Shown here: one piece after another, positions 1-64,000 of the stretch
How positions within the stretch are numbered: the first letter of the stretch is position 1
Layout: every line of letters begins with the position of its first letter
Source of the DNA: Candidatus Omnitrophota bacterium
Lineage (GTDB): Bacteria > Omnitrophota > Gorgyraeia > Velamenicoccales > JABMQK01
Assembly (NCBI GenBank): GCA_042570265.1
Contig: JBHPGU010000005.1
Span: 228 to 64,227, forward strand
Reading direction: 5' to 3'
Length of the DNA: 64,000 bases
Made by a program: the position numbers and the translations under genes
Notes under the pieces: generated by a model
The model's database searches: none
Seen by the model: only the letters and a program-made list of their open reading frames with translations
Told to the model about the DNA's origin: nothing

Positions 1-1457
1 TGCAGGCTCTGGGCGCCCAGCCTAAAGATAGGGTGGCAATATGCATGACACGGGGAATACTGCCTGTTATCGGGATTATGGGTATTTTAAAGGTAGGTGC
101 GACCTACGTGCCTATTGACCCGATGAGCCCTATGGGCCGTCTAGAATATATTGTCAAAAAATGCGCGCCAACTTCCTTAATTACCACTAAACAGAAACTA
201 AAAGAGGTAAAAGAAGAAATAATTAATGGTTCAAATCTAAAAACAATAATACTTATGGATGGTGATGGTAGCCGGACTGCATATGGACAAGCAAAAGTTA
301 TTGATTGGCCAACACTCTCTGATATCGGCTTGAATGAGAATGTGGATTCGGATATTAGCGATGACGATCTGGCATACATCCTTTTTACTTCAGGCTCAAC
401 AGGAACGCCTAAAGGAGTAATGATATCGCATCGTAACTCTTTGACCTTTATTGATTCAGTAGTTGATTTTTTCAATATTAGGGAAAGTGATCGTATTTCC
501 AATAATTCGCCGTTACATTTTGATCTTTCAGTATTCGATATGTTTGTGGCTTTTAAGAAGGGTGCTTCAGTGGTCATTGTATCAGAGATAATGACTGTGT
601 TCCCGGCAAAGTTAGCTGAATATATTCAGGAAAATGAAATAACAGTATGGAATTCTGTGCCGTCCTTATTAATACTATTGGCTAACTTCACATCGCTTGA
701 TAAATATGATCTTTCTAGTTTACGTCTGGTTTTATTCGCAGGCGAAGTGTTCCCCATTAAGTATCTTCGCCGATTAAAAAATATTTTATCTAAGGTTGAT
801 TTCTATAATATTTACGGCCAGACGGAAGCAAATTCCTCGACATATTATAAGGTTGCTGCGTTGCCCGATAAGGATACGGATGTGCTACCTATTGGTAAAC
901 CATTTTCTGGCTTCGAGGTCTTTGCGCTTGATGATAAGGGCAAGGTCGTACAATCCACCTCTGAAAAGGGAGAGTTGTATGTGCGCAGCAAGTCTGTGGC
1001 CCAGGGATATTGGCAAGAAGACGAGAAGACTGTCCAAGCTTTTGTTAAGGACCCTCTGATGCCGGAGGCTAGTGACAAGGTATATAAAACTGGGGATCTC
1101 GTTACTTTGGATGTAGCGGGAAATTATATATTTCTAGGTAGAAAAGACCATATGATTAAGAGCCGAGGCTATAGGATTGAGATAGGGGAGATTGAAACAG
1201 TTCTGTCGAGCCATCCAGATATTAAGACAGCTGTGGTCATTCCGATTCCAGACGAGCTTATTGGAAATAGGATTTCAGTTCTTGTCGTTCCATCTATGGC
1301 AGGCAAGCTTACAAAAGATGATATTGCTAAGTATTGTTTTAAGCATTTGCCTAAGTATATGATTCCTGAGATTATTGAGTTACGCGATTCTCTACCTACA
1401 ACTTCTTCCGGTAAGGCGGATAGGAAGAAATTGATGGAATCCATGTATAAATACTAA
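1..1457 (+). CDS. Amino-acid adenylation domain protein (AMP-dependent synthetase/ligase superfamily); 5' end lies outside the window
   Basis: The frame is open from nt 3, so the gene starts upstream of the window. Adenylate-forming core motifs occur in order: LAYILFTSGSTGTPKGV (A3), NIYGQTE (A5), YKTGDLV (A7), GRKDHMIKSRGYRIEIGEIE (A8), SSGKADRKKL (A10). No carrier or condensation domain follows. Confidence 0.85.
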   Translation, partial: QALGAQPKDRVAICMTRGILPVIGIMGILKVGATYVPIDPMSPMGRLEYIVKKCAPTSLITTKQKLKEVKEEIINGSNLKTIILMDGDGSRTAYGQAKVIDWPTLSDIGLNENVDSDISDDDLAYILFTSGSTGTPKGVMISHRNSLTFIDSVVDFFNIRESDRISNNSPLHFDLSVFDMFVAFKKGASVVIVSEIMTVFPAKLAEYIQENEITVWNSVPSLLILLANFTSLDKYDLSSLRLVLFAGEVFPIKYLRRLKNILSKVDFYNIYGQTEANSSTYYKVAALPDKDTDVLPIGKPFSGFEVFALDDKGKVVQSTSEKGELYVRSKSVAQGYWQEDEKTVQAFVKDPLMPEASDKVYKTGDLVTLDVAGNYIFLGRKDHMIKSRGYRIEIGEIETVLSSHPDIKTAVVIPIPDELIGNRISVLVVPSMAGKLTKDDIAKYCFKHLPKYMIPEIIELRDSLPTTSSGKADRKKLMESMYKY

Positions 1458-1470
1458 CAGGAAGATTATT

Positions 1471-2157
1471 ATGCGGGATGAAAAATTAAGGAAATCTTCT
1501 GGCGATTCGTCCGTTCGACCTGATCTAATACATTCGGTCGAGCGTGTGAAGCCTAGCGAGTTGGTCACTGTAGCAGAAGTTCTCGCCGCAGCGTACGCTG
1601 AGGATCCAGTTCATATTTGGGCCATGCCAAAGTCAGCCACACGGCTGGCTGATGCTACAGAGTTCTTTGTATTTTTCCTTCGAAGTATGCAACGTTATCG
1701 CTGGGAGGTGTTCGCGACCGCTGACCGCGGTGCTGTCGCAGTTATGGCATCGGTTGGTCAATTTAACCGTGAGTACCGTGATGGTGTACGCTACATGCCT
1801 ACGTTGATACGTGCTGTCTCACCCGCAGCAGAATTCTTCCAATGGGTTGAGACCTTTAGGCCTAAGACTGATCATTGGTACCTCGAGTTCATCGGTTGCC
1901 TGCCTACGTACCGTTCACGAGGGTTAGGATCCCTTCTCTTAAGAGAAATATTGGCGAAGGCTGACAGAGAAGGCGTTCTCACTTGGTCTTGGTCGTCTAA
2001 CCCGCGCAATCTTAATTTTTATCGCCGATTGGGTTTTGAGGTTGGTAGCGAGATTCGCCGGGATGCTAACACGCCCACTGTAATACCGATATGGCGTCAG
2101 CCGGTGCCGTTAGGACAATTGCCGATCGATGCAGAAGATGAGAAAGGAGGATCATAA
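1471..2157 (+). CDS. GNAT-family N-acetyltransferase (compositionally foreign)
   Basis: 228-aa ORF. GNAT acetyl-CoA pocket: RSRGLGSLLLREIL ... NPRNLNFYRRLGFEV. G+C is clearly higher than in the flanking genes. Confidence 0.75.
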   Translation: MRDEKLRKSSGDSSVRPDLIHSVERVKPSELVTVAEVLAAAYAEDPVHIWAMPKSATRLADATEFFVFFLRSMQRYRWEVFATADRGAVAVMASVGQFNREYRDGVRYMPTLIRAVSPAAEFFQWVETFRPKTDHWYLEFIGCLPTYRSRGLGSLLLREILAKADREGVLTWSWSSNPRNLNFYRRLGFEVGSEIRRDANTPTVIPIWRQPVPLGQLPIDAEDEKGGS

Positions 2158-2160
2158 ATT

Positions 2161-2919
2161 ATGTTTTTCTCTTACTTAAACAATAAATTTAAACAAACTA
2201 AGCACTACTGCCATCGTTTTGGTTTGAAAAAGTCTTTAATTAAAGTGGTGAGATCTGCATATTCAAAAATACATAGACAAATAGCTTGTATAGTGCTTGT
2301 GAAAGATTTGCTTGAAGAAACAAATTGCCCTATTGATTATAAGCTAAAATTACAAAAAATTGAAAAAATTCATTTAGACGCCTTGATAGAGTTTAATAGT
2401 AGATATGATTGGGGCACAGGCAGGATCTCCAATGCAAAAATTAACGATTATTTTGAAAAAAATTATGAAGGTTTTATCGCTTTTTTTGAAGGTAAAATTG
2501 TCGGCTATTTGTGGTGGGTCGACAATTCTACAAAAGCCAGAAAAAGTTATCCTCACCTCACCTTGTTTGGAATTGAACTAAAGGATAATGATGCATATGG
2601 TTTCCATTACTTTTTGGCTCCCGAATTCAGGGGTAAACACAATGCTACTGAATTTATGTGCAAAGTCTTCTTTGATTTAAAAGATCTTGGTTATAAGCGA
2701 TTTTTCGGCATCGCCTATACTGATAATATTTCAGCCAGGTGGCTTTATAGGTTTCTCGGTTTTAAAGATGTCAAAAAGATTATGGATCACAGATTATTTT
2801 ATTTTGTATTGGTCGTTAATAAAACAATATTTATTAAAACTAGAAGACAGTATATGTATTATCCGTTTCATTACCGGGTTGTTTTTCCTTTTAGGAATAT
2901 TAAGATTTTAAATAGATAG
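2161..2919 (+). CDS. GNAT-like acyltransferase
   Basis: 252-aa ORF starting 4 nt after the previous stop. GNAT-like segments: FRGKHNATEFMCKVF and NISARWLYRFLGFKDV. Confidence 0.6.
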   Translation: MFFSYLNNKFKQTKHYCHRFGLKKSLIKVVRSAYSKIHRQIACIVLVKDLLEETNCPIDYKLKLQKIEKIHLDALIEFNSRYDWGTGRISNAKINDYFEKNYEGFIAFFEGKIVGYLWWVDNSTKARKSYPHLTLFGIELKDNDAYGFHYFLAPEFRGKHNATEFMCKVFFDLKDLGYKRFFGIAYTDNISARWLYRFLGFKDVKKIMDHRLFYFVLVVNKTIFIKTRRQYMYYPFHYRVVFPFRNIKILNR

Positions 2920-2945
2920 GGAAGTTTATCAAAGGAGATAAGTTT

Positions 2946-4349
2946 ATGAGCTTGCTCAAACGTTGGATAAAGAAACTCGTATTCCTGTTTGCCAGTTTTA
3001 TTATAAAGTTTATGGACCCGAAACACTGCATATCAGATCCTTCGATTTGGGATTTAAGCGTTAATGAAAATGATCATTTGGTCATTGGTGGCTGCGATTG
3101 CGATGAACTGGCGAAGGAATACGGTACACCGCTCCACATTGTTGATCAGAGCAAACTGGTTGCTAATTACAGTAATTTTTGTCATAGTTTCAAAACATAC
3201 CAGAAAGATGCAGAGGTTTACTACTCCTATAAGACTAATCCCATTCCCGGGGTATTAAAGATGTTGCACCAGCAGGGGGCCGGAGCAGAAGTAATTTCAC
3301 CGTATGAGCTTTGGCTTGCTTTTAAGCAGGGAGTTGCTCCGGATAAGATAATTTATAACGGGCCCTGCAAATCCGGCGAATCTTTGAGAACCGCCGTTGA
3401 CAAGCAGATCAAGCTTATCAATATTGATTCTCTTGACGAGATCGACAGAATTTCACTTATTGCAAAGGAGTTTGGTAAGGTTGTTCAAGTTGGAATAAGA
3501 GTATGTAGCGGTGTTGGCTGGTCGCATCAACTCGGCCTTAAAATAAAGACAGGGGAAGCATTCCAGGCATATAAAAGGTGCGCAGCTGACGAAAATTTAA
3601 AAATTTGTGCAGTGCATGTCCATCTAGGAACATGCTTAAATGATCCATCTGTATACACTGAAGCAATCGCAGCTATTCTGGAATTCATTAAAGATATAAA
3701 GGATCAATTAGGCATTGAGATTGAATATCTTGATTTGGGTGGTGGTTTTGCAGTACCTACGGTCCAACACTTTAGCAAATATAAGTCCAGGTTTTATAAA
3801 TGGGCTGGGTATGGCGCTCCTCCTCCTGAACTAGAAGATTGCCCATCAATAGAAACCTTTGCAAAAAATATTGTTGGGCATATTGATGAGAAGTGTAAGC
3901 AGTTTAATTTAAAGAAGCCGACCTTGCTTCTTGAGCCGGGAAGAGCGATAACCAGCAGCGCTCAAATTTTACTTATCAAAGTAAGTTCAATCAAACGCAA
4001 GAATGAGAAAACAAAGGTTATCATTGCAGATGGTGGGATAAATCTTGCCTATCCGGCAACATGGGAATACCATGAAGTATTTTTAGCAAACAGGATGAGT
4101 CAAAACAGAGAAGAATTTTATAGTATCTCAGGTCCGATCTGTACTCCTGCAGATAAAATATACTCATACAAATTGCTGCCCCGTATTCAAAAAGGGGATA
4201 TTTTAGCAATTATGGATGCCGGAGCTTACTTTATTCCTTTTTCGAACAACTTTTCTTTTCCTAGACCGGCTATTATAAACACCTTTCAAGGCAAGCATTA
4301 CTTGTTACGTCAAAGAGAGACTTTTGAAGATATTGCAAGAATTAGTTAA
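2946..4349 (+). CDS. PLP-dependent decarboxylase, fold-type III (Orn/DAP/Arg decarboxylase family)
   Basis: PLP-lysine motif YYSYKTNP, glycine loop LDLGGGF, C-terminal GPICTPADK. The 467-aa length fits the family. Confidence 0.85.
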   Translation: MSLLKRWIKKLVFLFASFIIKFMDPKHCISDPSIWDLSVNENDHLVIGGCDCDELAKEYGTPLHIVDQSKLVANYSNFCHSFKTYQKDAEVYYSYKTNPIPGVLKMLHQQGAGAEVISPYELWLAFKQGVAPDKIIYNGPCKSGESLRTAVDKQIKLINIDSLDEIDRISLIAKEFGKVVQVGIRVCSGVGWSHQLGLKIKTGEAFQAYKRCAADENLKICAVHVHLGTCLNDPSVYTEAIAAILEFIKDIKDQLGIEIEYLDLGGGFAVPTVQHFSKYKSRFYKWAGYGAPPPELEDCPSIETFAKNIVGHIDEKCKQFNLKKPTLLLEPGRAITSSAQILLIKVSSIKRKNEKTKVIIADGGINLAYPATWEYHEVFLANRMSQNREEFYSISGPICTPADKIYSYKLLPRIQKGDILAIMDAGAYFIPFSNNFSFPRPAIINTFQGKHYLLRQRETFEDIARIS

Positions 4350-4357
4350 AGGTATTT

Positions 4358-5602
4358 ATGGTTAATTCATTAAAATCATCTTTTATTAGGCTGAAAGATT
4401 TTCTCAAGCGGACCCATATGAAAGTTCCTCCTAAGGTCCGTTTTCTCTATTTTCCTTTTACATGGGGCTATAAGAAAATCCGCGAACTCTATAAAATGAT
4501 ATACCTTGCGGTTTTTGTGTTTGAAGGCAGTGATCCCACGGGTGAGTTTCCTTTTACCTATGTATATGTGGGTAATTCTCTTTCAGAACGAGTATATTTT
4601 TGTCAAACACTACTTTCTACAGGATTTCTTATGCACTCTCTAGGTAGCCACTTTTTCTGGGAGGTTCCCGCAATCATCAAAAAAAGAAATTTTGACTGTT
4701 CCATGATTATTTTTGAGAGCAATTTTCTTATAGAGAAATTTCTTTACCGAGGATGCACCTTTAAAATTCCCTGCTGGATTGAAATGGCAATCGATATCTC
4801 TCAATCTATGGAAGAGTTGCAGAAGTTAAGAAAATACAGGCAGGTTGAACGCAATATTAAGGAGAATGAGCTAAATTTTGAGGTTACTAGTACTCCCGAG
4901 AGCTTTAAGGAATTCTATTATAATATGTATGTCCCTCATATTAAAAAGCGATATGAGGATGCTGCCTTGGTTGACGCATTTTCCCTGTTGGAATCCATCT
5001 CTTCACATTCAGAAGTATTCTTTATTAAACAAAAGGGCGTTGCTATTAGTGGTACTGTGTTGGAATATTGTAAGGGAGGAAAGGCCTTTTGCCGTTATTT
5101 TGCCATAAAGGATGGTGATCCTAGGTATCTTGAATTAGGCGCTATGGGCGCAAATTATTATTTTCCGATTATCCAGACGCAAAAAAAGGGCTATAAAGAG
5201 ATTATTATTGGTGGTTCCCGGCCTTTTTTCAAGAACGGACTTACCAGGTATAAGATTTCTCTAGGTGGGAAAATTATTCCTCATTTTAAAACTAAAAGAT
5301 CCTGTATGGGGCTGGTATTTTTGAAGAATTCAGTTGCTTTGAAAAAGTTTCTCGTACAGAATCCTTTCGTTTTTTATCCCAGAGGCCGTAAGCCTGTTCG
5401 AGCCCTATTCCTAGAATCTGGCCAGTTTGAAAAACAGAAAGATTTCAAAAAAGTCTTTGTTTCTTCTAACTGCGAGGGATTGAAAGGCACTCGTATTTTT
5501 GTTTTTGGGGAAGATAAGGATATTTCTGGTTGGCTTAGTCCTATGGATTGTCCCAATACTTTTGTTCAGTCTGCAGAAGATATCTTCTGTACAAAAACAT
5601 GA
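4358..5602 (+). CDS. Hypothetical protein, possible FemAB/CelD-type GNAT-fold acyltransferase
   Basis: 414-aa ORF, 8 nt after the upstream stop. The C-terminal half (YFAIKDGDPRYLELGAMGANYYF ... GYKEIIIGGSRPFFKNGLTRYK) resembles FemAB/CelD-like acyltransferases. This is a family-level resemblance only. Confidence 0.45.
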   Translation: MVNSLKSSFIRLKDFLKRTHMKVPPKVRFLYFPFTWGYKKIRELYKMIYLAVFVFEGSDPTGEFPFTYVYVGNSLSERVYFCQTLLSTGFLMHSLGSHFFWEVPAIIKKRNFDCSMIIFESNFLIEKFLYRGCTFKIPCWIEMAIDISQSMEELQKLRKYRQVERNIKENELNFEVTSTPESFKEFYYNMYVPHIKKRYEDAALVDAFSLLESISSHSEVFFIKQKGVAISGTVLEYCKGGKAFCRYFAIKDGDPRYLELGAMGANYYFPIIQTQKKGYKEIIIGGSRPFFKNGLTRYKISLGGKIIPHFKTKRSCMGLVFLKNSVALKKFLVQNPFVFYPRGRKPVRALFLESGQFEKQKDFKKVFVSSNCEGLKGTRIFVFGEDKDISGWLSPMDCPNTFVQSAEDIFCTKT

Positions 5603-5670
5603 AAAGAAAAAGCATATTTAAAATATTGCGAAGGTTTATATGATATTAGTGGATAACAAGAGGAGAAGGG

Positions 5671-7086
5671 ATGATTTGGAAAAATTTATACGATAAACTG
5701 CCAAGCCATACCTCAGATTCTATCAGGTCGCTTGCGAAGCGGGGATATGGCTTATTTCCTTTACGGGTGCGATGGGGTAGTGAATTCTTTAAGCAATTGG
5801 AATTTTTGGAGAAGAGTCAATGGTGGTCAAGGCAAGAGTTAGAGAATTATCAAAGTGAAAAATTGCGCCATTTAATTAAACACGCCTATGACAATACTTC
5901 CTACTACCGTAGGCTTTTTAAAGAAAATGGATTGTTGCCTAGTGATATAAAAACAATAAAGGATTTAGCAAAAATACCTATTTTGACAAAAGATATTGTA
6001 AGGGAGCATCTTCAGGAGTTGATAGCTACTAATATCGACAGAAAGACCCTTGTGCGTTTTTCTACGAGTGGGACCACTGGCAAGCCACTGATTTTCTTTT
6101 CTGAGAAACGCTTAGAGTTTTTTAACTTTGGCCCCTATATGTGGCGTCAATACATTTGGGGCGGACAAGGATTTAATGATTTGAAAGCCCTTCTGGGTTC
6201 ACATACCCTCAAGCCAAATAAAGAAGGAGCAAAAAAGATAATTTCTTATAATCCGGCCAGAAATCAGCTGATCTTATCAAGTTATGATATTAATCGAAGA
6301 AATGCTTCTTTATTTGCAGAGGCCTTAAGAAAGTATAAGCCTAAGATTATCGAGGCATTTCCTGCTTCTCTGGAAGCCTTGATAGGGTTTTTTAAAGAAC
6401 AGGGAGTCGAAAAACCTGTTCAGCCAAAGGCAATTTTTACTAACTCTGAGGTTCTGTATCCTTGGCAGAGAAAATTGATTGGTGAATATTTTGACTGTGA
6501 ACTATTTGATGTTTATTGTTTAGAGGAAAGAGTAGTAGTGGCAGCCGAATGCGAAAAGCATACAAAGCATCATATTTTTTCAGAGTATGGAATTGTAGAA
6601 TTAGTTGAAAATGGTTACCCAGTTGAGGAGGGGAAGCCCGGTGAGATTATTGCCACCAGCCTGAATAATTATGGCATGCCTTTTATTAGGTATAACACAA
6701 AAGATATAGGCTATTTTGTTAAAGAGAATTGCCCTTGTGGCCGAGGGTTGCCTTTATTAGGATTGGTGGGTGGCAGAAAGAGAAATTTTGTAGTTTCCCA
6801 GAGTGGGAGCGTGATTTCCATTACTATCGTAGATATTCCTAATGCTACTGATAATGTAAAACAGTTTCAATTTGTTCAGAAAGAGCAAGGGCAGCTGGAG
6901 TTAAAAATAGTCAGAAAGAATGACTTTTCACAGATTGATTTAAGAAAGATAGAGAAAAAGCTAAAGGAGAAATTCTTAGATGATATGGAGGTAGAGATTT
7001 GTTTTGTTGATTCGATTACTATGACTCAATCCGGAAAACAACCGTTATTAATTCAAAGGATGGATACTGATGGAACCAATAGGTAA
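5671..7086 (+). CDS. Adenylate-forming ligase of the phenylacetate-CoA ligase / CapK / coenzyme F390 synthetase type
   Basis: Adenylate P-loop STSGTTGKPL, later YNTKDIG and C-terminal TQSGKQ. Size (471 aa) and motif order are typical of PaaK-like enzymes. Confidence 0.8.
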   Translation: MIWKNLYDKLPSHTSDSIRSLAKRGYGLFPLRVRWGSEFFKQLEFLEKSQWWSRQELENYQSEKLRHLIKHAYDNTSYYRRLFKENGLLPSDIKTIKDLAKIPILTKDIVREHLQELIATNIDRKTLVRFSTSGTTGKPLIFFSEKRLEFFNFGPYMWRQYIWGGQGFNDLKALLGSHTLKPNKEGAKKIISYNPARNQLILSSYDINRRNASLFAEALRKYKPKIIEAFPASLEALIGFFKEQGVEKPVQPKAIFTNSEVLYPWQRKLIGEYFDCELFDVYCLEERVVVAAECEKHTKHHIFSEYGIVELVENGYPVEEGKPGEIIATSLNNYGMPFIRYNTKDIGYFVKENCPCGRGLPLLGLVGGRKRNFVVSQSGSVISITIVDIPNATDNVKQFQFVQKEQGQLELKIVRKNDFSQIDLRKIEKKLKEKFLDDMEVEICFVDSITMTQSGKQPLLIQRMDTDGTNR

Positions 7087-7187
7087 ATTAGAACTAGCTC
7101 TTCATAGAGAAAACAAAGACGAAGAGAAAGGCCTTACTGCTTATTAACAAAATTAATCCAGATAAACTAAAATGATATTAAAAAACT

Positions 7188-8357
7188 ATGAAAACTAAGA
7201 CATATAATCTCATTAAAAATTTTAAACAACCTGGCTGCATTGTTTTAGGAATAAGTAACATTGCCGGTTTAAGCATAGTTCGAAGTTTGGGTGTAAAAAA
7301 AATTCCGGTGATTGGTATAGCTAATTCCAGACTTGAAATAGGTGTTTTTTCTAAATATTGCTTATCCGTAGAGATATTCAGTAAAGAAGAGGAATTATTA
7401 TATTTATTAGAAGAAATTGGAAAAACAAGTGTATATAAAAATGTTATATTTTGTGAGCATGATATTTTTCTGCTATTTGTAGAAAAAAACCGGGAACATC
7501 TTGAGAAGTATTTTCATCTTTTGCTCCCTGAAAAAATGTCGCTTAATGGCTTAATGAATAAAAAAGATATGGTAAAATTAGCCCAAGCATCAGGAGTTGG
7601 TGTTCCTTTAACCTTTTTTTCTGATGAGGTTTTATTGGATGAGATCAAAAATAAAATGATATATCCTTCCATAGTCAAACCTTTGTATTCACAATATAAT
7701 CAAAGTACGAAGTGCGATGTGATAAATGATGAAGAAGAGTTGAATGGGTCAATTAAAAAAGATAGATATCGGACTGGGTATGTAATTCAAGAAGTTATTG
7801 AAGGAAAGGAAGATAAAATATGGGTATGCGGAGGATATTGTAATAGCAATACTGAATTTTTGGGATTGTTTACCGGACATAAGTATCGTCAGCTGCCAAA
7901 ACTATTTGGTTCGACTACATTAGGAGTAAGTCAGAGAAATACAGCCGTGATGGAGATGGCTATGACTTTTTTAAAACATATCGGATATCAGGGTTGTTTT
8001 AGCTTTGAAGCTAAACAGCGAGGAGACGAATACAAATTTATTGAGACTAATTTTCGAATATGTTTCTGGAACGAAATGGCGAGATCATCAGGAATCAATC
8101 TGCCATACATTGCTTATTGTGATGTCGTGGGACTTCCCTGTGAAGGAGTTATAAAACAAAAAGATGGGATTATCTGGATTTCAATATTGGATGATTTTAT
8201 CACTTGTTTTAAGCATTATAGCCGTGATAGTAAGTTTATATTCATCGATTGGATTAAGAATGTTTTTGGAGCTAATTCTTATGCTGTTTTTGAATTGACG
8301 GACATACCCCCTTTTCTGGTTAAAATGCTGAAAATCTTATTAAAAATAAGAGACTAA
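7188..8357 (+). CDS. ATP-grasp domain protein (carboxylate-amine ligase type)
   Basis: ATP-grasp landmarks: SIVKPLYS, YVIQEVIEGKE, YKFIETNFRI (E-x-N metal site). 389 aa. Confidence 0.7.
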   Translation: MKTKTYNLIKNFKQPGCIVLGISNIAGLSIVRSLGVKKIPVIGIANSRLEIGVFSKYCLSVEIFSKEEELLYLLEEIGKTSVYKNVIFCEHDIFLLFVEKNREHLEKYFHLLLPEKMSLNGLMNKKDMVKLAQASGVGVPLTFFSDEVLLDEIKNKMIYPSIVKPLYSQYNQSTKCDVINDEEELNGSIKKDRYRTGYVIQEVIEGKEDKIWVCGGYCNSNTEFLGLFTGHKYRQLPKLFGSTTLGVSQRNTAVMEMAMTFLKHIGYQGCFSFEAKQRGDEYKFIETNFRICFWNEMARSSGINLPYIAYCDVVGLPCEGVIKQKDGIIWISILDDFITCFKHYSRDSKFIFIDWIKNVFGANSYAVFELTDIPPFLVKMLKILLKIRD

Positions 8358-8374
8358 AGAAGGTCGCAGAAGAA

Positions 8375-8494
8375 ATGAAAAGACCAAAGTGGTTCATAAA
8401 GGAAAGCATAAGTCAATCAGCAGGGATTGTTTTATTTGTTATGCTACTTCAGAGAATCATACAGACAGTCCGAGGGAAAAGAAGCACTTATTAA
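8375..8494 (+). pseudogene. Orphan 5' fragment of a Wzx-type flippase gene (39 codons, then stop)
   Basis: Translation MKRPKWFIKESISQSAGIVLFVMLLQRIIQTVRGKRSTY aligns with the N-terminus of the intact flippase at 10279 (MLLKRLFNKETIGQSAGIVLFFAMLQRVIQTGRG). The two share the 17-nt identity caatcagcagggattgt. Confidence 0.7.
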
Positions 8495-8539
8495 CAAAAT
8501 TAAAACCTGATAAAATAATTTGTTTTTATTAAAATAGCT

Positions 8540-9622
8540 ATGTTAGAAATTATTCAGAACGAAGATAAATTTTACTCAATGCGAAATGACTGGAATAGTC
8601 TGCTTGAGAAGAGTGGAATCAACAATCCTTATTTGACACATGAGTGGCTAAGCAGTTGGTGGAAGGCATATAAGGATAATAATACACTTAACATCGCTGT
8701 TTTTAAGCAGCAAGGCCAAATTATTGGCGCCATACCTTTGGTTTTATCAAAGGAGACGATTCTCGGCATACCCATAAAAGTAATTAAGTTTTTTTCTGAC
8801 CATTGGAGCAGGATGGATTTTATTCTAGCAGAAAATAAGGCGGAGTGCGTTACGGAGTTCTTTAACTGGTTTCATTCTGCAAAAACGGCGGATGTTCTAA
8901 TTTTGTCTAGAATACCGGAAGTTTCAGAAAATGCCGGTATAATTGAACAAGTGGCTAGAAATAGAAAATTCAACTATAAAAAAACAGGACTGAAGAATAC
9001 TGTTATTCTCTTACAAGGCAGCTGGGAAGACTATTTAAAACAGTTAACAAAGAAGTTTAGGTACGAGATTAGGAATAAGAAGAGAACACTATTCGGATTA
9101 GTGGATGTAAAATACGAGAGGATTACTGAGATAGAAGACGCGGATACGATTTTACCTTCCTTGGTGGAAGTAGGTATAAAAAGCTGGAAATATAAGGATG
9201 CTAAGGGCATAGTCGTTTCAAACCAAGGGATGCAGTTTTATCGGGAAATTATATCTGAATGGGGAATAACAAGAAAGCTGGATATCTCACTTCTTAAACA
9301 GAATAATAAGCCAATAGCCTTTGCGTTCAGGGTTAAGTATAAAGATACGTTCTACGCATTAGAGACAGCATACAGTCAGGATTATTATAATTACTCGCCA
9401 GGTTTGGTTGTTAATAGTATTTTACTAGAGAAGCTATTTGAGGAGAAAGGTGCAAACAAGTATGAGCTGGGTATAATGACGGATACTAAAAAGAGGTGGA
9501 CAAGTAATTATGACCCTGAAGTAAAATTAAACATCTATAATAAAACACTCAAAATGCGGACATTATTTCGTTTGAGAGAATTAGCAGCTTTATTTTCTAA
9601 GAGGGCAAAGCAGCATCAATAG
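8540..9622 (+). CDS. FemAB/CelD-like GNAT-fold acyltransferase (BioF2-like acetyltransferase domain type)
   Basis: 360-aa ORF. N-terminal WNSLLEKSGINNPYLTHEWLSSWW and central KKFRYEIRNKKR are typical of CelD/FemAB-family proteins in EPS loci. Confidence 0.65.
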   Translation: MLEIIQNEDKFYSMRNDWNSLLEKSGINNPYLTHEWLSSWWKAYKDNNTLNIAVFKQQGQIIGAIPLVLSKETILGIPIKVIKFFSDHWSRMDFILAENKAECVTEFFNWFHSAKTADVLILSRIPEVSENAGIIEQVARNRKFNYKKTGLKNTVILLQGSWEDYLKQLTKKFRYEIRNKKRTLFGLVDVKYERITEIEDADTILPSLVEVGIKSWKYKDAKGIVVSNQGMQFYREIISEWGITRKLDISLLKQNNKPIAFAFRVKYKDTFYALETAYSQDYYNYSPGLVVNSILLEKLFEEKGANKYELGIMTDTKKRWTSNYDPEVKLNIYNKTLKMRTLFRLRELAALFSKRAKQHQ

Positions 9623-9629
9623 GAACCTA

Positions 9630-10274
9630 ATGAAACTCGACTATATTAAGAAACAATTAAAGACGAAAAGTTTTAGCCAGATTATTGGCAAGGTGATTAG
9701 AGTCATAGGTGGGACCTTTTTCTCAAGAACAGAGTGTGAGCTTCTGAAGTTTACAGAGTTACCTATGGATACAAGTGTCTTGGAAAGATTTAAAGTTGAT
9801 TTAAGGGTCATTTCGCCAGATGAAATAAATCTTTTGTCCGATAGAGAACACTATTCAAAAAAAATATGGGGTGATCATTGGCGTCAGGGAGCGCAATTAT
9901 TGGGCGCAGTATGGAACGAAAAAATAGTTGAATATTGTTGGATTATTTCAGATGGGTCTTATCGTGATATTTTTGATGGTTTTTACATCAAACTTAACCC
10001 AGGCGAATGCTATCTTTTTGATTATAGGGCCTTAAAAGGCAAGCCTGAGGATTTGCGCCACTATAGAACTATGAAAGGATTAGTACAATTTGTTTTTCAT
10101 TTAATGAAAAATCGCATTCCGAACCGTAAAAATGTCTGTTATGCAGTGGTGACAAAGGTTAATCAAAAGTCCCTATTCTTTTTCAAAAAACATTTTAACG
10201 CAGAATTAGTGGCCGATGTTACGTTGTATCGATCTCTATTTTGGAAGTGGTCTAGACAAAAAAAGGCGGTTTAA
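9630..10274 (+). CDS. Hypothetical protein (weak GNAT-like C-terminus)
   Basis: 214-aa ORF, 7 nt after the upstream stop, and the only long ORF here. I recognise no diagnostic motif. Confidence 0.45.
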   Translation: MKLDYIKKQLKTKSFSQIIGKVIRVIGGTFFSRTECELLKFTELPMDTSVLERFKVDLRVISPDEINLLSDREHYSKKIWGDHWRQGAQLLGAVWNEKIVEYCWIISDGSYRDIFDGFYIKLNPGECYLFDYRALKGKPEDLRHYRTMKGLVQFVFHLMKNRIPNRKNVCYAVVTKVNQKSLFFFKKHFNAELVADVTLYRSLFWKWSRQKKAV

Positions 10275-10278
10275 AGAG

Positions 10279-11754
10279 ATGTTGCTCAAAAGACTATTCA
10301 ATAAAGAAACTATAGGCCAATCAGCAGGGATTGTGCTATTTTTTGCAATGCTGCAGCGAGTCATCCAGACAGGCCGCGGCATTGTATTCGCCAGGCTCTT
10401 GGGTCCTGGTGAATATGGTGCTTATACATTAGCTTATTTTTTTATTCCTTTAGCTGTTACCATAGCCAGATTAGGGATCCCTTCTTGTTTTAACAGGTAC
10501 ATACCTCAATATGAACAAAAAGGGGCTTTAAGGAATTTCCTTAAAAAAACCTATTTGCTTGTAATATCTGGTGGCGCGTTTATCTCTCTTGTCTGCTTTT
10601 TTAACTCCGGAACGCTATCGCAGATAATATACGGCTCATCTCAATACCAGAGAGTAATAGCTATCTGTGCCTTGACCATATTTCCTTATGTCATATTCGA
10701 GGCTTTGATTTATTCTTTTTCAGGGATGCGTGTTTTTAAGGTAGCTTCCGCACTAAGAGTTGGCCAGCTCTCTATATTTACCGTACTGGGGATTATATTC
10801 GTAGTATTTCATCCTAAAGCCGAATCAACAATTTTAGCAGATCTTATTTCATTTATATTGGTAGTGACTTTCTTCAGCCTTATATTTCGAAAACATCTTT
10901 CCAGTCTTAGTACACAGAACTTGAAAATAAGAGAGCATGATTTTTATGGAAAGATATTCAAATTTTCCATATTCTTTGTAATTTCGCCGATTATTAATAC
11001 GGTATTCAATTATACCGACCGTTGGATGCTCGGGCGTCTCACTGATCTGCCTAGTGTAGGGATCTACTCTATAGCCATTAATATAACTGGGATCATATTC
11101 TTATTTGGCATGATCGCAGGCAATGTCTTATTGCCAAGTATGAGCAATATTTGGGAACAGGGGGACAGAAAAAAAGTTATGCATATGTTGAATTTCGCCC
11201 TGAAGATGAATACTATATTTCTTTTGTTTGGGGCTTTGATTTTATTCCTGCTTAAAAGTCAGTTAGTCTCTATATTGTATGGAACAGATTATGTCCAGTG
11301 TTTACCGGTCGTGGGGATATTATTGATCTTTTGGCTGCACCACGGCATCTACTGGACAGTGGCTGGATATGCAGAGATCATGGAGAAGACCTATATCCCG
11401 CTTATTTGTTGTAGTGTTGGTTTGATAAGCAATGTATTTCTTAACTATATTTTGATCCCGCAATATGGGATTATGGGAGCAGCTGTGGCCAGTACTTTTT
11501 CATTTTCCCTTATAGTAGTTATGATGCATTTATGGTTTAGAAAATTAGGTTTAAAAATTGAGTCCAAAACGATTCTTGTATGCATTTTTCCTCTTATTTT
11601 CGTGTTTAGCACTCTGGTTGTGGTTATCTTCTTTATAGTATTACTTGGTGTTATTTTAGGTACTAATTTTATCGTGACCAGGGACGAAAAGGAAATATGT
11701 ATTAGAAAGTTTAAAGAAGCAGCCTCAAAGTTTAAGAAGAAAAAACAACAGTGA
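10279..11754 (+). CDS. wzx: Polysaccharide flippase, Wzx / MOP superfamily
   Basis: Polytopic membrane protein of about 490 aa with 12-14 hydrophobic segments. I moved the start to ATG 10279, just after the upstream stop. The N-terminus is duplicated as a fragment at 8375. Confidence 0.75.
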   Translation: MLLKRLFNKETIGQSAGIVLFFAMLQRVIQTGRGIVFARLLGPGEYGAYTLAYFFIPLAVTIARLGIPSCFNRYIPQYEQKGALRNFLKKTYLLVISGGAFISLVCFFNSGTLSQIIYGSSQYQRVIAICALTIFPYVIFEALIYSFSGMRVFKVASALRVGQLSIFTVLGIIFVVFHPKAESTILADLISFILVVTFFSLIFRKHLSSLSTQNLKIREHDFYGKIFKFSIFFVISPIINTVFNYTDRWMLGRLTDLPSVGIYSIAINITGIIFLFGMIAGNVLLPSMSNIWEQGDRKKVMHMLNFALKMNTIFLLFGALILFLLKSQLVSILYGTDYVQCLPVVGILLIFWLHHGIYWTVAGYAEIMEKTYIPLICCSVGLISNVFLNYILIPQYGIMGAAVASTFSFSLIVVMMHLWFRKLGLKIESKTILVCIFPLIFVFSTLVVVIFFIVLLGVILGTNFIVTRDEKEICIRKFKEAASKFKKKKQQ

Positions 11755-13874
11755 TGATAGAGTTAAAAACAATAAAAAGCCGGCCTCTTATAGAGATCAA
11801 ATATGTGCTGAATATATTTTTAGCCTTTATTTTGATCTTTACTCTTTGTTTTAATTCGGCCTTTGCGAGTGAGATACTGCAAAGATCTCAGCATTGGGAA
11901 TTTGCCGGCTGGTTCGGCGGAGGCTTCTATCCCAATACTGAATTTGACCCCAATATAAGGAACAGGGTCTATCTGGTCTCGGATGTTGCCGGTATATGGA
12001 AGAGTAATGACCTGGGTAATAACTGGGCCCCTATTAACAATGGTCTGGGAAATTTGAACGTTAGCTTCCTTGAAGTAGCACCTTCAAATTCTGATATTTT
12101 ATATGCGGGGACTCGCATGGGGCTATTTCGTTCTAAGGATCAAGGGGGGAGCTGGGTATCGTGTGATAATCATTCCGGAAAGATATCTTTTAAGAGACCC
12201 CTTAATTATCGAAGCCTGGCTATTTCTAGAGAAAATCCAAATACCCTTATAGCAGGTACTGAAAAAGGGGAGATCTATTCTTCTGATGACTTTGGAGATA
12301 GCTGGGAGAATATTAAACTTCCCGGAACTTTATCGAAAATAAGGGCACCCATTCCTGTTGTTCAATTTGATGCCGATGAGACAGGGCTTTATGCGGCGCT
12401 AGATAATGAATTTTATCACTATTCACTAGAAAGTCGGGCCTGGAAACCATTGAGGAGTTCTGCTGAACAGATAACGGACTTCTTTACCACCGAAGACGAA
12501 GTCCCTACAATCTGTTTAGCCGGAGGGAGCTTTCTACTTATCTCGGATGATGGCGGTGAGTCTTGGCGCTCTTCATCTAAGATACCTAAAGGGATCGCTT
12601 ACCGTGTAGTTGTTTTCAACTTCAATCAGAGCCGCGTTATCGCCGTGGTTTGGAGGGAAGGTTGGCAGGGAGGAGTTTATCTAAGCAAAGATGGAGGACT
12701 ATCTTGGGAGGATAGTAGTGATCTTAAGTTTGATAAGAATTCAAATCCTACCCGAATTTGGGCTAATGGTGGAGACATGTTTGTTTCTTTAAAGGTCAAC
12801 CCCTTTGATTCCACAGTGTTATTTATTACAAGTGCCTGGGGTGTTTTTAGAAGTGATAATACGGGGAGCAGTTGGGTAGAGAAGGTTAAAGGAGCTCCTA
12901 ATACGGTCGGCTCTGATATCCATATTACTGCCCGTGGAGAGATATACGTAGCTACTATGGACAATGGCTTGTTAAAGAGTACTGACTCAGGTAGGAGCTA
13001 TAAGACGCTCTTCCCTAAGGATAGGTATAAAGAAGATATCAATGGACATGTTTGGCGGGTGGCTACTAGTCCTAGAGATTCTAAGAATGTGATTATTACC
13101 TCTTCACCTTGGAACGTGGATTACAACCAGGTGGTTATCAGTAAGGATGCAGGCAAGAGTTTTATCGCGGCTCGGGATGGGTTGCCTAATGGTAGGCCTA
13201 ATAAAAATACTATGTGGGAGGAAGGTTATCCTCGGGCACTAGCTCTAGACCCCAACAAGCCCTGGTTGGTTTATTTAGGTATAGATGGAGATGACGGGGG
13301 AGGCCTGTTTATTTCTCATGACGCAGGCTGGCACTGGAAGTATTCAAAAGGACAGCCAGGGTCTAGAAGAATTTATAATGCTTTGGCCGTAGACCCCACA
13401 AATTCCGATCGGCTAATTTGGGGTGCTTATGGAGAAAAGGGAGGTATCTATGTTTCGCAAGATAGAGGAGAATCCTGGGAATACGTATTTAACCGAATGA
13501 CTAAAGTCTTTGATTTGGTAGTCAATCCGGATGGCTGGATTTATGCCGCCGGAGATTTCGATGGCCCCGCAGTCTTTATTTCTAAGGACAACGGAAAGAA
13601 TTGGTCTCTTCTGAAAAAATTTCCCGGGGAAGGAGCAGCTGAGGCCTTGCTAATACATCCCCAAGACTCTAGAAGGATAGGGGTCAGTGCCGTAAAATGG
13701 TATGGAGATGCTGATGGGAAGATTTATGAAAGCCAAGATGGAGGCCAGAGTTGGTTGGAAATTACAGGAGATTTACCTCCAGGGCAGGGTGCTGCTGCCA
13801 TGGCCTTTAATATTAAGGATTCCAGTTTATATATTACCCGTTATGCTGGATCCGTATACAAAACAAAATGGTAA
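11751..13874 (+). CDS. Secreted/anchored BNR (Asp-box) repeat beta-propeller protein, probable glycoside hydrolase-like
   Basis: The start overlaps the wzx stop (ATGA). There is an N-terminal hydrophobic segment. 12 S-x-D-x-G-x-x-W/F/Y motifs follow: SNDLGNNW, SKDQGGSW, SDDFGDSW, SDDGGESW, SKDGGLSW, SDNTGSSW, STDSGRSY, SKDAGKSF, SHDAGWHW, SQDRGESW, SKDNGKNW, SQDGGQSW. Confidence 0.8.
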   Translation: MMIELKTIKSRPLIEIKYVLNIFLAFILIFTLCFNSAFASEILQRSQHWEFAGWFGGGFYPNTEFDPNIRNRVYLVSDVAGIWKSNDLGNNWAPINNGLGNLNVSFLEVAPSNSDILYAGTRMGLFRSKDQGGSWVSCDNHSGKISFKRPLNYRSLAISRENPNTLIAGTEKGEIYSSDDFGDSWENIKLPGTLSKIRAPIPVVQFDADETGLYAALDNEFYHYSLESRAWKPLRSSAEQITDFFTTEDEVPTICLAGGSFLLISDDGGESWRSSSKIPKGIAYRVVVFNFNQSRVIAVVWREGWQGGVYLSKDGGLSWEDSSDLKFDKNSNPTRIWANGGDMFVSLKVNPFDSTVLFITSAWGVFRSDNTGSSWVEKVKGAPNTVGSDIHITARGEIYVATMDNGLLKSTDSGRSYKTLFPKDRYKEDINGHVWRVATSPRDSKNVIITSSPWNVDYNQVVISKDAGKSFIAARDGLPNGRPNKNTMWEEGYPRALALDPNKPWLVYLGIDGDDGGGLFISHDAGWHWKYSKGQPGSRRIYNALAVDPTNSDRLIWGAYGEKGGIYVSQDRGESWEYVFNRMTKVFDLVVNPDGWIYAAGDFDGPAVFISKDNGKNWSLLKKFPGEGAAEALLIHPQDSRRIGVSAVKWYGDADGKIYESQDGGQSWLEITGDLPPGQGAAAMAFNIKDSSLYITRYAGSVYKTKW

Positions 13875-13883
13875 GGAGAAACT

Positions 13884-15023
13884 TTGATAAAAGTCCTTCA
13901 TCTAATTAAGACATTAAATCTTGGCGGAGCGGAATTGAATCTTTTTAATCTTGTCCAAGGCATCGACCGAGAGCTATGCGAGATTCATGTTGGATATTCA
14001 TTTGGAGGGGAGCTTGAGGAGAGGTTCAAAAATATAGGGGTAAAACTATTTAAATTTGCCGAAGGCAGCCATAAAATTAAAAGCTTTGCTTCGTTTTCTA
14101 TTATATGGAAAATAGTCATTTATATTTTGAGAAATAAAATAGATATAGTTCATACCCATATCTTTAATGCGCATATTTGGGGAAGTATTGCCGCAAAGAT
14201 CACCGGGGCAAAGATAGTAGAACATGTCCACGATTCGCGCTATTTATCACCGGCTGACTTCCAGAAGAGCCGCGAGTTTAACAAGCAATACAGGTATGTT
14301 AAATATTTAAAAAAAGTCTCTGACATGGTCATTGTTCTGACTAAGCAGAATTATGATTTTATCCTCAATAATAGATTATATGATAAGGCCCAGGTGAGAG
14401 AGATCCAGAACGGCATACCCATTCTAAACGAAAACAATATGAAAGCAGATGCCCGGAAGGAGTTAATGCGCAATTTAGGCATCAAGGAAAATAGTTTGAT
14501 TATATTAACCGCTACGCGCATATCACCGGAAAAGAATATGGAGTTGATTTTTAGTATTGCGCCCATGATAAAAAAAGAGTGCCCGAATGCGGTTTTCATT
14601 ATTTCCGGGGACGGTCCATTATTTAAGGAGTTTCAAGCAAAATGCAAGGGGCCAGATGATACAATTAAGATGATAGGATATTATCCTCGAGTAGACAACT
14701 TGTTGCGGATATCTCATATTTTCCTATTACCGTCTTTTTTAGAACTCCATTCGCTGGCCATCCTTGAAGCTATGAGCATGAAGATCCCAGTAGTGATTTC
14801 AAATGTCGGCTGTAACGGTGAATTTTTCCAGAACTGGGATAATGGGGTTATTTTAGACCCTCTTACCAACGATGGTTGGGCAGAAGCTCTCCTAAAACTT
14901 CTTAATGATGTAAAGCTGCGACAATCAATAGGTCAAAAAGGTTATGAGTTGTGTGAACAGCGTTTTGAAATTAAAAATATAGCCAAGAAAATTGAGAGAA
15001 TCTATGTTGGGCTCGTTAAATAA
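13884..15023 (+). CDS. Glycosyltransferase family 4 (GT-B fold)
   Basis: N-terminal LGGAELNLFNL. C-terminal E-x7-E region: FLLPSFLELHSLAILEAMSMKIPVV. TTG start as given in the ORF track. Confidence 0.8.
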   Translation: MIKVLHLIKTLNLGGAELNLFNLVQGIDRELCEIHVGYSFGGELEERFKNIGVKLFKFAEGSHKIKSFASFSIIWKIVIYILRNKIDIVHTHIFNAHIWGSIAAKITGAKIVEHVHDSRYLSPADFQKSREFNKQYRYVKYLKKVSDMVIVLTKQNYDFILNNRLYDKAQVREIQNGIPILNENNMKADARKELMRNLGIKENSLIILTATRISPEKNMELIFSIAPMIKKECPNAVFIISGDGPLFKEFQAKCKGPDDTIKMIGYYPRVDNLLRISHIFLLPSFLELHSLAILEAMSMKIPVVISNVGCNGEFFQNWDNGVILDPLTNDGWAEALLKLLNDVKLRQSIGQKGYELCEQRFEIKNIAKKIERIYVGLVK

Positions 15024-16407
15024 TAAAACAGTCATTTTTCTAACTGTCGCTATAAGTCTCTTGTTTGGGTGGGCACTGTCTTTATTTTTGCCCGAAGTGT
15101 CCTCAAATGAATTCTTTGTCTTTACTATTCCTTTGATTTTAGTAGTTATTCTACTTACGCTAATTAGCGTAAAGTCTATGTTGGTGGCCTTGCTTTTTTC
15201 CAGGGTGCTGCTTGATCCCTTATTTAACATTACAAAAATAAGCATTGCCGGAGACGATATAGGGGCAGGAGGAGTGCTAAATTTCTTAATAGTGATCCTT
15301 GCACTTTTCTTGATTTTACGCCAGCCCAGACGTCTCTCTGGCAACAGTCTTTATAAAAGCTGGATCGTCTTTCTGTCTATTTGTGGTATTGCCATAGTGT
15401 ATACGCCTGTTCCTGGCCAAGCCGTAAGCTTGTTTCTTAATTTGATAAGCTATATGTCTATGGCGATGATACCGTTCTTTGTTATCAATAATAAAGATGA
15501 TAAAAGGTTTTGGCTCAAGATGCTCTTCTTTTCATCTTTCTTGCCCGTTTTTTATGCGACTTTTGATTTATTTATGGGGGGCACTGTTGACATATATGAA
15601 GGAATGCGCATACAGGGAAGTTTTACGCATCCGAATATATTAGCCTTCTATCTAGTTTTAGTGATTGCAATGACGTTTTATGTGTTTAAAAGCGGCATCT
15701 TTAGATTAACCAGAACTAGAAGGAATATGCTGCGACTTTATTTGATTATCTTATTCATTCTTCTTCTGGCTACAAAAACAAGGAATGCCTGGATGTCTTG
15801 TTGGGCATTGTTCTTGATATACGGTTTATTAAAAGAGAAGAAATATATCTTTTTTTGTATCTTTATGCCGCTTTTATTATTGGTTCATCCGGATAGCTTT
15901 GGTAGAATCCTTAATTTATTTACAGGGACAAGTGAACGATATGGGGGAAGATTAAATTCTTTTGCCTGGCGAGTAAAATTATGGAGAGATTGCTTGCTTT
16001 TTATGAAAGATAAATTTGTTTTTGGGTATGGCCTAGATTCGTTCTCAGAGTATTCTTATGTTTTTTCCACTGAGAATCTGTGGGTCAGAAGATCCTTCGC
16101 TGCTCATAATACCTACCTTGAGTTTTTATTTGGCGCGGGCATATTAGGGCTTATAAGTTACATTATGATTTTCATCAATGTTCTCAAATTACTTTATGTT
16201 AAGGCTAAAAAAACAACTGCTAATTTATCCTTAGGGTACGCGCTCGTTCTATCTTATGTCATAAGCTATATGATTATTTGTTTTGCCGATAATATGGAGC
16301 GTTATCTCGTATTTAACTGGTATTTTTGGTTTTTTATAGGCATTGTGTTGAGGGGCATGCAATTCGATGATACAAAAAAAGATATCCATAATAATTCCAT
16401 CCTTTAA
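15004..16407 (+). CDS. Wzy-type polymerase / O-antigen ligase family membrane protein
   Basis: Polytopic protein. Wzy_C-like segments: THPNILAFYLV, TKTRNAW, AHNTYLEFLFGAG. ATG 15004 is preferred over TTG 14992. Confidence 0.7.
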   Translation: MLGSLNNKTVIFLTVAISLLFGWALSLFLPEVSSNEFFVFTIPLILVVILLTLISVKSMLVALLFSRVLLDPLFNITKISIAGDDIGAGGVLNFLIVILALFLILRQPRRLSGNSLYKSWIVFLSICGIAIVYTPVPGQAVSLFLNLISYMSMAMIPFFVINNKDDKRFWLKMLFFSSFLPVFYATFDLFMGGTVDIYEGMRIQGSFTHPNILAFYLVLVIAMTFYVFKSGIFRLTRTRRNMLRLYLIILFILLLATKTRNAWMSCWALFLIYGLLKEKKYIFFCIFMPLLLLVHPDSFGRILNLFTGTSERYGGRLNSFAWRVKLWRDCLLFMKDKFVFGYGLDSFSEYSYVFSTENLWVRRSFAAHNTYLEFLFGAGILGLISYIMIFINVLKLLYVKAKKTTANLSLGYALVLSYVISYMIICFADNMERYLVFNWYFWFFIGIVLRGMQFDDTKKDIHNNSIL

Positions 16408-17266
16408 TTCCGGCTTGACAGTAGAACATACTCTTAAGGCATTGGATTTACAAACGAGGAAAGATCTGCTATCAGAAATTATAGTGGTCGATTCATCTGA
16501 TGATATACAGACAAAAAGAATGCTGTCTAGATACGAATCTAGCCAGATAAGGGTCCTAGATGCGGGCGTTAAGGTCATGCCAGCCATCGGTAGAAATATT
16601 GGGGCTAGACAGGCGAGAGGCGAAATATTGGCTTTTCTCGACGCAGATGCCTATCCAGCTTATGATTGGCTTAAGAATATAGCAGAAGCCTATGAAAAAG
16701 GTTGTCAGGTAGGAGGAGGGTGTATTGTTTTGCCGGATTTCCAAAAGAATAAACCCATTGCTTTGGCGCAATACTATCTCCAATTCAATGAATATATGTG
16801 TACAGGAAGCGATAGGATTAAGAATTTTGTCCCCTCGTGTAATATGTTTTGTGACAGGGAATTATTTCAAAAAGTAGGGGGTTTCCCCGAGATGCGAGCT
16901 GCAGAAGATGTCCTTTTTGGTTTGAAGGTAAATAAAACCCATCAGCTGTGGTTTCTACCTAAGGCGAAAGTGTATCATATCTTTAGAGAGAACTGGAAAG
17001 GATTCCTTAGAAATCAGGTACTTCTAGGAAAATATGTCATTATTTATCGAAAGAACTATTACGATACCTTAATATACAAGGGGATAGTGCCATTGATGCT
17101 GTTTCCGATATTTTTGTGCATAAAGTTGCTTAGAATGGTGTTGCGAATATTCCAATCAGGATGGCACCATATTTATAGGTTTATGATGGCATCGCCGGTT
17201 TTTTTGATTGGCTTATTGTTTTGGAGTGTTGGTTTCATAAAAGGTTGTATCATAAGGGAAGAATGA
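16367..17266 (+). CDS. Glycosyltransferase family 2
   Basis: ISIIIPSFNS, VVDSSDD and FLDADAYP (DXD) motifs, with C-terminal TM helices. Confidence 0.8.
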   Translation: MIQKKISIIIPSFNSGLTVEHTLKALDLQTRKDLLSEIIVVDSSDDIQTKRMLSRYESSQIRVLDAGVKVMPAIGRNIGARQARGEILAFLDADAYPAYDWLKNIAEAYEKGCQVGGGCIVLPDFQKNKPIALAQYYLQFNEYMCTGSDRIKNFVPSCNMFCDRELFQKVGGFPEMRAAEDVLFGLKVNKTHQLWFLPKAKVYHIFRENWKGFLRNQVLLGKYVIIYRKNYYDTLIYKGIVPLMLFPIFLCIKLLRMVLRIFQSGWHHIYRFMMASPVFLIGLLFWSVGFIKGCIIREE

Positions 17267-17267
17267 T

Positions 17268-18020
17268 ATGAGAATCTTGAATGTTAATTATGACAATATA
17301 TCAATGGCGGAGGCTTTAGAGAAGGCTTGTTATCTACTTCGGGAGAACAGCAAGTCGAACGTATTCTTTTTAAACGCGGATTGTTTATATAAAGCCCAAA
17401 AGGATAGCAGGTATCGGGATATTCTGAATTCAGCGCAACTACTCTTACCTGATGGAATTGGATTAAGGATAGTAACAGAGTTGTTCGGCGGTAAAATGAA
17501 AGATAATTGCAATGGTACAGATTTTTCCCCGCTTTTTATGGAGAGAGCGGCAAAAGAAGGGTATAGGATATTTTTTCTTGGCGGTAAAGAAGGAGTTGCA
17601 GAAAAAGCTGCCGAAAACACACGAAAGACAATCCCGGAAATTCTAATCGTAGGCACTCATTCGGGTTATTTTGATGACGATGGACTACTCATAAATACAA
17701 TCAATAATTCAGGAGCCGATATTCTATTTGTAGCCATGGGGGTTCCTGCACAAGAAAAATGGATTTATCAAAATAGAGTAAAATTAAATCCAAAATTATA
17801 CCTGGGCGTTGGCGCCTTGCTTGATTACTTATCAGGGCACATTGTGCGTGCGCCCAAATTCATTCGGGCAATACATCTAGAGTGGTTGTGGAGAATTGGC
17901 GTTGAGCCAAAAAGAATGTTTAAAAGATATATAGTTGATGGGCTAAGGCTTTTTTGGGTAGTACTAAGGCAAAAATATAGCGATCTAAAATTATTTAAGA
18001 AGCGCGGAGACGTGAATTGA
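17268..18020 (+). CDS. WecB/TagA/CpsF-family glycosyltransferase (GT26)
   Basis: LLLPDGIGL, FFLGGKEGVAEKAA, ADILFVAMGVPAQEKW, WLWRIGVEPKR. Confidence 0.8.
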   Translation: MRILNVNYDNISMAEALEKACYLLRENSKSNVFFLNADCLYKAQKDSRYRDILNSAQLLLPDGIGLRIVTELFGGKMKDNCNGTDFSPLFMERAAKEGYRIFFLGGKEGVAEKAAENTRKTIPEILIVGTHSGYFDDDGLLINTINNSGADILFVAMGVPAQEKWIYQNRVKLNPKLYLGVGALLDYLSGHIVRAPKFIRAIHLEWLWRIGVEPKRMFKRYIVDGLRLFWVVLRQKYSDLKLFKKRGDVN

Positions 18021-19057
18021 AAATTAAGAAAAAGCACCTGATAGGGGCCGTATTTTACTATGTCGGATTTTTAAGCCTAATTAATTATTTTCGAAAGAAA
18101 GTCCTTAAAAAGGGCAGTTTTACTATATTGACATATCACCGCATAAGCCATAGCGATTACGGCGATCCTTTCTTATCTGTCACTCCCTATGGCTTTGAAA
18201 TACAGATTCAATATTTAACAAATAAATATCGGGTAGTCTCTTTAGAAGAACTTATCCAGCGAATCCATTCTCCAAATACAGCTGTTGATGACTATGTAGC
18301 TATTACCTTTGATGATGGATACCGAGATAATTATACGAATGCCTACCCCATCTTAAATAAATATAATGTGCCGGTGACCATATTTCTGACTACAGGATTT
18401 ATCGGGACTGATAAGTTATTCTGGTGGGATAGAGTAACTAGGATTGTAAAGTCTATTATAAGAAAGAATCAACATATAGATTTCTCAAGGGACTTCTACC
18501 CAGAAAAAATAAAAGATGCGATAGCAGGAATCTCTTCAAGAGATGTATCTAGTTCTAGTAAAGTGATCTCCGCCCTGCTTAAAGAAATCAGTGAAGAGAA
18601 GAAAAACCTAATATTGGATGATTTAGAGAAACAGATACCATCCTTAGCAAGTGACGATCAAGGCCGGCCTTATCCATTAACCTGGGACGAAGTAAGGCAA
18701 ATGAGTGAGAAGGGCACAGAGTTTGGTTCACATACTGTTACTCACCCTATTTTGACAAGGATAGAGAGTAGTCAGGCCAGTAATGAAATTTTACATTCAA
18801 AGGTGGTACTAGAAGGTAAAATTGGCAAAAAAGTCCTACACTTTGCCTATCCTAATGGTGAAAAGTCAGATTTTGATGAGCGTATCAAACAATTTGTTAA
18901 AGATAACAACTACATAAGCGCTTGTACAACCATTAATGGGGCAAACACGATGAAAGATGATGTTTTTTCTTTAAAGAGGAGAGCGATAGGTAATTCTCCT
19001 ATTTGTGTCTTTGCATCGAAAATAGCGGGAATCTTTGATTTGTTAAACATCACTTAA
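18017..19057 (+). CDS. Polysaccharide deacetylase (NodB homology domain)
   Basis: ITFDDGYRDNY (Asp pair), GSHTVTHP (His motif), FAYPNGE. N-terminal TM anchor. The start overlaps the upstream stop. Confidence 0.8.
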   Translation: MKIKKKHLIGAVFYYVGFLSLINYFRKKVLKKGSFTILTYHRISHSDYGDPFLSVTPYGFEIQIQYLTNKYRVVSLEELIQRIHSPNTAVDDYVAITFDDGYRDNYTNAYPILNKYNVPVTIFLTTGFIGTDKLFWWDRVTRIVKSIIRKNQHIDFSRDFYPEKIKDAIAGISSRDVSSSSKVISALLKEISEEKKNLILDDLEKQIPSLASDDQGRPYPLTWDEVRQMSEKGTEFGSHTVTHPILTRIESSQASNEILHSKVVLEGKIGKKVLHFAYPNGEKSDFDERIKQFVKDNNYISACTTINGANTMKDDVFSLKRRAIGNSPICVFASKIAGIFDLLNIT

Positions 19058-19108
19058 TTGGAATGGGGTTGCGCGTAAGACAATGAAGGTATATAATAGG
19101 TAAAAGTT

Positions 19109-20284
19109 ATGATCGCAATGATAAGACGAATAGCTGTTAATACATTTTTGTTAGTATTTTTTGGTCTGTTGATAGCAGCCGCATCTTTGCCTCTTGTAAC
19201 ACAATTACAGTTTGATAGGGCAAAGAGGTTAGAAATTAGCTATCGCTGGACCAAGGCAAAAGAGACGTATTTCAAAGCGTTAAGCTTGAACCCTTTAAAT
19301 GCAGACTTTTTTACGCAGACCGGAGACTTTTTATTACGCCAAAGCGTATACAGCAAAAATGAAGAGGAACTTTTTAAAGGATCAGAGTACTTATACCAGC
19401 GAGCTTCTCAACTTAATCCCAAGTATGGATACTATCGCTTTTTATTGGGCAAGATCCAGCTGGAATTGGGCAATTTAAAGGGAGCAATCGGTAATTTTAA
19501 AACTGCCGCTGCGTTGGATCCTTATAACTCTAGGACAAATTACTTTATTGGAGTCAATCTGCTTTCGACTTGGGGCTCTTTGAATGAAGAGGAAAAGGAT
19601 TTTACCCTGACTAGACTAAAATACTCACTCAAAGTTAGGCCAGATTATAGCGCTAGTATCTATCAATACATATTGTTCTATGTCGGAGAATTTAATGCAT
19701 TGGAGAAAGTTACTCCACAGCAGTTAATTTTCTATAAAAACCTATATAACTTTACTTTAAAGAATAAGTTAGTGCAGTATCGTAAAGAGCTCCATGAGAA
19801 AGTCAATTTTTATAGACAAAAAGAAGAGCCAGATAAAGTTAAGAGTGAGAGGGCCTTTAGGTTAAAGGTATTTGAAGAGCTAAAGAGCACAAAGGTCCCA
19901 TTAGAGTCCTTGGTTAAACCACAAGATTGGCAGGGTAATGCAGAGGGGCATAGTAGAAGAATCTTTGAGGACGGCAATATGTATTGGTCAGGAACAATAA
20001 ATACAGTTATAAATATGCCCAAGGGTAAAGCAGAGATAAGTATTGAGGTCCGGGGTACTCCTGCTGGCGGTGTATATCCATATATGATTGTAGAGCTGGA
20101 GGGAGAGGAGATTGGAGAGACGGTCATAGATAGTGAGGATTGGAGGCAGTATGCGTTTGTAGTCAATACCGATGGCGGTACAAAAGTATTAAGTGTGATT
20201 TTCACAAACGACGGCAATAGCGAGAAAAGTGGCGAAGACAGAAATTTATTTATTGGAAATACAAGGATAGTCAGTAATGAATAA
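19109..20284 (+). CDS. Membrane-anchored TPR-repeat protein with a beta-rich C-terminal domain
   Basis: N-terminal TM helix. TPR-like repeats: YFKALSLNPLNADFF, YQRASQLNPKYGYY, FKTAAALDPYNSRTNY. The C-terminal ~110 aa is beta-rich and possibly carbohydrate-binding; that call is tentative. Confidence 0.6.
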   Translation: MIAMIRRIAVNTFLLVFFGLLIAAASLPLVTQLQFDRAKRLEISYRWTKAKETYFKALSLNPLNADFFTQTGDFLLRQSVYSKNEEELFKGSEYLYQRASQLNPKYGYYRFLLGKIQLELGNLKGAIGNFKTAAALDPYNSRTNYFIGVNLLSTWGSLNEEEKDFTLTRLKYSLKVRPDYSASIYQYILFYVGEFNALEKVTPQQLIFYKNLYNFTLKNKLVQYRKELHEKVNFYRQKEEPDKVKSERAFRLKVFEELKSTKVPLESLVKPQDWQGNAEGHSRRIFEDGNMYWSGTINTVINMPKGKAEISIEVRGTPAGGVYPYMIVELEGEEIGETVIDSEDWRQYAFVVNTDGGTKVLSVIFTNDGNSEKSGEDRNLFIGNTRIVSNE

Positions 20285-21560
20285 CAGGGTTTATAGAACT
20301 ATTTTACAATTTGGGATTGCCGCATTAATGATATTTGCACCATTAGCAAGAGGCTCAGTTGAGCTCTGGTCGCGGACAGCGGTTGAGATCAGTGTCTTTA
20401 TATTAGTATTTATTTGGTTATGGAAAGTAAATAATTCAAAGAAGGAAATAAATACAGAAAGCAGAGAGAGTAATTTTAGGCGTACAAAGATAGACTTGTC
20501 TCTTTGGTTTTTTGTGATACTGGCGGTAGTCTCAAGCGTATTTAGTATTTATAAGTATGCCAGCATTAGGGAGATGTTTCGCTTGATAGCTATCGTGGGT
20601 ATTTATTATTTGGCAGTCAATAACTTTGACCGTCGGCTAGTCGTGCGTTTTGCAAGTTTGATTATTATTATTGCAACGGCTATGTCTCTGTTTGGTCTAG
20701 GCCAGTATTTTCTGGGATTGAATCGCTCCTGGTGGGCGCACGAACAGTTTTTGTCAGCCACTTACGTAAATCACAATCATTTTGCAGGCTATTTGGAATT
20801 AGCTATCCCGTTGGCAATCGGTATGGTCTTAGGCTTGAGGAGAAGCCGCGTCTCTTCAGATTTCAAGTTTTTAAGCCTTAGGATAATGTTGATCACTGCG
20901 TTTCTCATAATGGGAACCGCTTTTGTTATTTCGCAGTCTCGCGGAGCCTGGATCTGTCTTTTGATCGCGCTTATAATAATGAATATCGCTTTGATTAAAA
21001 AGAAGGTATTAGGTAAGGTAAGTTTGGCCATATTTTTGTTTTTTATTTGTTTGGGTACGGTTTATTTCTTCGGCGGAGATGACGCTGTGGCGACTCGTTT
21101 GCAGACAATTGAGACGATAAATCAGGAGAGTTTTCTCGTTGGCCGTAACAAAATATGGACAGGTTCTTTAGATATGATTAAGAAGAATAACCTCATTGGT
21201 ACCGGAATCGGTACTTTTGTCTGGGGATTGCCCGCATATAGGCCAGAGGGGTTAAATGTAAGAGCACACTATGCCCACAACGATTATTTACACATGATGG
21301 CTGAGATGGGTGTTCTGGCGCTGCCTTTGATGCTTTGGATGATTTTTGCTGTTATCGCAGCAGGCTTTAGAAACCAGGGTAGAAAGAGAACAGGCAAGAG
21401 AGAGGCCTTTGGATTAACAGATGGGATTGTATTGGGTTGTGCTGTAGGAATATTGAGTTTAGCGCTGCATGGCCTAGTCGATTTTAATTTTCATATTACG
21501 GCCAACATATTGCTTGTTGCCTGTTTTGCGGGGTTGATTATGAGAAGGGCGCTAAATTAG
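20277..21560 (+). CDS. O-antigen ligase / Wzy_C family membrane protein (second paralog)
   Basis: Polytopic protein with SQSRGAW and HAHNDYLHMMAEMG signatures. Overlaps the upstream gene by 8 nt. Confidence 0.7.
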   Translation: MNNRVYRTILQFGIAALMIFAPLARGSVELWSRTAVEISVFILVFIWLWKVNNSKKEINTESRESNFRRTKIDLSLWFFVILAVVSSVFSIYKYASIREMFRLIAIVGIYYLAVNNFDRRLVVRFASLIIIIATAMSLFGLGQYFLGLNRSWWAHEQFLSATYVNHNHFAGYLELAIPLAIGMVLGLRRSRVSSDFKFLSLRIMLITAFLIMGTAFVISQSRGAWICLLIALIIMNIALIKKKVLGKVSLAIFLFFICLGTVYFFGGDDAVATRLQTIETINQESFLVGRNKIWTGSLDMIKKNNLIGTGIGTFVWGLPAYRPEGLNVRAHYAHNDYLHMMAEMGVLALPLMLWMIFAVIAAGFRNQGRKRTGKREAFGLTDGIVLGCAVGILSLALHGLVDFNFHITANILLVACFAGLIMRRALN

Positions 21561-21585
21561 TGATAGCTATATTACTGGATAGGAT

Positions 21586-23037
21586 ATGCTGAGAGAAAAA
21601 GAAGGTTTAATTAAATGGGGCATGATCGTATTGGATACATTCATAATAGGTGTGTCATTCTTTATTGCGTATTTTATCCGTTTCAAATTTCACGTCTTTT
21701 ATAAATTAGATATTTTTCCTTCCCATCAGGTAATAAGTCCAACCATCGGCAATGTCCAATACCTGCCTGTAATGGTCCTAATTGTCCTACTTTGGGTGTT
21801 TATGCTTTCTTTAAACGGGATGTACGCCTCGGTTCGTACAAAAACATTATTAGAGATTATTTGGATAAATATCAAGGCAGCATTTTTGACTCTACTATCT
21901 TTTGGCAGTTTAGCTTTTATTTTAAAGATTCATTTTGTCAGCAGGATCTTTATTATAATTTTTGCTGTGGTGGCTTTTCTTTTGCTTAATCTAGATAAAT
22001 GGCTAGTATATGAAATTAGGCACTATGTTAGGGTAAAAGGGCATAATCTACGTTATTTCTTGATTGCTGGTACTGGGCCAAGGGCAGAGAAGTTTATCAA
22101 AATAATTGCTGAGCATCCAGAGTGGGGGATAGAGGTTATGGGCTTGGTGGATGATGATGTCTCAAGGGTGGGCAAGAAGGTTTGTGGGGTTGAGGTTATT
22201 GGAACACTATCAAACATAGAGCACATATTACAGTATAAAGTTATTGATGAGGTTGTTTTCATAGTACCGCGCTCATGGCTCGATCGCATACAAGAAAGCA
22301 TAGAAATCTGCGAGACGCAGGGCGTTAGGGCTCATGTAGCAGCGGATTTATTTAATTTGAATATTGCCAGGGCAAAGTATGGTGAGCTAGTAGGATTCCC
22401 GTTATTGACGTTTGAGACTACATTTGCCATGGAGTGGCAGTTGTTTATTAAACGATCCATAGATTTAGTAGTGTCTTTTATCGGGCTGATTTTTTTATTC
22501 CCCCTTTTTTTGATAGTAGCTATATTGATTAAACTTACCTCTCCGGGCCCTGTGTTCTTTAAACAGAGAAGAGTGGGATTCAATGGCCGATTTTTTATTC
22601 TTTTTAAATTTCGTTCGATGACTAAGGATGCGCAGAATAAAGTAGCTGATGTTTTGCATTTAAATGAGATGGGGGGTCCTGTGTTTAAGATTAAAGACGA
22701 CCCGCGCGTTACTCCTTTGGGAAAATTCTTGCGCAAGACAAGCATCGATGAGTTGCCGCAGCTATACAATATATTAATTGGACATATGAGTTTAGTTGGG
22801 CCGCGTCCCCCTCTTCCCGTAGAGGTCAATGAGTACGAGTTATGGCACAGGAGGCGTTTGAGTATGCGTCCAGGGCTTACCTGTCTTTGGCAGATAAGCG
22901 GGAGGAATAAGATGGTAGATTTCGATGAATGGATGAGATTGGACCTTAAGTATTTAGATAATTGGTCTCTGTGGTTAGATTTTAGGATTTTAGTTAAGAC
23001 AATACCAACCGTTTTGTTTGGCATTGGTGCCAGATAA
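21586..23037 (+). CDS. Polyprenyl glycosylphosphotransferase (WbaP/EpsB-type priming sugar transferase)
   Basis: Bacterial sugar transferase domain: PGPVFFKQRRVG, FKFRSM, RVTPLGKFLRKTSIDELPQL, LVGPRP, RPGLTCLWQISGR. It is preceded by N-terminal TM helices and a Rossmann-like linker. Confidence 0.9.
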   Translation: MLREKEGLIKWGMIVLDTFIIGVSFFIAYFIRFKFHVFYKLDIFPSHQVISPTIGNVQYLPVMVLIVLLWVFMLSLNGMYASVRTKTLLEIIWINIKAAFLTLLSFGSLAFILKIHFVSRIFIIIFAVVAFLLLNLDKWLVYEIRHYVRVKGHNLRYFLIAGTGPRAEKFIKIIAEHPEWGIEVMGLVDDDVSRVGKKVCGVEVIGTLSNIEHILQYKVIDEVVFIVPRSWLDRIQESIEICETQGVRAHVAADLFNLNIARAKYGELVGFPLLTFETTFAMEWQLFIKRSIDLVVSFIGLIFLFPLFLIVAILIKLTSPGPVFFKQRRVGFNGRFFILFKFRSMTKDAQNKVADVLHLNEMGGPVFKIKDDPRVTPLGKFLRKTSIDELPQLYNILIGHMSLVGPRPPLPVEVNEYELWHRRRLSMRPGLTCLWQISGRNKMVDFDEWMRLDLKYLDNWSLWLDFRILVKTIPTVLFGIGAR

Positions 23038-23077
23038 TCTAGGAATAATAAAATTTAAAATAGAAAGTGGGGAGAAT

Positions 23078-23539
23078 ATGAAGAAAAAAATCTTAGTCTA
23101 TTCGATTTTGATAACCAGCATAAGCTTATTATATTTTGGTTGTCAGCCAAAGACGGGGCCAGGAAAAGTTGTGGCCAAGATAAATAATTATAAAATGACG
23201 CAAGAAGATCTTGAGGATAAGATGGTACACTCTCCTTATTCAAGTGAAATGGCAAAAGATTTAGGGGAATTCTTGGATATAGCCATTAGAGAGCAGGTTT
23301 TAATTCAAGAAGCACAAAAACAGGGCTTGGATAGAGAGAAGACATTTATGAAGACTATCGAGCGCTATTGGATGCAGACCTTGGTTAAAGAATTGTTAGA
23401 TAAGCATTCCCGTAAGATATATAAGGGTGTAAGTGAAAACAAGCAAGAGGCGGCTATGGATGCCTGGGTCGAGGAGCTTTATAAGAAAGCAGATATTAAA
23501 ATTTATAATAAAGTCTTAGATGAAATGAAGCAAAACTAA
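23078..23539 (+). CDS. Small lipoprotein with a SurA-N-like chaperone domain
   Basis: I moved the start to ATG 23078, after a GGAG. Signal peptide plus lipobox-like LLYFGC. The remainder resembles a SurA/PpiD N-terminal domain. Confidence 0.5.
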   Translation: MKKKILVYSILITSISLLYFGCQPKTGPGKVVAKINNYKMTQEDLEDKMVHSPYSSEMAKDLGEFLDIAIREQVLIQEAQKQGLDREKTFMKTIERYWMQTLVKELLDKHSRKIYKGVSENKQEAAMDAWVEELYKKADIKIYNKVLDEMKQN

Positions 23540-23554
23540 TAAGCGGAGGGTGAG

Positions 23555-24157
23555 ATGACAGAAGCTATAAATAAGAGAAAAGACTATTTTATTAAGAAGA
23601 AGTTTCAGGGCAAGTTTATGTTTAAATTTTGTATGCTAGTTGTTTTAGGCGCGGTTATCACAGGGGCTTTTCTTTATTTGCTTTCCGCAGACACGGTTAC
23701 CACAGCTTTTATTGATTCCAGACTCTCTATTATAAGGACCTCAGATTATATCTTACCTATATTAATAAGTTCTAGCCTAATTTCCGTTGTCTTAGTCAGC
23801 ATTGCTACTGTATTTGTGATTATGTTTCTCTCTCATCGCATTGCCGGGCCCTTGTATAAAATGGAAAAGAGTGTTAAGGAAATAGGCGAGGGCAATCTGA
23901 ATCTTAAGATCAATCTGCGCTCAACCGATGAAATAACTGAAATGGCAGATAGGTTAAATGAAATGACCAGGAACATTAGGGAGCGTCTAACAGAGATTAA
24001 GAGTTGTGTTGGTGACTTTGGGGATCAGTTAGATAGTTTAGGTAATCTCATCAAAGATGATAAGTCTCTATCCGCACAGACCAAAAACGCATTGAAGGAA
24101 TTGCTTGCAAAGAACGAACAACTTAAAAAGAAGATTGGTTACTTTAAGATTAATTAA
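23555..24157 (+). CDS. Membrane protein with HAMP domain
   Basis: Two TM segments, then HAMP: SHRIAGPLYKMEKSVKEIGEGNLNLKINLRSTDEITEMADRLNEMTRNI. A coiled-coil tail follows, with no output domain. Confidence 0.65.
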   Translation: MTEAINKRKDYFIKKKFQGKFMFKFCMLVVLGAVITGAFLYLLSADTVTTAFIDSRLSIIRTSDYILPILISSSLISVVLVSIATVFVIMFLSHRIAGPLYKMEKSVKEIGEGNLNLKINLRSTDEITEMADRLNEMTRNIRERLTEIKSCVGDFGDQLDSLGNLIKDDKSLSAQTKNALKELLAKNEQLKKKIGYFKIN

Positions 24158-24169
24158 TTCTACTCATAG

Positions 24170-24757
24170 ATGCTAAAGAATAATGGCGTAATCATTATAG
24201 TTTTATTAATAGTTACATTCTTTTTCTTTCCAGGGGATATATGTTTAGCCGCAGACTATAGCTGGCTGGAGGATGCGGGTTGGAGGGTCGCTAAGTCTGA
24301 ATACTGCACTATTTTGCTGCATCCTGATGTCAAAATAGAAAGAGTCAATAATAGTATCAGGATACGGTTTTATTCATTGGACAAAAGCACTTTTTCATCT
24401 CAAGGAAAGACTGTAGAGAAGCAATTAGCGGAAAAAATAGATCGCATATTCAAGAAAGTCGAAAGAGTGCTGGATATGTATCCTGATAAAATAAATATAA
24501 ATCTGAAGGTTTTTAAGACGCAAGCACAGTTAGATGAGGAATATGCTAAGATATTTGGTGAAAACGATAATATGCTGAGGATTTCGTACTATATACATAA
24601 GTATTCTACTATTTTTACAACAGAGCAGGCGATAAGAGAAGGGGTAGTAGCGCATGAAATGGGCCATGCTATCGCTGACCATTATTTTTTAGTAAAACCA
24701 GCTGGGAAAATTAAAGAACTTCTAGCTCAATACGCGGAAATTCATCTGGAAGAATAA
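24170..24757 (+). CDS. Secreted hypothetical protein with HExxH motif (putative zinc metallopeptidase-like)
   Basis: N-terminal signal-like segment and VAHEMGHAI near the C-terminus. Confidence 0.45.
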   Translation: MLKNNGVIIIVLLIVTFFFFPGDICLAADYSWLEDAGWRVAKSEYCTILLHPDVKIERVNNSIRIRFYSLDKSTFSSQGKTVEKQLAEKIDRIFKKVERVLDMYPDKININLKVFKTQAQLDEEYAKIFGENDNMLRISYYIHKYSTIFTTEQAIREGVVAHEMGHAIADHYFLVKPAGKIKELLAQYAEIHLEE

Positions 24758-24853
24758 TTTTTTTAGAGATTAAACTCTTTATTCTGCAGTAGGTAAGGGT
24801 TTTTAGCGTACATCCCCTCATCAGATTACAATAAGTAAAAAGACAAAATAAAC

Positions 24854-24882
24854 TTGACATTTTATGCAAAATAGTGTATACT
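24854..24882 (+). promoter_or_regulatory. Near-consensus sigma-70 promoter
   Basis: TTGACA (24854-24859), 17-nt spacer, TATACT (24877-24882). Lies about 140 nt upstream of the ATG at 25021, which has a GGAGGAG RBS. Confidence 0.65.
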
Positions 24883-25020
24883 TCTTTCAACCTACACGAA
24901 TTTAACTTACCAATTTTATTTAGATTAAAAAGGAAACGTTTTCTTAGGAGAGCGGCTTAATATTCCTACCAAATTAAAAATGTTAAAAAAGTATTTTAGA
25001 AAGTTACGGAGGAGAGAAAG

Positions 25021-25716
25021 ATGCGGAATTCAAAAGTAACATTTTCGGTGCTAGTCATATTGATTAGTGTAGTAGTTGGTTTAGTTATTTTCAAATTGCC
25101 ACTAGCTCAAACGGCTGAGGCTCCAGCTGGAGGTCAGCAAGTTGCCACTAGTCAAGATGATTGCGTGCCTATGACAAACACTGGATTTGCCAATGCCATT
25201 ATTATGGCGCTGGGCATCGAGATTCCTGAGGGCACAGGAAGCCTTTCTGGAGCAGAGCTTTTTGAGGTCCAGGCAAATATCTTAGCAGAGAGAGGCATAG
25301 ACTATTTTAAGAATTCGGATGGAAATACGGCAGTCACAAAAGGCGAATTATGCAGCGTGTTTGAGGTTTTAAATGAAACTGTAGTGTCAGCCACAAATAC
25401 ATCACATGGGAGAGGTAGCGTAACGAACCCGTTCTATGATCCCATAAGTGGCTATGCCAAGACTCCTCCAACGCAGGCGGCTGCTTATGTTGAAAAATTT
25501 GGTTGTGCAGTTGATACTGGAGCTAATGAAAGTGTTTGTAGTAACGACGTGATTGCTGCTTTGAGTGCTCCCGAGTATGCTTCATTAGTTGCAGAAGCAT
25601 ATAGTCATCCCAGGCACATACCGGCTTTGATATTAACACCACAGAATCCTATACCGGAAGAACATCTGGGTGTGCCAGAACCAGAAAAATCTGCTAGTCG
25701 GGTAACCTGTCAGTAG
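25021..25716 (+). CDS. Secreted/anchored hypothetical protein
   Basis: 231-aa ORF with a strong RBS (ggaggagagaaag ATG) and an N-terminal hydrophobic helix. It has its own promoter and terminator. I recognise no motif. Confidence 0.6.
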   Translation: MRNSKVTFSVLVILISVVVGLVIFKLPLAQTAEAPAGGQQVATSQDDCVPMTNTGFANAIIMALGIEIPEGTGSLSGAELFEVQANILAERGIDYFKNSDGNTAVTKGELCSVFEVLNETVVSATNTSHGRGSVTNPFYDPISGYAKTPPTQAAAYVEKFGCAVDTGANESVCSNDVIAALSAPEYASLVAEAYSHPRHIPALILTPQNPIPEEHLGVPEPEKSASRVTCQ

Positions 25717-25742
25717 AAATATTTAATTAATATAGAATTAAT

Positions 25743-25778
25743 AAAGCCCCATAGATTTCAAAGTCTATGGGGCTTTTT
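25743..25778 (+). terminator. Rho-independent terminator
   Basis: 13-bp perfect stem AAAGCCCCATAGA / TCTATGGGGCTTT, 8-nt loop, T-run. Confidence 0.85.
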
Positions 25779-25780
25779 AT

Positions 25781-25809
25781 TTGACTTTTTAGCCCCCATG
25801 CTGTAATCT
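25781..25809 (+). promoter_or_regulatory. Putative sigma-70 promoter
   Basis: TTGACT (25781-25786), 17-nt spacer, TAATCT (25804-25809), upstream of the CDS at 25847. Confidence 0.4.
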
Positions 25810-25846
25810 GTTATCCGTTCAGATTCAGTTAGTTTTAAACTCCCCA

Positions 25847-26998
25847 ATGAGAATTAAGAACAAAAAATTCTTTATTGTCCTGTTAATTGCCCTATTCCTA
25901 AAGCTCTGTTTATTTGTTTATGCTGAAATTCATGCCCCCGAGACAAAATTCCAAATCGACTCTGAAATCTATACTCAGACCGCAGGCAATTTGGTTGCTC
26001 ACGGCGCGTTTACTACAGTGTATAATGACGACGGTAAATATTCGCCTGAGTTATTGAGAACTCCTGGTTATCCGCTTTTCCTGGGCATCTTTAACGGGGT
26101 ATTAAAGATTCCCTATAGCGGCATAATACTTATACAGATTTTCTTGACTCTACTTTCCGCATTTCTAGTATACAAAACAGCCTTCATCATCGAGCCTCGT
26201 TTTGCTTATTTAAGTGCCTTGATAGTTTTATTTGATCCTCCGGTTACCATTTTTTCTCTAATGCTTCTTACGGAGACAGTCTTTTTATTTTTGATTTCCA
26301 TATTTATGTATATATTTACTTTATATTTAAGAGATCAGAAACTTAAGTATATTATTTTATCTGCTTTGTTAATAGCTATGGCTACTTATGTCAGGCCTAT
26401 CGCGTATTTTCTTGGAGCAGCTATAGGAGTTTTTATAATTTATTTTGCTCTTCGTGCAAAGTTTAAAAGACTACTCATTCACGCATTAGTATTTTTTCTT
26501 ATTGTATATAGCCTTTTGGGTATTTGGCATTTGAGAAATTACCGATTCACCGGGCGCAATACCTTTTCAAATATCACTCTCTTAGCGGCATCATACAGAG
26601 AACATTGTAGGCATGACGATGCGATTACTAAATCACTGCCTCCAGTTCTTTACTATTTGAATGCTGGCTCACGCTGTTTTGTATCTTTGATGACGAGGCC
26701 GGGAACTCTGAAAAACTTCAACTCTCCCGTGTTGAAAGACATCGGCAAGATCTTTGGTTATCCTTGGGTGGCGTTTTGGTTAGTGGGATTTCTGGTAGGG
26801 ATATCAAAGATACGAAAGGATATCTACCTTCAATTTCTCCTGTATGTAGTACTTTATTTTATCTCTGCTTCAATCGGGGGAATTTTATTTGGAGTAAGTA
26901 GCCGCCAAAGGGTGCCTATGGTGCCGTTTATTGCGATTCTTTCGGCATATGGCTGGATATGGATAGCTTCTAGGCTAAGAAGCAAAAGGGAAGGATAG
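25847..26998 (+). CDS. GT-C fold membrane glycosyltransferase (ArnT/PMT, GT39/83-like)
   Basis: Polytopic 383-aa protein. First periplasmic loop LLRTPGYPLFLG is typical of ArnT/PMT-family enzymes. Confidence 0.6.
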   Translation: MRIKNKKFFIVLLIALFLKLCLFVYAEIHAPETKFQIDSEIYTQTAGNLVAHGAFTTVYNDDGKYSPELLRTPGYPLFLGIFNGVLKIPYSGIILIQIFLTLLSAFLVYKTAFIIEPRFAYLSALIVLFDPPVTIFSLMLLTETVFLFLISIFMYIFTLYLRDQKLKYIILSALLIAMATYVRPIAYFLGAAIGVFIIYFALRAKFKRLLIHALVFFLIVYSLLGIWHLRNYRFTGRNTFSNITLLAASYREHCRHDDAITKSLPPVLYYLNAGSRCFVSLMTRPGTLKNFNSPVLKDIGKIFGYPWVAFWLVGFLVGISKIRKDIYLQFLLYVVLYFISASIGGILFGVSSRQRVPMVPFIAILSAYGWIWIASRLRSKREG

Positions 26999-27031
26999 TT
27001 TTTTCATTTTCCCTTATAAATGAATTTATGC

Positions 27032-27060
27032 TTGACAGTTAGCTAAAAATAGTGTTTAAT
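27032..27060 (+). promoter_or_regulatory. Putative sigma-70 promoter of the pilB operon
   Basis: TTGACA (27032-27037), 17-nt spacer, TTTAAT (27055-27060). The spacer shares AAAATAGTGT with the promoter at 24854. Confidence 0.55.
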
Positions 27061-27202
27061 ATATATACATTTAAGGATACCCAATCCAAAGCAAACCCAA
27101 TCCCACAATCTTTTTGTTAGCGAAGTAAGCGCTTACTTGATAAGCGTTTATATGTCCTTCAAAAATTAAAGTAGTTAAAAAAGTTTTTGAAAAAGTATAC
27201 AT

Positions 27203-28927
27203 ATGTTTACGAACGGGAATAGGACAGGAAGCATACTTTTAAAGTCTGGTAAGATCACTCGAGACCAGCTTGATAAAGCACTCAACGAGCAAGAGCAGGC
27301 CCAACCACGCAGTCCCCTTGGCGAGCTACTTGTGAAGCTTGGCTTTATTACGGATGAAACCGTTGCACAGACTCTAGCCGAGCAGATGAAAATAGACTTC
27401 TACGATTTAACTGAAGATTTCCAGCTTGGCAATGAGGAGTTAAAACTTATCCCAGAGTCTGTTGCCCGCAAATTTTGCATCATCCCCATAAAAAAAGAAA
27501 AGACCTCCCTTACTATTGTGATGAAAGATCCTCTAGATCTGGATGCAGTGGATACTGTGCGCATGATAGCTAAGTTAGAAATCTATAAGGCCATAAGCAC
27601 TGAAGAGAAGATCGTCTCCGTAATAAATAAGTCTTACAAGGAAGAAGCACACATCGAGAAGAATTTTCAGGATATAATCGATTTAGAAACAGAAAAGGTA
27701 AACGGAGACGGAGAAAAAGAAGAAATTGATCCTGATCAGCTGCGTACTCAGGCTAATGATGTTCCCGTTGTTAGGCTGGTAAATTTGATGTTGCTGCAGG
27801 CGATCAGGGATAGGGCTAGCGATTTACATTTAGAGCCAAGTGAACATGCAGTCAGCGTTAGGCTGCGCATTGATGGCGTATTGAAGAATATCATGCCTGT
27901 TTCTAAAGTTCTATACCCGGCCATTGTCACCAGAGTTAAAATTCTTTCCGGAATGGACATTACTGAACGCAGACTGCCGCAGGACGGCCGTTTTAAATTT
28001 AAAACTTCTGACTTTACTATTGATGTTCGCGTTTCGTCTCTTCCGGTTGCCGGGGGTGAAAAATTGGTCCTTCGTATATTGAATAGAGATGCATTGATTG
28101 TAGATATGAAGGATATAGGTTTTGATCCTGAAATGCTGGTTAACTTTCAGAGGATCCTTAAGAAACCATTCGGTATTATCCTTTTGACCGGGCCTACCGG
28201 CAGCGGTAAGACCACCGCTCTTTATAGCGCTTTAAATTTTTTGAAGAGCCCGGAAACTAATATACAGACAGTAGAAGACCCTATCGAGTATTTAATCAAA
28301 GGTATCAACCAGATGCAGATTAAGCCTCTGATCGATCTTACCTTCGGCAACTCCCTGCGTTCAATATTAAGGCAAGACCCCGATATAATTATGATCGGTG
28401 AAATCCGGGATCTGGATACGGCCCGTATTGCTATGCGCGCTTCATTGACAGGGCACTTAGTTTTGAGTACGCTACACACCAATGACGCGACTTCTGCATT
28501 TAGCAGATTGCATGATATCGGTGTGGAGCGATATCTTATAGCCGCGACCACAAATTTGGTTATTTCTCAAAGATTGGTCAGGCGCATATGCGATTCCTGT
28601 AAGGAAGAAATAAAACCCAGCTCCAACAAATTAGAACTAGCTACATCCATCTTTCCTAAAGCTAATAAATGGAAATATTACCAGGGCAAGGGATGTAAAA
28701 AGTGTTTTAATACCGGATATAAAGGGCGTACAGGGATATTTGAATTTTTAGAGATTACAGATCCGTTAAAAGAGATGATAACAGAGGGAGCAGTAGATAA
28801 TATACTTAGAAAAAGAGCTATTGAATTAGGCATGGTTACTTTGCTAAAGAGTGGTTTTGCCAAAGTAAAACAAGGGATCACTACTATCGAAGAAGTCCTA
28901 AGCGTTTGTACCTTACCAGAACTATAA
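27203..28927 (+). CDS. pilB: Type IV pilus assembly ATPase PilB (GspE/MshE family) with N-terminal MshEN-type domain
   Basis: Walker A GPTGSGKTT, Asp box, Walker B DPDIIMIGEIRD, His box LTGHLVLSTLHTND, tetracysteine CDSC...CKKC. N-terminal tandem MshEN-like motif. Confidence 0.92.
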   Translation: MFTNGNRTGSILLKSGKITRDQLDKALNEQEQAQPRSPLGELLVKLGFITDETVAQTLAEQMKIDFYDLTEDFQLGNEELKLIPESVARKFCIIPIKKEKTSLTIVMKDPLDLDAVDTVRMIAKLEIYKAISTEEKIVSVINKSYKEEAHIEKNFQDIIDLETEKVNGDGEKEEIDPDQLRTQANDVPVVRLVNLMLLQAIRDRASDLHLEPSEHAVSVRLRIDGVLKNIMPVSKVLYPAIVTRVKILSGMDITERRLPQDGRFKFKTSDFTIDVRVSSLPVAGGEKLVLRILNRDALIVDMKDIGFDPEMLVNFQRILKKPFGIILLTGPTGSGKTTALYSALNFLKSPETNIQTVEDPIEYLIKGINQMQIKPLIDLTFGNSLRSILRQDPDIIMIGEIRDLDTARIAMRASLTGHLVLSTLHTNDATSAFSRLHDIGVERYLIAATTNLVISQRLVRRICDSCKEEIKPSSNKLELATSIFPKANKWKYYQGKGCKKCFNTGYKGRTGIFEFLEITDPLKEMITEGAVDNILRKRAIELGMVTLLKSGFAKVKQGITTIEEVLSVCTLPEL

Positions 28928-28970
28928 GCCCGCAAAATCATAAAAGAATAACCGAATATGAGTATAAATG

Positions 28971-29116
28971 TCTAATTTATAATTGCTCTAATTGATCTAA
29001 TGAAGTTCCAATGCCCAATGAGAAAATGAACAATAAAACTAAAGCAATTTATTCATTGGACATTAGGCATTGAGATTTGATTAGAAATTAGAATAATTAG
29101 GTTAATTAGAAATTAA
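28971..29116. repeat. AT-rich inverted-repeat element (REPIN/MITE-like), copy 1
   Basis: Left arm CTAATTGATCTAATGAAGTTCCAATG (28988-29013). Right arm GATTTGATTAGAAATTAGAATAATTAGGTTAATTAGAAATTA (29074-29115). Homologous to the copies at 33505-34182 and 41771-41915. Confidence 0.7.
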
Positions 29117-29155
29117 GATAAATATCTAATTTAATAAATATAAGGAGAATAAGGT

Positions 29156-30400
29156 TTGTTGACATTTGACTACGCTGCCAGAGATAAGGCAGGAAAATTA
29201 ATTGAAGGTTCTCAAGAAGCGCAGTCGCGCTACGATGCAATTGCCCAGTTAAGGCACAAAGGCCTTACTGTTGTCTATCTTTCTAAGGTTATTTCTGGTA
29301 AAGCAAAGAAGAAGGCAGCAGGTGCCCAGAAAAAAAAGAAGAAGAAGAAGCTCTTTGATATAAACCGGGTCAGTTTGACCGATCTTGCGGTATTCGCCCG
29401 CCAACTTTCTGTCTCTATTAATGCCGGCATGACAGCTATAGATTCCCTGCGTAGTATCGCCGAAGATATGGATAACCCTCATTTTAAAGAGATCCTGGAA
29501 GAAGTGGTCAACGATGTTAATTCCGGCAGCAGTTTATCAGAGGCGATTGGGAAACATAGGCAGACTTTCGGAACGTTATTTGTAGCCTTAATAAAGAGCG
29601 CTGAGGAATCTGGCAGTATGCCGCGAATACTCGATTACCTCTCTGGTTACCTTGAAAAGAGTGTGGCCTTAAGCATCAAAATTCGCACCATAACCGCCTA
29701 TCCAATCTTTGTAGCGGGGTTCTTTGTCATAGTGCTTTTGATAATGACACTCTTCATCTTACCCAAATTTGGCGAGATATTCTCTGGCTTTGATGCCGAA
29801 TTACCACCGCTTACCCGGATGGTCTTCGACATCAATAGATTCTCAATCAGGAATTTTCCTATATTCTTTATTTTAGCCGTCGTTTCTTGCGTGGGAATCT
29901 TTATGTATAACCGGACCCCTAAGGGCAGATTCAAGATAGACAAATTCAAGCTTAAACTACCATTTATCGGCAAGCTGCTGCAAAAAATTGCTGTGGCCAG
30001 ATTCTGTCAGGTGCTGGCAGTTATGGTCCGGGGAGGAGTCCCTATCGGCATTTCTCTGGATGTTGCTTCGGATGTCTGTGATAACAAGGTTATAGAGCAG
30101 TCTATTAAGCGGGTGAAGAAGGAGGTTATGAACGGGTCGGATATTGCCAGTAGTTTGGGACGGGATGAATCCTTTCCCCGTTTTGTGGTACGCATGTTTA
30201 GTATCGGCGAAGCCTCCGGAAAATTGGACGAAGTCCTGGATAAAATAACCAAGATGTATGAAGACCAGATAGAGGGTTCGATTATGATCGCGACTTCTAT
30301 GTTTGAGCCCGTTGTCATTACGATATTCGGAATTTTTGTCATGATAATACTACTGGCTATTTATATACCCATATTTAAGTTTGCGGCGAGTATGAATTGA
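29156..30400 (+). CDS. pilC: Type IV pilus platform protein PilC (GspF family)
   Basis: Two GspF repeats (LAVFARQLSVSINAGMTAIDSL; VARFCQVLAVMVRGGVPIGISL) and three TM helices. TTG start. Contains an atypical Lys-rich insert. Confidence 0.9.
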   Translation: MLTFDYAARDKAGKLIEGSQEAQSRYDAIAQLRHKGLTVVYLSKVISGKAKKKAAGAQKKKKKKKLFDINRVSLTDLAVFARQLSVSINAGMTAIDSLRSIAEDMDNPHFKEILEEVVNDVNSGSSLSEAIGKHRQTFGTLFVALIKSAEESGSMPRILDYLSGYLEKSVALSIKIRTITAYPIFVAGFFVIVLLIMTLFILPKFGEIFSGFDAELPPLTRMVFDINRFSIRNFPIFFILAVVSCVGIFMYNRTPKGRFKIDKFKLKLPFIGKLLQKIAVARFCQVLAVMVRGGVPIGISLDVASDVCDNKVIEQSIKRVKKEVMNGSDIASSLGRDESFPRFVVRMFSIGEASGKLDEVLDKITKMYEDQIEGSIMIATSMFEPVVITIFGIFVMIILLAIYIPIFKFAASMN

Positions 30401-30558
30401 GGAGTTTAAAAAAATCAAAGCTGAAGTTAAATATTTCATATAAACAAAGATAGTGAGGGGTGAGAGGAGGTGCCTGGAAACCAATGAAAATGTTTTTCGC
30501 ATCTAATGTTAATCTCAAAAACAGAAGTTTTCATTGACATCGAGTGTTCATATCAAAA

Positions 30559-30575
30559 TGGCAAAACAGAAGCAT
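30559..30575 (+). promoter_or_regulatory. Possible sigma-54 (-24/-12) promoter upstream of pilin 1
   Basis: TGGCAAAACAGAAGCAT: GG and GC have the canonical -24/-12 spacing (consensus TGGCAC-N5-TTGCA). Lies about 25 nt upstream of the RBS. Confidence 0.4.
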
Positions 30576-30599
30576 AGATAAATAAAAAAGGAGAATAAA

Positions 30600-31067
30600 A
30601 TGATGAAGGCATTGAGAAACAAGAAAGGTTTTACCATGATCGAGTTGATGATAGTTGCGATTATCGTAGCTATCTTAGCCGTTGTACTTATTCCGCTTAT
30701 GAGTGGCAATAGGAACAGGGCATATGCAACAGAAGCTGAAGCAACCCTTGGTACAATTCGAACCGCACTACGCGCATACCAGGCTGAAAATAATGGCGAC
30801 TTTCCAGATATTGGTGCTACTGGTGTCCCAGTATTAGTTACTGCAGCTCCAGCAAATACTATAACTTTTAGCGTTGCTGATTTAACAGGCACGTATTTTG
30901 ACGAACAGTGCTTTTTTATTGAGTCAGATCAAACTGCTGGAACTTACGAAATATCTGCTGATTGGGATGCCGCTGCAAACGATGCACCTCAGGAAGATAA
31001 ACTTGACAATCTTGCATTTTCAACAACGCTTGATCAGGATGGAGCATACGGTCGTTCAGGCTATTAA
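30600..31067 (+). CDS. Type IV pilin (major-pilin candidate 1)
   Basis: Class III signal peptide: MMKALRNKKG|FTMIELMIVAIIVAILA, with Gly-1, Phe+1, Glu+5. Confidence 0.9.
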   Translation: MMKALRNKKGFTMIELMIVAIIVAILAVVLIPLMSGNRNRAYATEAEATLGTIRTALRAYQAENNGDFPDIGATGVPVLVTAAPANTITFSVADLTGTYFDEQCFFIESDQTAGTYEISADWDAAANDAPQEDKLDNLAFSTTLDQDGAYGRSGY

Positions 31068-31112
31068 TCTTTTTTGATTAATTAGTCGGACAAGATACAT
31101 AGTTGCATACAT

Positions 31113-31150
31113 AGTTGCAAAGGATGCAGAATATCGCGTCCTTTGCAACT
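31113..31150 (+). terminator. Hairpin, terminator-like
   Basis: 12-bp stem AGTTGCAAAGGA / TCCTTTGCAACT with a 14-nt loop. It is followed only by a weak T-rich tract (ATTGTT). Confidence 0.5.
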
Positions 31151-31196
31151 ATTGTTAAGATTAACACAGATAATCATAATTTAATGAAAAATGCCA

Positions 31197-31290
31197 AATA
31201 TCTAATGACAAATGAATTTCCAATATCCAATGTCAAATTGGAAATTGGGAATTTGATATTTATTTGATATTTTGTATTTGACATTTGACA
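31197..31290. repeat. AT-rich inverted-repeat element, shorter or diverged copy 2
   Basis: TGAATTTCCAATATCCAAT faces ATTGGAAATTGGGAATTTGAT across a 5-nt spacer. It shares the AATGAATT(T/C)CCAAT core with the other copies. Confidence 0.5.
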
Positions 31291-31382
31291 TTATTCAGTG
31301 ATTATTAGGAATAATAAATTACTGTAATCGTTAAAGATCAACTTAGTTTATCATTATAGGGAATAAAAACAGAAACAAATAG

Positions 31383-31826
31383 ATGTTTAGAGTTCTAAGA
31401 AACAAAAAGAGTTTTACCATGATCGAGTTGATGATAGTTGCGGTAGTCGTAGCTATCTTAGCCGTAGTGCTCATTCCGCTTATGGCCGCAAATAGGGCAA
31501 GAGCATATTCCACTGAAGCTGAATCAGGCCTGGGTACGTTGCGTACTCAATTACGTTTATATTATGCCGAATATAGCGCTTTTCCAGTAATGGAAGTTGG
31601 AAATGCAGTTGTTGGCGAGGTTCCCGGTGTGTCTGCTGGTGATCTTGATGGAACATATTTTGGTGACCCAAGTTTTACAGTAACTGCTTCAACAGCTGAC
31701 ACCTACAACTTAACATGCACTTGGGCTACTGCTGCTGCTAATGCGCCACAAAATGGCGTGGTTACTGGTTATGGTCATACAACTACGATTGATCAAGCAG
31801 GCAATATCGTCCGCGTAGGTTATTAA
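31383..31826 (+). CDS. Type IV pilin paralog 2 (Ser at position -1)
   Basis: MFRVLRNKKS|FTMIELMIVAVVVAILA. The N-terminal ~50 aa is nearly identical to pilin 1, the C-terminal globular part is divergent, and the C-terminal ...GY end is shared. Confidence 0.85.
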   Translation: MFRVLRNKKSFTMIELMIVAVVVAILAVVLIPLMAANRARAYSTEAESGLGTLRTQLRLYYAEYSAFPVMEVGNAVVGEVPGVSAGDLDGTYFGDPSFTVTASTADTYNLTCTWATAAANAPQNGVVTGYGHTTTIDQAGNIVRVGY

Positions 31827-31877
31827 AAGGATGCAATGCTCGTATTTAACCGCGTAGGTTAAAATCCGTTAATATTG

Positions 31878-31917
31878 TTGGGAGTCCAACTCCCAAGATA
31901 GGGAGTTGGACTCCCAA
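31878..31917. repeat. 40-nt GC-rich palindrome (17-bp arms)
   Basis: TTGGGAGTCCAACTCCC aagata GGGAGTTGGACTCCCAA. Each arm is itself a small hairpin. Lies between pilin 2 and pilM. Confidence 0.8.
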
Positions 31918-31927
31918 AGGGCATACA

Positions 31928-32881
31928 ATGAACATACAAGAAAAACTATTATCGTTTTTGGGGGAAGAGGCGATTGTCGGCATTGACATAGATCAAGACT
32001 GTGTCAGGGTGGCTTCTGTCTCTCTGAAAGATAATGGGAAAGTTGCCCTAAATCAGCTCGGCAGCCTAGAGTATGAACTCGGTTCTTCAGATCAAACAAT
32101 CTCATCCAGCATAAAGAAGTTGTGGAGGACGCAGCAAATAAAAACACGCACTGTGCATGCTTGTCTACGCAGTTCATCGCTGATCTCAAAATATTTTAAC
32201 TACCCTGAACTCGCAGAGCAGGAGGTGGAGTTAGCGCTTCTCCTGGAAGCTGAACAGGTATTCCAGAAACCTCCGGAAGATCTATTTATAGACTGGCACC
32301 TGCATAATTCATCCGATAAAGCACATAATAAAGAATCATCGCAAGCTGAAGGTATACTTGTGGCTGCTTTAGCCAAGGATGTAAATAGGCAGCTCTCTAT
32401 TTTAGAGATGGCTGATCTCTATCCGGTTGCCCTTGATGTGGGCTGTATGGCTGTGGCAAATTTATTTATAGCATTGAATAGCCGTTTAAAATCTGAGAAT
32501 GTATGTTTGCTGGATATTGGCAGTAACAGTGCAGATATTACGATCCTTTCTGAGGATTCTCATATATACCCCAGCACTATTCATTCAAAGTCAGCTGTCT
32601 GGGGAGATAATATTGATTATTTGATTAGTTATATAATTGATGTCTTAAGATACCATCAATTCAAACTCCATAAGAAGCCCGTCAGAGAGGTTATTTTAAC
32701 CGGCATCTTATCTACTGATACAAAATTTCAGAAAAAATTAAAGAAAGCAATCGGGCTGCCCCTTGAGACTTGGGATCCTTTAGAGAGCAGCAACTTAGAG
32801 CTGAATGGTGTGCTGGATAAAAAGCAAATTAACGGAGCGGCGATGTCAGTCTGTTTAGGACTGGCTTTAAGAAGAGAATAA
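31928..32881 (+). CDS. pilM: Type IV pilus assembly protein PilM (actin-like ATPase fold)
   Basis: 317 aa. VGIDIDQDCVRVA N-terminal phosphate-1-like motif, LDIGSNSADITI. Positioned upstream of pilN. Confidence 0.75.
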   Translation: MNIQEKLLSFLGEEAIVGIDIDQDCVRVASVSLKDNGKVALNQLGSLEYELGSSDQTISSSIKKLWRTQQIKTRTVHACLRSSSLISKYFNYPELAEQEVELALLLEAEQVFQKPPEDLFIDWHLHNSSDKAHNKESSQAEGILVAALAKDVNRQLSILEMADLYPVALDVGCMAVANLFIALNSRLKSENVCLLDIGSNSADITILSEDSHIYPSTIHSKSAVWGDNIDYLISYIIDVLRYHQFKLHKKPVREVILTGILSTDTKFQKKLKKAIGLPLETWDPLESSNLELNGVLDKKQINGAAMSVCLGLALRRE

Positions 32882-32882
32882 T

Positions 32883-33485
32883 ATGTTTTTCAAGATCAAT
32901 CTTATTAGAAGCAAGGCATTGTCACCTGACAAGAGGAAGAAGGTATTTTCTGTTATTACAGTTTATCTTCTAATCTGTATTCTAATTTTTGTTTTTCTAT
33001 TTCTTAAGGTTGGAGCCAGTTTGATTAGTATGGGTAGGTTTCGTAAAGAAGTCTTATCCCTGGAGAAAAGATTCCAGAGAAGCTCAAAACAAAGAAATAT
33101 CTCCGAGTATCACGAAGAAATGAGAACAGAGGTTGCTCAGTACCTAAACAGGCTTAAAGCTGTTGATAACGTCTTGTCAAAGGGCGTAGATGCTACTCAG
33201 ATTTTAGTGAAAATTTCTGAGGCCCTACCCCGAGGATCTTACGTAGATAATTTTAATTTAGATAATGATAAAAAGAAGTTAGATTTTAATATAGTAAGCC
33301 CCATAGGTAAGAAAGGTGAGGCTGTAAATATAAGCAAGCTTATTGCTATATGGAAGAAAGATAAGGCTTTGATGTCGGCTATAGAGAATATAACTTCCAG
33401 TCATAGCCAGAGACAGAAAAAGGGGCAGGATATGGTATTGATTTCACAGTTTTCCTGTATTCTTTCCGAGGGTGGAGTTAACTAA
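32883..33485 (+). CDS. pilN: PilN-like bitopic pilus alignment protein
   Basis: N-terminal INLI(R) motif (FKINLIRSK), single TM helix, coiled-coil periplasmic part. Starts 2 nt after pilM. Confidence 0.65.
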   Translation: MFFKINLIRSKALSPDKRKKVFSVITVYLLICILIFVFLFLKVGASLISMGRFRKEVLSLEKRFQRSSKQRNISEYHEEMRTEVAQYLNRLKAVDNVLSKGVDATQILVKISEALPRGSYVDNFNLDNDKKKLDFNIVSPIGKKGEAVNISKLIAIWKKDKALMSAIENITSSHSQRQKKGQDMVLISQFSCILSEGGVN

Positions 33486-33504
33486 AAGCAAAAAAATAGC
33501 CTGA

Positions 33505-34182
33505 AAATTTCTAATTTCTAATTACTAATTGACCTAATAAATTACCAATACTCAAAATACAATGACCAAAACATTACCACAACGCAAAAAATTACGTTTA
33601 GGGGGTTACGATTATTCATCTGAAGGATTATATTCGGTGACCATATGTACAAAAGACCGAGAAATGTATTTTGAAAATGAAGACACAAAAAATATGATCA
33701 CAGCCGTATGGAAGGAATTACCAAATAAATATAACAATATTCGATTAGACGAATATGTTATTATGCCCAATCATTTACACGGGATAATCGGTATCGTAGG
33801 GGCGAACCTACGTGTTCGCCCGAATGATGATACCGGGCCGACACATAGGTCGGCCCCTACATTGGGTCAAATTATTCAATGGTTCAAAACAATGACCACA
33901 AATTATTATATAAAGGGTGTTAAGGATAATGATTGGAAACCATTCTTAGGCAAATTATGGCAACGAAATTATTATGAACATGTCATCAGGGATGATGCAG
34001 ATTTAAACGAAATCAGGGAATATATTCACAATAACCCAATGAATTGGGATAATGATTCAGAGAATATAAAATAATTGGGATTTGATTAGTCCCGTGGAAT
34101 TCAGAGAATTCCCGGGATTTAATCCCCGCAATCTTGCAGATTGCAGGGGAAAATTAGGTTAATTAGATCAATTAGAAATTTC
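33505..34182 (+). mobile_element. RAYT-carrying element: Y1 transposase gene flanked by the AT-rich inverted-repeat arms
   Basis: Left arm AAAATTTCTAATTTCTAATTACTAATTGACCTAATAAATTACCAATA (33505-33550). Right arm GGATTTGATTAG (34076-34087) ... AAAATTAGGTTAATTAGATCAATTAGAAATTTC (34150-34182). These are the same arms as the ORF-less copies. Confidence 0.7.
33562..34074 (+). CDS. REP-associated tyrosine transposase (RAYT; IS200/IS605 Y1 HUH family)
   Basis: HUH motif in YVIMPNHLHGIIGI. C-terminal WQRNYYEHVIRDDADLNEIREYIHNNPMNW, carrying the catalytic Tyr region and the YI..NP motif typical of RAYTs. Confidence 0.85.
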   Translation: MTKTLPQRKKLRLGGYDYSSEGLYSVTICTKDREMYFENEDTKNMITAVWKELPNKYNNIRLDEYVIMPNHLHGIIGIVGANLRVRPNDDTGPTHRSAPTLGQIIQWFKTMTTNYYIKGVKDNDWKPFLGKLWQRNYYEHVIRDDADLNEIREYIHNNPMNWDNDSENIK

Positions 34183-34211
34183 AAAAGAATATTTCAAAAG
34201 GTGGAGTATAA

Positions 34212-34736
34212 ATGGATCTAGGTATATTTTTGAGTACAAAAAAGAAATTGGTAGCCTGGATTATCGGGCCGGTTTTGTTTCTAAGCATCTTGTATCTGCC
34301 GATTTTTATTTATTTTAAATCCGCCAATAACGATCTCAGCGAGAAAAAATTCATGCTGGAATCAATGCCGACTATAATTGAAAAGATCACTATGGCGCAA
34401 GTCATGTTAAAGAGCTATCAATCAAATGCTTCCAAGGGGGAAATCATAGAGTGGTTGAACTTCCAGTTAAACCAGATTGCCGGCAGTTGTGATTTTACCA
34501 TAGATTCGCTGGTTGTGAGGAAAGATAAATCTCCGAGCTCTAGCGGGGAAATGATTATCTATAATATTTCTGTTCAAGGTAAGGGGGAGCTTTTAGGGGT
34601 AATTAGTTTTTTTGAAAATAGTCAGGCCGTGATGCCGCTTCTTACTTTGGATGATGTGAAACTGCAAACTATAGGACATGCTTCGGAACATATTTATGAC
34701 GCCAAGGTCACTTTTTCTTATAACAATTTGTCGTAG
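34212..34736 (+). CDS. PilO-like bitopic membrane protein
   Basis: 174 aa with a single N-terminal TM helix. The call rests on position after pilM-pilN. There is no strong motif. Confidence 0.45.
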   Translation: MDLGIFLSTKKKLVAWIIGPVLFLSILYLPIFIYFKSANNDLSEKKFMLESMPTIIEKITMAQVMLKSYQSNASKGEIIEWLNFQLNQIAGSCDFTIDSLVVRKDKSPSSSGEMIIYNISVQGKGELLGVISFFENSQAVMPLLTLDDVKLQTIGHASEHIYDAKVTFSYNNLS

Positions 34737-34759
34737 TTTGTAGTTTAAGAAGGGATAAG

Positions 34760-35203
34760 ATGTTGATGAGCAGGAGATTATTGAAATTAGTCAAAGGTAA
34801 TGAAGGGATGTCTATTGTGATGCTCTTTGTTTACGTGTTGGTAATTGGAATGGTTACTACTACTATTTATCATGTAGTAGAGAGGCCGAAAAGAGGCGTC
34901 AATGCGCCCAAGGGATTAGACGAGTTAATTAAACAGCTGGATAAAACCATTGACTCTGTAGGAGAGAAGGCCAAGATGCAGCCTTTCGAGTTTGCCGTGG
35001 TAGAGGAGGTGGAGGCGCAAGATAACGATAAGCTATCGCTGAGCGGTGTTTTATGGAGCGGAGATGACTCCTTGGCGATTATTAATAAAAAGATCGTAGG
35101 TATTACTGATAGAGTGGGAGATTGTTGGGTTACGGATATTCAGGAAAATAGTGTTTCTCTGCGTTGCAGAGGCGGAGGAGAAAAGACTCTTAGTTGTTAT
35201 TAA
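34760..35203 (+). CDS. PilP/GspC-like small periplasmic protein
   Basis: One TM helix. C-terminal beta segment LSGVLWSGDDSLAIINKKIVGITDRVGDCWVTDIQENSVSL resembles PilP/GspC HR domains. Confidence 0.4.
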   Translation: MLMSRRLLKLVKGNEGMSIVMLFVYVLVIGMVTTTIYHVVERPKRGVNAPKGLDELIKQLDKTIDSVGEKAKMQPFEFAVVEEVEAQDNDKLSLSGVLWSGDDSLAIINKKIVGITDRVGDCWVTDIQENSVSLRCRGGGEKTLSCY

Positions 35204-35205
35204 TT

Positions 35206-35694
35206 ATGAATAAAAATTTTCAAAAAGGCACAACACTTGTCGAATCGCTCTTAGCCATCTTTATCATGACCATTGTGGCCTTAGGTGGGGCAGCCTTTAT
35301 ATTTTTTAGCTCAGCGCGTGTAAACGTGGAGCGTAATAAGAGGGCAGCGTTGGAGATGGCTAATACGCGCTTGGAAGAGATGCGTGCCGCGGGGTTTATT
35401 GTTGTGGAACCGACCGTATTTGGTTGTCCTGAAAGTCATCTGGATGCGGATGGTTGTGATATTAAAAGATTAAACGATGGCACCTGGGCATTAGGTAGTG
35501 ATGAAGTAACCAGCATAAACGGCATAACTCTTCCCATTGTAACTAATGTCCGGTATGTAGATGATGCTGATCCAGATAGTACTGTTCCGGATCCTCCTTA
35601 TGGTTATATTGAAGCGCAGGTTAGTGTGGGTTTCAGAGCAGGTGTTCCAAATGCAATAGTTACACTTACAACTTATATCCAATCTTTAGGATGA
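35206..35694 (+). CDS. Minor pilin (PilV-like), prepilin-type N-terminus
   Basis: MNKNFQKG|TTLVESLLAIFIMTIV, with Gly-1 and Glu+5. ATG 35206 lies 2 nt after the upstream stop. Confidence 0.75.
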   Translation: MNKNFQKGTTLVESLLAIFIMTIVALGGAAFIFFSSARVNVERNKRAALEMANTRLEEMRAAGFIVVEPTVFGCPESHLDADGCDIKRLNDGTWALGSDEVTSINGITLPIVTNVRYVDDADPDSTVPDPPYGYIEAQVSVGFRAGVPNAIVTLTTYIQSLG

Positions 35695-36170
35695 GAGCCT
35701 TTATTAAAAAAGACGGCCGATCGGGTTTTTCTCTGGTTGAATTAATGGTGTGTATAGTTATCAGCGCTATTTTGGCGCTTACGCTAGGCACAATGTTGTA
35801 CTACATTTTTGTAGCCTGGAGAAATAATAGCGATCAAGTGGAAATACAGCGCGACGCCACATTCAGCATGGATATGTTATCCCGGAAAATAAGGCCGGCT
35901 TCTTTTTCACAAATAAGTCTTCCTGATTCAACGACTCTCAATATCGCCAGCGAATCTTTCTATCTAGTGGCCGGGACAAACGCTAACAGTCTGTATTACG
36001 ACCCCGATACTTCTGTAAGCTCAGACGAGATTGAACTCATTCGCGATAGAGTTACCGCTCTTGAATTTATAAATAACAGCCCCTTGAGGTCGATAACGAT
36101 TAATATGGGTTTAACACAGGGCAGAGAATCTCTTGCCTTAGATGAAACGACCATTGGCTATAGGAATTAG
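35691..36170 (+). CDS. Minor pilin (PilW/GspJ-like), prepilin-type N-terminus
   Basis: KKDGRSG|FSLVELMVCIVISAILA. Has a 4-nt overlap with the upstream gene. Confidence 0.75.
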   Translation: MRAFIKKDGRSGFSLVELMVCIVISAILALTLGTMLYYIFVAWRNNSDQVEIQRDATFSMDMLSRKIRPASFSQISLPDSTTLNIASESFYLVAGTNANSLYYDPDTSVSSDEIELIRDRVTALEFINNSPLRSITINMGLTQGRESLALDETTIGYRN

Positions 36171-36176
36171 ATTGCA

Positions 36177-37817
36177 ATGAGAAAATATCTTACAAATGAA
36201 AAAGGTTCGATGCTGGCCATGTCTATGATATTTCTGACTATTTTTACCCTTATGGGTTATGGGCTTATAAATTTAAGCGCTATTGATGCGATTGAGGTAG
36301 TGACTACCGATCGTTCAATGCAGGCATTCTGGGTAGCTGAGGCGGGATTATCGCGCGCGCTATACTCTTTGAGGATGGATTTTGTAAGTGACTCAACTGC
36401 TCCTAGTTTGGCCGATGGTGATATAAACGGCTTTAATTGCGGACCCGATAATAGTGATTTTTATATCATTCCTTACCCCACTAATAGTGTTGGTAATGGG
36501 ACTTATGTTGTGGAAATGAAAAATGTCTCTGGTTCAGATAAAGAAGCTTGGGTTAAGTCTACAGGCACAGTAGGCGGTACAAGCAGGACAGTCCAGGTCT
36601 ACTTAGGAGTCGAAAACCGCAATATTTGGAATAACGCGATTTTTGCCAGGGGAGCAAGCGAAAGCTCGCAAAACTTAATTAATGGCAATGTCACTATTGC
36701 CGGCTCAGTGCATATTTTGGGCGAAAGATCAGACGGGATATTCTATTTACCGACTGAAGTCGCTTTGGATATGAGTGGAGGCGCAAGAATTATCAATAAT
36801 TATGAGCCGGTAGATCCGGAATTATTGAATATAATGCCGCCTTGCCCCAAAGTTACAGTTATTGAAAATGGGACAGAAGTAGAACTAGATTCACTTAGCG
36901 CACAAGTTAAGGTGCAGCATGGCAATATTTTTATAGATAGCAGTGCCTCTGGAATAGGAGAAGCTGATGTCCCCGGCAATCAGTATAAAGAGACCGTAGA
37001 TGCTGTTTATCAGAATGATGGCTATACTGGAAGCCAGGGGGAAAATGAGGTATTTTCTGATAATGGCCCTTTTACTCCCTATGACTTTAAGAGTCACTAT
37101 GTGCCTTTTCCCAGTCTTGAAGATCCTTATATGGGGTATCCTTCTCACTATGCTTTTTTACAAGACAATGGTTTGGTCATAACAGATTCCGACCAGTTAG
37201 CAGAGCTAGCGGATATCACTCATACTTCCAACTTTGATTATGACAATGGCAAAGGTCGTATCAGTATGGATGGCAATGGGCACCTTACTATTGACGGGAT
37301 TGTCTATATCGGTAACGGAGCCGAGAATGATGGCGATGGGGCTCATTTGACTATAAGCACAGCTACTGAAGTTGTCCCTGTTATTGATCCCATAACAGAG
37401 GAACCGGTCGTTGATCCCATAACTGGAGAGCCTGTTACTCAGAATGTTATCCTTGATATCACCTATTCCGGTAGTGCGGCAATATTGGTTACCGGAAATG
37501 TACAAATAGATGGAGATTTCTTTACTGAGGGCACTGATTCTTATCCGGATAATATTATCGGCCTAATGACTCCTCATAATATTCACTTTGGCGATAGTTC
37601 GCAGATTGATGTGGCCGGAGTGTTTTACGCGGAAGAGAGTATTAGCGCTGAAAAACAGACAGAGGTCGCCGGAGCTTGGGTATCAAATAGCTTCGATATG
37701 GGCAAGAATGTTCCTTCTATTTATCAAGTCTGGGCTATAATGGATCATCTTCCCTTTGGCCTTATTGGTAGTAATCCGCACTACACTGTTGCTCCTTCTA
37801 GCTGGGAAGAAATATAG
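36177..37817 (+). CDS. Large PilX/GspK-like minor pilin or tip-associated protein
   Basis: NEKG|SMLAMSMIFLTIF (Gly-1, no Glu+5, as in PilX/GspK). 546 aa, beta-rich, with an internal 27-nt tandem repeat. Confidence 0.6.
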   Translation: MRKYLTNEKGSMLAMSMIFLTIFTLMGYGLINLSAIDAIEVVTTDRSMQAFWVAEAGLSRALYSLRMDFVSDSTAPSLADGDINGFNCGPDNSDFYIIPYPTNSVGNGTYVVEMKNVSGSDKEAWVKSTGTVGGTSRTVQVYLGVENRNIWNNAIFARGASESSQNLINGNVTIAGSVHILGERSDGIFYLPTEVALDMSGGARIINNYEPVDPELLNIMPPCPKVTVIENGTEVELDSLSAQVKVQHGNIFIDSSASGIGEADVPGNQYKETVDAVYQNDGYTGSQGENEVFSDNGPFTPYDFKSHYVPFPSLEDPYMGYPSHYAFLQDNGLVITDSDQLAELADITHTSNFDYDNGKGRISMDGNGHLTIDGIVYIGNGAENDGDGAHLTISTATEVVPVIDPITEEPVVDPITGEPVTQNVILDITYSGSAAILVTGNVQIDGDFFTEGTDSYPDNIIGLMTPHNIHFGDSSQIDVAGVFYAEESISAEKQTEVAGAWVSNSFDMGKNVPSIYQVWAIMDHLPFGLIGSNPHYTVAPSSWEEI

Positions 37818-37904
37818 TAAGATAAACTGTTTTTTTCGAAATTTAGCAAGTAAGCCAACCCCCTTCACACCGATTAATACAAACAATCAGACAATTGAAA
37901 GTTT

Positions 37905-37933
37905 TTGTAAATCTATCGTCTCTGTGTTATATT
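37905..37933 (+). promoter_or_regulatory. Putative sigma-70 promoter for tRNA-Arg
   Basis: TTGTAA (37905-37910), 17-nt spacer ending TGT (extended -10), TATATT (37928-37933). Lies 16 nt before the tRNA 5' end. Confidence 0.5.
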
Positions 37934-37949
37934 AGTTTATGAAATTTAT

Positions 37950-38023
37950 GCGCCCGTAGCTTAATTGGATAGAGCACCAGTCTACGGAACTGGTTGTTGC
38001 TGGTTCGAATCCAGCCGGGCGCA
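37950..38023 (+). tRNA. tRNA-Arg (anticodon ACG)
   Basis: Hand-folded cloverleaf: GCGCCCG/CGGGCGC acceptor, GCTT/GAGC D stem, CCAGT-CTACGGA-ACTGG anticodon arm, GCTGG-TTCGAAT-CCAGC T arm, discriminator A. No encoded CCA. Confidence 0.9.
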
Positions 38024-38161
38024 TAAGATTTGCCTTAATTTAGTGCTTGGCAAATCTATCCCACCGAATAGACTAAAATTTTAGGATAAAATTTTAGTCT
38101 GGCTTATGAGGCGGGACAAGATTATACATGCTTACGCGAGGGGTTAAATTATAACTTACCA

Positions 38162-38641
38162 ATGCTAACAGAAAAAGATGATACTTATTTTATGAAGGAG
38201 GCCTTAAGGCAGGCCAATATGGCTTTTAACTCTGATGAAGTGCCTGTAGGGGCTGTGGTTGTGCATCAAAATAAGATAATCGCAAAGGCTCATAATCAGG
38301 TAGAGTTGCTTAAAGACCCCAGCGCACACGCGGAAATGCTGGTTTTGACTCAAGCCTGTAATTTCTTGCAGAATAAATGGTTGTTGGGCTGTACGATTTA
38401 TGTTACAATTGAACCTTGCAGCATGTGCGCAGGCGCATTAGTCCTTTCCCGAGTAAAAAAAATCATATATGGTGCAGATGATCCCAAGGCAGGTGCTTGC
38501 GGGTCAGTAGTAAATATTATTAATAACAAATACCTCAATCACCGCCCCAAGATCAAAAAAGGCATATTAGAAGAAGATTGTTCTTTAGTAATTAGGGAGT
38601 TCTTTGCTAAGAAGAGGAAGAATTCACTTATCAATAATTGA
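38162..38641 (+). CDS. tadA: tRNA-specific adenosine deaminase TadA
   Basis: CDA zinc motifs HAEMLVL and PCSMCAGAL. 159 aa. Confidence 0.9.
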   Translation: MLTEKDDTYFMKEALRQANMAFNSDEVPVGAVVVHQNKIIAKAHNQVELLKDPSAHAEMLVLTQACNFLQNKWLLGCTIYVTIEPCSMCAGALVLSRVKKIIYGADDPKAGACGSVVNIINNKYLNHRPKIKKGILEEDCSLVIREFFAKKRKNSLINN

Positions 38642-38654
38642 ATATAGAGATTTT

Positions 38655-38743
38655 GGAGAGGTGCTTGAGTGGTTGAAAAGAGCTGCCTGCTAAGCAGTTG
38701 GCCTGGGCAACCGGGCCCTCGGGTTCGAATCCCGACCTCTCCG
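38655..38743 (+). tRNA. tRNA-Ser (anticodon GCU)
   Basis: GGAGAGG/CCTCTCC acceptor, anticodon arm GCTGC-CTGCTAA-GCAGT, long variable arm (TGGCCTGGGCAACCGGGCC), T arm CTCGG-GTTCGAATC-CCGA(C), discriminator G. Confidence 0.9.
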
Positions 38744-38881
38744 AGGAACTTTTCATTAATGAAAAGTTACGAGGATGCCAAAATCGTATTTTGGCGCCTA
38801 ACCGTACCGCAAATTCACATTAGTAGCAATCGGATGCCGAACTAAATTTCTTAACTTATCTATCCATAAATTTCTAGAGAT

Positions 38882-40966
38882 TTGAATTTCCCCAATACTA
38901 TTAATTACCGCATATGCGCATTATTTATTGCATCCTATGTGATGGCTCTAGTAGTTTGTATTGTTTCACTCTTTTTTTACTCCCCCTTTGATCCAAGTGT
39001 TTTAGGCATTAGAATCATAGATGTCCCTATGTATTCTATGGCTCCGTTACTTTATAAGGTTTCCTATATTAGTAGTACAATAGTTGTTTTGTTTTTATTT
39101 TCTTTAGTTTTTATTTTGATAGCATTATTTCTTAACAGCCTATTAAAGCAAAAGGGGGCTTTGCTTTTTTGGTTTTCCGTTCTAGCTATATCCAGCTATA
39201 AGTTTATCAAGATATTGTTAAACGCTTCTTCGCCACCTTTGTTTCTATACATTTTGTTTGGCTCTATTATCTTAATAATTACATTCTTGATGTTTTGTTG
39301 GATTTGGGCAAAGTCTAAATTTAATAAAAGCATTCTTACAATTTCTTTGTCTTTTATCGCTATAATCATAGTTGTAGTTTTATTTAATTTTCTTGCTACC
39401 AGAAGTTTCTTTTCGATTTTTACTTTGTTAGGATTGTTATGCTTTCATTTTATTTGCGGATTTTTTGCGAAGTTAGATGACGCTGCTAGACTTAAAATCA
39501 AAAATAGGTTTCAGCTCTTCTCAAAAATCGTTATCGCACTTATAATTATTCAGACTCTGGTAGTGGCTGTGGTTTTTTCATGGGAAGGCATAGGATTAGC
39601 GGCAGCCTATAGAAGCGAAATGTCTGAGATGGTCACATCTAAAACTAATAAAGATGCGAATGTAATATTAGTGATGGTTGATACGCTAAGAGCGGACCAT
39701 CTTGGCTGCTATGGATATCAAAGAAAGACCAGCCCTTTTATAGATGCTTTTGCCAGAGAGGGGACCGTGTTTGGAAACTGCTACGCTCAGGCTTCCTGGA
39801 CGTCTCCGTCTTGCGCTTCGTTATTAACTTCTTTATATCCTTCCATACATGGAGTGATTAGCTCTGATTATATTTTGCCGGATCAAGTTACGACTATGGC
39901 TGAAGTATTCCAGGACCAAGGATACGTTACTTATTGTTATTTAGCCAACCCTAGCTTGCGAAGAATTTATAATTTCCAGCAAGGCTATGATTATTTCGAT
40001 GATTACCTAATGCGTGACACGTTATTCTACGCGGTTTTGAGAAACCTCCCTATTTTTAAACATATAATCAAAAATCTAGCCGGTACTAGTTTTAGCTGGC
40101 AGAATAGAGACAATGCGCAACTGGCAAATGAAAGAATTTTTCCTTGGCTAGATAAACACAAGGATGAGAATTTCTTTATGTACTTGCATTATATGGATCC
40201 TCATTCTACATATGCGCCCCCATCTCCGTACAATAGGATGTTTTCTCATATTCAGGGTGATGTGCTTTCTAGGCGAATCGCACTTTACGATGGAGAGATA
40301 CGGTTTTTCGATGATAAATTTAAAGAGCTAGTTGATAAATTGAAGTCATTAGACATTTACGATAAAACATTGATTGTTTTGGTATCTGATCATGGAGAGG
40401 GGTTTCTTGAACATGGCCAGTGGGAACACGGTTTTACGCTCTACGATGAAGAGGTCAAGGTGCCGTTTATTATAAAATATGACGGCTACGTTGCAAGAGG
40501 CAGATCAGTTTCCCAGCCTGTGAGACTTATCGACGTTATGCCCACAGTTTTAGATTTATTGAATATTGAATACAATATTCCAGTAGATGGAAGAAGCTTA
40601 GCCCCCATGTTAGGAGCTCAGAGTTTAACCATGGAGCCGCAAGATGTCTATATGGAGGTAGTTTCCGGTAAAGATGAATATGTATTAAAGGGGTTAGTGA
40701 GAGGCGGCACATGGAAGTACATATTGACAGAAGCATCGCAATTAAGAGATATTCAAAAGTTGGGCAATGAAGAACTCTTAAATCTTAAAAACGACCCCAG
40801 AGAACTACGTAATTTAAGTAGGCAAAATCCAGAAATTTTAACAGGCATAAAAAAATACTTCAATTTTTACAGGAAGCATTGCAGCGATAATGCCATAAGC
40901 CCACCTGAGGTTGAAAAGAATTTCGAGATAGTCGAACAGTTAAGGGCCCTGGGGTATTTGCAGTAG
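38882..40966 (+). CDS. Membrane-anchored alkaline-phosphatase-superfamily enzyme (sulfatase-fold; LtaS/EptA/OpgB-like phosphotransferase rather than a true sulfatase)
   Basis: The N-terminal ~250 aa is polytopic. The catalytic domain has VMVDTLRADHLGCYGY and WTSPSCASLLTS, where Thr replaces the formylglycine Cys/Ser. The start codon is uncertain: TTG 38882 has no obvious RBS. Confidence 0.75.
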   Translation: MNFPNTINYRICALFIASYVMALVVCIVSLFFYSPFDPSVLGIRIIDVPMYSMAPLLYKVSYISSTIVVLFLFSLVFILIALFLNSLLKQKGALLFWFSVLAISSYKFIKILLNASSPPLFLYILFGSIILIITFLMFCWIWAKSKFNKSILTISLSFIAIIIVVVLFNFLATRSFFSIFTLLGLLCFHFICGFFAKLDDAARLKIKNRFQLFSKIVIALIIIQTLVVAVVFSWEGIGLAAAYRSEMSEMVTSKTNKDANVILVMVDTLRADHLGCYGYQRKTSPFIDAFAREGTVFGNCYAQASWTSPSCASLLTSLYPSIHGVISSDYILPDQVTTMAEVFQDQGYVTYCYLANPSLRRIYNFQQGYDYFDDYLMRDTLFYAVLRNLPIFKHIIKNLAGTSFSWQNRDNAQLANERIFPWLDKHKDENFFMYLHYMDPHSTYAPPSPYNRMFSHIQGDVLSRRIALYDGEIRFFDDKFKELVDKLKSLDIYDKTLIVLVSDHGEGFLEHGQWEHGFTLYDEEVKVPFIIKYDGYVARGRSVSQPVRLIDVMPTVLDLLNIEYNIPVDGRSLAPMLGAQSLTMEPQDVYMEVVSGKDEYVLKGLVRGGTWKYILTEASQLRDIQKLGNEELLNLKNDPRELRNLSRQNPEILTGIKKYFNFYRKHCSDNAISPPEVEKNFEIVEQLRALGYLQ

Positions 40967-40995
40967 GTGAATTTGGGTTATTAGGCTTAGATATC

Positions 40996-41024
40996 TTGAC
41001 ACGAAAGAGTTAGTAGTATAACAT
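40996..41024 (+). promoter_or_regulatory. Putative sigma-70 promoter with overlapping palindrome
   Basis: TTGACA (40996-41001), 17-nt spacer, TAACAT (41019-41024). The palindrome AGTAGTAT-AAC-ATACTACT (41012-41030) overlaps the -10. Confidence 0.4.
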
Positions 41025-41139
41025 ACTACTGTCGGAGAATTATAGAATCACCACAAAGTAATTATTGACCTCACAGCAAATAAATCAATGCTAATAAGGT
41101 AAAAGATTATTCATTCTTAAAAAAGGAGGGCTTGAAACT

Positions 41140-41739
41140 GTGTTCAGCAAAAAATTATTCACCGTCATAATAGTTTTATTTTTATTTATTTTGGCACTAC
41201 CAGAAGTATCATATTCTCAGACTGAAGAAGCCATGGAAGAATACACAAATGAATTCGGCATCTTTAGCGGCTGGGCCTCGGGCAAATTGAAATATAACCA
41301 AGGCGACTATGAGATGGTGCCTTTGCATTTCCAAATAGGCTTCGATATTACCTCTATGCTTAACAATATAAATATCGAACCAGAGGGAAGATTGAAGTTC
41401 TTTTTTGAACCGTTCTTAAACCCCGTTCTCAATCCCAGCGAAAACATTGAAGTTGGCAATAACTTTATGTTAAAATATGCCCATCCGATTACCCAGAAGT
41501 TTTCTTTGTTTTTTGAGGCTGGAGTGGGTTTATTGTATACAACTCAGCACACTGCCGAGCAGGGCACTCAGTTTAATTTTTCACAACAGTTTGGAGGAGG
41601 AATTTCATACCTTTTCGCAGAAAACAAAACCCTAAATGTAGGTTATAGGCGTAGGCACTTCTCGAATGCAGATATCGAAGAGCCCAATTCTGGGATAGAT
41701 ATGGATTATATTTTGTGTGGAGTAACTATTTTCTATTAA
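41140..41739 (+). CDS. Outer-membrane acyloxyacyl hydrolase / lipid A 3-O-deacylase (PagL-like) beta-barrel
   Basis: Signal peptide, alternating beta-strand pattern, catalytic-region motif RRRHFSNADIEEPNSGID (H-x-S-N), C-terminal aromatic residue (TIFY). GTG start after a GGAGG RBS. Confidence 0.65.
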   Translation: MFSKKLFTVIIVLFLFILALPEVSYSQTEEAMEEYTNEFGIFSGWASGKLKYNQGDYEMVPLHFQIGFDITSMLNNINIEPEGRLKFFFEPFLNPVLNPSENIEVGNNFMLKYAHPITQKFSLFFEAGVGLLYTTQHTAEQGTQFNFSQQFGGGISYLFAENKTLNVGYRRRHFSNADIEEPNSGIDMDYILCGVTIFY

Positions 41740-41770
41740 TTGTTGAAGTATGAGAAGAAGGAAAGCTTAA

Positions 41771-41915
41771 CCAAATTACTAATTAGTAATTTCTAATTGA
41801 CCTAATGAATTCCCAATAGACCAATTATAACTGACATTTTTTTTGCTTTTAAATAATTTATTCATCAGTCATTGGGGTTTAATTAGAAATTAGAATTATT
41901 AGTAATTAGAAATTC
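41771..41915. repeat. AT-rich inverted-repeat element (REPIN/MITE-like), copy 4
   Basis: Left arm CTAATTGACCTAATGAATTCCCAATAG (41793-41819). Right arm GGTTTAATTAGAAATTAGAATTATTAGTAATTAGAAATTC (41876-41915). Shares the interior AATTTATTCAT with copy 1. Confidence 0.7.
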
Positions 41916-41929
41916 AATTCTTAAATAAA

Positions 41930-43609
41930 ATGTCTTATATAGTATTAGCTAGAAAGTGGCGGCCTCAGAAATTTGATGAGATCGTTGGCCAGGAGCATAT
42001 CACTCAGACTCTAAAGAATTCTGTCCAGAGTGGCAAATTAGCCCATGCCTATATTTTTGTGGGTCCGCGCGGAGTAGGTAAGACCTCTTGCGCACGTATC
42101 TTGGCAAAGTCCTTGAATTGTAAAGATGCCCCCACTGTTAATCCTTGCGGTAAGTGCAGCGCATGTAAGGAGATCTCAGAAGGTAGGAGCCTGGATGTGA
42201 TTGAAATTGATGGCGCATCCAACAGGGGCATCGATGAAATAAGGACTTTGAGGGAAAACGTAAAATTTGCTCCGATCTTAGGTAAATACAAGATCTACAT
42301 AATTGATGAAGTACATATGCTTACCCAGGAAGCATTCAATGCGCTTCTAAAGACCCTAGAAGAACCCCCTGAGCATGTAAAATTCATATTTGCAACTACA
42401 CAGCCCGCCAAGGTCTTGCCTACGATACTATCGCGCTGTCAGAGATTCGAATTCAATCGCATTACTGTCTTAAAGATAATCGCTAAATTGGAAGAGATCG
42501 CCAAAGCAGAGAAGATTTCAGTAAAGCAAGATGTGTTTTTTGATATCGCTAAGATTTCTGAAGGCAGCCTGCGTGACGCAGAATCAATCCTGGATCAGCT
42601 GATTACATTCTCGAAGGGCGAGATAAAGTCCGGGGATGTCATTGCGGTAATGGGCTTGATTGAACAAGAGGCTTATTTTGAGTTTGTCAACGCTATAAAG
42701 AATCAAGATACACAATTTTGTATAGATTTCATCGCTAAGTTATTTACTCGCGGAAAGAATATCTCTAAATTTTTGTCCGGTCTGCAGTGGCACCTTAGGA
42801 ATATAATGTTGGCTAAGATTATGAAGTCAGATTTGGAAGAGCTCCTAGACTTACCTAAGGAAGTTACTGATAAAATTATCGAGCAGGGCAAAAACTTATC
42901 TTTACAGGAGGTAATTAATATATTCTCAGCCGCAATAAATACAGGGGATATGGCCAAGAAGATGGGTTCTTTCAGGATACCGTTGGAGGTGATGGTCATA
43001 AAATTGACGCACAGTGATTTTAAAGATAAAGCTGTTGCCAGGGAATCCATTGTGAGCTCAAGCGCTAAAATGGTCGCCAGCAAGATGAAGTTAAACAACG
43101 TAGGCTCTATTTTTTCAGGACCCAAGAAAGACCCTGAGCTAAAGAAGAATTTAGGGGATATCGTTGCGCAGGATGTAAAACCAGAGAAAAAGATAGATGT
43201 CGAGGTCAAAGCACAGACGAATGCCCAAGGTGTTGCAGAGAGCGTAGCTAGCGATAAGCCGCAGGTAGATTTTCAGACAATGCTTGGTGGTTGGCCTCAA
43301 ATAGTAGAAGCTGTTTCAGAGAAGAAGATGTCTGTAGCTACTTACCTCAAAGACTCCAGGCCTATAAAGTTAGAACAGGGAGTCTTGACAGTGGGATTTT
43401 CCAAGAAGGCGGTATTTTATAAAGAGGCGGTAGAGCAGAGGCACAATCAAAAGATTATTACAGATAGGATAAATGAGTTATTCAATGTAATGATTAGTTT
43501 AAGTTTTGAATTATTGGATGATCTGGAAACCGAAACAGCTGTGGAAGAAACAAATAGCGAGTTTTTGAATTCCGCACTGCACATATTCAAGGGAAGGTTA
43601 TTCAAATAG
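41930..43609 (+). CDS. dnaX: DNA polymerase III subunit gamma/tau
   Basis: ARKWRPQKFDEIVGQEH, Walker A GPRGVGKTS, zinc module CGKCSACKEI, DEVHML, SRCQRF. Confidence 0.93.
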   Translation: MSYIVLARKWRPQKFDEIVGQEHITQTLKNSVQSGKLAHAYIFVGPRGVGKTSCARILAKSLNCKDAPTVNPCGKCSACKEISEGRSLDVIEIDGASNRGIDEIRTLRENVKFAPILGKYKIYIIDEVHMLTQEAFNALLKTLEEPPEHVKFIFATTQPAKVLPTILSRCQRFEFNRITVLKIIAKLEEIAKAEKISVKQDVFFDIAKISEGSLRDAESILDQLITFSKGEIKSGDVIAVMGLIEQEAYFEFVNAIKNQDTQFCIDFIAKLFTRGKNISKFLSGLQWHLRNIMLAKIMKSDLEELLDLPKEVTDKIIEQGKNLSLQEVINIFSAAINTGDMAKKMGSFRIPLEVMVIKLTHSDFKDKAVARESIVSSSAKMVASKMKLNNVGSIFSGPKKDPELKKNLGDIVAQDVKPEKKIDVEVKAQTNAQGVAESVASDKPQVDFQTMLGGWPQIVEAVSEKKMSVATYLKDSRPIKLEQGVLTVGFSKKAVFYKEAVEQRHNQKIITDRINELFNVMISLSFELLDDLETETAVEETNSEFLNSALHIFKGRLFK

Positions 43610-43616
43610 GATTGAT

Positions 43617-44216
43617 ATGCCAGGATACCCTAGTGTAATAGAGAATTTATTGGAACGCCTTGTCAAGTTTCCGGGGATAGGCAGGAGGAGCGCTGAGCGT
43701 ATTGTGTTTTATCTGCTGGAGGCCCCTAAGGAAGAAGTGAGCTTGTTGTCTGAGGAATTAGGAAATCTGAAATCCAGGATCAATTTTTGTAAGATTTGTA
43801 ATAATTTAGGCGAAGATGAGGTTTGTCAGGTTTGTCGTGATGCTAACAGGCAGCAAGATATCCTGTGTATTGTAGAGACCCCAAAGGATGTAGGCGTTAT
43901 TGAGAGGACTGGCGGCTTTAAAGGGGTATATCACGTTCTCTTGGGCGCAATTGCACCCCTGGAAGGCAAGGGCCCCGGGTCTTTAAAGATAAACGGCTTA
44001 ATCCAAAGGATAAAAGATAACAATATCAATGAAGTGATTATCGCTACTGACTCTGACACAGAAGGAGAGACAACGGCTTTATATTTGTCAAAGTTGATTA
44101 AGCCTTTAGGAATTAAGGTTAGCCGTATCGGAGTAGGTATCCCTGTAGGCAGTAATATCGAATATGCTGATTCTATGACCTTGACTAGGGCACTTGAAGC
44201 GAGACGCGAAATTTGA
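43617..44216 (+). CDS. recR: Recombination protein RecR
   Basis: HhH LVKFPGIGRRSAERI, C4 zinc finger CKICNN...CQVC, Toprim IVETPKDVGVIE ... ATDSDTEGE. Confidence 0.93.
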   Translation: MPGYPSVIENLLERLVKFPGIGRRSAERIVFYLLEAPKEEVSLLSEELGNLKSRINFCKICNNLGEDEVCQVCRDANRQQDILCIVETPKDVGVIERTGGFKGVYHVLLGAIAPLEGKGPGSLKINGLIQRIKDNNINEVIIATDSDTEGETTALYLSKLIKPLGIKVSRIGVGIPVGSNIEYADSMTLTRALEARREI

Positions 44217-44244
44217 TTGATTTTTTTTGGATTTTCTGTATAAT
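44217..44244 (+). promoter_or_regulatory. Putative sigma-70 promoter for tRNA-Asn
   Basis: TTGATT (44217-44222), 16-nt spacer, consensus TATAAT (44239-44244). Lies 60 nt upstream of the tRNA. Confidence 0.5.
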
Positions 44245-44339
44245 TAAGAACGCTTTTATTTGTTAACTTACGACTAATAACTAACAACTAACGACTAGAT
44301 CAATTCCCCTGTAGCTCAGTTGGTAGAGCGGGTGGCTGT

Positions 44340-44880
44340 GCGCGAGCGAAGCAAGCGCAAACAATTGCTTCGCAGTATGAAGAAAGGAGGTGACAGGTTG
44401 GCAAAAGTCGAACAGCGCAAATATAGCGATAGACGCCAATACCTTATTAAGGCGGTTCATAAAAGGCGTAAAAAAATACGTCAAATGGCTGTGGAATATA
44501 AGGGCGGATGTTGTGAGCAATGTAGTTATGATCGTTGTGTTGAAGCGCTTGAGTTTCATCATTGTGACTCTTCTCGCAAAGACTTCAGTATATCTCAAAA
44601 GGGATATACGCGGAGTTGGAAGAGAGTAAGAATGGAACTTGATAAATGCAAAATACTATGTGCCAATTGTCACCGAGAACTCCATGCTAAGTTAGCAGCC
44701 TCTAGCGGTAACGCTAGAGTGAAAAGTGGGCTAATTCAGGGAAACCGTAACGTAAAGCCGACGGCAATCCTGAGCTATTTGCCAAATATTATGGCAGAGA
44801 GTGCAGAGACTTTACACCCACCATCCCAGATTTTGGGATGAAGAGAAAGTCCGACTCTTAAGGAAACTTAAGTCAGATCG
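44340..44880 (+). ncRNA. Group I (IC3-like) self-splicing intron
   Basis: The 5' exon ends in U and the intron ends in G. Core elements: P2 hairpin CTCTAGCG-GTAA-CGCTAGAG (44700-44719); P3 GTGGG (44726-30)/CCCAC (44817-21); P4 TCAGGG (44736-41)/TCCTGA (44768-73); GGGAAACC; P6 TGCCA/TGGCA (44780-96); GTGCAGAGACT (44801-11); P8 CATCCCA/TGGGATG (44822-40); P9 CTTAAG-GAAA-CTTAAG (44857-72). Confidence 0.8.
44377..44841 (+). CDS. Intron-encoded HNH homing endonuclease
   Basis: HNH/zinc motif: GGCCEQCSY...LEFHHCDSSRKDFSIS...KCKILCANCHRELH. In-frame start candidates are ATG 44377 and TTG 44398; the latter follows AAAGGAGGTG. The last ~50 codons run through the ribozyme core. Confidence 0.8.
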   Translation: MKKGGDRLAKVEQRKYSDRRQYLIKAVHKRRKKIRQMAVEYKGGCCEQCSYDRCVEALEFHHCDSSRKDFSISQKGYTRSWKRVRMELDKCKILCANCHRELHAKLAASSGNARVKSGLIQGNRNVKPTAILSYLPNIMAESAETLHPPSQILG

Positions 44881-44929
44881 TAACCACCATGTCCGAGGTT
44901 CGAGTCCTCGCGGGGGAGTGAAATTTCAT

Positions 44930-44965
44930 AACCCTCTGCAATGAAATATGTTGTGGAGGGTTTTT
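44930..44965 (+). terminator. Terminator-like hairpin after tRNA-Asn
   Basis: AACCCTC ... GAGGGTT stem (7 bp, 19-nt loop) followed by TTT. Confidence 0.4.
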
Positions 44966-45060
44966 GATTTTAGTTTTCGAACTAAGTGATTTTAAACTTA
45001 TTTGGTGGTATACTGGTAATAAAGAAAGATGATGTTATTGAATAAGGTTGGTTATTTATT

Positions 45061-46755
45061 ATGATTAAAGATATTAAAATTAAAAAGTGGTTTGAGAAGA
45101 ATAAGAGCGATAAAAGAAATCAAATCGCCAAGATACTAGGTATAGAGTATGCTCACATAAAGTTAACAAATAAGGATGACCTTTATCTAACAAGTCAAGG
45201 CTTGCCGTTTATTGAAAATTTAAAACCTGAGAATTATTGGACAGATGCAAATTGGTTTAACAAAAATTCTAAAAGGCTATTAGGAACAGGTTGTGTTTAC
45301 AAAATTAGGACAAAAAGAGTAAATGGTAAATACAAAGATATTGTAATAAAGTGGAATCGCATGGGACAGAATATTCCTGGTGAAGATGATTATGAGGAAT
45401 TAATGGATGCGGAATTTAATAGTCCCTTTGAGGAGTTCTCTTTAGTTGCGGGATTAAGGAATGCTGTGTTGGAGTCTTCCTTTGAGATAACTATACAAAA
45501 GCCACTGGCGATATATGTTCCTTCCGAATCTGTGGAAATATGGCAAAGCGGAAGAAAAGAATATAAGATGCAATATAAAATTGATTCACACAAAGATATT
45601 GTATTAGATATGCATCGTTCATACGCCGTTATTTACGAGTGGATTGAAGGGATAGATGCGGTAGAGGCCTATGATAAACACATAATAGATAAAAAGCACA
45701 TGAGGAAGCTTACGCTTGATGCTGATAAGAAGATAAAAAAGAAGGGTTTTGTGGTAAGGGATAATAAGCCTCATCACATCATTGTCAGACCTAAAAAAGA
45801 GAAAGAACTGGTAAGGGATGAAGAAGGGAAGGTTCTTTATGGGTTAATTGATTTTGAGTTGCTTGAAAGAACTCCTCAAAGAGAAAAAACAGCTAAAAAG
45901 GATAAGCGTGCAGATTATTTAAAAAGGCAAAGAGATAGATTTGTCATTGGTGATTCTAATGAGTTTCATCCGCACTTACATCACGTAAACTTTTTAGATG
46001 TGGAATATGTTTATGGCAATGTAGAGAGCACAAAAGGAAGGCTATGGGTAGTAGGCAAAGACCCATATTTATTTGATTATTTTTTACCAGAGCGATGGGA
46101 GAAAATTACTAAAACCAAGATTTCTGTATTCAACGATATGTATTACACAGTATCTAAGGATAATATACATCTTGCTTGGAAAGTCTCTAAAGTTGGATTG
46201 AAGCCCGACATGGACCCTTATAAAGAAGATGAAAAGAGAATATTAGAATATGGTTTCAATAGCCCATTTGAAGAAGTCGCTATCGCAGTTGAGCTCAGTC
46301 GCAAAGGCATACCTACTATTTATCCCAGGGCAATATACATGAGTTCAAATAAAACAAAAATACCAGATAAACTTTCGGATAAATCACGATATGAGACGCA
46401 TAAATCTTTTGCCACTCCTGATGGAATAGCCTTCTTAAAAAAGAATCAAGATTATATAAGTATTTGGGGCTATTGGAATGGTCCTGACGAAAAACTTGCT
46501 GCTAAGGACAGTGATTATTATGAAGGAATTGATACGCTACGTGCATTTAAAGAAGGGATTATCACTGAAAAGCAATATTTTGATTTATTGCAGATAGCAA
46601 AAGAGAGTTTATTCCAAGCAGGATTTGAAGATTTGAACTTTAGAGGGAATCATATATTGATTTCATTCGATAGTAAAAAGAATTTAATTATAAGTGATGA
46701 TGGCATCCCTGAAGTAAGGATATGTAATTTTGAATCTTTGAAGAAGATTAAATAA
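45061..46755 (+). CDS. Tandem protein-kinase-like protein (Kdo/WaaP/RIO-like kinase domain plus degenerate second copy)
   Basis: Half 1: DIVIKWNR (beta3 Lys), FNSPFEEFSLVAGLR (alphaC Glu), VVRDNKPHHIIV (catalytic loop), GLIDFELLE (DFG-like). Half 2 repeats the fold (WKVSKVG, FNSPFEEVAIAVELSRKGIPT, EDLNFRGNHILI), but ICNFESL replaces the metal-binding Asp. Confidence 0.6.
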   Translation: MIKDIKIKKWFEKNKSDKRNQIAKILGIEYAHIKLTNKDDLYLTSQGLPFIENLKPENYWTDANWFNKNSKRLLGTGCVYKIRTKRVNGKYKDIVIKWNRMGQNIPGEDDYEELMDAEFNSPFEEFSLVAGLRNAVLESSFEITIQKPLAIYVPSESVEIWQSGRKEYKMQYKIDSHKDIVLDMHRSYAVIYEWIEGIDAVEAYDKHIIDKKHMRKLTLDADKKIKKKGFVVRDNKPHHIIVRPKKEKELVRDEEGKVLYGLIDFELLERTPQREKTAKKDKRADYLKRQRDRFVIGDSNEFHPHLHHVNFLDVEYVYGNVESTKGRLWVVGKDPYLFDYFLPERWEKITKTKISVFNDMYYTVSKDNIHLAWKVSKVGLKPDMDPYKEDEKRILEYGFNSPFEEVAIAVELSRKGIPTIYPRAIYMSSNKTKIPDKLSDKSRYETHKSFATPDGIAFLKKNQDYISIWGYWNGPDEKLAAKDSDYYEGIDTLRAFKEGIITEKQYFDLLQIAKESLFQAGFEDLNFRGNHILISFDSKKNLIISDDGIPEVRICNFESLKKIK

Positions 46756-46876
46756 TAGTTCTCCCAATAGGGTGAGGGTGACATTCAGTATACAAGTTCT
46801 TTATATAATTTGTTCGCTTCTTCCGTAAGGCAATATGCCTTAAACTCCTCCAAAAAGTTGCGGAAATCGTAGTCTT

Positions 46877-46890
46877 GGGGGAGCCAGTTT
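46877..46890 (+). repeat. Decayed copy of the tRNA-Asn acceptor 3' end plus CCA (att remnant)
   Basis: GGGGGAGCCAGTTT is identical to 48448-48461. The preceding AGTCTT resembles the AGTCCTCGC of the T arm. Confidence 0.55.
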
Positions 46891-46920
46891 CCTCTCTCTA
46901 ATTATCCGTCGAGAGAGGCC

Positions 46921-46957
46921 AAAAGCTCTGATTGATAGATTCAATCAGAGCTTTTTT
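46921..46957 (+). terminator. Rho-independent terminator
   Basis: 15-bp perfect stem AAAAGCTCTGATTGA / TCAATCAGAGCTTTT, 5-nt loop, T-run. Confidence 0.8.
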
Positions 46958-47252
46958 ATACCTTTAGGTTTTAAAGAGTTAGGGTATTATTTCTTGTTAG
47001 ACTACGGATTTAATTTTAATAATTGATCAACCTGTACAACATCTCAAAGAGCAGGTTAGAATTTCGTTTCATTCCTTGCAATGTATCTCTAAAATGGCTC
47101 TTATATATTGGTTCGTATATAATGAAATATCTACGAGATTATTCAATATTTGGCTCATTTTTCGGGCATTATATAAGAAATTGATGAGACCTTTTTCTAA
47201 TTATTGGGGAGGTTTTTCATGACTCCATTTTGTAAAAAGAGTAAAAAGCGTG

Positions 47253-47331
47253 AGTTAACCAACAAAAGTTAATATTCTATATATTGTTGGTTAACTTATT
47301 CCTTGACTTTTATTAACCAACAACGTATATT
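47253..47331 (+). promoter_or_regulatory. Promoter with repeated operator-like sites
   Basis: 13-bp inverted repeat AGTTAACCAACAA (47253-65) / TTGTTGGTTAACT (47284-96). A third copy, TTAACCAACAA (47313-23), sits inside the spacer of TTGACT (47303-08)-17 nt-TATATT (47326-31). GGTTAACT recurs next to the RBS. Confidence 0.55.
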
Positions 47332-47364
47332 ATTAGTATATGTGTAGGTTAACTTGGAGGAAAT

Positions 47365-47685
47365 ATGAAAGGTGTCATTAAGGGGGTTTTAGCTGAAGAG
47401 TTGCAAAATTCTCTACGTATGAAGAAAGAATATAAATTGGCTCTTGGTAAGCTTCCCAAGGGGTGCTTATCGCTAAAGAAGATAAAAGGGCATAAGTATT
47501 ACTATCTGGTAAAGAGAGAAAAAGGAAAGCTAAAATATATTTATAAAGGGCAACTATCAGAAGATCAAATAAAAAAGTACAAAGAAATAAAAAATTATAG
47601 GGCTCAGTACCGTAAGTCATTATCAAAGTTAAAAAAACAAATTAAATTCTTAAGGAGTTCTTTACGTGGAAAAGCAGCAGTATGA
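47365..47685 (+). CDS. Small Lys-rich protein, putative antitoxin/regulator partner
   Basis: 106-aa ORF with a GGAGG RBS. Overlaps the downstream gene by 20 nt. I recognise no motif. Confidence 0.5.
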   Translation: MKGVIKGVLAEELQNSLRMKKEYKLALGKLPKGCLSLKKIKGHKYYYLVKREKGKLKYIYKGQLSEDQIKKYKEIKNYRAQYRKSLSKLKKQIKFLRSSLRGKAAV

Positions 47686-48352
47686 GTTGTGTGTTGAGGT
47701 TTTGCGTAGATTAGATAAAGCAGGGGTGTTAAAAAGCCTTATCTTAGTAGGGAGTTGGTGTATGCCTTTTTATGAGGATTACTTTAAGACTGTTACATAT
47801 GGATTGTCCATAAGGACAAGAGATGTCGATTTTATGGTCCCCGGACCGATACGAGTTAAGACGAATGTTGACGTAGTAGAACTATTAAAAGATTTAGGCT
47901 TCGTGACAGGGTTTCGAGGTAGAGAAGGATATATCAGACTTGAGCATCCGGAGTTGGCTATAGAGTTTTTGGTTCATGAAAAGGGGCGCGGCTCAAATAA
48001 GCCCCATTCTTTAAGAGAATTAGGCATCAATGCTCAGCCGCTAAGGTATTTAAACTTGCTTACGAAGGATATAATTCATGCCGAAATCGAAGGGGTCAAA
48101 GTTGCTTTGCCGCATCCGGTTATTTTTGCTTTTCATAAACTAATAGTTGCCCAGATCAGAAAAGAAAAGCATAAAAAAATCAAAGATGAGGCAGACGCAA
48201 GAAAGGTGCTAAAGGCGTTATTAGATAAAGGGGAATCGGCAATTATTAAGATGCAATTTAGTTCTATGCTTCCAAAGTGGCAGAAAAAGGTTCTCAGGGG
48301 CCTAAATGAGATAGAGGAATCCGAGCTTTTAAATTTGCTGTCAGGGCGGTAG
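47666..48352 (+). CDS. Nucleotidyltransferase-fold protein (AbiEii/MNT-like), putative toxin
   Basis: LILVGSWCMPFY...IRTRDVDFMV fits the G-S ... D-x-D pattern of the minimal NTase fold. 228 aa. GTG start inside the upstream gene. Confidence 0.45.
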   Translation: MEKQQYELCVEVLRRLDKAGVLKSLILVGSWCMPFYEDYFKTVTYGLSIRTRDVDFMVPGPIRVKTNVDVVELLKDLGFVTGFRGREGYIRLEHPELAIEFLVHEKGRGSNKPHSLRELGINAQPLRYLNLLTKDIIHAEIEGVKVALPHPVIFAFHKLIVAQIRKEKHKKIKDEADARKVLKALLDKGESAIIKMQFSSMLPKWQKKVLRGLNEIEESELLNLLSGR

Positions 48353-48433
48353 ATTAAGAAGGATTAAGCTTGGTTAAGATGGATTAAGTTTAATTAAGGT
48401 TGGAGCGATAAATAAGAACAGGATTAAGTATTA

Positions 48434-48457
48434 GTTCGAGTCCTCGCGGGGGAGCCA
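48434..48457 (+). repeat. Direct repeat of the tRNA-Asn 3' end including CCA (displaced original 3' end / attR)
   Basis: GTTCGAGTCCTCGCGGGGGAG is 21/21 identical to 44898-44918. Here it is followed by CCA, whereas the resident tRNA is followed by TGA. Confidence 0.8.
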
Positions 48458-48491
48458 GTTTAATAGCTCGAACTCACGTTCGAGATAAGGC

Positions 48492-48529
48492 AAAAGCCCC
48501 AGTTATGAAACAGTAACTGGGGCTTTTTT
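48492..48529 (+). terminator. Rho-independent terminator
   Basis: 14-bp perfect stem AAAAGCCCCAGTTA / TAACTGGGGCTTTT, 8-nt loop, T-run. Confidence 0.85.
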
Positions 48530-48904
48530 ATGTCTTGTAAAGGCAAATGGTTAGAGAGTTAGTTTTGACGAAACTCACCTGTTAAATCCCAAACGTACAG
48601 ATATGACCTAATCCTTTTAATACTAATGGGTAGAATCAAGAAACGATCTATCTCTCTATCTCTGAATTGGCCACTATTTAATCGATCGTATTTAATCGCT
48701 ATATTGGCAAGATACATCAGGAATTATTAATTATTTCCCTGCCGTTGGTGATCGATTAAATGGAAATGAAAGGGAAGCTAGGAAGAATTATCTCTCTTTA
48801 TCTCTAAAATCTTGGTTGTTTACGCATTTGATTTTCTAATTGTAAACGAATTGCAATTATGTATCATAGATGGTGGAGAGTAAGGAACTCTAAGGCTATG
48901 TTTT

Positions 48905-49108
48905 ATGGATAAATTATTAACACCCCAACAGCTAAGCGAGCTACTGCAAGTTAAGCCTTCAACGGTTTATAAGTGGACGCACTATCGCTATATTCCTTAT
49001 GTGAAATTAGGGACTGCAATAAGATTTAGAGCAGCAAAGATAGAGGAATGGATTAAGAAAAGAGAAAAGAGGGGTAGGCACTCCTACAAAATACCTTTTA
49101 AGTTATAA
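48905..49108 (+). CDS. Excisionase-family (MerR-like) helix-turn-helix DNA-binding protein
   Basis: LLTPQQLSELLQVKPSTVYKWTHYRYIPYVKLGTAIRFRAAKIEEWI is the classic Xis/AlpA-type HTH_17 pattern. 67 aa. Confidence 0.7.
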   Translation: MDKLLTPQQLSELLQVKPSTVYKWTHYRYIPYVKLGTAIRFRAAKIEEWIKKREKRGRHSYKIPFKL

Positions 49109-49287
49109 AAATAAAACTTGACTAACCTAAAGGATAATGTTATCCTTTAATTGACAATGAAGTAAAGCAAGGCAATGAAGCCCCAAAGAGATTTGGGGCA
49201 TTTTCATTTATAGGGGCAAAGAAGCCCTTTTTTAGAGCAGAGTCTGCTTTTTAAAAAAGGGCTTTTTCTTTGAGGTGGTCGTAAGAT

Positions 49288-49797
49288 ATGGATTTTAGAA
49301 TACTATTAGAAAAGATAACGCCAACGCTTAAGTTTATTGCTAGAAAACATGTTTTGCGTGGTTTTTATAGCGAAGAAGACCTGTATCAGGAGATGTGTCT
49401 TTATATGTGGCAGACCTATAGCCAAGGCCTCCCTATAGGCATAAATGAAGCTTACGTGATCAAGGGCTGTGAATTCCACATTCAGAATTTTATGAGAAAA
49501 GGCAGGCCAAAAGCAAAACTGTCAAGTCTAGATCAGCTTATATCTGACAGAGGGCAGACATTAGGAGATATCCTTGAAGACAAAAACTCAGATTTCAGGT
49601 CAAGCCTAGAAGATAAACTTACTGTTGATGAAATAAATAATTTGGGCCTGACTGATAAAGAGAAGTCAGTACTTTCTTGTTTGTTCAAAGGGCTCACTGT
49701 GCGTGAAGCAGCGAGAGAGCTGGGTATTTCACATGTCATGGTCTTAAAGCACAAAAAGAACATAAAGAAGAAATGGCGAAGAAAAAGGTTACCATGA
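49288..49797 (+). CDS. Small sigma-70-family / LuxR-type HTH transcription factor
   Basis: Region-2-like EDLYQEMCLYMW. Region-4 HTH LTDKEKSVLSCLFKGLTVREAARELGISHVMVLKHKKNI. Confidence 0.6.
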   Translation: MDFRILLEKITPTLKFIARKHVLRGFYSEEDLYQEMCLYMWQTYSQGLPIGINEAYVIKGCEFHIQNFMRKGRPKAKLSSLDQLISDRGQTLGDILEDKNSDFRSSLEDKLTVDEINNLGLTDKEKSVLSCLFKGLTVREAARELGISHVMVLKHKKNIKKKWRRKRLP

Positions 49798-49860
49798 GGG
49801 ACTCTTTTTTACTTAATACAGTTGTAGGTTAAGTAAAAACACAAAGACGTGTTAAAGCAT

Positions 49861-49890
49861 AGACGCATTAATAGTAGTGCGTCTTTTTTA
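49861..49890 (+). terminator. Rho-independent terminator
   Basis: AGACGCA / TGCGTCT stem, 10-nt loop, T6. Confidence 0.65.
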
Positions 49891-49931
49891 TTTTACAACC
49901 GCATTGAGCTAAATGGGAGGCAGAGAAAGTG

Positions 49932-50723
49932 ATGAAATCAAAAAGATTAGTTTTTTTAGTCAGTTTTTTGATGGCCCTAAGCTGTCTTTATATAGAAGCA
50001 GCTGAAACCGACCCTCTAGATGTAGAAATCAGTGTTGGGGAGACCTTTGTTTCCAGATACATTTGGCGCGGCCAAGACCTCTATGGAGATAATGATGCGG
50101 CACATCAGCCTTATATCGACTTTGTTTTTCCTGGATTTGCTTTAGGTGCTGATTTGGGGATTAATCTTTGGAGTTCGTTTCCAATGAGTAGAGGGCATGA
50201 AGACGGTGAGGAGTTCGACTATACCGTTTCTCTTGTCAGGACTTATATGGACAACCTAGATGCCTCTATAGGATATACCTACTTTGATTTTCCTAATTCT
50301 GGCAGCACTACTGATGTATCCGAGTCTTGGGTCTCGTTTACCTTAAATAGTATAATTCCTGATTTACCGTTCGAGATAGCGGCTAATATATTCGCTGGAT
50401 ATGACTTTCAGGCTACTTCAGGTGGTCCTGAAGAAGGTTGGTATTATTCCTGGGGCTTTAGTACAGATTTAGATCTACCAGAGAGTGCATTGACGCAGGA
50501 AGAGCAATCGCTTTCTATAGGTGTTACTAATTGGGGAAACGACGGAGTTGCTGGATTGGAACCTTCAAAACTGTATGCTACAGACATATCATTGACAACT
50601 TCATATTCGTTAGGTAAGCTTAGCATTAGTCCAAGTCTTAACTTTTCGATTAATCACGAAGATAAAATTAATAACGGAGATGACGAGTTCTGGACTGGTA
50701 TTGAGTTCAGCTACGTATTTTGA
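49932..50723 (+). CDS. Outer-membrane beta-barrel (porin-like) protein
   Basis: Signal peptide MMKSKRLVFLVSFLMALSCLYIEA, alternating beta-strand pattern, C-terminal FSYVF. Lies immediately upstream of amtB. Confidence 0.6.
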   Translation: MKSKRLVFLVSFLMALSCLYIEAAETDPLDVEISVGETFVSRYIWRGQDLYGDNDAAHQPYIDFVFPGFALGADLGINLWSSFPMSRGHEDGEEFDYTVSLVRTYMDNLDASIGYTYFDFPNSGSTTDVSESWVSFTLNSIIPDLPFEIAANIFAGYDFQATSGGPEEGWYYSWGFSTDLDLPESALTQEEQSLSIGVTNWGNDGVAGLEPSKLYATDISLTTSYSLGKLSISPSLNFSINHEDKINNGDDEFWTGIEFSYVF

Positions 50724-50737
50724 GAGAGGAGGATGTC

Positions 50738-52072
50738 ATGTTTAGAAGATTTTTTTACAGATTGTTAGGCATAGCAGTTTTTATGGGATTCTTCCCAGGT
50801 ACAGTGTTTGCCGAAGAACCTAGTTTGGCATCAGTGGCTATAGGCCTTGATACTGTCTGGGTCCTGATAGCCGCGTTCCTGGTGTTTTTTATGCAAGCAG
50901 GATTTGGGATGGTTGAGGCAGGTTTTATCAGAGCCAAAAATACCTGTAACATCCTAACTAAAAATTTTCTGGACTTTTGTATGGCTTCTCTGGGATTCTT
51001 TATTTTTGGTTATGCGATTATGTTTGGATCTGGAAACGACTTTATGGGATTAAAGGGATGGTTTTTAATGGGAGCTGAATCCGGAGCAGGCGTACCTTTA
51101 TTTGCATTTTGGTTGTTCCAAGCCGCATTCTGTGGCGCTGCCGCTACCATAGTTGCCGGTGGAATGGCAGAGAGGATGAAGTTCCCGGCTTACCTTATAT
51201 ACTCATTTTTGATCTCTGCATTGATCTATCCCTTGGTTGGACATTGGATCTGGGGCGGAGGATGGCTGGCAAAACTCGGCTTCGCTGATTTTGCTGGTTC
51301 AACAGTGGTTCATGCAGTAGGTGGATTTGCAGCATTGATCGGGACTATATTACTAAAGCCCAGGATTGGAAAATATAAACCTGATGGCTCTGCAAATGCT
51401 ATAGCTGGACATTCGATACCTTTAGCTTCTTTAGGGGTATTTATATTGTGGTTCGGTTGGTTTGGTTTCAATCCCGGATCTACTTTGAGTGTGGGTAACG
51501 GTGATTTGATCGCTAGGGTAGCCATAAATACAAACTTAGCAGCAGCTATCGGTGGCATTACAGCAATGATCACAGTTTGGAAGATGTTTGGTAAACCAGA
51601 CCTTTCCATGGCTATGAACGGTGCCTTGGCAGGATTAGTTGCTATTACTGCTTCTTGTGCTTTTGTGGAACCTTGGGCTGCAATTGTGATCGGAGCGATA
51701 GGGGGAGTAATAGTTGTTTTAGGAGTAGTTTTGTTGGATAAGTTGAAAATAGATGATCCAGTTGGAGCTGTCCCGGTCCACGGTTTGAATGGGGTTTGGG
51801 GTACTTTGGCAATTGGGTTATTTGGTCAAAAAGCTCTGGGTTTAGCTAATGACGGCTTATTCTATGGAGGAGGCTTTACTCAATTAGGCATACAGCTGTT
51901 AGGGGTCTTTTCCGTAGTTGTGTTCATATTAATTGCTATGGGAGGATTGTTTAAACTGATCGATAGCACTATAGGCTTGAGAGTTACTCGTGACGAAGAG
52001 CTTAGAGGGCTGGATATAGGGGAACACGGGATGGAGTCCTATGCAGGGTTCCAAATATTCACTACTGAATAA
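50738..52072 (+). CDS. amtB: Ammonium transporter AmtB
   Basis: ATG 50738 follows a GGAGG RBS. Signal peptide, then Amt signatures: [53 protein letters not shown]. Confidence 0.92.
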
Positions 52073-52089
52073 GAAAGGAGGTTGACGCA

Positions 52090-52431
52090 ATGAAACTAAT
52101 AATAGCTATGATACAACCGCATAAACTACCGGATGTAAAAAAGGCGCTTTATGAGGCAGAAGTCTACAAGATGACAGTGAGCAATGTCTTGGGTTGCGGC
52201 CAGCAAAAAGGCTACACTGAGACCTATCGAGGCGTAATCCATGATGTCAATCTTCTCAAAAAGATCCGTCTGGAGATCGCAGTAAACCATAATTATGTCG
52301 AACCGACCATTAACGCCATTATAAAAGGCGCCAAAAGCGGGAAGATAGGTGATGGTAAGATCTTTGTGCTTGATCTACCGGAGTGTGTAAGGATCAGGAC
52401 TGGTGAGCGTGGCCAGGATGCTATAGGTTAA
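52090..52431 (+). CDS. glnK: Nitrogen regulatory protein P-II (GlnK/GlnB)
   Basis: 113 aa. T-loop [12 protein letters not shown] (Tyr51), C-terminal GDGKIFV...IRIRTGERG. The amtB-linked position suggests glnK. Confidence 0.9.
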
Positions 52432-52507
52432 AAAAATAAAAAAAAGGTTACCAAGATGCCCGATTTTTTACTTAATATAAGTGACAGCGCAGAACCGCAA
52501 CTAGGGA

Positions 52508-52524
52508 TGCACAATGTTTGTGCA
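52508..52524. promoter_or_regulatory. NtrC-type-like palindrome
   Basis: TGCACAA-tgt-TTGTGCA, perfect 7-bp arms. Compare the enterobacterial NtrC site consensus TGCACCA-N3-TGGTGCA. Confidence 0.35.
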
Positions 52525-52549
52525 GAAGCAGAAATAGCAAAGGACGATG

Positions 52550-52590
52550 ACGTTCTATAAGGCTAATTTAGGCCTATAGAACGTTTTTTT
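52550..52590 (+). terminator. Rho-independent terminator (or attenuator) between glnK and glnA
   Basis: ACGTTCTATA(A)GGC / GCCTATAGAACGT stem with one bulge, 7-nt loop, T7. Confidence 0.8.
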
Positions 52591-52618
52591 ATGAGCAAAT
52601 TAAAAACAGGAGGAAAAG

Positions 52619-53950
52619 ATGGCAAAAAGGACTAAAAAAGATATTTTGAAGCTGGTTAAGGAGAATGATGTAAAATTCATCAGACTCTGGTTTACCGATG
52701 TCTTGGGACAGGTAAAGAGCTTCTCAATTACTGACAGTGAATTAGAGAACGCCTTAACTAATGGTATGGGGTTTGATGGGTCTTCGATAACTGGTTACCA
52801 AGATATTGAAGAATCTGATATGATCGCTATGCCTGACCCGGACACATTTGCTCTGCTTCCCTGGAGGCCAAAGGAAAAGGCAGTGGCTAGGATGATCTGT
52901 GATGTATTGAATCCTGATAAGACACCTTATGAAGGTGATCCGCGCTATGTACTAAAGAGAGCGTTAGTCAGAGCCAAAAAGATGGGTTACGACCATTTTT
53001 ACTTAGGGCCAGAATTGGAGTTCTTTTATTTTAAGAATGATGAAGGCACTGATATTCTGGATAAGGGTGGTTATTTTGATTTGACTACTCTGGATGTGGC
53101 CAGTGATTTGAGGAGAGAGACGGTCCTGGCATTGGAGCAGATGGGAATCAACATCGAGTATTCACACCATGAAGTCGCTCCATCACAGCACGAAGTAGAT
53201 ATGCGCTATAAAGATGCTTTGACCATGGCTGACAGTGTTATTACTTATAGAGTCGTAGTCAAGGAGATCGCCAGCAAGTTCGGTGTTTACGCAACCTTCA
53301 TGCCAAAACCAATATTCGGACAAAATGGTTCAGGTATGCATACTCACCAGTCATTGTTTAAAGGCAGTAAGAATGCATTCTTTGATGCTAAGTCTAAGGA
53401 TGGCCTTTCTAAGACCGCTCTTAGTTACATCGCAGGTTTGCTAAAACACTCCAAAGAGATATGTTCGATATTTGCCCAGACAACAAATTCCTATAAGAGA
53501 TTGGTCCCGGGATATGAAGCACCAGTCTACATCGCTTGGAGCAGGAGAAACAGAAGCGCCCTAATAAGGGTTCCTATGTACCATCCCGGCCAAGAGAAGG
53601 CCACGCGCTGTGAATTCAGAGCCGCTGATCCAGCCTGTAATCCTTATCTTACATTCGCAGCCATGCTTCATGCCGGATTAGAAGGTATTGAAAAGAACTA
53701 TAAAGTACCTGATTCCATGGAGCAGAACCTGTATCATCTTAGTGACACGGAGAGAAAGAAGAAGGGTATACAGACTTTGCCGGATAGCTTAGGTCACGCA
53801 GTCTCAATTACTGAAGAGAGTAGTCTAGTAAAGAAGGCACTGGGAGATCATATCTTTTCTAGGTTTATTGAACTCAAGAAGAAAGAATGGGATGAATATA
53901 AGATACAAGTCCCTAAGTACGAATTAGATAAATACCTCTCTGTAACTTAA
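52619..53950 (+). CDS. glnA: Glutamine synthetase type I
   Basis: FTDVLGQVKSF, GFDGSSI, YLGPELEFF, NGSGMHTHQSL, SYKRLVPGYEAP, RIPxx-like ALIRVP. 443 aa. Confidence 0.93.
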   Translation: MAKRTKKDILKLVKENDVKFIRLWFTDVLGQVKSFSITDSELENALTNGMGFDGSSITGYQDIEESDMIAMPDPDTFALLPWRPKEKAVARMICDVLNPDKTPYEGDPRYVLKRALVRAKKMGYDHFYLGPELEFFYFKNDEGTDILDKGGYFDLTTLDVASDLRRETVLALEQMGINIEYSHHEVAPSQHEVDMRYKDALTMADSVITYRVVVKEIASKFGVYATFMPKPIFGQNGSGMHTHQSLFKGSKNAFFDAKSKDGLSKTALSYIAGLLKHSKEICSIFAQTTNSYKRLVPGYEAPVYIAWSRRNRSALIRVPMYHPGQEKATRCEFRAADPACNPYLTFAAMLHAGLEGIEKNYKVPDSMEQNLYHLSDTERKKKGIQTLPDSLGHAVSITEESSLVKKALGDHIFSRFIELKKKEWDEYKIQVPKYELDKYLSVT

Positions 53951-54047
53951 TGAGTTATTTTTGTTTTGCCTGTCTTTCTAGCAATAGGAGGGCAGGCAGG
54001 TGAATTTTTTTGTACCAAAGTGCCTAAAAAATAGGCAATTTAAAATT

Positions 54048-54272
54048 ATGAAAGATATTGCAGATAAATTAGATGAGTTTTTTATGAAGTCGAGTGATAA
54101 GGAGCTCTATGACAAAGTAATCAGCCATGTAGAAAAGCTAATTATTGAAAAGATGTTGGAGCGCTCTTATGGTAATCAGGTCATGGCTTCAAAAATGTTA
54201 GGCTTAAATAGAAACACATTGCATAAGAAGATAAAGAAGCTTAATATTGATGTACAAAGGTTTAAAATATGA
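54048..54272 (+). CDS. Stand-alone Fis-type helix-turn-helix DNA-binding protein
   Basis: C-terminal GNQVMASKMLGLNRNTLHKKIKKLNI is the Fis/NtrC-type HTH. ATG 54048 is preferred over GTG 54000. Has a 4-nt overlap with gltB. Confidence 0.65.
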   Translation: MKDIADKLDEFFMKSSDKELYDKVISHVEKLIIEKMLERSYGNQVMASKMLGLNRNTLHKKIKKLNIDVQRFKI

Positions 54273-57200
54273 GATTTACGCATTTCCCAAAACCCCAAGG
54301 TTTATACGATCCGCGATTTGAACATGATAGTTGCGGCGTTGGGTTCGTCTGTAATATCAAAGGCCAAAGATCTAATGATATTGTAAAAAAGGGGATAGAG
54401 GTCTTAAGGCGCCTGAGTCATCGCGGAGCAGTTGGTGCAGATCCGAAGACCGGTGATGGCGCAGGGCTGCTTATACAGATACCACATAAATTCTTAAACA
54501 AAGAATGCAAGAAGATCGGGATATCTTTGCCAGAGATTGGAAAGTATGCTACAGGTTTAGTATTTTTGCCTACAGATGAAAAAGAGTGCATTCACTGTGT
54601 AGAGCTTTTTGAGAAAATAATCAAACAAGAAAAACAGGTGCTTCTGGACTGGCGTGATGTTCCTATTGATGAGTCAGTAATTGGAGAGGTGGCTAGGGAG
54701 ACCATGCCGGTGATAAAGCAGATCTTTATCCAGGCAGGAAGCGAAATAAAAGATCAGCTTGATTTTGAAAGAAAGCTCTATGTTATAAGAAGGCAAGTAG
54801 AGAGCTCAATCGCTGGTTCTTCTTTAGAGCAGAAGACTTTCTTCTATGTAACCAACCTGTCTTCTAGGACGCTTAGCTATAAGGGATTGCTTATGCCTTC
54901 GCAACTGAGTGATTTCTTTCTTGATCTTCGCGATGAGAGTATTGATAGTGCGCTATGTCTTGTGCACTCACGTTATAGTACAAATACTTTCCCTACATGG
55001 GACCTTGCTCAGCCTTTTAGGTTTCTAGCCCATAATGGAGAGATAAATACACTGCGTGGAAATATTAACTGGATAAGGGCAAGGGAAAAGCTATTATCGA
55101 GTGAATTGTTCGGAATTGATATTGATAAGATAAAGCCAGTCATCGTTGAGGGAGGAAGTGACTCTGCTTCTATAGATAATGCTTTTGAGCTTTTGTTGTT
55201 ATCAGGCCGCTCTTTGGCGCATACTATGACCATGTTGATCCCACCGGCATGGGAACAGAATAATTTTATGTCCGAAGACGTGAAAGAATTCTATAAATAC
55301 CATGCATGTTTTATGGAGCCGTGGGATGGACCGGCAGCTATTGCTTTTACGGACGGTACCAGTATAGGCGCTATTTTGGATAGAAACGGATTGCGTCCTG
55401 CTCGTTACATTATTACAAAAGACGATTTTGTGATAATGGCTTCTGAAGCGGGGGTACTTGATACAGAGCCTGCAGATATCAAGCATTCCGGTAGATTGGA
55501 GCCCGGAAAGATATTTTTTATAGATACAGATGCAGGTGTTGTTGCCGATGATCTAGCACTAAAGACCCAGATGGCTGGTAAACAAGATTACAGTAAATGG
55601 AATAAAGAGAATATGGTGGATCTGGATAAACTTGTCGGTTCGGGTACATCATTGCAAAAAAGCGATGATATCATTTCAAGCCTGAAAGCATTTGGGTATA
55701 CGCGGGAAGACCTAAAGCTCATAGTGAGGCCGCAGGCGCAATGCGGAAAAGAGCCGGTGGGTTCAATGGGAAATGATACGCCTCATGCTGTCTTATCCCA
55801 ACAGCCACAGCTTCTCTATAACTATTTTAAACAGCTATTCGCTCAGGTCACTAATCCTGCGATCGACTCGATCAGGGAAAAGTTTGTGATGAGCCTGGAA
55901 AGCTTTGTAGGCCCGGGAAAGAATATATTGGATGAGGCTCCTGAACATGCGCGTAAGCTGCGTGTTGGAAATCCGATACTTTTGAATGACGAGTTGGAGA
56001 AGATACGTGATATCAGTATAAATGGTTTTAGCTCCAAGATAATTTATACGTATTTTGATGCCTCAAGCGCAAAAGAAGGATTTGAGCGCGCGTTAGAAAG
56101 GATATGCTTTGAAGCTGAATATGCCATAGAAAAAGGATACTCTTTTATAGTATTGAGTGACCGCGGAGTAGACAGGAGCAATATCTCAATTCCTACGCTT
56201 TTGGCAACGAGTGCTGTACATCACTATTTGGTTAGAAAGAATATTCGTTCACAGGTTGGTTTAGTGATCGAGAGTGGTGAGCCCAGAGAGGTACATCACT
56301 TTGCTCTGCTTTTTGGATACGGTGCGGACTGCGTAAATCCTTATTTAGTTTTTGAAGCAATTGATTATCTTATTGAAAATAAAGAGCTCGATCTGCCTTT
56401 GGATAAAGCTATGGCGAATTACAGAAAAGCAATTACCGGCGGTATACTTAAGGTAATATCAAAAATGGGTATATCTACCTTAAGAAGTTATCGCGGTGCG
56501 CAGATATTTGAAGCACTAGGCTTGAGCAGCGATTTTATAGAAGCTTATTTTACAGGCACTGTATCGAGAATAGGCGGTGTGGGGTTGGAAGGCATCGCAG
56601 AGGAGACGATCAAGAGGCATTTAGAGGCCTATCCTGCTAACCGCATGGAAGAACCTTATCTTTCTAGTGGAGGAGTGTACCAGTGGAAGAGAGATGGGGA
56701 GTTTCACCTATGGAATCCGGATACAATAGCATCATTACAGGATGCGACAAGAGAAAATGATTATCAGAAGTATCTGAAATTCGCTAGTTATATAAATAAT
56801 CAGTCAGGAAATCCTACTACATTGAGGAGTCTATTTAAGTTTCAGAGTGTCGCAGAGCCGATACCAATAGATCAGGTAGAATCAACAGAAAGTATATTCA
56901 AAAGATTTGCTTCGGGTGCTATGAGTTTTGGTTCGATAAGCCGGTTAGCGCATGAGACTATCGCTATCGCTATGAATAGAATAGGTGGTAAGTCAAATAC
57001 CGGCGAAGGAGGAGAAGATCCTAACAGGTTTGTGAAACTGCAAAGCGGCGATTCCAAGAGGAGCGCAATAAAACAGGTGGCTTCTGGAAGATTCGGAGTT
57101 ACTGTAAATTATCTTGTAAATGCGGATGAGATACAGATAAAGATTGCTCAAGGCGCAAAGCCTGGAGAAGGCGGACAGCTACCGGGACATAAGGTAAGCG

Positions 57201-58792
57201 AGGTAATCGCTAGGACTAGATACACTACGCCAGGTGTCACTCTTATTTCGCCTCCACCACACCATGATATCTATTCAATTGAGGATCTGGCACAATTGAT
57301 ATTTGATTTGAGGAATGCTAATCCTAATGCGCGCATAAGTGTAAAGCTCGTTTCAGAAGTCGGCGTGGGAACTGTGGCTTCAGGTGTGGCCAAAGGTCAT
57401 GCGGATATGATACTTATATCGGGAGGAGATGGTGGCACAGGGGCCTCTCCAAGGAGTTCTATAAGACATGCCGGGCTTCCTTGGGAACTTGGTCTTTCAG
57501 AGACACACCAGACGCTTGTTTTAAATAATCTACGTTCAAGAGTAAGGCTGCAAACTGATGGACAGATGAGGACCGGACGGGATGTGGCGATTGCTGCTTT
57601 CTTGGGCGCTGAGGAATATGGGTTTTGTACAGCGGTCTTAATCATCCTAGGATGTGTTATGCTCAGACACTGCCACCTTAACAATTGTTCTGTTGGTGTT
57701 GCTACTCAAGATGAGATCCTGCAGAAGCGCTTTAAAGGCAGGCCGGAGCACATCGTCAACTACTTTAATTTTGTCGTAAAGGAGCTTAGGGAGATAATGG
57801 CTAGCCTGGGGATTAGGAGCATTGATGAAATGATAGGCAGGACAGAGTTTCTCAAACTAAACAGTGATATGCTGCCCGAAAAAGCAAAAGGATTAGATTA
57901 TGAGAGGATACTTTACAAACCTGAGGTTTCTAGTTTTGACGCAAAGAAACAGGATAGCGGATTGGAAAAAGTCTTAGACAGGGAATTAATCAGATTGTGT
58001 AAGCCGATCTTTGACAGCAATGAGCCTGTTAAACTTAATCTTGCTATAAACAACTCTAACAGGTCTGCAGGTATTATGCTTAGTGGGGAAGTCTGCCGGA
58101 TGTATGGCGAAGGTGGCCTTTTGGAAGATTCTATCGTATGCAAATTTAGAGGGACTGCCGGCCAGAGCTTTGGAGCTTTCCTGGCTAAAGGTATTACATT
58201 TGAGCTTGAAGGTATGGCTAATGATTATGTAGGCAAAGGTATCTCCGGAGGTAAGATTATAATCTATCCGGATAAAGAATCTGATTATGAGTCCGACAAA
58301 AATATAATTATTGGTAATACTACATTTTATGGCGCCATTGCTGGCGAAGCATATGTGCGTGGAGTAGCAGGAGAGAGGTTTTGTATAAGAAATTCAGGAC
58401 TCTATACTGTCGTAGAAGGAGTAGGTGATCATGGTTGCGAATATATGACAGGTGGCAGAGTTGTCATTATTGGTTCAGTAGGGAATAATTTTGGAGCAGG
58501 TATGTCTGGTGGCATAGCGTATGCGTATGATCAGGATGGATTCTTTGCAAAAAGATGCAATATGGAGATGATCAGCTTGGAAGCATTAGAAGAAGCTGAT
58601 AGGGATACCGTGTATTATATGTTGCACAACCATTATAAATACACGAAGAGTCCTAAAGCAAACGTAATCTTGGAAAATTTTAGGGAAGGCGCAAAGAAGT
58701 TCGTAAGGGTCATACCTTTGGAATACAAACGCATATTGGAAGGTGTTAAGTTAGAAGCAAAATTAGGTTTAATGGAGCCGTCTGATGGGTGA
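54269..58792 (+). CDS. gltB: Glutamate synthase large subunit
   Basis: N-terminal Ntn amidotransferase (HDSCGVGF after Met removal/processing), FMN and 3Fe-4S region, C-terminal GXGXG beta-helix domain. 1507 aa. Confidence 0.95.
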   Translation: MRFTHFPKPQGLYDPRFEHDSCGVGFVCNIKGQRSNDIVKKGIEVLRRLSHRGAVGADPKTGDGAGLLIQIPHKFLNKECKKIGISLPEIGKYATGLVFLPTDEKECIHCVELFEKIIKQEKQVLLDWRDVPIDESVIGEVARETMPVIKQIFIQAGSEIKDQLDFERKLYVIRRQVESSIAGSSLEQKTFFYVTNLSSRTLSYKGLLMPSQLSDFFLDLRDESIDSALCLVHSRYSTNTFPTWDLAQPFRFLAHNGEINTLRGNINWIRAREKLLSSELFGIDIDKIKPVIVEGGSDSASIDNAFELLLLSGRSLAHTMTMLIPPAWEQNNFMSEDVKEFYKYHACFMEPWDGPAAIAFTDGTSIGAILDRNGLRPARYIITKDDFVIMASEAGVLDTEPADIKHSGRLEPGKIFFIDTDAGVVADDLALKTQMAGKQDYSKWNKENMVDLDKLVGSGTSLQKSDDIISSLKAFGYTREDLKLIVRPQAQCGKEPVGSMGNDTPHAVLSQQPQLLYNYFKQLFAQVTNPAIDSIREKFVMSLESFVGPGKNILDEAPEHARKLRVGNPILLNDELEKIRDISINGFSSKIIYTYFDASSAKEGFERALERICFEAEYAIEKGYSFIVLSDRGVDRSNISIPTLLATSAVHHYLVRKNIRSQVGLVIESGEPREVHHFALLFGYGADCVNPYLVFEAIDYLIENKELDLPLDKAMANYRKAITGGILKVISKMGISTLRSYRGAQIFEALGLSSDFIEAYFTGTVSRIGGVGLEGIAEETIKRHLEAYPANRMEEPYLSSGGVYQWKRDGEFHLWNPDTIASLQDATRENDYQKYLKFASYINNQSGNPTTLRSLFKFQSVAEPIPIDQVESTESIFKRFASGAMSFGSISRLAHETIAIAMNRIGGKSNTGEGGEDPNRFVKLQSGDSKRSAIKQVASGRFGVTVNYLVNADEIQIKIAQGAKPGEGGQLPGHKVSEVIARTRYTTPGVTLISPPPHHDIYSIEDLAQLIFDLRNANPNARISVKLVSEVGVGTVASGVAKGHADMILISGGDGGTGASPRSSIRHAGLPWELGLSETHQTLVLNNLRSRVRLQTDGQMRTGRDVAIAAFLGAEEYGFCTAVLIILGCVMLRHCHLNNCSVGVATQDEILQKRFKGRPEHIVNYFNFVVKELREIMASLGIRSIDEMIGRTEFLKLNSDMLPEKAKGLDYERILYKPEVSSFDAKKQDSGLEKVLDRELIRLCKPIFDSNEPVKLNLAINNSNRSAGIMLSGEVCRMYGEGGLLEDSIVCKFRGTAGQSFGAFLAKGITFELEGMANDYVGKGISGGKIIIYPDKESDYESDKNIIIGNTTFYGAIAGEAYVRGVAGERFCIRNSGLYTVVEGVGDHGCEYMTGGRVVIIGSVGNNFGAGMSGGIAYAYDQDGFFAKRCNMEMISLEALEEADRDTVYYMLHNHYKYTKSPKANVILENFREGAKKFVRVIPLEYKRILEGVKLEAKLGLMEPSDG

Positions 58793-60233
58793 TAAACGAG
58801 GATTCTTAAAAAAAGCCAGAAGCGAAAGTGCGTATAGGCCAGTTTGCGAACGTAAGCAAGATTTTAAGCAGGTTGCTGTATTGCGCCATGAGGAGAAATC
58901 TCAAGAACAGGCCTCACGATGTATGGATTGTGGAACGCCTTTTTGCCACTGGGGATGTCCTATTGGTAACTATATTCCTGAGTGGAATGATTTGATGTAT
59001 GCCGGTCAGTGGGAGAAAGCGTACCAGCTACTCGAAACAAATAATAATCTTCCGGAGATTACCGGAAGGCTCTGTCCGGCTACCTGTGAATACGCCTGCG
59101 TATTAGGGATCAATGATGATCCGGTAACTATTCGAGAGAATGAATTAGCAATCGCAGAATATGCGCTTGAACACGGCCTGGTCAAAAGTAATCCTCCTAA
59201 AAAACGCACGGGCAAAAAAGTTGCGATTGTCGGTTCTGGCCCGGCAGGATTATCAACCGCAGTACAGCTTAATAAAGCTGGTCACCACGTCAGAGTTTTT
59301 GAGCGCGATGATAAAATCGGCGGCATTTTACGCTATGGTATTCCCGATTTTAAATTAGAAAAACACATTCTTGACCGCCGTATCCGATTGTGGAAAAAAG
59401 CGGGGATTGAATTCAGGACAAATGCCCATATTGGCGTTGGTATCTCTATTGATGCACTTAAAAGTGAGTATGATGTAATCTGTTTAACTGGTGGTTCACG
59501 CGTTCCTAGAGATTTAAAGATAAAGGGAAGAGATCTAAAGGGAATACATTTTGCAATGGATTATCTTATTCAATCAAATAGAAGGGCAGAGGGAGAAAAG
59601 ATACCTCAGGATGAACTTATTGACGCTAAGGATAAGAGCGTTGTGGTTATTGGTGGTGGTGATACGGGCGCTGATTGCGTCGGGACAGCACATAGGCAAA
59701 ATGCGCGTTGCGTTGTTCAAATCGAGGTATTGCCGCAGCCTTCGGAGTGCAGGACCGATGATGGAGTGTCTTGGCCAAAATACCCCCTACTCTTAAAGAC
59801 GTCTTCCAGTCATGAGGAAGGTGGCCAGCGCCGTTGGGCAGTGCTTACCAAAGAGTTTATCGGTAATAACGGGCGTGTTCAAAAGATTTCTTGTGTAGAG
59901 ATCACCTTTTCAAAATCAGATAAAGCAGCCTGTCCTGTTATGGAGGAGGTCGCGGGTAGCGAATTTGAAATAGAAGCGGATATTGTAATTATTGCAGTAG
60001 GTTTCTTGCATCCCGAACACTCTTCTTTGCTTGCAGATCTTAAAATCAAATTTGACGAACGTGGTAATGTTAAAACCGACTCAAATTATATGACGTCAGC
60101 TGATGGGGTATTTTCTGCAGGAGATATGAGGAGAGGGCAATCACTGGTGGTATGGGCTATTTCAGAGGGAAGATGTTCAGCCTATTATATTGATAAGTAT
60201 CTAATGGGACAGAGTAATTTATCGTTAATTTGA
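58785..60233 (+). CDS. gltD: Glutamate synthase small subunit (NADPH)
   Basis: Fe-S Cys clusters (CMDCGTPFC, CPATCEYAC). Dinucleotide folds VAIVGSGPAGLS and VVVIGGGDTGADC. Confidence 0.93.
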   Translation: MGDKRGFLKKARSESAYRPVCERKQDFKQVAVLRHEEKSQEQASRCMDCGTPFCHWGCPIGNYIPEWNDLMYAGQWEKAYQLLETNNNLPEITGRLCPATCEYACVLGINDDPVTIRENELAIAEYALEHGLVKSNPPKKRTGKKVAIVGSGPAGLSTAVQLNKAGHHVRVFERDDKIGGILRYGIPDFKLEKHILDRRIRLWKKAGIEFRTNAHIGVGISIDALKSEYDVICLTGGSRVPRDLKIKGRDLKGIHFAMDYLIQSNRRAEGEKIPQDELIDAKDKSVVVIGGGDTGADCVGTAHRQNARCVVQIEVLPQPSECRTDDGVSWPKYPLLLKTSSSHEEGGQRRWAVLTKEFIGNNGRVQKISCVEITFSKSDKAACPVMEEVAGSEFEIEADIVIIAVGFLHPEHSSLLADLKIKFDERGNVKTDSNYMTSADGVFSAGDMRRGQSLVVWAISEGRCSAYYIDKYLMGQSNLSLI

Positions 60234-60260
60234 AGTCCTAAGTAATAGAGGAATGGCAAG

Positions 60261-62852
60261 ATGATAAGTACAGGGATTAAAGGCTTAGATAGTGTAATAA
60301 CAGGCTTAAGACTAGGGGACAATGTTGTCTGGCAGATAGATGATATAGCGGAGTATATCGACCTTACAAAATACTTTGTAAAACAAGCGCTCAAAGACAA
60401 AAGGAATGTCATATACATAAGATTCGCTTCACATAAAGAGGTCTTAAAGCCTTCAAAACAGATAAAGCGTTACGAGCTTAACCCTTATGCTGGATTCGAG
60501 TCTTTTGCCACAAAGATAAACAGCATTATCACGCAGGAAGGCGAAGAAGCTTACTATGTATTCGATTGCTTATCAGAACTTCTTTTAGCCTGGGCGACTG
60601 ATTCGATGATAGGCAATTTCTTTATGGTTACTTGTCCGTATCTATATGAACTTAAGACCGTGACGTATTTTTCGATACTGCGTAATAACCATTCATTCAA
60701 ATCCATAGCCCGTATCAGAGAAACAACTCAGCTGCTTATGGATGTATATCACTGTGAAGGCAGCCTGTATGTCCATCCTCTGAAAGTCTGGAATAGGTAT
60801 TCTCCGACAATGTTCCTTCCTCACCAGAAAGACGGCCAGAAGTTTATACCGATTGCAGATAGTGTCAATGCCGTAAAGATACTTTCGTATATTCATGAAA
60901 AAGGTGCAGACAGTGCAAAGAGGAATTTGGACTATTGGGATCGTTTGTTTCTTGAGGCAGAGGAGTTGGTTGAGGGCAAAGCCTCAAAGGCTACATTAGT
61001 TGAGATGCTAAAGAAGCTATGTAGAATAATGATGACTAAGAACAAAAAGTTATTATCCATTGTGATGAAGAATTTTTCGCTGGAAGAGATTATAGACATA
61101 AAATCCAGAATGATAGGGACTGGTTTTGTAGGTGGCAAGACTGTAGGTATGCTTTTAGCTAGAAAGATCCTCTCTAAAAGCAAACTGCTTGATTGGAAAA
61201 AGCTTTCAGAGCCGCACGATTCATTTTATATAGGTTCGGATATATTTTATTCCTATATTGTGCAGAACCGGTGGTGGAAGTTGCGTATGCAACAAAAGAC
61301 CGATGAAGGGTATTATAATGTAGCAAAGATTTTAAAGGAGAAGATGCTTTATGGTGTATTTGATGAAGAGATCAGAGAGTACTTTCAGCAGATCATAGAG
61401 TACTTTGGTTCATCTCCTATTATTGTGCGTTCCAGCTCATTATTGGAAGATAGTTTTGGTAATGCGTTTGCCGGGAAATACGACAGTATTTTCTTAGCAA
61501 ACCAGGGTACTCCAGAGCAGAGATATATTCAATTCGCTGAAGCAGTCAAGAGTATTTACGCCAGCACGATGAACGAAGATGCTCTTGTTTACAGGAAACA
61601 GAGAGGGCTAGATAAATTAGATGAACAGATGGCACTTCTGGTGCAGCGGGTCTCCGGGGCGCATCATAATGAATACTTTCTTCCCGATCTTGCAGGGGTA
61701 GGTCTATCCTATAATACATATGTATGGAATGAAAGTATGGATCCTAAAGCTGGTATGCTTAGGCTGGTATTTGGCCTTGGGACAAGGGCGGTAAATCGTG
61801 TTGAGGGCGATTATCCCAGGATGGTTCCTCTGGATGATCCTTTGAGAAGGCCTTACGCAGAGAAAGATGATCTTAGAAAGTTCTCTCAGCATGAGGTTGA
61901 TTTGATAAGCACAAAAAAGAATGCTTTTGAAACTATCCCTTTTAGAGACTTTATAAAAGAGAAATCGTATAAAGGCTTTGATAGAGTAGCAGTTAAAGAT
62001 TATGAATCGATGAAGATGATGAGTGAAAGGGGCATAAAAGATAAAGAATACTGGATATTGACTTTGGATAAGGTATTTGATGATAATCTTCTTTGTGAAT
62101 CATTTAAGAAAATACTAAAATCACTTGAGGAGAATTATTCTTATCCTGTTGAGATCGAATTTACAGTAAATTTTACGGAAAAAGGTGCTTTTAAGATAAA
62201 TCTGCTACAATGCAGGCCTTTGCAGACAAGGGGATTGGGCCGCAAGATCGAAATACCGGATCATATAGATAAAAAAGATATGTTCTTTAAGTCACAAGGG
62301 TATTTTCTGGGAGGCAATGTCTCGCAGCAGATAAAGAGGATTGTTTACGTTGATCCAGCGGGCTATAGCAAACTTGAGTTAAGAGACAAATATGAAGTTG
62401 CCCGTATCGTAGGAGGTTTGAATAGAGATATAAAGAATAGAGAAGATTTGCCTACTATTCTAATAGGTCCGGGCAGATGGGGCACTACGACACCATCTTT
62501 AGGAGTGCCGGTCAAATTTGCAGAGATAAACAATATCACAGCACTTATGGAAGTTGCTTTTTCTGAGGGGAATTTGATGCCGGAGCTATCTTTTGGAACA
62601 CACTTCTTTCAGGATTTGGTGGAGACGAATATATTCTATATTGCTTTGTTTCCTGAGAAAGAAGAAGTGACATATAATCGTAAATGGCTTGAAGAGTCAA
62701 ATGACCTATTTGCAGAGCTTTCACCTTCGTCCGTTAAGTTAAAACAAATAATCAGGGTTTATGACGTAGGCGACAGGGGATTAAAGATAATGTCCGATAT
62801 AGTCTCTCAGAAGGTCGCATGTTTTTCGGATAAGAACAAGGTATCTAAATGA
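60261..62852 (+). CDS. PEP/pyruvate-binding (PPDK_N, ATP-grasp) domain protein with a P-loop-less KaiC/RecA-like N-terminal domain
   Basis: N-terminus: [25 protein letters not shown] (KaiC/RadA-like, but with no GxxGxGKT). Centre: [10 protein letters not shown] ... [22 protein letters not shown], the PPDK/PEP synthase nucleotide-binding signature. Confidence 0.7.
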
Positions 62853-63931
62853 AGGCAAAGTTAGCACTCGAAGACGGAAGAATTTTTGAAGGTTATTCTT
62901 TTGGCGCTCAAGGCGAAAGGCTTGGAGAAGTTGTATTTAATACTAGCCTTATGGGCTATCAAGAAATTCTTACAGATCCATCCTATAAAGGTCAGATCGT
63001 CACAATGACTTATCCTTTAATCGGCAACTATGGTGTAAATTCTGAAGATATTGAGTCTAGAAGGCCATTCGTAGAAGGATTCGTAGTAAAAGAATGTAGC
63101 CGCATTACCAGTAACTGGCGTTCAGAAAAGAGTCTGGATGAGTATCTTAAAGAAAATAATATTGTGGGCATAGAAGGTGTGGATACAAGAGCTTTGACTC
63201 GCCACATTAGATTAAAAGGAGCGATGAAAGCGGTTATCTCTTCGGTTGATTTAAGTAATTCTCGGTTAGTAAAAAAAGCCAAGAAATCGCTTGGCCTTGT
63301 AGGTAGGGATTTAGTCAAAGAAGTAATGTATGATGAAGTTCAATATTGGAATCAGAAAGGCAAATATAAGGCTGTTGTTCTTGATTGCGGAGTCAAATTT
63401 AATATTTTAAGAAGATTAGCCGAGAACAACTGTCGAGTTGTTGTGGTGCCTGCTAATTCAAGTGTAGATAAAATACTAGAGGAAAAGCCAGATGGCATAC
63501 TTTTGTCTAATGGTCCTGGCGACCCAGAAGGGGTTCCTTATGTAGTTAACACTGTTAAGAAACTCATTGGTAAGCTTCCTATTTTTGGGATTTGTTTTGG
63601 ACAACAAATATTAGGTTTAGCTTTGGGCGGCAAGACATATAAGCTTAAATTTGGTCACCATGGAGGCAATCAGCCTGTTAAAGATTTAAAAAGCGGGCGC
63701 ATAGCTATAACTGCTCAGAATCACGGATTTTGTGTGGATATAGATTCTTTGAAAAAGAGCGAAGTAGAGATAACCCATATTAATCTCAATGATAATACTT
63801 TAGAAGGTATGAGGCACAAGAAATTGCCGATATTCTCTGTCCAGTTTCATCCTGAATATGGGCCTGGCCCACACGATGCTGAGTATCTATTTAAGGAATT
63901 TGTAGGTTTAATGAAAAAGAAGAATGCCTAA
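62849..63931 (+). CDS. carA: Carbamoyl-phosphate synthase small (glutaminase) subunit
   Basis: [10 protein letters not shown]. Triad region [12 protein letters not shown] (Cys) and FSVQFHPE (His/Glu). Confidence 0.93.
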
Positions 63932-64000
63932 AAGAACAGATATTAAAAAGATCATGATCATCGGCTCTGGACCGATAATCATCAGTCAGGCTTGTGAGTT
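63924..64000 (+). CDS. carB: Carbamoyl-phosphate synthase large subunit, 5' end only
   Basis: [26 protein letters not shown] is the canonical CarB N-terminus. Overlaps the carA stop by 8 nt and runs off the window. Confidence 0.85.

Follow-up and report, generated by a model that had tools for sequence, protein, structure and literature searches.

REP-associated tyrosine transposases (RAYTs) are usually treated as domesticated, single-copy genes tied to their own REPs. In the REPIN-RAYT system of Bertels and Rainey, the flanking repeat is reportedly very abundant, near-identical throughout the genome and made of two inverted REP palindromes. The proteins of TIRYTs are said by Quentin et al. 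to form probably another subclass (2.1), and TnpA_Y1 subclass 2.4 (Quentin et al. 2018) is equivalent to RAYT Group 4 (Bertels et al. 2017). An in-frame, double-foot REP of the form GT[AG]G...C[TC]AC, located between the HUH and Tyr motifs, has been reported for subclass 2.4 (PMC6006769). RAYTs flanked by long TIRs, with TIR copies recurring in the genome, have been described as 'TIRtrons' (Di Nocera et al. 2013; PMC3733652), which makes the premise of the initial annotation, that a TIR-flanked RAYT is unusual, outdated. A further related system is provided by the 23S rRNA intervening sequences (IVSs) that carry an S23p/PF05635 ORF in Leptospira and Coxiella (PMC4990558). Here we analysed a 64-kb stretch of Candidatus Omnitrophota DNA (the window), in which a RAYT gene fills the loop of a long AT-rich hairpin inside a pilus gene cluster. 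Each component of this insert is already known in kind, and the insert would be a composite of two selfish elements, an AT-rich long-hairpin shell and a RAYT.

The search with Y1_Tnp (PF01797) that had been proposed for the 170-aa ORF gave a match above the gathering score (E 2.9e-11; 44 bits vs a cutoff of 23). The top NCBIfam match was REP_Tyr_transpos (NF047646) at 75.7 bits, slightly below the curated equivalog cutoff of 80 bits; on these scores the class-level assignment as a RAYT holds and the strict equivalog name, a near miss, does not. A single-sequence search of the PDB returned no match for the ORF, and a family profile matched E. coli TnpA_REP (PDB 4ER8, E 2.5e-5), with H71-L-H73 placed on the HUH motif (PNH(L)HGI on PEHMHCI) and Y154 (REYIHNNP) on the catalytic Y115 (VDYIYINP). 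The family alignment locates NHLH at residues 70-73, WQ at 133-134 and YIHNNP at 154-159. Pfam, NCBIfam and the 4ER8 register therefore agree with the original reading of the ORF as a RAYT/IS200-like Y1 transposase with HUH and C-terminal Tyr motifs, and, judged from its sequence, the ORF at 33562-34074 encodes a Y1 enzyme of the REP-associated class. An IS200/IS605 insertion sequence was considered and rejected: the IS200 model scored far lower (30.5 bits vs a cutoff of 55), the Tyr motif is of the Y...NP type (class 2), and the gene is single-copy within the 64-kb window. An exact-protein lookup found no identical entry. The ORF is intact and, with a dN/dS of 0.15-0.18, appears to be under purifying selection.

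Within this class, the protein appears to match TnpA_Y1 subclass 2.4 (RAYT Group 4), including its in-frame REP, a call made from motifs and the REP. Like subclass 2.4, it combines a HUH/Tyr core that aligns on 4ER8 with WQ and YIxNNP, has no C-terminal tail domain, belongs to a group of patchy spread across phyla and is present in single copy in the window. It also shares the variable insert between HUH and Tyr, which is encoded by an in-frame GTAG...CTAC double-foot REP. In the window this REP starts with GTAG, ends with CTAC, folds into two hairpins (DNA fold z -5.4) and is translated as VGANLRVRP...GPTHRSAPT. The window protein differs from the subclass in being short (170 aa vs a median of 194) and in its HUH motif: of the published motifs NH[IFV]H, WQ and YIxNNP it has WQ and YIHNNP, but it reads NHLH, with an L outside the listed set, where relatives that are 84-88% identical show NHIH or NHMH. 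We also examined 80 RAYT homolog loci, nearly all of which contain a GTAGGGG...CCCCTAC module inside the gene, usually at about the same position of the ORF, and many of which have extra GTAG REP copies beside it (L002, for example). No second module of this kind was found near the window RAYT (the REPtron criterion of +/-1000 nt) or elsewhere in the 64 kb. The window RAYT thus departs from subclass 2.4 in being enclosed by unrelated AT-rich arms instead of flanking GTAG REPs.

The ORF abuts both of these arms, whose coordinates are collected in Table 1. Each of the two inverted arms of the shell is built of a CTAATT array on the outside and a CCAAT-type segment on the inside; on the left the array spans 33505-33541 and the inner segment reaches the ATG. 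The terminal 12 nt (33505-33516 and 34170-34181) are 100% complementary, and the MFE and centroid folds alike show the two arms paired with the ORF between them (z -7.4). Complementary termini, arm-profile matches and fold pairing together bear out the observation that inverted AT-rich arms bracket the RAYT ORF. On the right, the RAYT ends where the inner arm begins; the arm profile gives a weak match there (34074-34089), and the segment at 34073-34089 is paired in the fold. The right arm is then split by a module of two GC-rich hairpins. We rejected this module as an intrinsic terminator, as no T-run follows it, and as the REPs of the RAYT, as it lacks a GTAG foot and is single-copy in the window. 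GC modules of other sequence lie at the equivalent arm position in a related genome (L007; GCA_964520705.1) and in locus L209, and the terminus of the outer right arm is the same in L007.

Table 1. Features of the insert, its flanking genes and related hairpins (positions in the 64-kb window)
Feature	Coordinates	Strand	Basis and remarks
ORF-less hairpin element A, same arm family	28962..29119		nhmmer E 6.5e-15 and 9.1e-11; DNA fold z -4.2
Marginal core-only hairpin or relic between two pilin genes	~31181..31300		nhmmer E 0.24; fold z -2.65; inverted repeat
pilN-like gene, 200 aa	32883..33485	+	ORF list; directly upstream of insert
Left duplicated target copy TTTCCGAGGGTGGAGT	33463..33478	+	direct repeat; 3' end of pilN, with the ribosome-binding site of pilO
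Junction filler TAACTAAAAGC...	33479..33502	+	new pilN stop codon (33483-33485) and short spacer before arm
Left arm of hairpin cassette	33503..33561	+	nhmmer arm profile E 1.2e-11; pairs with right arm in RNA fold
RAYT / TnpA_REP-like Y1 HUH gene, 170 aa	33562..34074	+	fills hairpin loop exactly; Pfam, NCBIfam, 4ER8 profile alignment
In-frame 'double-foot' REP	33796..33860	+	GTAGGGGCGAAC..GTTCGCCC / GGCCGAC..GTCGGCCCCTAC; inverted repeat
Inner right arm AATTGGGATTTGATTAG	34073..34089	+	overlaps RAYT stop codon; matches the corresponding arm segment of ORF-less elements
Module of two GC-rich hairpins splitting right arm	34090..34149	+	inverted repeats; fold z -4.9
Outer right arm, AATTAG array ending AATTAGAAATTT	34150..34187	+	nhmmer E 1.4e-4; inverted repeats; right arm also delimited as ending at 34182
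Right duplicated target copy TTTCAAAAGGTGGAGT	34192..34207	+	direct repeat
pilO-like gene, 174 aa	34212..34736	+	ORF list; directly downstream of insert
ORF-less hairpin element B, same arm family	41772..41916		nhmmer E 1.3e-12 and 7.7e-12; fold z -2.9

Since the arms of a hairpin differ by indels, a gapless inverted-repeat finder missed the AT hairpins, and a custom nhmmer arm profile was used. With this profile, exactly six arms of the 64-kb stretch scored as significant (E 6.5e-15 to 1.4e-4), two around the RAYT ORF, two at 28965-29116 (element A) and two at 41772-41916 (element B); the chance expectation for exact arm strings is zero. Element A sits between the genes for a T2SSE ATPase and T2SSF/pilC, both identified with Pfam, and element B, which is 87% identical to the left RAYT arm over 46 nt, lies upstream of an ORF starting at 41930. 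The initial annotation had counted three other sites with ORF-less arms in the window; two are full hairpins, and the third is a marginal, core-only hairpin whose likeness to the arms is confined to their inner (CTAAT..CCAAT) portion. The arms show no recent local burst, because arms within the window (similarity 0.75-0.87) are no more alike than arms compared across genomes (0.79-0.82). Elements A and B share with Correia/NEMIS MITEs and REPINs their form as non-coding, imperfect hairpins of 140-160 nt between co-oriented genes. They differ in that the family shows no TA-type or consistent target-site duplication, that copies are divergent (75-87%) and not near-identical, and spread over several phyla, and that single arms are not REP palindromes and lack GTAG. 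Compared with a REPIN population, there are only three arm loci in the 64 kb.

We then compared the insertion site with that of relatives. The RAYT is co-oriented with a cluster in which HMMs identified T2SSE, T2SSF, two pilins and PilM, so its placement inside a type IV filament cluster stands; the more specific term pilMNOP-type operon is positional in part, as the 'pilN' and 'pilO-like' proteins had no Pfam or NCBIfam match and are labelled by position and conserved synteny. In four relatives (L208-L211), the pilN orthologs are 58-80% identical and the pilO-like gene follows directly, with 0-1 nt between stop and start vs 726 nt in the window. The closest of these empty-site relatives is at a dS of ~0.5, and the empty site in L210 reads ...ccgagggtggagtaTAA|ATG. 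Measured against this empty site, the right target copy plus ATAA rebuilds the ancestral sequence ahead of the pilO-like start. The C-terminus of the pilN-like protein is intact (...SEGGVN*) and one residue longer than that of the closest relative, and the 8-16-nt duplication leaves pilN with its stop and pilO with its ribosome-binding site. The comparison with relatives proposed earlier thereby shows that the arm+RAYT unit is a real insertion, specific to this lineage. The locus provides a clean before-and-after example of a small selfish element at a translationally coupled junction, with neither gene broken. Among 30 hairpin copies we found no consistent target-site duplication. The duplication at pilN|pilO has no counterpart at these other copies; it could reflect selection and not mechanism.

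The same unit occurs in L007, where it lies between valS and nadC in a 16-kb locus with no other match to the window. Homology begins at 33503 and, over the left arm and the ORF as far as the REP foot, amounts to 86.6% nucleotide identity. The L007 RAYT is cut off exactly at the 3' foot of the REP and has no Tyr, and both arms are still present. The claim that the flanks are the ends of a mobile unit is upheld to the extent that the arms delimit the unit at another locus in L007; that they are the RAYT's own ends or REPs is not supported (see below). In a further RAYT of 84% identity (L212), homology to the window begins only at codon 5 and the inner right arm is kept after the stop. Two separate events could be envisaged, in which an empty AT hairpin first landed at pilN|pilO and the RAYT later entered the loop by its own REP mechanism, hairpin loops being a preferred target. 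Y1 enzymes of the IS200/IS605 kind do insert in single-stranded DNA, where hairpin loops are exposed, and hairpins accumulate in this operon (element A and the relic at ~31.2 kb; several in L209). We nevertheless consider this order of events scarcely probable: none of the four relatives has a hairpin at the junction, the ORF abuts both arms with no space for ends of the RAYT's own, and the arm-to-ATG junction is shared by the units of the window and L007, which occupy different chromosomal sites. This common junction points to a single capture followed by movement of the composite. We lean, with modest confidence, towards a reading in which an IVS-like hairpin cassette first acquired the RAYT as its cargo and was afterwards inserted in the pilus operon. 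In the sub-lineage of the window, the loop cargo would be a subclass-2.4 RAYT fused at codon 5 to the start codon of the cassette, and the composite would have moved as one unit to the abutting pilN-stop/pilO-start junction, with no loss of the pilN stop or of the ribosome-binding site of pilO.

Using a pattern derived from the window, we found the arm family in at least 120 genome loci, mostly of Patescibacteria and many of them hairpins of 80-200 nt, with some of the matches being simple tandem repeats. The family appears to extend over Patescibacteria, Omnitrophota and other phyla, and its members seem usually to be empty (MITE-like, 80-200 nt) or to carry PF05635/TIGR02436. Among the matches listed, the ORF cargo enclosed by paired arms was PF05635 in L021, L062 and L209, and this "23S rRNA intervening-sequence" four-helix-bundle gene was the only cargo found among them other than the RAYT; an arm-adjacent PF05635-like gene in L008 was seen by tblastn only. 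No RAYT or IS200-type (Y1) gene was found in 845 kb of arm-bearing genome loci. As the usual content of the hairpin is another small gene or none at all, the RAYT is probably a passenger and not the mobiliser of the cassette. A PF05635 remnant in a different hairpin (L209, ~3203) opens with exactly the same sequence as the window RAYT, ATGACCAAAACAT, an identity of 13 nt that partly overlaps the arm motif CCAATGACCAA. This shared start, together with the L212 homology that begins only at codon 5, leads us to infer a cargo swap, in which the RAYT begins at the start codon of a PF05635-type cassette. A phage vector for the hairpins was not supported: 43 matches in a scan of viral contigs covered the outer CTAATT array only, were mostly tandem repeats and included no full hairpin or cargo.

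If the arms were instead the substrate of the RAYT, the locus would be a TIRtron or an oversized REPIN, whose enzyme recognises the AT arms as single-stranded DNA hairpins and moves elements A and B in trans as well as its own copy. The element fits the descriptive definition of a TIRtron, which says nothing on whether the RAYT acts on the TIRs: a RAYT-type gene sits precisely between long inverted arms unrelated to GTAG REPs, and ORF-less TIR dimers occur elsewhere in the same genome. A class of TIR-flanked RAYTs whose TIR families reach moderate abundance has been described (PMC3733652). The occurrence of the unit at different loci in two genomes, the inner right arm kept in L212, the purifying selection on the protein and the absence of a consistent target-site duplication, expected for Y1 enzymes, would all suit this account; RAYTs act on single-stranded DNA hairpins, and one that mobilised these arms would look alike. 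The insert nevertheless differs from TIRtrons and TIRYTs in that its protein is a GTAG-REP-type RAYT and its TIRs are also found on cassettes with another gene and in genome loci where no Y1 gene was found. The arms have no GT[AG]G guide, whereas the conserved partner of such enzymes is a GC-rich GTAG REP (PMC6006769). AT arms were found at none of 82 more distant RAYT loci (0/80 at 42-56% identity and 0/2 at 60-61%) and abound in phyla and loci where a Y1 gene is not nearby and the cargo is a different one; local copies are no closer (75-87%) than copies of other genomes, and the truncated, Tyr-less L007 copy keeps both arms. The initial description of the arms as the RAYT's own ends or REPs is therefore not supported, the GTAG REP being its cognate repeat and the arms spanning phyla. 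From these sequence comparisons, the DNA partner of the window RAYT would be its own GTAG double-foot REP and not the AT arms, and we regard mobilisation of the arms by this RAYT as unlikely.

The arms could also be immobile cis-regulatory RNA or DNA elements of the host, for instance intergenic stems for processing or stabilisation or arrays that bind proteins, with the RAYT merely lying between two of them. Their location between co-oriented genes, a conserved CTAATT core with variable spacers of 1-3 nt, more like iterated protein-binding sites than a strict stem, and the lack of a target-site duplication fit such a role. It is very improbable in view of the presence/absence polymorphism and target duplication at pilN|pilO, the occurrence of the same sequence family in unrelated phyla and the enclosure of selfish-type cargo (PF05635 or RAYT). 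In addition, an Rfam search of the region from 28 to 43 kb in the window (E<=1) returned two tRNAs and chance-level matches, with none for the hairpins.

Returning to the captured RAYT, the cassette shares with 23S rRNA IVSs a hairpin boundary, a small loop ORF, an AT content higher than that of the host and a sporadic spread that suggests horizontal transfer, and in L021, L062 and L209 true PF05635/TIGR02436 genes lie between arms of the same family. In the window the stem encloses an ORF, but the cargo is Y1_Tnp and not PF05635/TIGR02436, and no PF05635 homolog was found there. The element further differs from IVSs in residing in an mRNA operon and intergenic DNA and in having CTAATT arrays vs a simple stem. 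A wider proposal is that AT hairpins are cross-phylum, mobile 'loop-cargo' cassettes, free-living kin of the IVSs with exchangeable cargo, which a Y1 HUH enzyme like the window RAYT moves as single-stranded DNA hairpins; we think this decidedly unlikely. The origin and mobility of IVSs have long been unexplained, and if an HUH enzyme did move the cassettes, IVSs would gain a transposition mechanism and the question of their origin and mobility would become accessible to tests. The locus suggests that a RAYT can be carried within a hairpin cassette to which it is unrelated. The link that the hairpin family makes between MITE-like repeats of ultra-small groundwater bacteria (Patescibacteria, Omnitrophota) and the PF05635 genes of rRNA IVSs may outweigh the original finding.

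Finally, we considered expression of the insert. The stretch from the RAYT stop to the pilO start contains no terminator-like site, and promoter-like sites in the insert were at chance level only; since there is no terminator and no promoter signal above chance, the operon is presumably transcribed straight through the insert. In the transcript, the RAYT message would lie inside a long stem formed by the paired arms, which RNase III may cut by analogy with rRNA IVSs and Correia elements. As no Shine-Dalgarno sequence precedes the RAYT, its translation is probably weak. The source annotation has a shorter product for this gene, of 136 aa vs the 170-aa ORF.

The 170-aa ORF lying in the pilus gene cluster had been proposed to encode a RAYT-type Y1 transposase, and profile searches upheld this assignment. 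The Pfam model Y1_Tnp matched it at an E-value of 2.9e-11, with a score over the gathering cutoff. REP_Tyr_transpos was the top NCBIfam model (75.7 bits, slightly under its 80-bit cutoff); for the NCBIfam IS200 model, whose cutoff is 55, the score was just 30.5 bits. A family profile built from 19 RAYT members also matched E. coli TnpA_REP (4ER8; E 2.5e-5), with H71-L-H73 of the ORF aligned on the HUH motif and Y154 on the catalytic Y115. Since dN/dS was 0.15-0.18 in comparisons with the 84%, 88% and 69% relatives, the gene is evidently under purifying selection. Its closest named relative comes from an Omnitrophica WOR_2 MAG. As read from the sequence, no Shine-Dalgarno sequence precedes RAYT; the pilO-like gene has one.

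The insert lies in a type IV filament cluster encoded on the RAYT strand, in the order T2SSE ATPase, hairpin A, T2SSF, two pilins, PilM, PilN-like, insert, PilO-like and pseudopilins, which bears out the initial annotation of a RAYT co-oriented within a pilus operon. The PilN-like (200 aa) and PilO-like (174 aa) proteins had no HMM match in Pfam or NCBIfam, and their labels rest on position. For an empty-site comparison, four PilN-like homologs (58-80% identity) were placed on their contigs. In all four the site lacked the insert and the two genes abutted, with 0-1 nt between the pilN stop and the pilO-like ATG versus 726 nt in the window; in the closest relative (L210, dS ~0.5) the junction reads ...ccgagggtggagtaTAA followed directly by ATG. 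The 726-nt stretch carrying RAYT is, judged from these junctions, an insertion. On its two sides TTTCCGAGGGTGGAGT (33463-33478) is repeated as TTTCAAAAGGTGGAGT (34192-34207), with a perfect 8-nt core, GGTGGAGT. The left copy still terminates pilN, with one additional Asn, and the right copy restores the ancestral pilO ribosome-binding site and spacing; the duplication therefore kept the pilN end and recreated the pilO ribosome-binding site. A terminator scan found no intrinsic-terminator-like site between the RAYT stop and the pilO-like start, and promoter-like matches were at chance level (10 observed, 7.3 +/- 2.6 expected). Two tRNA genes lie directly downstream of the pilus cluster. At L209, the pil cluster of a 58% relative, intergenic spacers have been colonised again and again by small elements: a canonical IS200 TnpA sits between pilC and a pilin gene, and L209:1985-2362 and 3150-3340 hold the IS200 TnpA and another hairpin family, whose arms are of the ACAAATTACAA type and which contains a degenerate PF05635 start.

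The outermost 12 nt of the inverted AT-rich arms (33505-33516 and 34170-34181) are fully complementary, and in an RNA fold of 33495-34195 (z -7.4) the arms pair around the entire RAYT ORF in the MFE and centroid structures alike. An nhmmer profile made from the arms and searched over the 64-kb window returned exactly six significant arms: two in hairpin A at 28962-29119, two at 41772-41916 and two around the RAYT ORF. The arms had been said to recur without the ORF at three other sites; this held for the two full hairpins, and the third site (~31181-31300) was marginal (E 0.24), with likeness to the inner arm part only. The window hairpin copies matched no Rfam family. A conserved GC-rich module of ~55 nt (…GAGTACTTGCGCRAAGCGCAAYGTA…) is found at one and the same right-arm position in two distinct elements from separate genomes (L007:8300-8360 and L209:530-585); the window's own GC module differs from it.

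Coordinates of the insert, related hairpins and neighbouring tRNA genes
Feature	Position	Strand	Details
Left arm	33503-33561	+	extends as far as the RAYT ATG
RAYT ORF	33562-34074	+	170 aa, ORF list
In-frame REP in RAYT ORF	33796-33860	+	GTAGGGGCGAAC..GTTCGCCC / GGCCGAC..GTCGGCCCCTAC
Inner right arm, AATTGGGATTTGATTAG	34073-34089	+	overlapped by RAYT stop codon
GC module	34090-34149	+	two hairpins, 60 nt; splits right arm ahead of outer AATTAG array
Outer right arm, AATTAG array	34150-34182	+	3' of GC module
Two tRNA genes	37950-38023; 38655-38743		Rfam tRNA, 68.5 and 56.9 bits
Hairpin family examples (L008-L127)	L066:1468-1575; L111:2243-2351; L102:1383-1526 and 1971-2104		
PF05635 within paired arms	L021:2958-3393; L062:3920-4379; L209:4467-4963		
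PF05635 gene adjoining arm	L008 ~2323-2724		seen by tblastn only

That the arms bracket a mobile unit was confirmed at a second locus. In a related MAG contig (L007, GCA_964520705.1), the left arm and ORF are shared at 86.6% identity over window 33503-33860, the right terminus ...AATTAGAAATTT is common to both, and the unit sits between valS and nadC; no similarity to the window was found in the 16 kb of L007 outside the unit. The arm and RAYT unit has evidently moved. The L007 RAYT copy breaks off immediately behind CCCCTAC, where the internal REP has its 3' foot; this suggests past cleavage or recombination there.

In the window, the internal REP (33796-33860) folds into two hairpins whose feet are GTAG and CTAC (z -5.4), and it encodes the peptide VGANLRVRP...GPTHRSAPT; in the RAYT family alignment this stretch is a variable insert that separates HUH from Tyr in members of different phyla. 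A GTAG REP module is present in nearly all of 80 metagenomic RAYT homolog loci (42-56% identity), typically ~240 nt inside the ORF, and in many of them extra GTAGGGG/CCCCTAC modules lie immediately outside the gene. The 69% Omnitrophota homolog (L002) has module copies on both sides of its gene; partial copies of the internal module at L002:5868-5955 and 6540-6595 take in, upstream, the preceding HGIISIVG coding sequence and encode, downstream, the C-terminal residues of the RAYT protein. No other GTAG REP was found in the 64-kb window. TnpA_Y1 subclass 2.4 (RAYT Group 4) is defined by NH[IFV]H, WQ, YIxNNP, 'double-foot' REPs and in-frame REPs in tnpA_REP (PMC6006769). The window protein shares WQ, YIHNNP and the in-frame REP, whereas its HUH motif reads NHLH. 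By these features, the RAYT with its in-frame GTAG REP probably falls in this subclass, and the GC-rich REP, a partner across the family, is probably its real cognate repeat.

The arms had been taken for RAYT's own ends, a view that wider comparison did not support. They occur at none of the 80 homolog loci (42-56% identity) nor at two further homologs of 60-61% identity; with RAYT they are limited to a sub-lineage of at least 84% identity (the window, L007 and L212, where the inner right arm is kept), and they are common in loci without a Y1 gene. When a 22-base arm pattern was run against a species-representative genome collection, repetition beyond the window was evident, with at least 120 stretches matched, mostly in Patescibacteria and also in Chlamydiae, Bacteroidales and other MAGs. 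Among these at least 120 loci listed, together with L208-L212 (relatives' pil clusters and the 84% RAYT locus), 35 arm pairs were detected, most of them 80-200-nt hairpins laid out as CTAATT array, CCAAT-type inner segment, loop and mirror image. No RAYT or IS200-type gene was found within 845 kb of arm-bearing genome loci among the matches listed, and the only ORF cargo seen between paired arms in the loci examined was the PF05635/TIGR02436 four-helix-bundle protein. At L209 two hairpins of the arm family, one empty and one carrying PF05635, lie between pilM and pilN, and the pilB-pilC spacer has another hairpin in the same position as window element A. The arms probably belong to an element family other than RAYT. 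Classical 23S rRNA intervening sequences are bounded by hairpins and have PF05635 as their ORF; RNase III excises them, and their mobility is unexplained (PMC4990558). The PF05635-bearing hairpins look like such elements sited outside rRNA: likewise hairpin-bounded, but with arm-family copies in intergenic/operon DNA. In the L002 genome, a PF05635 gene between T2SSE and T2SSF (L002:11490-11945) has other inverted arms of tandem GTAG-containing heptamers (GAGTAGAGAGTAGTAAGTAGAAAGTAGATAGTAGG and mirror); a link to RAYT is possible because GTAG is its guide tetranucleotide.

Were RAYT itself to mobilise the arms, the arrangement would match the descriptive 'TIRtron' class (PMC3733652), and the lack of consistent target-site duplications at hairpin copies (30 examined) would be like that of Y1 elements. 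However, the GT[AG]G guide is absent from the arms, the REP is the partner throughout the family, the window arm copies are 75-87% alike and no nearer each other than other genomes' copies, and the arm family flourishes at loci without Y1 genes. Because of this evidence we consider such a role rather unlikely and lean towards a composite in which RAYT is cargo of the hairpin cassette, not its mobiliser. Smaller weight is given to an independent insertion of RAYT into a hairpin already there and to the reading that the arms are solely regulatory.

As cargo, the RAYT body would have taken the place of a PF05635 ORF inside the cassette, whose initiation region it would now use. Such a replacement is suggested because the RAYT start ATGACCAAAACAT (MTKT) is identical to how a degenerate remnant of PF05635, MTKTYDLEDR, begins in a different L209 hairpin, homology between the window RAYT and the 84% RAYT of L212 (MG-LPQR...) begins only from codon 5 onward, and the stop abuts the inner right arm. 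The RAYT class, in-frame REPs, TIR-flanked RAYTs and hairpin-bounded PF05635 elements were known before. In the literature searched we found neither an IVS-like cassette whose loop carries a subclass-2.4 RAYT nor a CTAATT-array cassette family across Patescibacteria and Omnitrophota in intergenic/operon DNA. We regard the RAYT finding as moderately interesting and the cassette family as a lead that deserves follow-up.

Across the window (1-64000; GC content 39%), every plausible gene of 120 aa or more is on the + strand, and the few minus-strand ORFs each fall within a longer + strand ORF. A 42-nt inverted repeat with an 18-nt spacer at 47253-47354 (AGTTAACCAACAA... / ...TTGTTGGTTAACT-like) lies in a long-ORF-free region and is not related to the arm family. 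In the T2SSF/PilC homolog (29156-30400), an A-rich tract encodes eight consecutive lysines close to the N-terminus (…AQKKKKKKKKLFD…).

Follow-up and report, generated by a model that had tools for sequence, protein, structure and literature searches.

How could a bacterial tRNA gene that is interrupted by more than 500 nt, including the reading frame of an endonuclease, give rise to a tRNA, and what kind of element is the insertion? These questions are raised by a locus within the 64-kb stretch of Omnitrophota DNA analyzed here as a whole (the window). The preliminary description had recognized two segments 541 nt apart as the parts of a textbook tRNA-Asn, and ARAGORN indeed calls the joined segments (Table 1) tRNA-Asn(gtt), with U1-A72, G73, the anticodon loop CU-GUU-AA and the variable loop AUGUC. 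This exon/intron anatomy is also evident from comparison with the uninterrupted tRNA-Asn gene at a related locus (L177), to whose 5′ part and contiguous 3′ part the two exons are 95 and 89% identical, respectively. Among 65 distinct spliced tRNAs from different hosts, pairing in the acceptor, D and T stems is complete (100%) and involves several pair types, and U1-A72 together with G73 is invariant. The split gene in the window is called neither by ARAGORN in default mode nor by the Rfam tRNA model, and no second tRNA-Asn was found within the 64 kb. An intron-aware ARAGORN run, as proposed in the preliminary description, did detect the split gene but labelled it tRNA-Thr(cgt/tgt), because the boundaries were put 2 nt upstream. 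The label "tRNA-Thr(cgt)" is an artefact: by the U/G boundary rule, by the P1/P10 pairing and by homology the gene is tRNA-Asn(GUU). Loci were resolved by explicit exon joining combined with a core profile, in place of the ARAGORN intron mode; a 992-nt "intron" reported by this mode at another locus (L218) was not confirmed by follow-up analysis.

The insertion had been placed between U35 and U36 in agreement with the boundary rules of group I introns, and this placement holds, with a U at the 3′ end of the 5′ exon and a G at the 3′ end of the intron. A covariance-model search of the insert with Rfam Intron_gpI (RF00028) yielded a match at positions 44665–44873 that spans the full model (1–253) and scores 79.4 bits against a gathering score of 50 (E = 1.6e-18); the same model scores 58–93 bits in all 14 metagenomic relatives. 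Within the internal guide sequence, GCAGCC (44695–44700) pairs with the exon bases GGCUGU (44334–44339) to form P1, with a U35·G wobble at the splice site, and GUUA (44691–44694) pairs with UAAC of the 3′ exon to form P10. Both helices are thus built from the anticodon stem-loop and the insertion lies in the anticodon loop, as is typical of bacterial tRNA group I introns. The guide bases also code for K-L-A-A of the ORF; GCAGC(C/U) is kept at the corresponding site, where it is read in three different frames, and at three loci where the exon reads UAAU (L030, L045, and L051) the guide carries AUUA instead of GUUA, which compensates for the change in P10. To locate the guide in the relatives, the homologous position that follows the CxNCH motif served as anchor, and one sub-family is without GUUA.

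From the guide sequence to the terminal G the core comprises 190 nt, with a simple P5 and neither P5abc nor P2.1. Helices P2, P3, P4, P5, P6, P8, and P9 fold in the single sequence, and covariation among 38 aligned relatives backs all of them except P6, so that the pairings listed in the preliminary description stand, P6 on the basis of the fold. In this alignment 23 of the 34 predicted pairs are compensatory, 98.8% of cells pair compared with 77% in shuffles and 29–49% when partners are slid, and the covariation score was reached by none of 500 shuffles. P7 is invariant and therefore contributes no covariation evidence. The G and A positions of the L2 and L9 loops are invariant in the 38 sequences as well. 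Three core strings, TCAGGGAAACC, GGCAATCCTGAGC and GTGCAGAGACT, are found in the intron, and their attribution to the trnL(UAA) intron agrees with the trnL primers as printed in the literature: primer g (GGGCAATCCTGAGCCAA) contains GGCAATCCTGAGC and primer h (CCATTGAGTCTCTGCACCTATC) the reverse complement of GTGCAGAGACT. These observations support an intron of the tRNA/IC3 type, the kinship with IC3 having been checked through the shared trnL core strings only. Outside the core, hairpins comparable to that in the P1 loop (L1; Table 1) also occur in L1 of ORF-less relatives.

TABLE 1. Coordinates of the features at the split tRNA-Asn locus (positions in the window).
Feature	Position	Strand	Description	Basis
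Promoter-like site	44217..44244	+	TTGATT, 16-nt spacer, TATAAT; ~60 nt upstream of the tRNA	Consensus scan, 10/12 matches; pattern match only
tRNA-Asn 5′ exon	44305..44339	+	tRNA positions 1–35; 35 nt, ends CUGU	Exon joining
Group I intron	44340..44880	+	541 nt; terminal G (omega-G) at 44880	Rfam Intron_gpI; exon joining; empty site in L177
L1 hairpin	44346..44373	+	GCGAAGCAA...UUGCUUCGC; 5′ end of the P1 loop, upstream of the ORF	MFE fold, −14 kcal/mol
Shine-Dalgarno-like sequence	44383..44393	+	AAAGGAGGUGA; AGGAGG ends 7 nt before the TTG	Read from the sequence
HNH ORF	44398..44841	+	147 codons; start TTG 44398, alternative ATG 44377; stop TGA 44839–44841	ORF list; PHROG
Internal guide sequence	44691..44700	+	GUUA-GCAGCC	Conservation at the homologous site
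P2	44701..44718	+	Hairpin with GNRA loop (GUAA)	6/6 alignment-supported pairs changed on both sides; single-sequence fold
P3	44726..44821	+	44726–44730 with 44817–44821; encloses P4, P5, P6 and the 5′ strand of P7	Covariation; fold
P4	44736–44741 with 44768–44773	+		Covariation; coordinates from single-sequence fold
P5	44745–44748 with 44761–44764	+		Covariation; coordinates from single-sequence fold
P6	44778–44784 with 44792–44798	+		Single-sequence fold only; not resolved by the alignment
P7	44808–44811 with 44848..44851	+	5′ strand GACU, 3′ strand AGUC	Invariant; 100% paired in 38/38 aligned sequences
P8	44822..44840	+	Hairpin CAUCCCA / UGGGAUG	3/4 aligned pairs compensatory; fold
P9	44857..44872	+	Hairpin with GNRA loop (GAAA)	5/6 pairs compensatory
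tRNA-Asn 3′ exon	44881..44918	+	tRNA positions 36–73; 38 nt including G73; CCA not encoded	Exon joining
Terminator-like hairpin	44930..44972	+	Followed by a T-run	Pattern scan

That the insert encodes an HNH endonuclease is borne out by profile matches and by the conservation of catalytic and zinc-binding residues. The PHROGs families 2255, 3106, and 35854, all annotated as "HNH endonuclease", match with E-values from 3e-27 (phrog_2255) to 5e-18, and searches of the ORF against Pfam-A and NCBIfam yielded no match. The protein contains the motif CxxC...HH...CxNCH...H, in which two CxxC zinc-binding pairs flank a His...Asn...His arrangement; numbered from the TTG, C39, C42, H54, H55, C88, N90, C91, and H92 do not vary among 68 sequences, and H96 is conserved in at least 90% of them. 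A profile match to a PDB entry, McrA (6ghc), falls on the CxNCHRELH motif (E = 0.0033). In an AF2 model, residues 9–110 are predicted with confidence and residues 111–147 have a pLDDT below 50; the top Foldseek matches of the model are nearly all HNH nucleases (Cap5, ZRANB3, T4 endonuclease VII, the HNH domain of Cas9, and Gme HNH), at E-values of 0.13 or worse, so that none is individually significant. The enzyme proper comprises approximately codons 1–105 (44398–44712) and the remainder is read-through of the ribozyme core. Homologues begin with MAK..., and the Shine-Dalgarno-like sequence has a homologous counterpart, GAAAGGAGGUGA, at locus L211. Of 82 ORFs, 81 are ungapped over 90 codons, with a pN of 0.13–0.18 and saturated pS, i.e., the ORF is under strong purifying selection.

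The covariance-model match, the P1/P10 guide, the covariation of the helices, the HNH profiles and motifs, and a negative literature search support the reading that the tRNA-Asn(GUU) gene is split at U35|U36 by a tRNA-type group I intron that carries an HNH endonuclease. The intron is real and, judged from the sequences, functional, and among the group I introns of bacterial tRNA genes it is probably a hitherto undescribed one. The whole unit is probably transcribed from its own putative promoter to its own putative terminator. In the transcript, the guide sequence would hold the 3′-terminal six nucleotides of the 5′ exon in P1 and the first four of the 3′ exon in P10; an exogenous G would then attack the 5′ splice site, and the freed 3′-OH of U35 would attack after the terminal G, which would release a tRNA of 73 nt. 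The HNH gene, seated in the P1 loop with its own candidate Shine-Dalgarno sequence and with a frame that continues across the guide and the ribozyme core, would supply an endonuclease whose most likely targets are tRNA-Asn genes without the intron; these would be cut near the anticodon region, and repair would copy the intron in (homing). Overall, we consider it highly probable that a group I intron with a homing HNH endonuclease is spliced out of this tRNA-Asn.

Relatives of the HNH protein were found at 541 loci of species-representative genomes, most of which are labelled Omnitrophota. Among the 94 bacterial loci that were fetched via the protein, 88 contain a tRNA-Asn(GUU) split at the very same site (89 of 95 including the window), and the remaining six reach the end of their contig before they can be resolved. 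Other hosts are labelled Melainabacteria, Bacteroidota, Nitrospirae, and Deltaproteobacteria, and the exon sequences differ between hosts; these labels derive from metagenome-assembled genomes, in which binning errors are possible. The preliminary description had also called for a search for intron-less alleles in related genomes, and such alleles exist. At orthologous recR loci both the intron and its ORF vary in presence and absence: 13 loci contain an intact tRNA-Asn, 14 an ORF-less intron of 196–375 nt, and one an intron of 536 nt, large enough for an ORF. One of the intact genes, that of L177, is an empty site in which the two exons are contiguous at the exact junction, next to a RecR that is 73% identical. 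The coexistence of intact, ORF-less and ORF-bearing alleles at one locus indicates a mobile intron. At the same time, synonymous divergence has reached saturation even for the most similar copies, so the family is old, and much of its spread within the Omnitrophota could be vertical and not the result of recent homing.

The main competitor of the homing reading is that the intron splices but is by now essentially immobile, that it is inherited vertically within the Omnitrophota in the manner of the cyanobacterial/plastid tRNA-Leu intron, and that the HNH protein is kept for a maturase-like role in RNA folding or for some host function. Long persistence under selection, with proteins held at 65–80% identity between copies, would be expected in this case, the synteny of recR and an intron-bearing tRNA-Asn in more than 30 named genomes fits with it, and the overlap of the ORF with the guide sequence and the core ties the protein to the RNA. 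Vertical inheritance does not sit well, however, with close relatives that lack the intron or the ORF at the same locus, nor with the fact that HNH identity is out of step with RecR identity (rho 0.28, p = 0.16, n = 26), nor with the presence of the intron in the differing tRNA-Asn genes of hosts labelled as belonging to the four other groups named above. A maturase-like role is hard to reconcile with the persistence of ORF-less introns, in which the protein is dispensable for the maintenance of splicing, and we know of no HNH maturases. We therefore regard an immobile intron as rather unlikely, though it is the most probable of the alternatives.

Much less room is left for the assumption that the copy in the window is a disrupted pseudogene whose intron no longer needs to splice because an uninterrupted tRNA-Asn elsewhere takes over decoding. 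The search for a tRNA-Asn covered 64 kb of this genome, and two relatives (L175 and L176) carry their tRNA-Asn away from recR, which would be compatible with such a second gene. Yet the helices, the guide, the terminal G, the cloverleaf of the exons and the ORF are all intact in the window, its core scores as well as those of the relatives, and compensatory changes in the exons keep the stems of the 65 hosts fully paired, unlike what would be expected of decaying pseudogenes. For this single copy the pseudogene reading appears very improbable, and for the family as a whole it is rejected. A chance resemblance, in which an unrelated HNH gene would lie by accident between two fragments that look like parts of a tRNA, has nothing in its favor beyond the failure of default tRNA finders to call the gene; it is refuted by the covariance-model match, the identical architecture at 88 other loci, the covariation controls, which back the fold, and the exact junction in L177.

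In line with the preliminary description, which was aware of neither, no earlier description of a tRNA-Asn host or of an HNH-bearing tRNA intron was found in the literature; the known hosts of bacterial tRNA group I introns in reviews are Leu, fMet, Ile, and Arg. Set aside were "group I introns" of 22–49 nt, which are irrelevant because they are too short for ribozymes (PMC5733544), as well as a 23S rRNA intron of an Omnitrophota member (PMC13153191) and IStrons (PMC1924603), both irrelevant as precedents. The tRNA-Leu intron resembles the present one in its anticodon-loop site, its compact core of ~190–250 nt without large peripheral domains, the formation of P1/P10 from the anticodon stem-loop and the core strings GGCAATCCTGAGC and GTGCAGAGACT (the trnL g/h primer sites). 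It differs in its Leu host and in being ORF-less, whereas the introns described here reside in tRNA-Asn, carry an HNH gene in many copies and occur mainly in Omnitrophota and not in cyanobacteria. This cyanobacterial/plastid intron, reportedly described by Kuhsel et al. in 1990 (listed in PMC3984707), is inserted at U34|A35 instead of U35|U36 and is regarded as largely vertically inherited. The introns of Azoarcus tRNA-Ile(CAU) and Agrobacterium tRNA-Arg(CCU), which are said to go back to Reinhold-Hurek and Shub in 1992, are similarly minimal (~200 nt, compared with 196–239 nt in ORF-less relatives here) and have GNRA tetraloops in L2 and L9 (here with an invariant G..A), but belong to other host tRNAs and other bacterial groups and have no known ORF. 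The structure of the Azoarcus intron is cited in PMC3984707.

Among bacterial tRNA group I introns, a single one has been described that has an endonuclease ORF; it lies in tRNA-fMet of Synechocystis PCC 6803 and encodes I-SspI (Bonocora and Shub 2001; cited in PMC3984707 and PMC5733544). The target of I-SspI is the tRNA gene without its intron, in the anticodon region, as is proposed for the HNH protein. Unlike the latter, I-SspI is not an HNH enzyme, and its intron has fMet as host and is sporadic within cyanobacteria. HNH homing endonucleases in a peripheral loop of a group I intron are found in phages as well, examples being I-HmuI (SPO1) and I-TevIII; the HNH protein described here differs in its size of ~105 aa, its two CxxC pairs and its overlap with the guide sequence. 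The phage introns also differ in that they sit in protein-coding genes, and no intron was known in a phage tRNA gene (PMC3984707).

The list of host tRNAs is thereby extended by Asn, whose intron occurs, with an HNH gene on board, in hundreds of species from a little-known phylum and takes its place next to such classic objects as the tRNA-Leu intron, the textbook "ancient intron", and the Azoarcus intron, a structural model. With members in hundreds of genomes the family is large, and it is surprising for having gone undescribed, not for being rare. If the gene in the window is the only tRNA-Asn gene, all decoding of Asn codons (AAC/AAU) would depend on RNA self-splicing. The gene escapes both default ARAGORN and the Rfam tRNA model, and tRNAscan-SE is, according to its authors, not designed for such introns (PMC8450103), so that genomes with this intron will appear to be without tRNA-Asn; if our reading is correct, hundreds of genomes may have been recorded as lacking tRNA-Asn in error.

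On balance, we lean slightly towards a broader interpretation, in which these introns form an undescribed Asn host class that occurs in much of the Omnitrophota and scattered elsewhere, is the first to carry an HNH gene, and has its endonuclease caught at every stage of a proposed path from free-standing gene to intron passenger: next to tRNA-Asn in phage arrays, near a tRNA-Asn whose intron is ORF-less, and within the P1 loop, where the gene overlaps the guide. Such a natural series would allow testing how homing endonuclease genes invade introns. With regard to the first of these stages, phage relatives of the HNH protein are free-standing inside tRNA arrays, preferentially beside tRNA-Asn, which fills 31 of 94 neighbor slots compared with a background of 9.7% (p = 5e-10). 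Intron_gpI gave no match in the 20 viral contigs scanned, and a search of phage GenBank entries revealed no tRNA-Asn intron, only partial similarity to HNH genes and short stretches of the core. A comparable arrangement is that of SegB of phage T4, a free-standing homing endonuclease in a tRNA gene cluster (PMC2330249). SegB, unlike the HNH relatives, is a GIY-YIG enzyme. The second stage is represented by L073, where a tRNA-Asn with an ORF-less intron has a free-standing HNH copy immediately upstream. This resembles the "collaborative homing" of a free-standing endonuclease and an ORF-less intron reportedly described by Zeng, Bonocora and Shub in 2009 for psbA of cyanophages. In contrast to both SegB and psbA, a single HNH lineage is found here in all three situations: as a free-standing gene, as a free-standing gene with an ORF-less intron at its side, and as an intron-borne gene.

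The two segments that the preliminary description had joined into a tRNA-Asn(GUU) around a 541-nt insert were recovered at the same coordinates (table below). Joining the exons gives a 73-nt RNA that ARAGORN calls tRNA-Asn(GUU), with U1-A72, G73, the anticodon loop CU-GUU-AA and the variable loop AUGUC. Both group I boundary marks claimed for the insert, a U before it and a G at its end, are present in the window, and the Rfam Intron_gpI model matches at full length at 44665-44873 (79.4 bits, E = 1.6e-18; gathering score 50). At 44305-44918, no tRNA was called by default ARAGORN or the Rfam tRNA model. ARAGORN in intron mode, which had been proposed as a check, did detect the split gene, though labeled tRNA-Thr(cgt), because this mode places both boundaries 2 nt upstream; the tRNA-Thr identity was rejected, since Asn(GUU) is selected alike by the boundary rule for group I introns, by pairing of the guide sequence and by homology. 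A tRNA scan found no second tRNA-Asn within the 64-kb window. The unit lies 88 nt downstream of the end of recR, and its leader between promoter-like site and tRNA (44250-44300) consists of consecutive short repeats resembling ACTAA/CGACTA (ttaacttacgactaataactaacaactaacgactaga).

Features of the split tRNA-Asn unit (window positions, + strand)
Feature	Position	Remarks
Promoter-like site	44217-44244	upstream flank of unit; pattern match
tRNA-Asn 5′ exon	44305-44339	35 nt; ends CUGU
Group I intron	44340-44880	541 nt; U just before, last base G
P1 loop	44340-44690	all between 5′ splice site and guide sequence
Hairpin	44346-44373	in P1 loop
Shine-Dalgarno-like AAAGGAGGUGA	44383-44393	in P1 loop
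ORF	44398 (TTG) or 44377 (alternative ATG) to 44839-44841 (TGA)	stop inside P8
Guide sequence	44691-44700	GUUA-GCAGCC
P2	44701-44718	GUAA loop; fold
P3	44726-44730 / 44817-44821	fold
P4	44736-44741 / 44768-44773	fold
P5	44745-44748 / 44761-44764	fold
P6	44778-44784 / 44792-44798	fold
P7	44808-44811 / 44848-44851	fold
P8	44822-44828 / 44834-44840	fold
P9	44857-44872	GAAA loop; fold
tRNA-Asn 3′ exon	44881-44918	38 nt; begins UAACC
Terminator-like hairpin	44930-44962	downstream flank of unit; pattern scan

The ribozyme core begins with the guide sequence, ends with the terminal G and comprises 190 nt. GCAGCC of the guide forms P1 with GGCUGU, the final six bases of the 5′ exon, placing a G opposite U35, and GUUA forms P10 with UAAC opening the 3′ exon. 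The three conserved trnL-type core strings described earlier all occur in the window, and their overlap with trnL primer g (GGGCAATCCTGAGCCAA) and primer h (CCATTGAGTCTCTGCACCTATC) agrees with these primers as they appear in 63 papers, as GGCAATCCTGAGC is contained in g and GTGCAGAGACT in the reverse complement of h. The fold likewise contains the P3, P4, P6 and P8 pairings and the P2 and P9 hairpin loops that had been proposed, with P6 not resolved by an alignment of 38 compact cores. For this alignment RNAalifold predicted 34 pairs, 23 of which are kept through two-sided changes. In a curated structure with P7 as pseudoknot, 98.8% of cells were paired vs. 77.0% in shuffles and 29-49% for slid partners, and the covariation score of 0.633 (vs. 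0.203) was reached by none of 500 shuffles; P7 itself is invariant. Every locus has GCAGC(C/U) at the homologous site, where with respect to the ORF it falls into one of three frames (L-A-A; Q-S-stop, the stop codon being the UAG of GUUAGCAGCC; V-S-S), and it is therefore conserved as RNA and not as protein. Where the 3′ exon starts with UAAU (L030, L045, L051), AUUA replaces GUUA, a compensatory change in P10.

A sub-family (L022, L024, L025, L036, L182-L186) carries AAGC or AGAC instead of GUUA 5′ of GCAGCU, thus lacking an obvious P10 pairing with UAAC, and its P4 is UUGCUG/CAGCAG instead of UUCAGG/CCUGAG. Additionally, a 46-55-nt core stretch (window ~44721-44775) is 86-92% identical to part of the Ralstonia phage BOESR1 DNA polymerase gene and to unannotated Vibrio phage regions (phage GenBank matches H11-H15), where such core-like stretches probably mark group I introns.

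The ORF reads across the guide sequence (AAG UUA GCA GCC, K-L-A-A) and then across the core, and this overlap of ORF and guide sequence is unusual. Its product has no Pfam or NCBIfam match; its earlier assignment as an HNH endonuclease is borne out by three PHROGs 'HNH endonuclease' families (E 3e-27 to 5e-18) and by two CxxC pairs, an HH pair and a CxNCH motif that are invariant in 68 aligned sequences, at least 90% of which also conserve a second histidine after CxNCH. A PDB profile search matched E. coli McrA at the CxNCHRELH motif (E = 0.0033), and the top Foldseek PDB matches were nearly all HNH nucleases, none significant singly (best E = 0.13). In the AlphaFold model, residues 9-110 are predicted with confidence, whereas pLDDT is <50 for the core-encoded residues 111-147, suggesting that this tail is probably unstructured read-through of the ribozyme core. 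Gap-free alignment over 90 codons was found for 81 of 82 intron-borne ORFs. Relative to the window ORF, the closest copies show 0.13-0.18 non-synonymous differences per site (median 0.18), and synonymous ones reach ~0.75-1.0, i.e., saturation. Purifying selection on the protein is strong, and the copies are old.

The protein collection contains 1,213 relatives at E <= 0.001, the 120 listed being 59-81% identical to the ORF product. When one genome was scanned per species, 541 HNH loci were confirmed; among the best 80, the labels, which are those of the MAG depositors, are mostly Omnitrophota or 'uncultured Planctomycetia', next to Melainabacteria, Nitrospirae, Deltaproteobacteria, Bacteroidota, Patescibacteria, Aerophobetes, NPL-UPA2, Scalinduaceae, and Gammaproteobacteria. 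Each of the 14 metagenomic loci retrieved through an exact protein has an Intron_gpI match (58-93 bits), and tRNA-Asn(GUU) is split at U35|U36 in 89 of 95 loci including the window (introns 312-711 nt); the other six end at or just past the HNH gene, with the core still visible in two. On the Melainabacteria contig L007, a called PD-(D/E)XK (PDDEXK_1) gene (2517-3101) starts inside the split tRNA-Asn 3′ exon, so that either its start is mis-called or a nuclease gene adjoins the tRNA. The 89 spliced tRNAs represent 67 different sequences. In the 65 that were scored, 100% of acceptor-, D- and T-stem cells are paired, by several types of compensatory pair, against 95.7% of anticodon-stem cells, and U1-A72 and G73 are invariant. 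Since the split gene is maintained intact across so many hosts, it must give a working tRNA, and we infer that the intron must be removed in vivo.

The synteny of recR and tRNA-Asn was found in >30 named genomes, and the nearest relatives of the window RecR are those of Omnitrophota-labeled genomes (59-61% identity), so that an Omnitrophota origin of the window is probable. RecR also served to anchor 80 metagenomic loci; downstream of recR, tRNA-Asn(GUU) is intact in 13 of these, and 16 have an intron core. Both exons are defined in 15 of the latter; 14 of these introns are ORF-less (196-375 nt) and one measures 536 nt. As P1 loops of ORF-less introns span only 8-90 nt, the ORF represents an insertion into this loop. 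L177 (RecR 73% identical) has an exact empty site, where the counterparts of the window exons (95 and 89% identity) are contiguous at 1919|1920. Such variation would be expected from a homing intron undergoing gain, loss of its ORF and loss of the intron itself. HNH identity to the window copy stays at 65-80% while RecR identity drops from 81 to 38% (Spearman rho 0.28, p = 0.16, n = 26), so that, by this comparison, the HNH does not track its host. Long vertical descent within Omnitrophota, with which the saturated synonymous sites are compatible, may also contribute. The minimal ORF-less introns (L182, L184, L253, and 11 other RecR-anchored loci), being about the size of the Azoarcus ribozyme, may serve as small model ribozymes.

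Relatives of the HNH protein also occur outside introns. Viral contigs contain 506 confirmed loci; in the 80 fetched (L095-L174, IMG/VR contigs; HNH match usually at 3001-3250), the relatives (38-61% identity) are free-standing inside tRNA arrays, which average 6.5 tRNAs per locus, and Intron_gpI matched none of 20 viral loci scanned. tRNA-Asn(GUU) occupies 31 of 94 slots neighboring the viral HNH, vs. 9.7% of array tRNAs (binomial p = 4.7e-10), and adjoins it in 30 of 64 non-redundant loci; more distant relatives adjoin tRNA-Arg(UCU). In the Omnitrophota MAG locus L073, a free-standing 98-aa HNH copy (1492-1788) lies just upstream of a tRNA-Asn split by an ORF-less 312-nt intron (1939-2250; region 1492-2290), and the 3′ end of its gene (AAAGTTAATAGCC) is similar to the guide-sequence region of intron-borne copies. 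Together, the phage adjacency and L073 indicate that the enzyme is tied to tRNA-Asn DNA independently of the intron. Both arrangements resemble the stages by which free-standing endonucleases reportedly become intron passengers in a model of Bonocora and Shub. Rfam abiF RNA matches (53.8 bits; gathering score 37) were seen near the HNH gene within two of the phage tRNA arrays (L115:2447-2483, L116:2268-2304).

In line with the earlier statement that a tRNA-Asn host is not known, a 2014 review on group I introns in bacteria (PMC3984707) and the publication on tRNAscan-SE 2.0 (PMC8450103) name only Leu, fMet, Ile and, by citation, Arg as hosts, and no tRNA-Asn group I intron was found by full-text searches of a collection without most subscription journals. 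According to its paper, tRNAscan-SE 2.0 is not designed to detect such introns (PMC8450103). The Synechocystis tRNA-fMet intron (I-SspI), as cited in PMC3984707 and PMC5733544, is the one described tRNA intron with an endonuclease, like the window intron, but its host is fMet instead of Asn. The 2014 review further states that introns in phage tRNA genes were not known (PMC3984707). The host tRNA (Asn) and, for tRNA introns, the endonuclease type (HNH) are probably new, while the mechanism is consistent with known group I and HNH biology, with no departure from it.

A small GIY-YIG gene (~80 aa), absent upstream of tRNA-Asn in the window, recurs -2 to 44 nt upstream of the tRNA-Asn 5′ end at other loci (L001:1665-1907, L002:1674-1997, L040, L057, L089, L179, L253, L213, L214). 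Its synteny varies, following either recR or fur, and in L213 and L214 it abuts an intact tRNA-Asn.

Follow-up and report, generated by a model that had tools for sequence, protein, structure and literature searches.

The window, a stretch of 64,000 nucleotides from an uncultured Omnitrophota bacterium (genome G000), contains the sole asparagine tRNA gene of this organism, which is the host of the locus described here. The 5' exon of the tRNA-Asn(GTT) gene (44305-44339, plus strand), placed by alignment to the intron-less tRNA-Asn of G001 and G002, is separated from the 3' exon (44881-44918, plus strand) by a group I intron of 541 nt (44340-44880, plus strand), which contains an ORF for an HNH endonuclease. 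The Rfam model Intron_gpI (RF00028) matches at 44665-44873 with 79.4 bits against a threshold of 50, and the ORF matches PHROG HNH families (5e-27). Joining positions 44339 and 44881 gives a tRNA-Asn that is accepted by ARAGORN and agrees with the intron-less orthologues; the same join is present in contigs of run X1. Intron and ORF were also found in the relatives L010, L018, L021, L024, L054 and L057. The Rfam match and the spliced tRNA support the view of the initial annotation that this tRNA hosts a group I intron.

The last 21 nt of the 3' exon (44898-44918), corresponding to G53 to G73 of the tRNA, are the resident copy of a repeat and the putative B half-site. Exact copies of this sequence, GTTCGAGTCCTCGCGGGGGAG, lie at 44898-44918 and 48434-48454 with 0 mismatches, and these two are the only ones both in the window and in the whole MAG of 1.79 Mb, in agreement with the perfect repeat first reported. 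No further match with up to three mismatches was found in the window, nor in 100 shuffles. The distal copy (48434-48457, plus strand, exact match) consists of the last 21 nt of the tRNA and CCA; the upstream tRNA body is absent. As had been noticed, TGA stands behind the resident copy and CCA, in full CCAGTTT, behind the distal one. CCA is encoded after tRNA-Asn in every relative examined, and TGA-type trailers were found at other cassette junctions. Since TGA stands where all relatives examined encode CCA, sequence comparison supports a non-ancestral trailer of the resident tRNA. The insert is thus bounded by an exact 21-nt direct repeat of the tRNA 3' end, as is characteristic of genomic islands at tRNA ends.

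A third, intermediate site at 46877-46890 (plus strand) consists of the core GGGGGAG (46877-46883) and CCAGTTT. Its sequence, GGGGGAGCCAGTTT, is identical to 48448-48461, and the 50-nt downstream flanks of the two sites are 74% alike. This site is real and does share the post-CCA nucleotides with the distal copy. Its initial designation as a decayed tRNA end was rejected: to the left of GGGGGAG only 13 of 22 positions match the tRNA, compared with 21 of 22 that match a dispersed repeat family. Dispersal of the repeat through the genome had been named as grounds for giving up an origin by integration; this applies in part, as the 21-mer is not dispersed but the family of the 14-mer is.

Unit A (44919-46883) is a discrete cassette. 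Its left end, L_A (44919-45060, plus strand), has TGA for CCA, a terminator hairpin at 44930-44962 (terminator scan) and a promoter-like region, and is about 80% alike to the L1 modules at cassette junctions on contigs C42 and C35. The following gene (45061-46755, plus strand) encodes a protein of 564 amino acids for which no Pfam, NCBIfam, PADLOC or PHROG match was obtained, and which has more than 2,400 homologues. From an AF2 model (pLDDT 88), whose best Foldseek matches in the PDB are all protein kinases (E about 1e-4 to 1e-3), the protein is predicted to have a tandem protein-kinase-like fold. The gene was absent from all 40 relatives searched. The cassette recurs in a related MAG (L039, 7862-9700) at 83% nucleotide identity, where it sits in another array context; the homology begins at 44924, 5 nt past the tRNA end (G73). 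The right end, R_A (46785-46886), encodes on the minus strand WLPQDYDFRNFLEEFKAYCLTEEANKLYKELVY followed by a stop codon. This is the severed C-terminus of a gene for a large serine recombinase (LSR), and the module was read as the P-arm of an LSR attP. The translation, which includes WLPQDYDFRNFLEEF, has homologues in other R modules and at the C-terminal ends of the full-length LSRs P0176, P0131, P0231 and P0169; a 22-mer nearly identical to that of R_A lies at about position 440 of C42. Severed 3' codons of a recombinase beside the core, at the far end of the insert, are also a mark of the DsiB islands discussed below. Since the left and right ends of unit A have no sequence in common but GGGGGAG, the crossover would have taken place within this core. 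With attL- and attR-type flanking sites and neither recombination nor transfer genes, unit A has the anatomy of a cis-mobilizable element (CIME).

Unit B (46884-48433) comprises the M1 leader, a gene pair and the GGATTAAG repeats. M1 (46884-47200, plus strand), a trailer module recognized by an inverted repeat and by its identity to modules of G001, contains a hairpin, a terminator (46921-46955) and a conserved promoter-like stretch; it is 69-71% identical to G001:C43 13344-13657, directly behind an LSR element there, and to G001:C49. At 47253-47354 a 42-nt imperfect inverted repeat with the TTAACCAAC motif surrounds the best promoter match (TTGACT-17-TATATT) and is probably the operator of the operon behind it. 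This operon consists of a 106-aa protein without family match (47365-47685, plus strand), whose gene overlaps the start of the second, and a nucleotidyltransferase (47666-48352, plus strand) of Pfam family NTP_transf_8 (PF12281; 87.8 bits, cut-off 26.3). The nucleotidyltransferase is patchily distributed (9 of 40 relatives searched, none within the genus or family), and the 106-aa partner is kept beside it in seven relatives at 35-72% identity. A Pfam match above cut-off and a conserved adjoining partner mark a PF12281 two-gene module, which may be toxin-antitoxin-like; PADLOC gave no match for it. The cargo initially assigned, a kinase-like gene in the first island and nucleotidyltransferase in the second, was thus found, except that the supposed nucleotidyltransferase pair is one such enzyme and its 106-aa partner. 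Behind the operon, at 48361-48428 (plus strand), lie three exact copies of GGATTAAG, 20 and 40 nt apart, together with variants. The motif occurs 10 times in the window versus 4 expected, three of them within 68 nt, and these copies are possibly protein-binding (arm-type) repeats.

Behind the distal tRNA end lies M2 (48458-48810, plus strand), a second trailer module in diverged form, which contains a terminator (48492-48527); its far portion (48751-48806) shares 80% identity with G001:C49. The gene for an excisionase-family HTH protein of 67 amino acids follows at 48905-49108 (plus strand), with matches to TIGR01764 (45.3 bits, cut-off 28.8), Pfam HTH_17 and PHROG 66 (excisionase); G002 and G003 showed no such gene next to their sigma-like gene. 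The conserved chromosomal block begins with the promoter and structured leader (49113-49287, plus strand) of a sigma/LuxR-like gene, continues with amtB, glnB and glnA, and is syntenic from 49113 onward in G002 and G003. The island had been drawn from 44898 to 48461; the variable stretch in fact reaches about 49112 and takes in the excisionase-family gene. The region has a G+C content of 0.30-0.36, its surroundings one of 0.40-0.45. Sequence composition, uniqueness of the repeat and patchiness of the cargo support the accessory nature of the DNA between the repeat copies, and hence the original picture of accessory segments bounded by copies of a tRNA 3' end.

On sequence evidence the intermediate site is identified as the P-arm (R module) of an LSR attP, a conserved multi-copy family with at least 12 copies in this genome and five in the sister species G001. 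The minus strands of these modules encode WLP(F/Q)(V/D)(D/Y)DFR(T/N)FL...LTEE..KL.KELV followed by a stop codon; that of the intermediate site reads as a severed LSR tail, WLPxxDDFRTFL. The WLP motif ends a minority of the full-length LSR homologues, and most others close with a tail read from tRNA sequence, for example WLPREDSNLG or DSNQRP. Several R tails are interrupted by stops or inserted hairpins. Identical 21-mers, AAAGTCGTCTACGAAGGGGAG, occur three times in G000 and three times in G001, though orthologous genes are only 72-91% identical. Cassette arrays similar to unit A are present on contigs C42, C35 and C46; the neighbours of the cassettes differ between the two genomes, and the breakpoints are marked by cores. 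On C42, junction modules stand between housekeeping-looking genes (RluA, hydrolase). In L038 the genes for an Na/H exchanger and the 564-aa protein adjoin without a junction, and in L039 a junction lies between them. Contigs in the genus do break at the core.

In line with the initial statement that neither segment has an integrase, domain searches with PF00589, PF00239 and PF07508 revealed no tyrosine or serine recombinase in the region or linked to it, and no recombinase gene stands at an end of the insert. A tblastn search with seven LSRs as queries was negative. Because no LSR was found in this 74%-complete assembly, units A and B are either fixed or movable solely in trans. Matches to PF00589 are confined to contigs C1, C2, C6 and C15, outside the locus and the array contigs, and none of these matches carries the 21-mer; the full-length proteins on C2 and C6 are of XerC/D size. 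The tyrosine integrase with a matching att core that had been proposed as a search target thus has no relevant candidate in the genome, and no attP copy of the 21-mer was found elsewhere. No excised circle was observed, and an exact empty site was not found in relatives: the site in G001 holds an LSR element, the tRNA of G002 is inverted, and metagenome matches are distant.

An LSR (Resolvase, Recombinase and Zn ribbon domains) abutting the RNA gene and reading into it is absent from the window; at the orthologous locus G001 has one, as do the metagenome contigs L052/L055 and L054/L057. In G001, of the same genus, the 500-aa protein overlaps the tRNA-Asn 3' end, and its element of 5.7 kb ends in GGGGAGCCAATTA, followed by the M1 orthologue. 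The element of L057 carries a tyrosine recombinase as well. A recombinase-less array in L056 contains a Fic gene, an addiction-module (toxin-antitoxin) antidote gene and an ankyrin-repeat gene. Six LSR genes were found in G001, where one contig stops exactly at ...NWLP, the core. The proposed integration site is therefore a recurrent hot spot in relatives. The class of recombinase was initially taken to be tyrosine; the LSR tail at the end of unit A and the LSRs abutting the tRNA in relatives indicate the serine class. Since the intermediate site encodes an LSR tail, the likely enzyme is an LSR with attP inside its own gene and not a tyrosine integrase, and the units were most likely placed by LSRs like those at the same site in sister genomes.

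With a probability of about two in three, the 4.2 kb between 44918 and about 49113 are an accretion array of recombinase-less units built by LSRs at the last bases of the tRNA. What was shown directly is the repeats, that the genes are accessory, the homology of the tail, that LSRs occupy the same site in relatives and that the cassette boundary falls at the core; which enzyme acted, in which order the units arrived and whether they can still move is inferred. The enzymes would belong to an LSR clade whose gene adjoins the tRNA and reads into it. Their attP would lie inside the 3' coding end of the LSR gene, so that integration would sever the tail codons, which would then stand at the distal end of the inserted DNA. 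Exactly this anatomy, without the recombinase body, is seen in unit A, in the order tRNA B half-site, GGGGGAG, TGA with terminator/promoter module, kinase-fold gene, LSR tail, GGGGGAG, and CCAGTTT with M1. Crossover in GGGGGAG would have left the tRNA with the trailer of the cassette (TGA, no CCA). On the simplest reading, the distal copy (21 nt and CCA, then M2) would be the original tRNA end, displaced first by unit B; unit A would later have inserted at the regenerated tRNA end. Several points speak against this scheme, among them the lack of a recombinase in window and assembly, the missing empty site and excised circle, and the interrupted R tails. The left half of the distal junction is tRNA-like and not R-type, and another enzyme, even a tyrosine integrase, could have made it; repeated accretion needs recombination of attP x attL, a reaction outside the standard chemistry of LSRs.

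It is unlikely that the locus arose instead from one or two P4/lambda-type elements that integrated into tRNA-Asn at its T-loop-to-3'-end sublocation, with a duplication of 21-28 nt, and whose tyrosine integrase genes disappeared afterwards, the R-type site being unrelated or secondary. Perfect identity over 21 nt (28 nt with CCAGTTT) is typical of tyrosine-integrase att cores at tRNAs, and the repeat here would have measured 28 nt, CCAGTTT included, before unit A arrived. The phased GGATTAAG repeats adjoin the distal copy like arm-type sites, the excisionase-family gene lies 450 nt downstream, L057 has its tyrosine recombinase, and C15 carries a tyrosine integrase fragment by tRNA-Val, close to a further tRNA-Asn-like copy. 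However, all recombinase-bearing occupants found at this tRNA end have an LSR abutting the tRNA, the ends of unit A are LSR-type with a severed tail, and both the missing attP copy and the PF00589 matches on other contigs without the 21-mer argue against such integrases. The LSR DsiB likewise yields a 20-bp repeat at ssrA (PMC3146451).

The C42 junctions amid housekeeping-looking genes and the junction-less L038 suggest that the R-core-L junction could be a genus-specific self-spreading intergenic repeat, a REP/MITE-like terminator-promoter module, with loci shuffled by homologous recombination and no dedicated recombinase. The dispersal of the family, the extra inserted hairpins in many copies and the other hairpin-repeat families in the genome point in the same direction. 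We consider this somewhat less probable still: at tRNA-Asn the module halves are split round a gene (L at 44919, R at 46785-46883) and lie between the tRNA and M1, an arrangement proper to an integrated circle and not to an inserted repeat. Genuine LSR genes have C-terminal codons homologous to the R half, LSR-bearing elements of G001 and L057 have it as their right end, and the breakpoints fall exactly at the 7-nt core. An assembly artefact, either a chimeric contig or repeats collapsed or mis-joined at tRNA-like sequences, is conceivable in a 74%-complete MAG of 78 contigs from a genus with contig breaks at the core, but highly improbable for a region internal to a 75.7-kb contig, with both flanks syntenic in relatives and the same architecture independently present in G001, L056 and L057.

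The ssrA-specific islands of Dehalococcoides, which use the large serine recombinase DsiB (McMurdie et al. 2011, PMC3146451), are the closest described system. Both have an LSR that adjoins attL, is encoded on the reverse strand and reaches over the 3' end of a stable-RNA gene (here in relatives), a direct repeat of about 20 bp of the RNA 3' end at each boundary, multiple islands in tandem, islands without integration module, read there as cis-mobilizable elements, and a recombinase stop codon set by the sequence across the junction (PMC3146451). The present locus differs in its target, tRNA-Asn and not ssrA, in units that measure 1.5-2 kb, carry one or two genes and lack an integration module entirely, in a unit A that has merely a 7-nt core in common with the tRNA, in a junction family that also occurs in arrays off the RNA gene (C42, C35, C46), and in a recombinase absent from the assembly.

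CIMEs and ICE/IME accretion arrays, for example the ICESt1/ICESt3 family of Streptococcus thermophilus, depend on tyrosine integrases at the 3' end of fda. They also contain att-flanked segments without recombination and transfer genes, accreted site-specifically in tandem, which the recombinase of a neighbour could mobilise; the ends here are LSR-type instead, each unit retaining a piece of a severed recombinase gene. In the SCCmec/SCC composite islands and the Enterococcus cassette chromosome, Ccr LSRs act at rlmH/orfX and likewise place cassettes one behind another at the 3' end of an essential gene, with short boundary repeats. The differing features of SCCmec/SCC are the protein-gene target, cassettes of tens of kb, the usual presence of ccrAB or ccrC, and an attP outside the recombinase ORF.

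Integrons share the tiny, mostly single-gene units with their own recombination sites, stacked by one fixed primary site, and the presence of the same cassette in different array contexts among related genomes. Unlike integrons, the locus has no IntI or other tyrosine recombinase (PF00589 search), its cassettes have their own terminator and promoter-like sequences, and its site encodes a recombinase tail; no attC-type R''/R' boxes were seen by eye, and the conserved sequence of the junction is different. It may nevertheless be suggested, tentatively and at less than even odds, that this clade of Omnitrophota possesses a counterpart of the integron based on serine recombinases, in which LSRs encoded elsewhere capture, excise and reshuffle cassettes in trans. 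No description of an integron-like LSR cassette system of this kind was found in the literature. The tRNA-Asn 3' end would be the primary site for one- or two-gene cassettes with their own promoter, the cassette end would consist of a P half-site of about 25 nt (the recombinase's tail codons) and the GGGGAG core, and whole arrays (C42, C35, C46) would have spread along the chromosome, capturing even housekeeping-type genes. In that case, units A and B would be live cassettes awaiting a recombinase, not dead remnants.

The 21-mer GTTCGAGTCCTCGCGGGGGAG is present at 44898-44918 and at 48434-48454, with no further match in the window at up to 3 mismatches and none in shuffled sequences. These are also the only two copies in the whole metagenome-assembled genome (MAG; 1.79 Mb, 78 contigs), so the perfect repeat of the tRNA-Asn end reported in the initial annotation is confirmed. 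At 44898-44918 the 21-mer forms the 3' terminus (G53 to G73) of tRNA-Asn(GTT). Of 42 tRNA genes in the assembly this is the only one for asparagine; ARAGORN missed it because it is split by a 541-nt group I intron (79.4 bits, Rfam), the ORF of which encodes an HNH endonuclease. With 44339 spliced to 44881, a tRNA-Asn results that has the layout of the intron-less genes of the same-genus sister (G001) and of a further relative (G002); a single tRNA does carry both a group I intron and integrated units, as had been proposed. The intron with its HNH ORF (44340-44880) occupies the same tRNA-Asn position in order- and class-level relatives (L010, L018, L021, L024, L054 and L057) and is absent from the closest relatives (G001 and G002); the intron itself has therefore been gained and lost.

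TGA comes after the resident tRNA end (44918) and CCAGTTT after the distal copy (48454), as described before, and the CCAGTTT-bearing 14-mer GGGGGAGCCAGTTT is found again at 46877-46890, so that the intermediate copy does share the letters after CCA with the distal one. CCA is encoded in every native tRNA-Asn examined, and trailers with TGA are likewise seen at junctions between cassettes, on contig C42 of this genome and in G001. The trailer of the resident tRNA therefore came from a cassette, in line with the earlier proposal that the element supplied a new tRNA 3' trailer. The similarity of the resident trailer to the native trailer of G002 (30/1000 shuffles) is too weak for an ancestral origin to be claimed. 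CCA is encoded in only about 15 of the remaining 41 tRNA genes, so its lack on tRNA-Asn is tolerable.

By the names of its nearest homologues, the genome belongs to Candidatus Omnitrophota. The G+C content is 0.30-0.36 at 44.9-47.6 kb versus 0.40-0.45 outside. None of 40 relatives, species representatives from the same genus, family, order or class, has the 564-aa gene of this region, and the NTase (PF12281), accompanied by its 106-aa partner, is present in 9/40, none of them of the genus or family. Synteny with G002 and the relative G003 (sigma/LuxR-like gene, amtB, glnB, glnA) is not regained before about 49113, and the variable stretch thus comprises 44919-49112. It includes a gene for a 67-aa excisionase-family HTH protein (48905-49108), overlooked in the initial annotation. 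A promoter (TTGACT-17-TATCCT) and a leader of ~170 nt with two hairpins lie at 49113-49287, upstream of the sigma/LuxR-like gene; this sequence is conserved in G002 and G003 despite differing upstream neighbours, and may represent a cis-regulatory leader of an undescribed kind.

In G001, whose tRNA-Asn has no intron, the gene of a 500-aa large serine recombinase (LSR) with Resolvase, Recombinase and Zn-ribbon domains runs on the opposite strand and overlaps the tRNA. The G001 element has a length of 5.7 kb and terminates at GGGGAGCCAATTA; the sequence after it is 71% identical to positions 46878-47128 of the window, referred to here as the trailer module M1 (compared with a shuffle control). 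Scanning metagenomes for the tRNA end with CCAGTTT behind it yielded eight contigs. L052/L055 and L054/L057 represent two distinct loci, in each of which a 505-517-aa LSR abuts the tRNA, and the 8.1-kb element of L057 terminates in GGGGAGCCA. L056 is an array without recombinase, in which island 1 holds a Fic gene and island 2 an addiction-module (toxin-antitoxin) antidote gene and an ankyrin-repeat gene, both delimited by tRNA-end copies, one long and one short. LSR genes number six in G001 (contigs C77, C43, C130, C104, C119 and C15) and zero in this assembly. No recombinase was found in unit A (44919-46883) or unit B (46884-48433), and the statement that neither segment encodes an integrase stands. 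At least one G001 contig ends exactly at ...NWLP, at the core of the junctions described below; repeats of this kind therefore fragment the assemblies of the genus.

The reading of the intermediate copy as a decayed tRNA end had to be abandoned: left of GGGGGAG it agrees with the tRNA in 13/22 positions, versus 21/22 with a copy on C42. The repeat family of which it is a member has the consensus CAAAAAAGTTCGAAAGTCGTCTACGAAGGGGAG; after this come CCA or TGA, a terminator hairpin and promoter-like sequence. At least 12 copies occur in this genome (6-7 on C42, 3-5 on C35, others on C46, C37 and C18) and 5 in G001, with essentially none in 38 further relatives. The 21 nt adjoining the core are identical in three copies per species (this genome and G001); orthologous genes diverge by 9-28%. 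The minus strands of the half-sites left of the core (R modules) translate as WLPQDYDFRNFLEEFKAYCLTEEANKLYKELVY in the window, SLPFVDDFRTFLLTEEVSKLDKELVC, WLPFVNEFRTALPEIPQEFLCHELLEMAI at the end of the G001 element, and similar peptides, each ending in a stop. The search with the G001 LSR gave over 380 homologues, of which the best 120 were inspected at the C-terminus. In most of them the tail is tRNA-encoded (e.g. WLPREDSNLGP, DSNQRP), and a minority read WLPxxD(D/E)FR(T/N)..., the same motif as in the R modules. This common motif identifies the module of the intermediate copy as the probable P arm of an attP located inside a recombinase gene. Integration would replace the last ~30 codons of the LSR gene with tRNA sequence, and the true tail would then stand at the distal boundary of the insert; the swap of recombinase ends is discussed in the same terms for the ssrA islands of Dehalococcoides (PMC3146451). 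The similarity of 46756-46876 to G001 DNA is not significant (64/1000 shuffles), the relationship being visible only as motif and peptide. The sole Rfam match of the middle junction, ncS01 (32 bits, threshold 58), was taken as chance.

The layout of unit A is tRNA, GGGGGAG, TGA with the terminator/promoter module L_A, the 564-aa gene, the tail module R_A, GGGGGAG, and CCAGTTT with M1. GGGGGAG is the only sequence common to both ends, from which we infer that crossover took place within it. Positions 44924-46760, starting 5 nt past G73, are 83% identical at the nucleotide level to 7862-9700 of L039, a locus from a related MAG. On L039 the order is Na/H-exchanger gene, R-type junction, cassette, further R module; the Na/H gene of this genome is located on C35, and an R junction comes after it. 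Unit A is a discrete unit, whose excised circle would carry the outward junction R_A-GGGGGAG-TGAAATTT. One single island of 3.5 kb is ruled out, as unit A possesses its own complete end pair.

The 564-aa protein (45061-46755) is a member of a highly conserved family with more than 2,400 full-length members and no Pfam model, with identities of 55-84% across Omnitrophota, Elusimicrobia and others. Protein kinases were the only PDB matches of its AF2 model (pLDDT 88), and weak ones (E 1e-4 to 1e-3); the protein appears to be a tandem of two protein-kinase-fold domains. Support for the label 'kinase-like' is thus confined to the level of the fold. The 564-aa and 106-aa proteins gave no match in PADLOC, NCBIfam or PHROGs, and a profile search of the cargo against PDB sequences was without result. 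In two related MAGs (loci L038 and L039) a Na+/H+ exchanger-CBS gene immediately precedes the 564-aa gene. Transfer of this gene between phyla was rejected, because the MAGs with the closest copies match the core genes of this genome as closely as G001 does; within the clade, the gene is an accessory one.

Unit B starts with M1, followed by a palindromic operator-like promoter and the 106-aa/NTase pair. The promoter of this operon is enclosed by a 42-nt imperfect palindrome based on TTAACCAAC (47253-47354), which looks like a candidate autoregulation operator in the style of toxin-antitoxin systems. Three exact, phased copies of GGATTAAG, 20 and 40 nt apart, lie together with variants at 48361-48428, immediately left of the distal tRNA-end copy. 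The right end of the unit is the perfect 21-mer with CCA, followed by M2, which is paralogous to M1 but diverged from it and has a terminator of its own. An excised circle of unit B would carry ...GGATTAAGTATTA-21-mer-CCAGTTT-M1. Integration of unit B would have displaced the original end (21-mer, CCA, M2) downstream, and unit A would then have integrated at the regenerated tRNA end. Two integrations, as initially annotated, are retained as the simplest history, with unit B before unit A; the accompanying view of the repeats is not, as the middle one is no tRNA end and the ends of unit A are of LSR type. For the 21-nt junction, an LSR and a tyrosine integrase would be equally suitable. Tyrosine-integrase islands are compatible with the perfect 21-nt identity, the arm-like GGATTAAG repeats and the excisionase-family gene, but 20-bp repeats are also produced by DsiB-type LSRs (PMC3146451).

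Outside the window, arrays are located at C42:250-7550, C35:1250-11800 and C46:1180-6000, where nearly every intergenic region (on C42 every one) is an R-core-L junction, consisting of an LSR tail module, GGGGAG, CCA or TGA, and a terminator with a promoter-like stretch. The array units contain 1-2 genes, including housekeeping-looking ones (RluA, MBL-rhodanese, trehalose-synthase-like). Differences in gene neighbours between this genome and G001 fall at cores. A cassette of a 221-aa and a 402-aa gene, 91% identical between the two, is preceded by a tail-type half-site on C42 here and by a tRNA-like one on C49 of G001. The arrays fit an integron-like, LSR-driven cassette system. A self-spreading intergenic repeat without a dedicated recombinase, acted upon by homologous recombination, fits less well, as it leaves unexplained the module halves flanking a gene at tRNA-Asn and the one module half that is built of recombinase codons. 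About 9.5 kb past the window end (C5:73557-74060), a tRNA-Asn-like end, GAGTCTTCGCGGGGGAGCCAGTTAATA (73922), closes a non-coding stretch of ~380 nt, which is conserved on C49 of G001 with a different cassette after it. C15:33829-36141 holds a decayed tRNA-Asn-like copy (GGTTTGAGTCCTCGCGGAGGGGAGTCA), a gene for a 538-aa membrane protein and a C-terminal tyrosine integrase fragment (121 aa) that abuts tRNA-Val; the locus looks like what remains of another, independent integration.

An exact empty site was found neither in G001, G002 and G003 nor in a metagenome pattern scan. The G001 site holds the LSR element, the G002 tRNA is inverted relative to recR, the genes upstream of the sigma-like gene differ in G002 and G003, and the scan returned only more distant tRNA-Asn loci. 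An exact-protein look-up with RecR matched no record. This strain was in none of the public sequencing runs (shares of at most 0.09); four marine runs contained only fragments of relatives, including an intron-less tRNA join, and one weak joint of an R tail to M2 (shorter side 29 letters) was given no weight.

Among described systems, the Dehalococcoides ssrA islands with DsiB (PMC3146451) are the nearest; functional parallels to the tRNA-Asn units exist in CIMEs, SCC-type accretion and integrons. A full-text literature search found no paper linking Omnitrophota to serine recombinases. As the window is without a recombinase, units A and B are classed as recombinase-less, CIME-like units that putatively belong to an LSR cassette system, a variant related to the DsiB islands. 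No circle, empty site or enzyme activity was seen for them, and they may be either fixed or mobile today. This account explains the loss of the encoded CCA from the sole tRNA-Asn gene, the coexistence of a group I intron and integrating elements within one essential gene, and the occurrence of an undescribed kinase-fold gene family at tRNA-Asn. LSRs are prized tools for genome engineering and, to our knowledge, have long been held to avoid tRNA genes. The LSRs of the present case, a whole clade, would target the terminal bases of a tRNA, have attP within their own gene and leave behind strings of tiny recombinase-less cassettes. The system would yield natural attB/attP pairs with ~25 nt per half-site and a defined 7-nt core. 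If the cassettes move in trans, they would represent a second bacterial route to collect and shuffle single genes, mechanistically unrelated to integrons and, if true, operating in a large uncultivated phylum.
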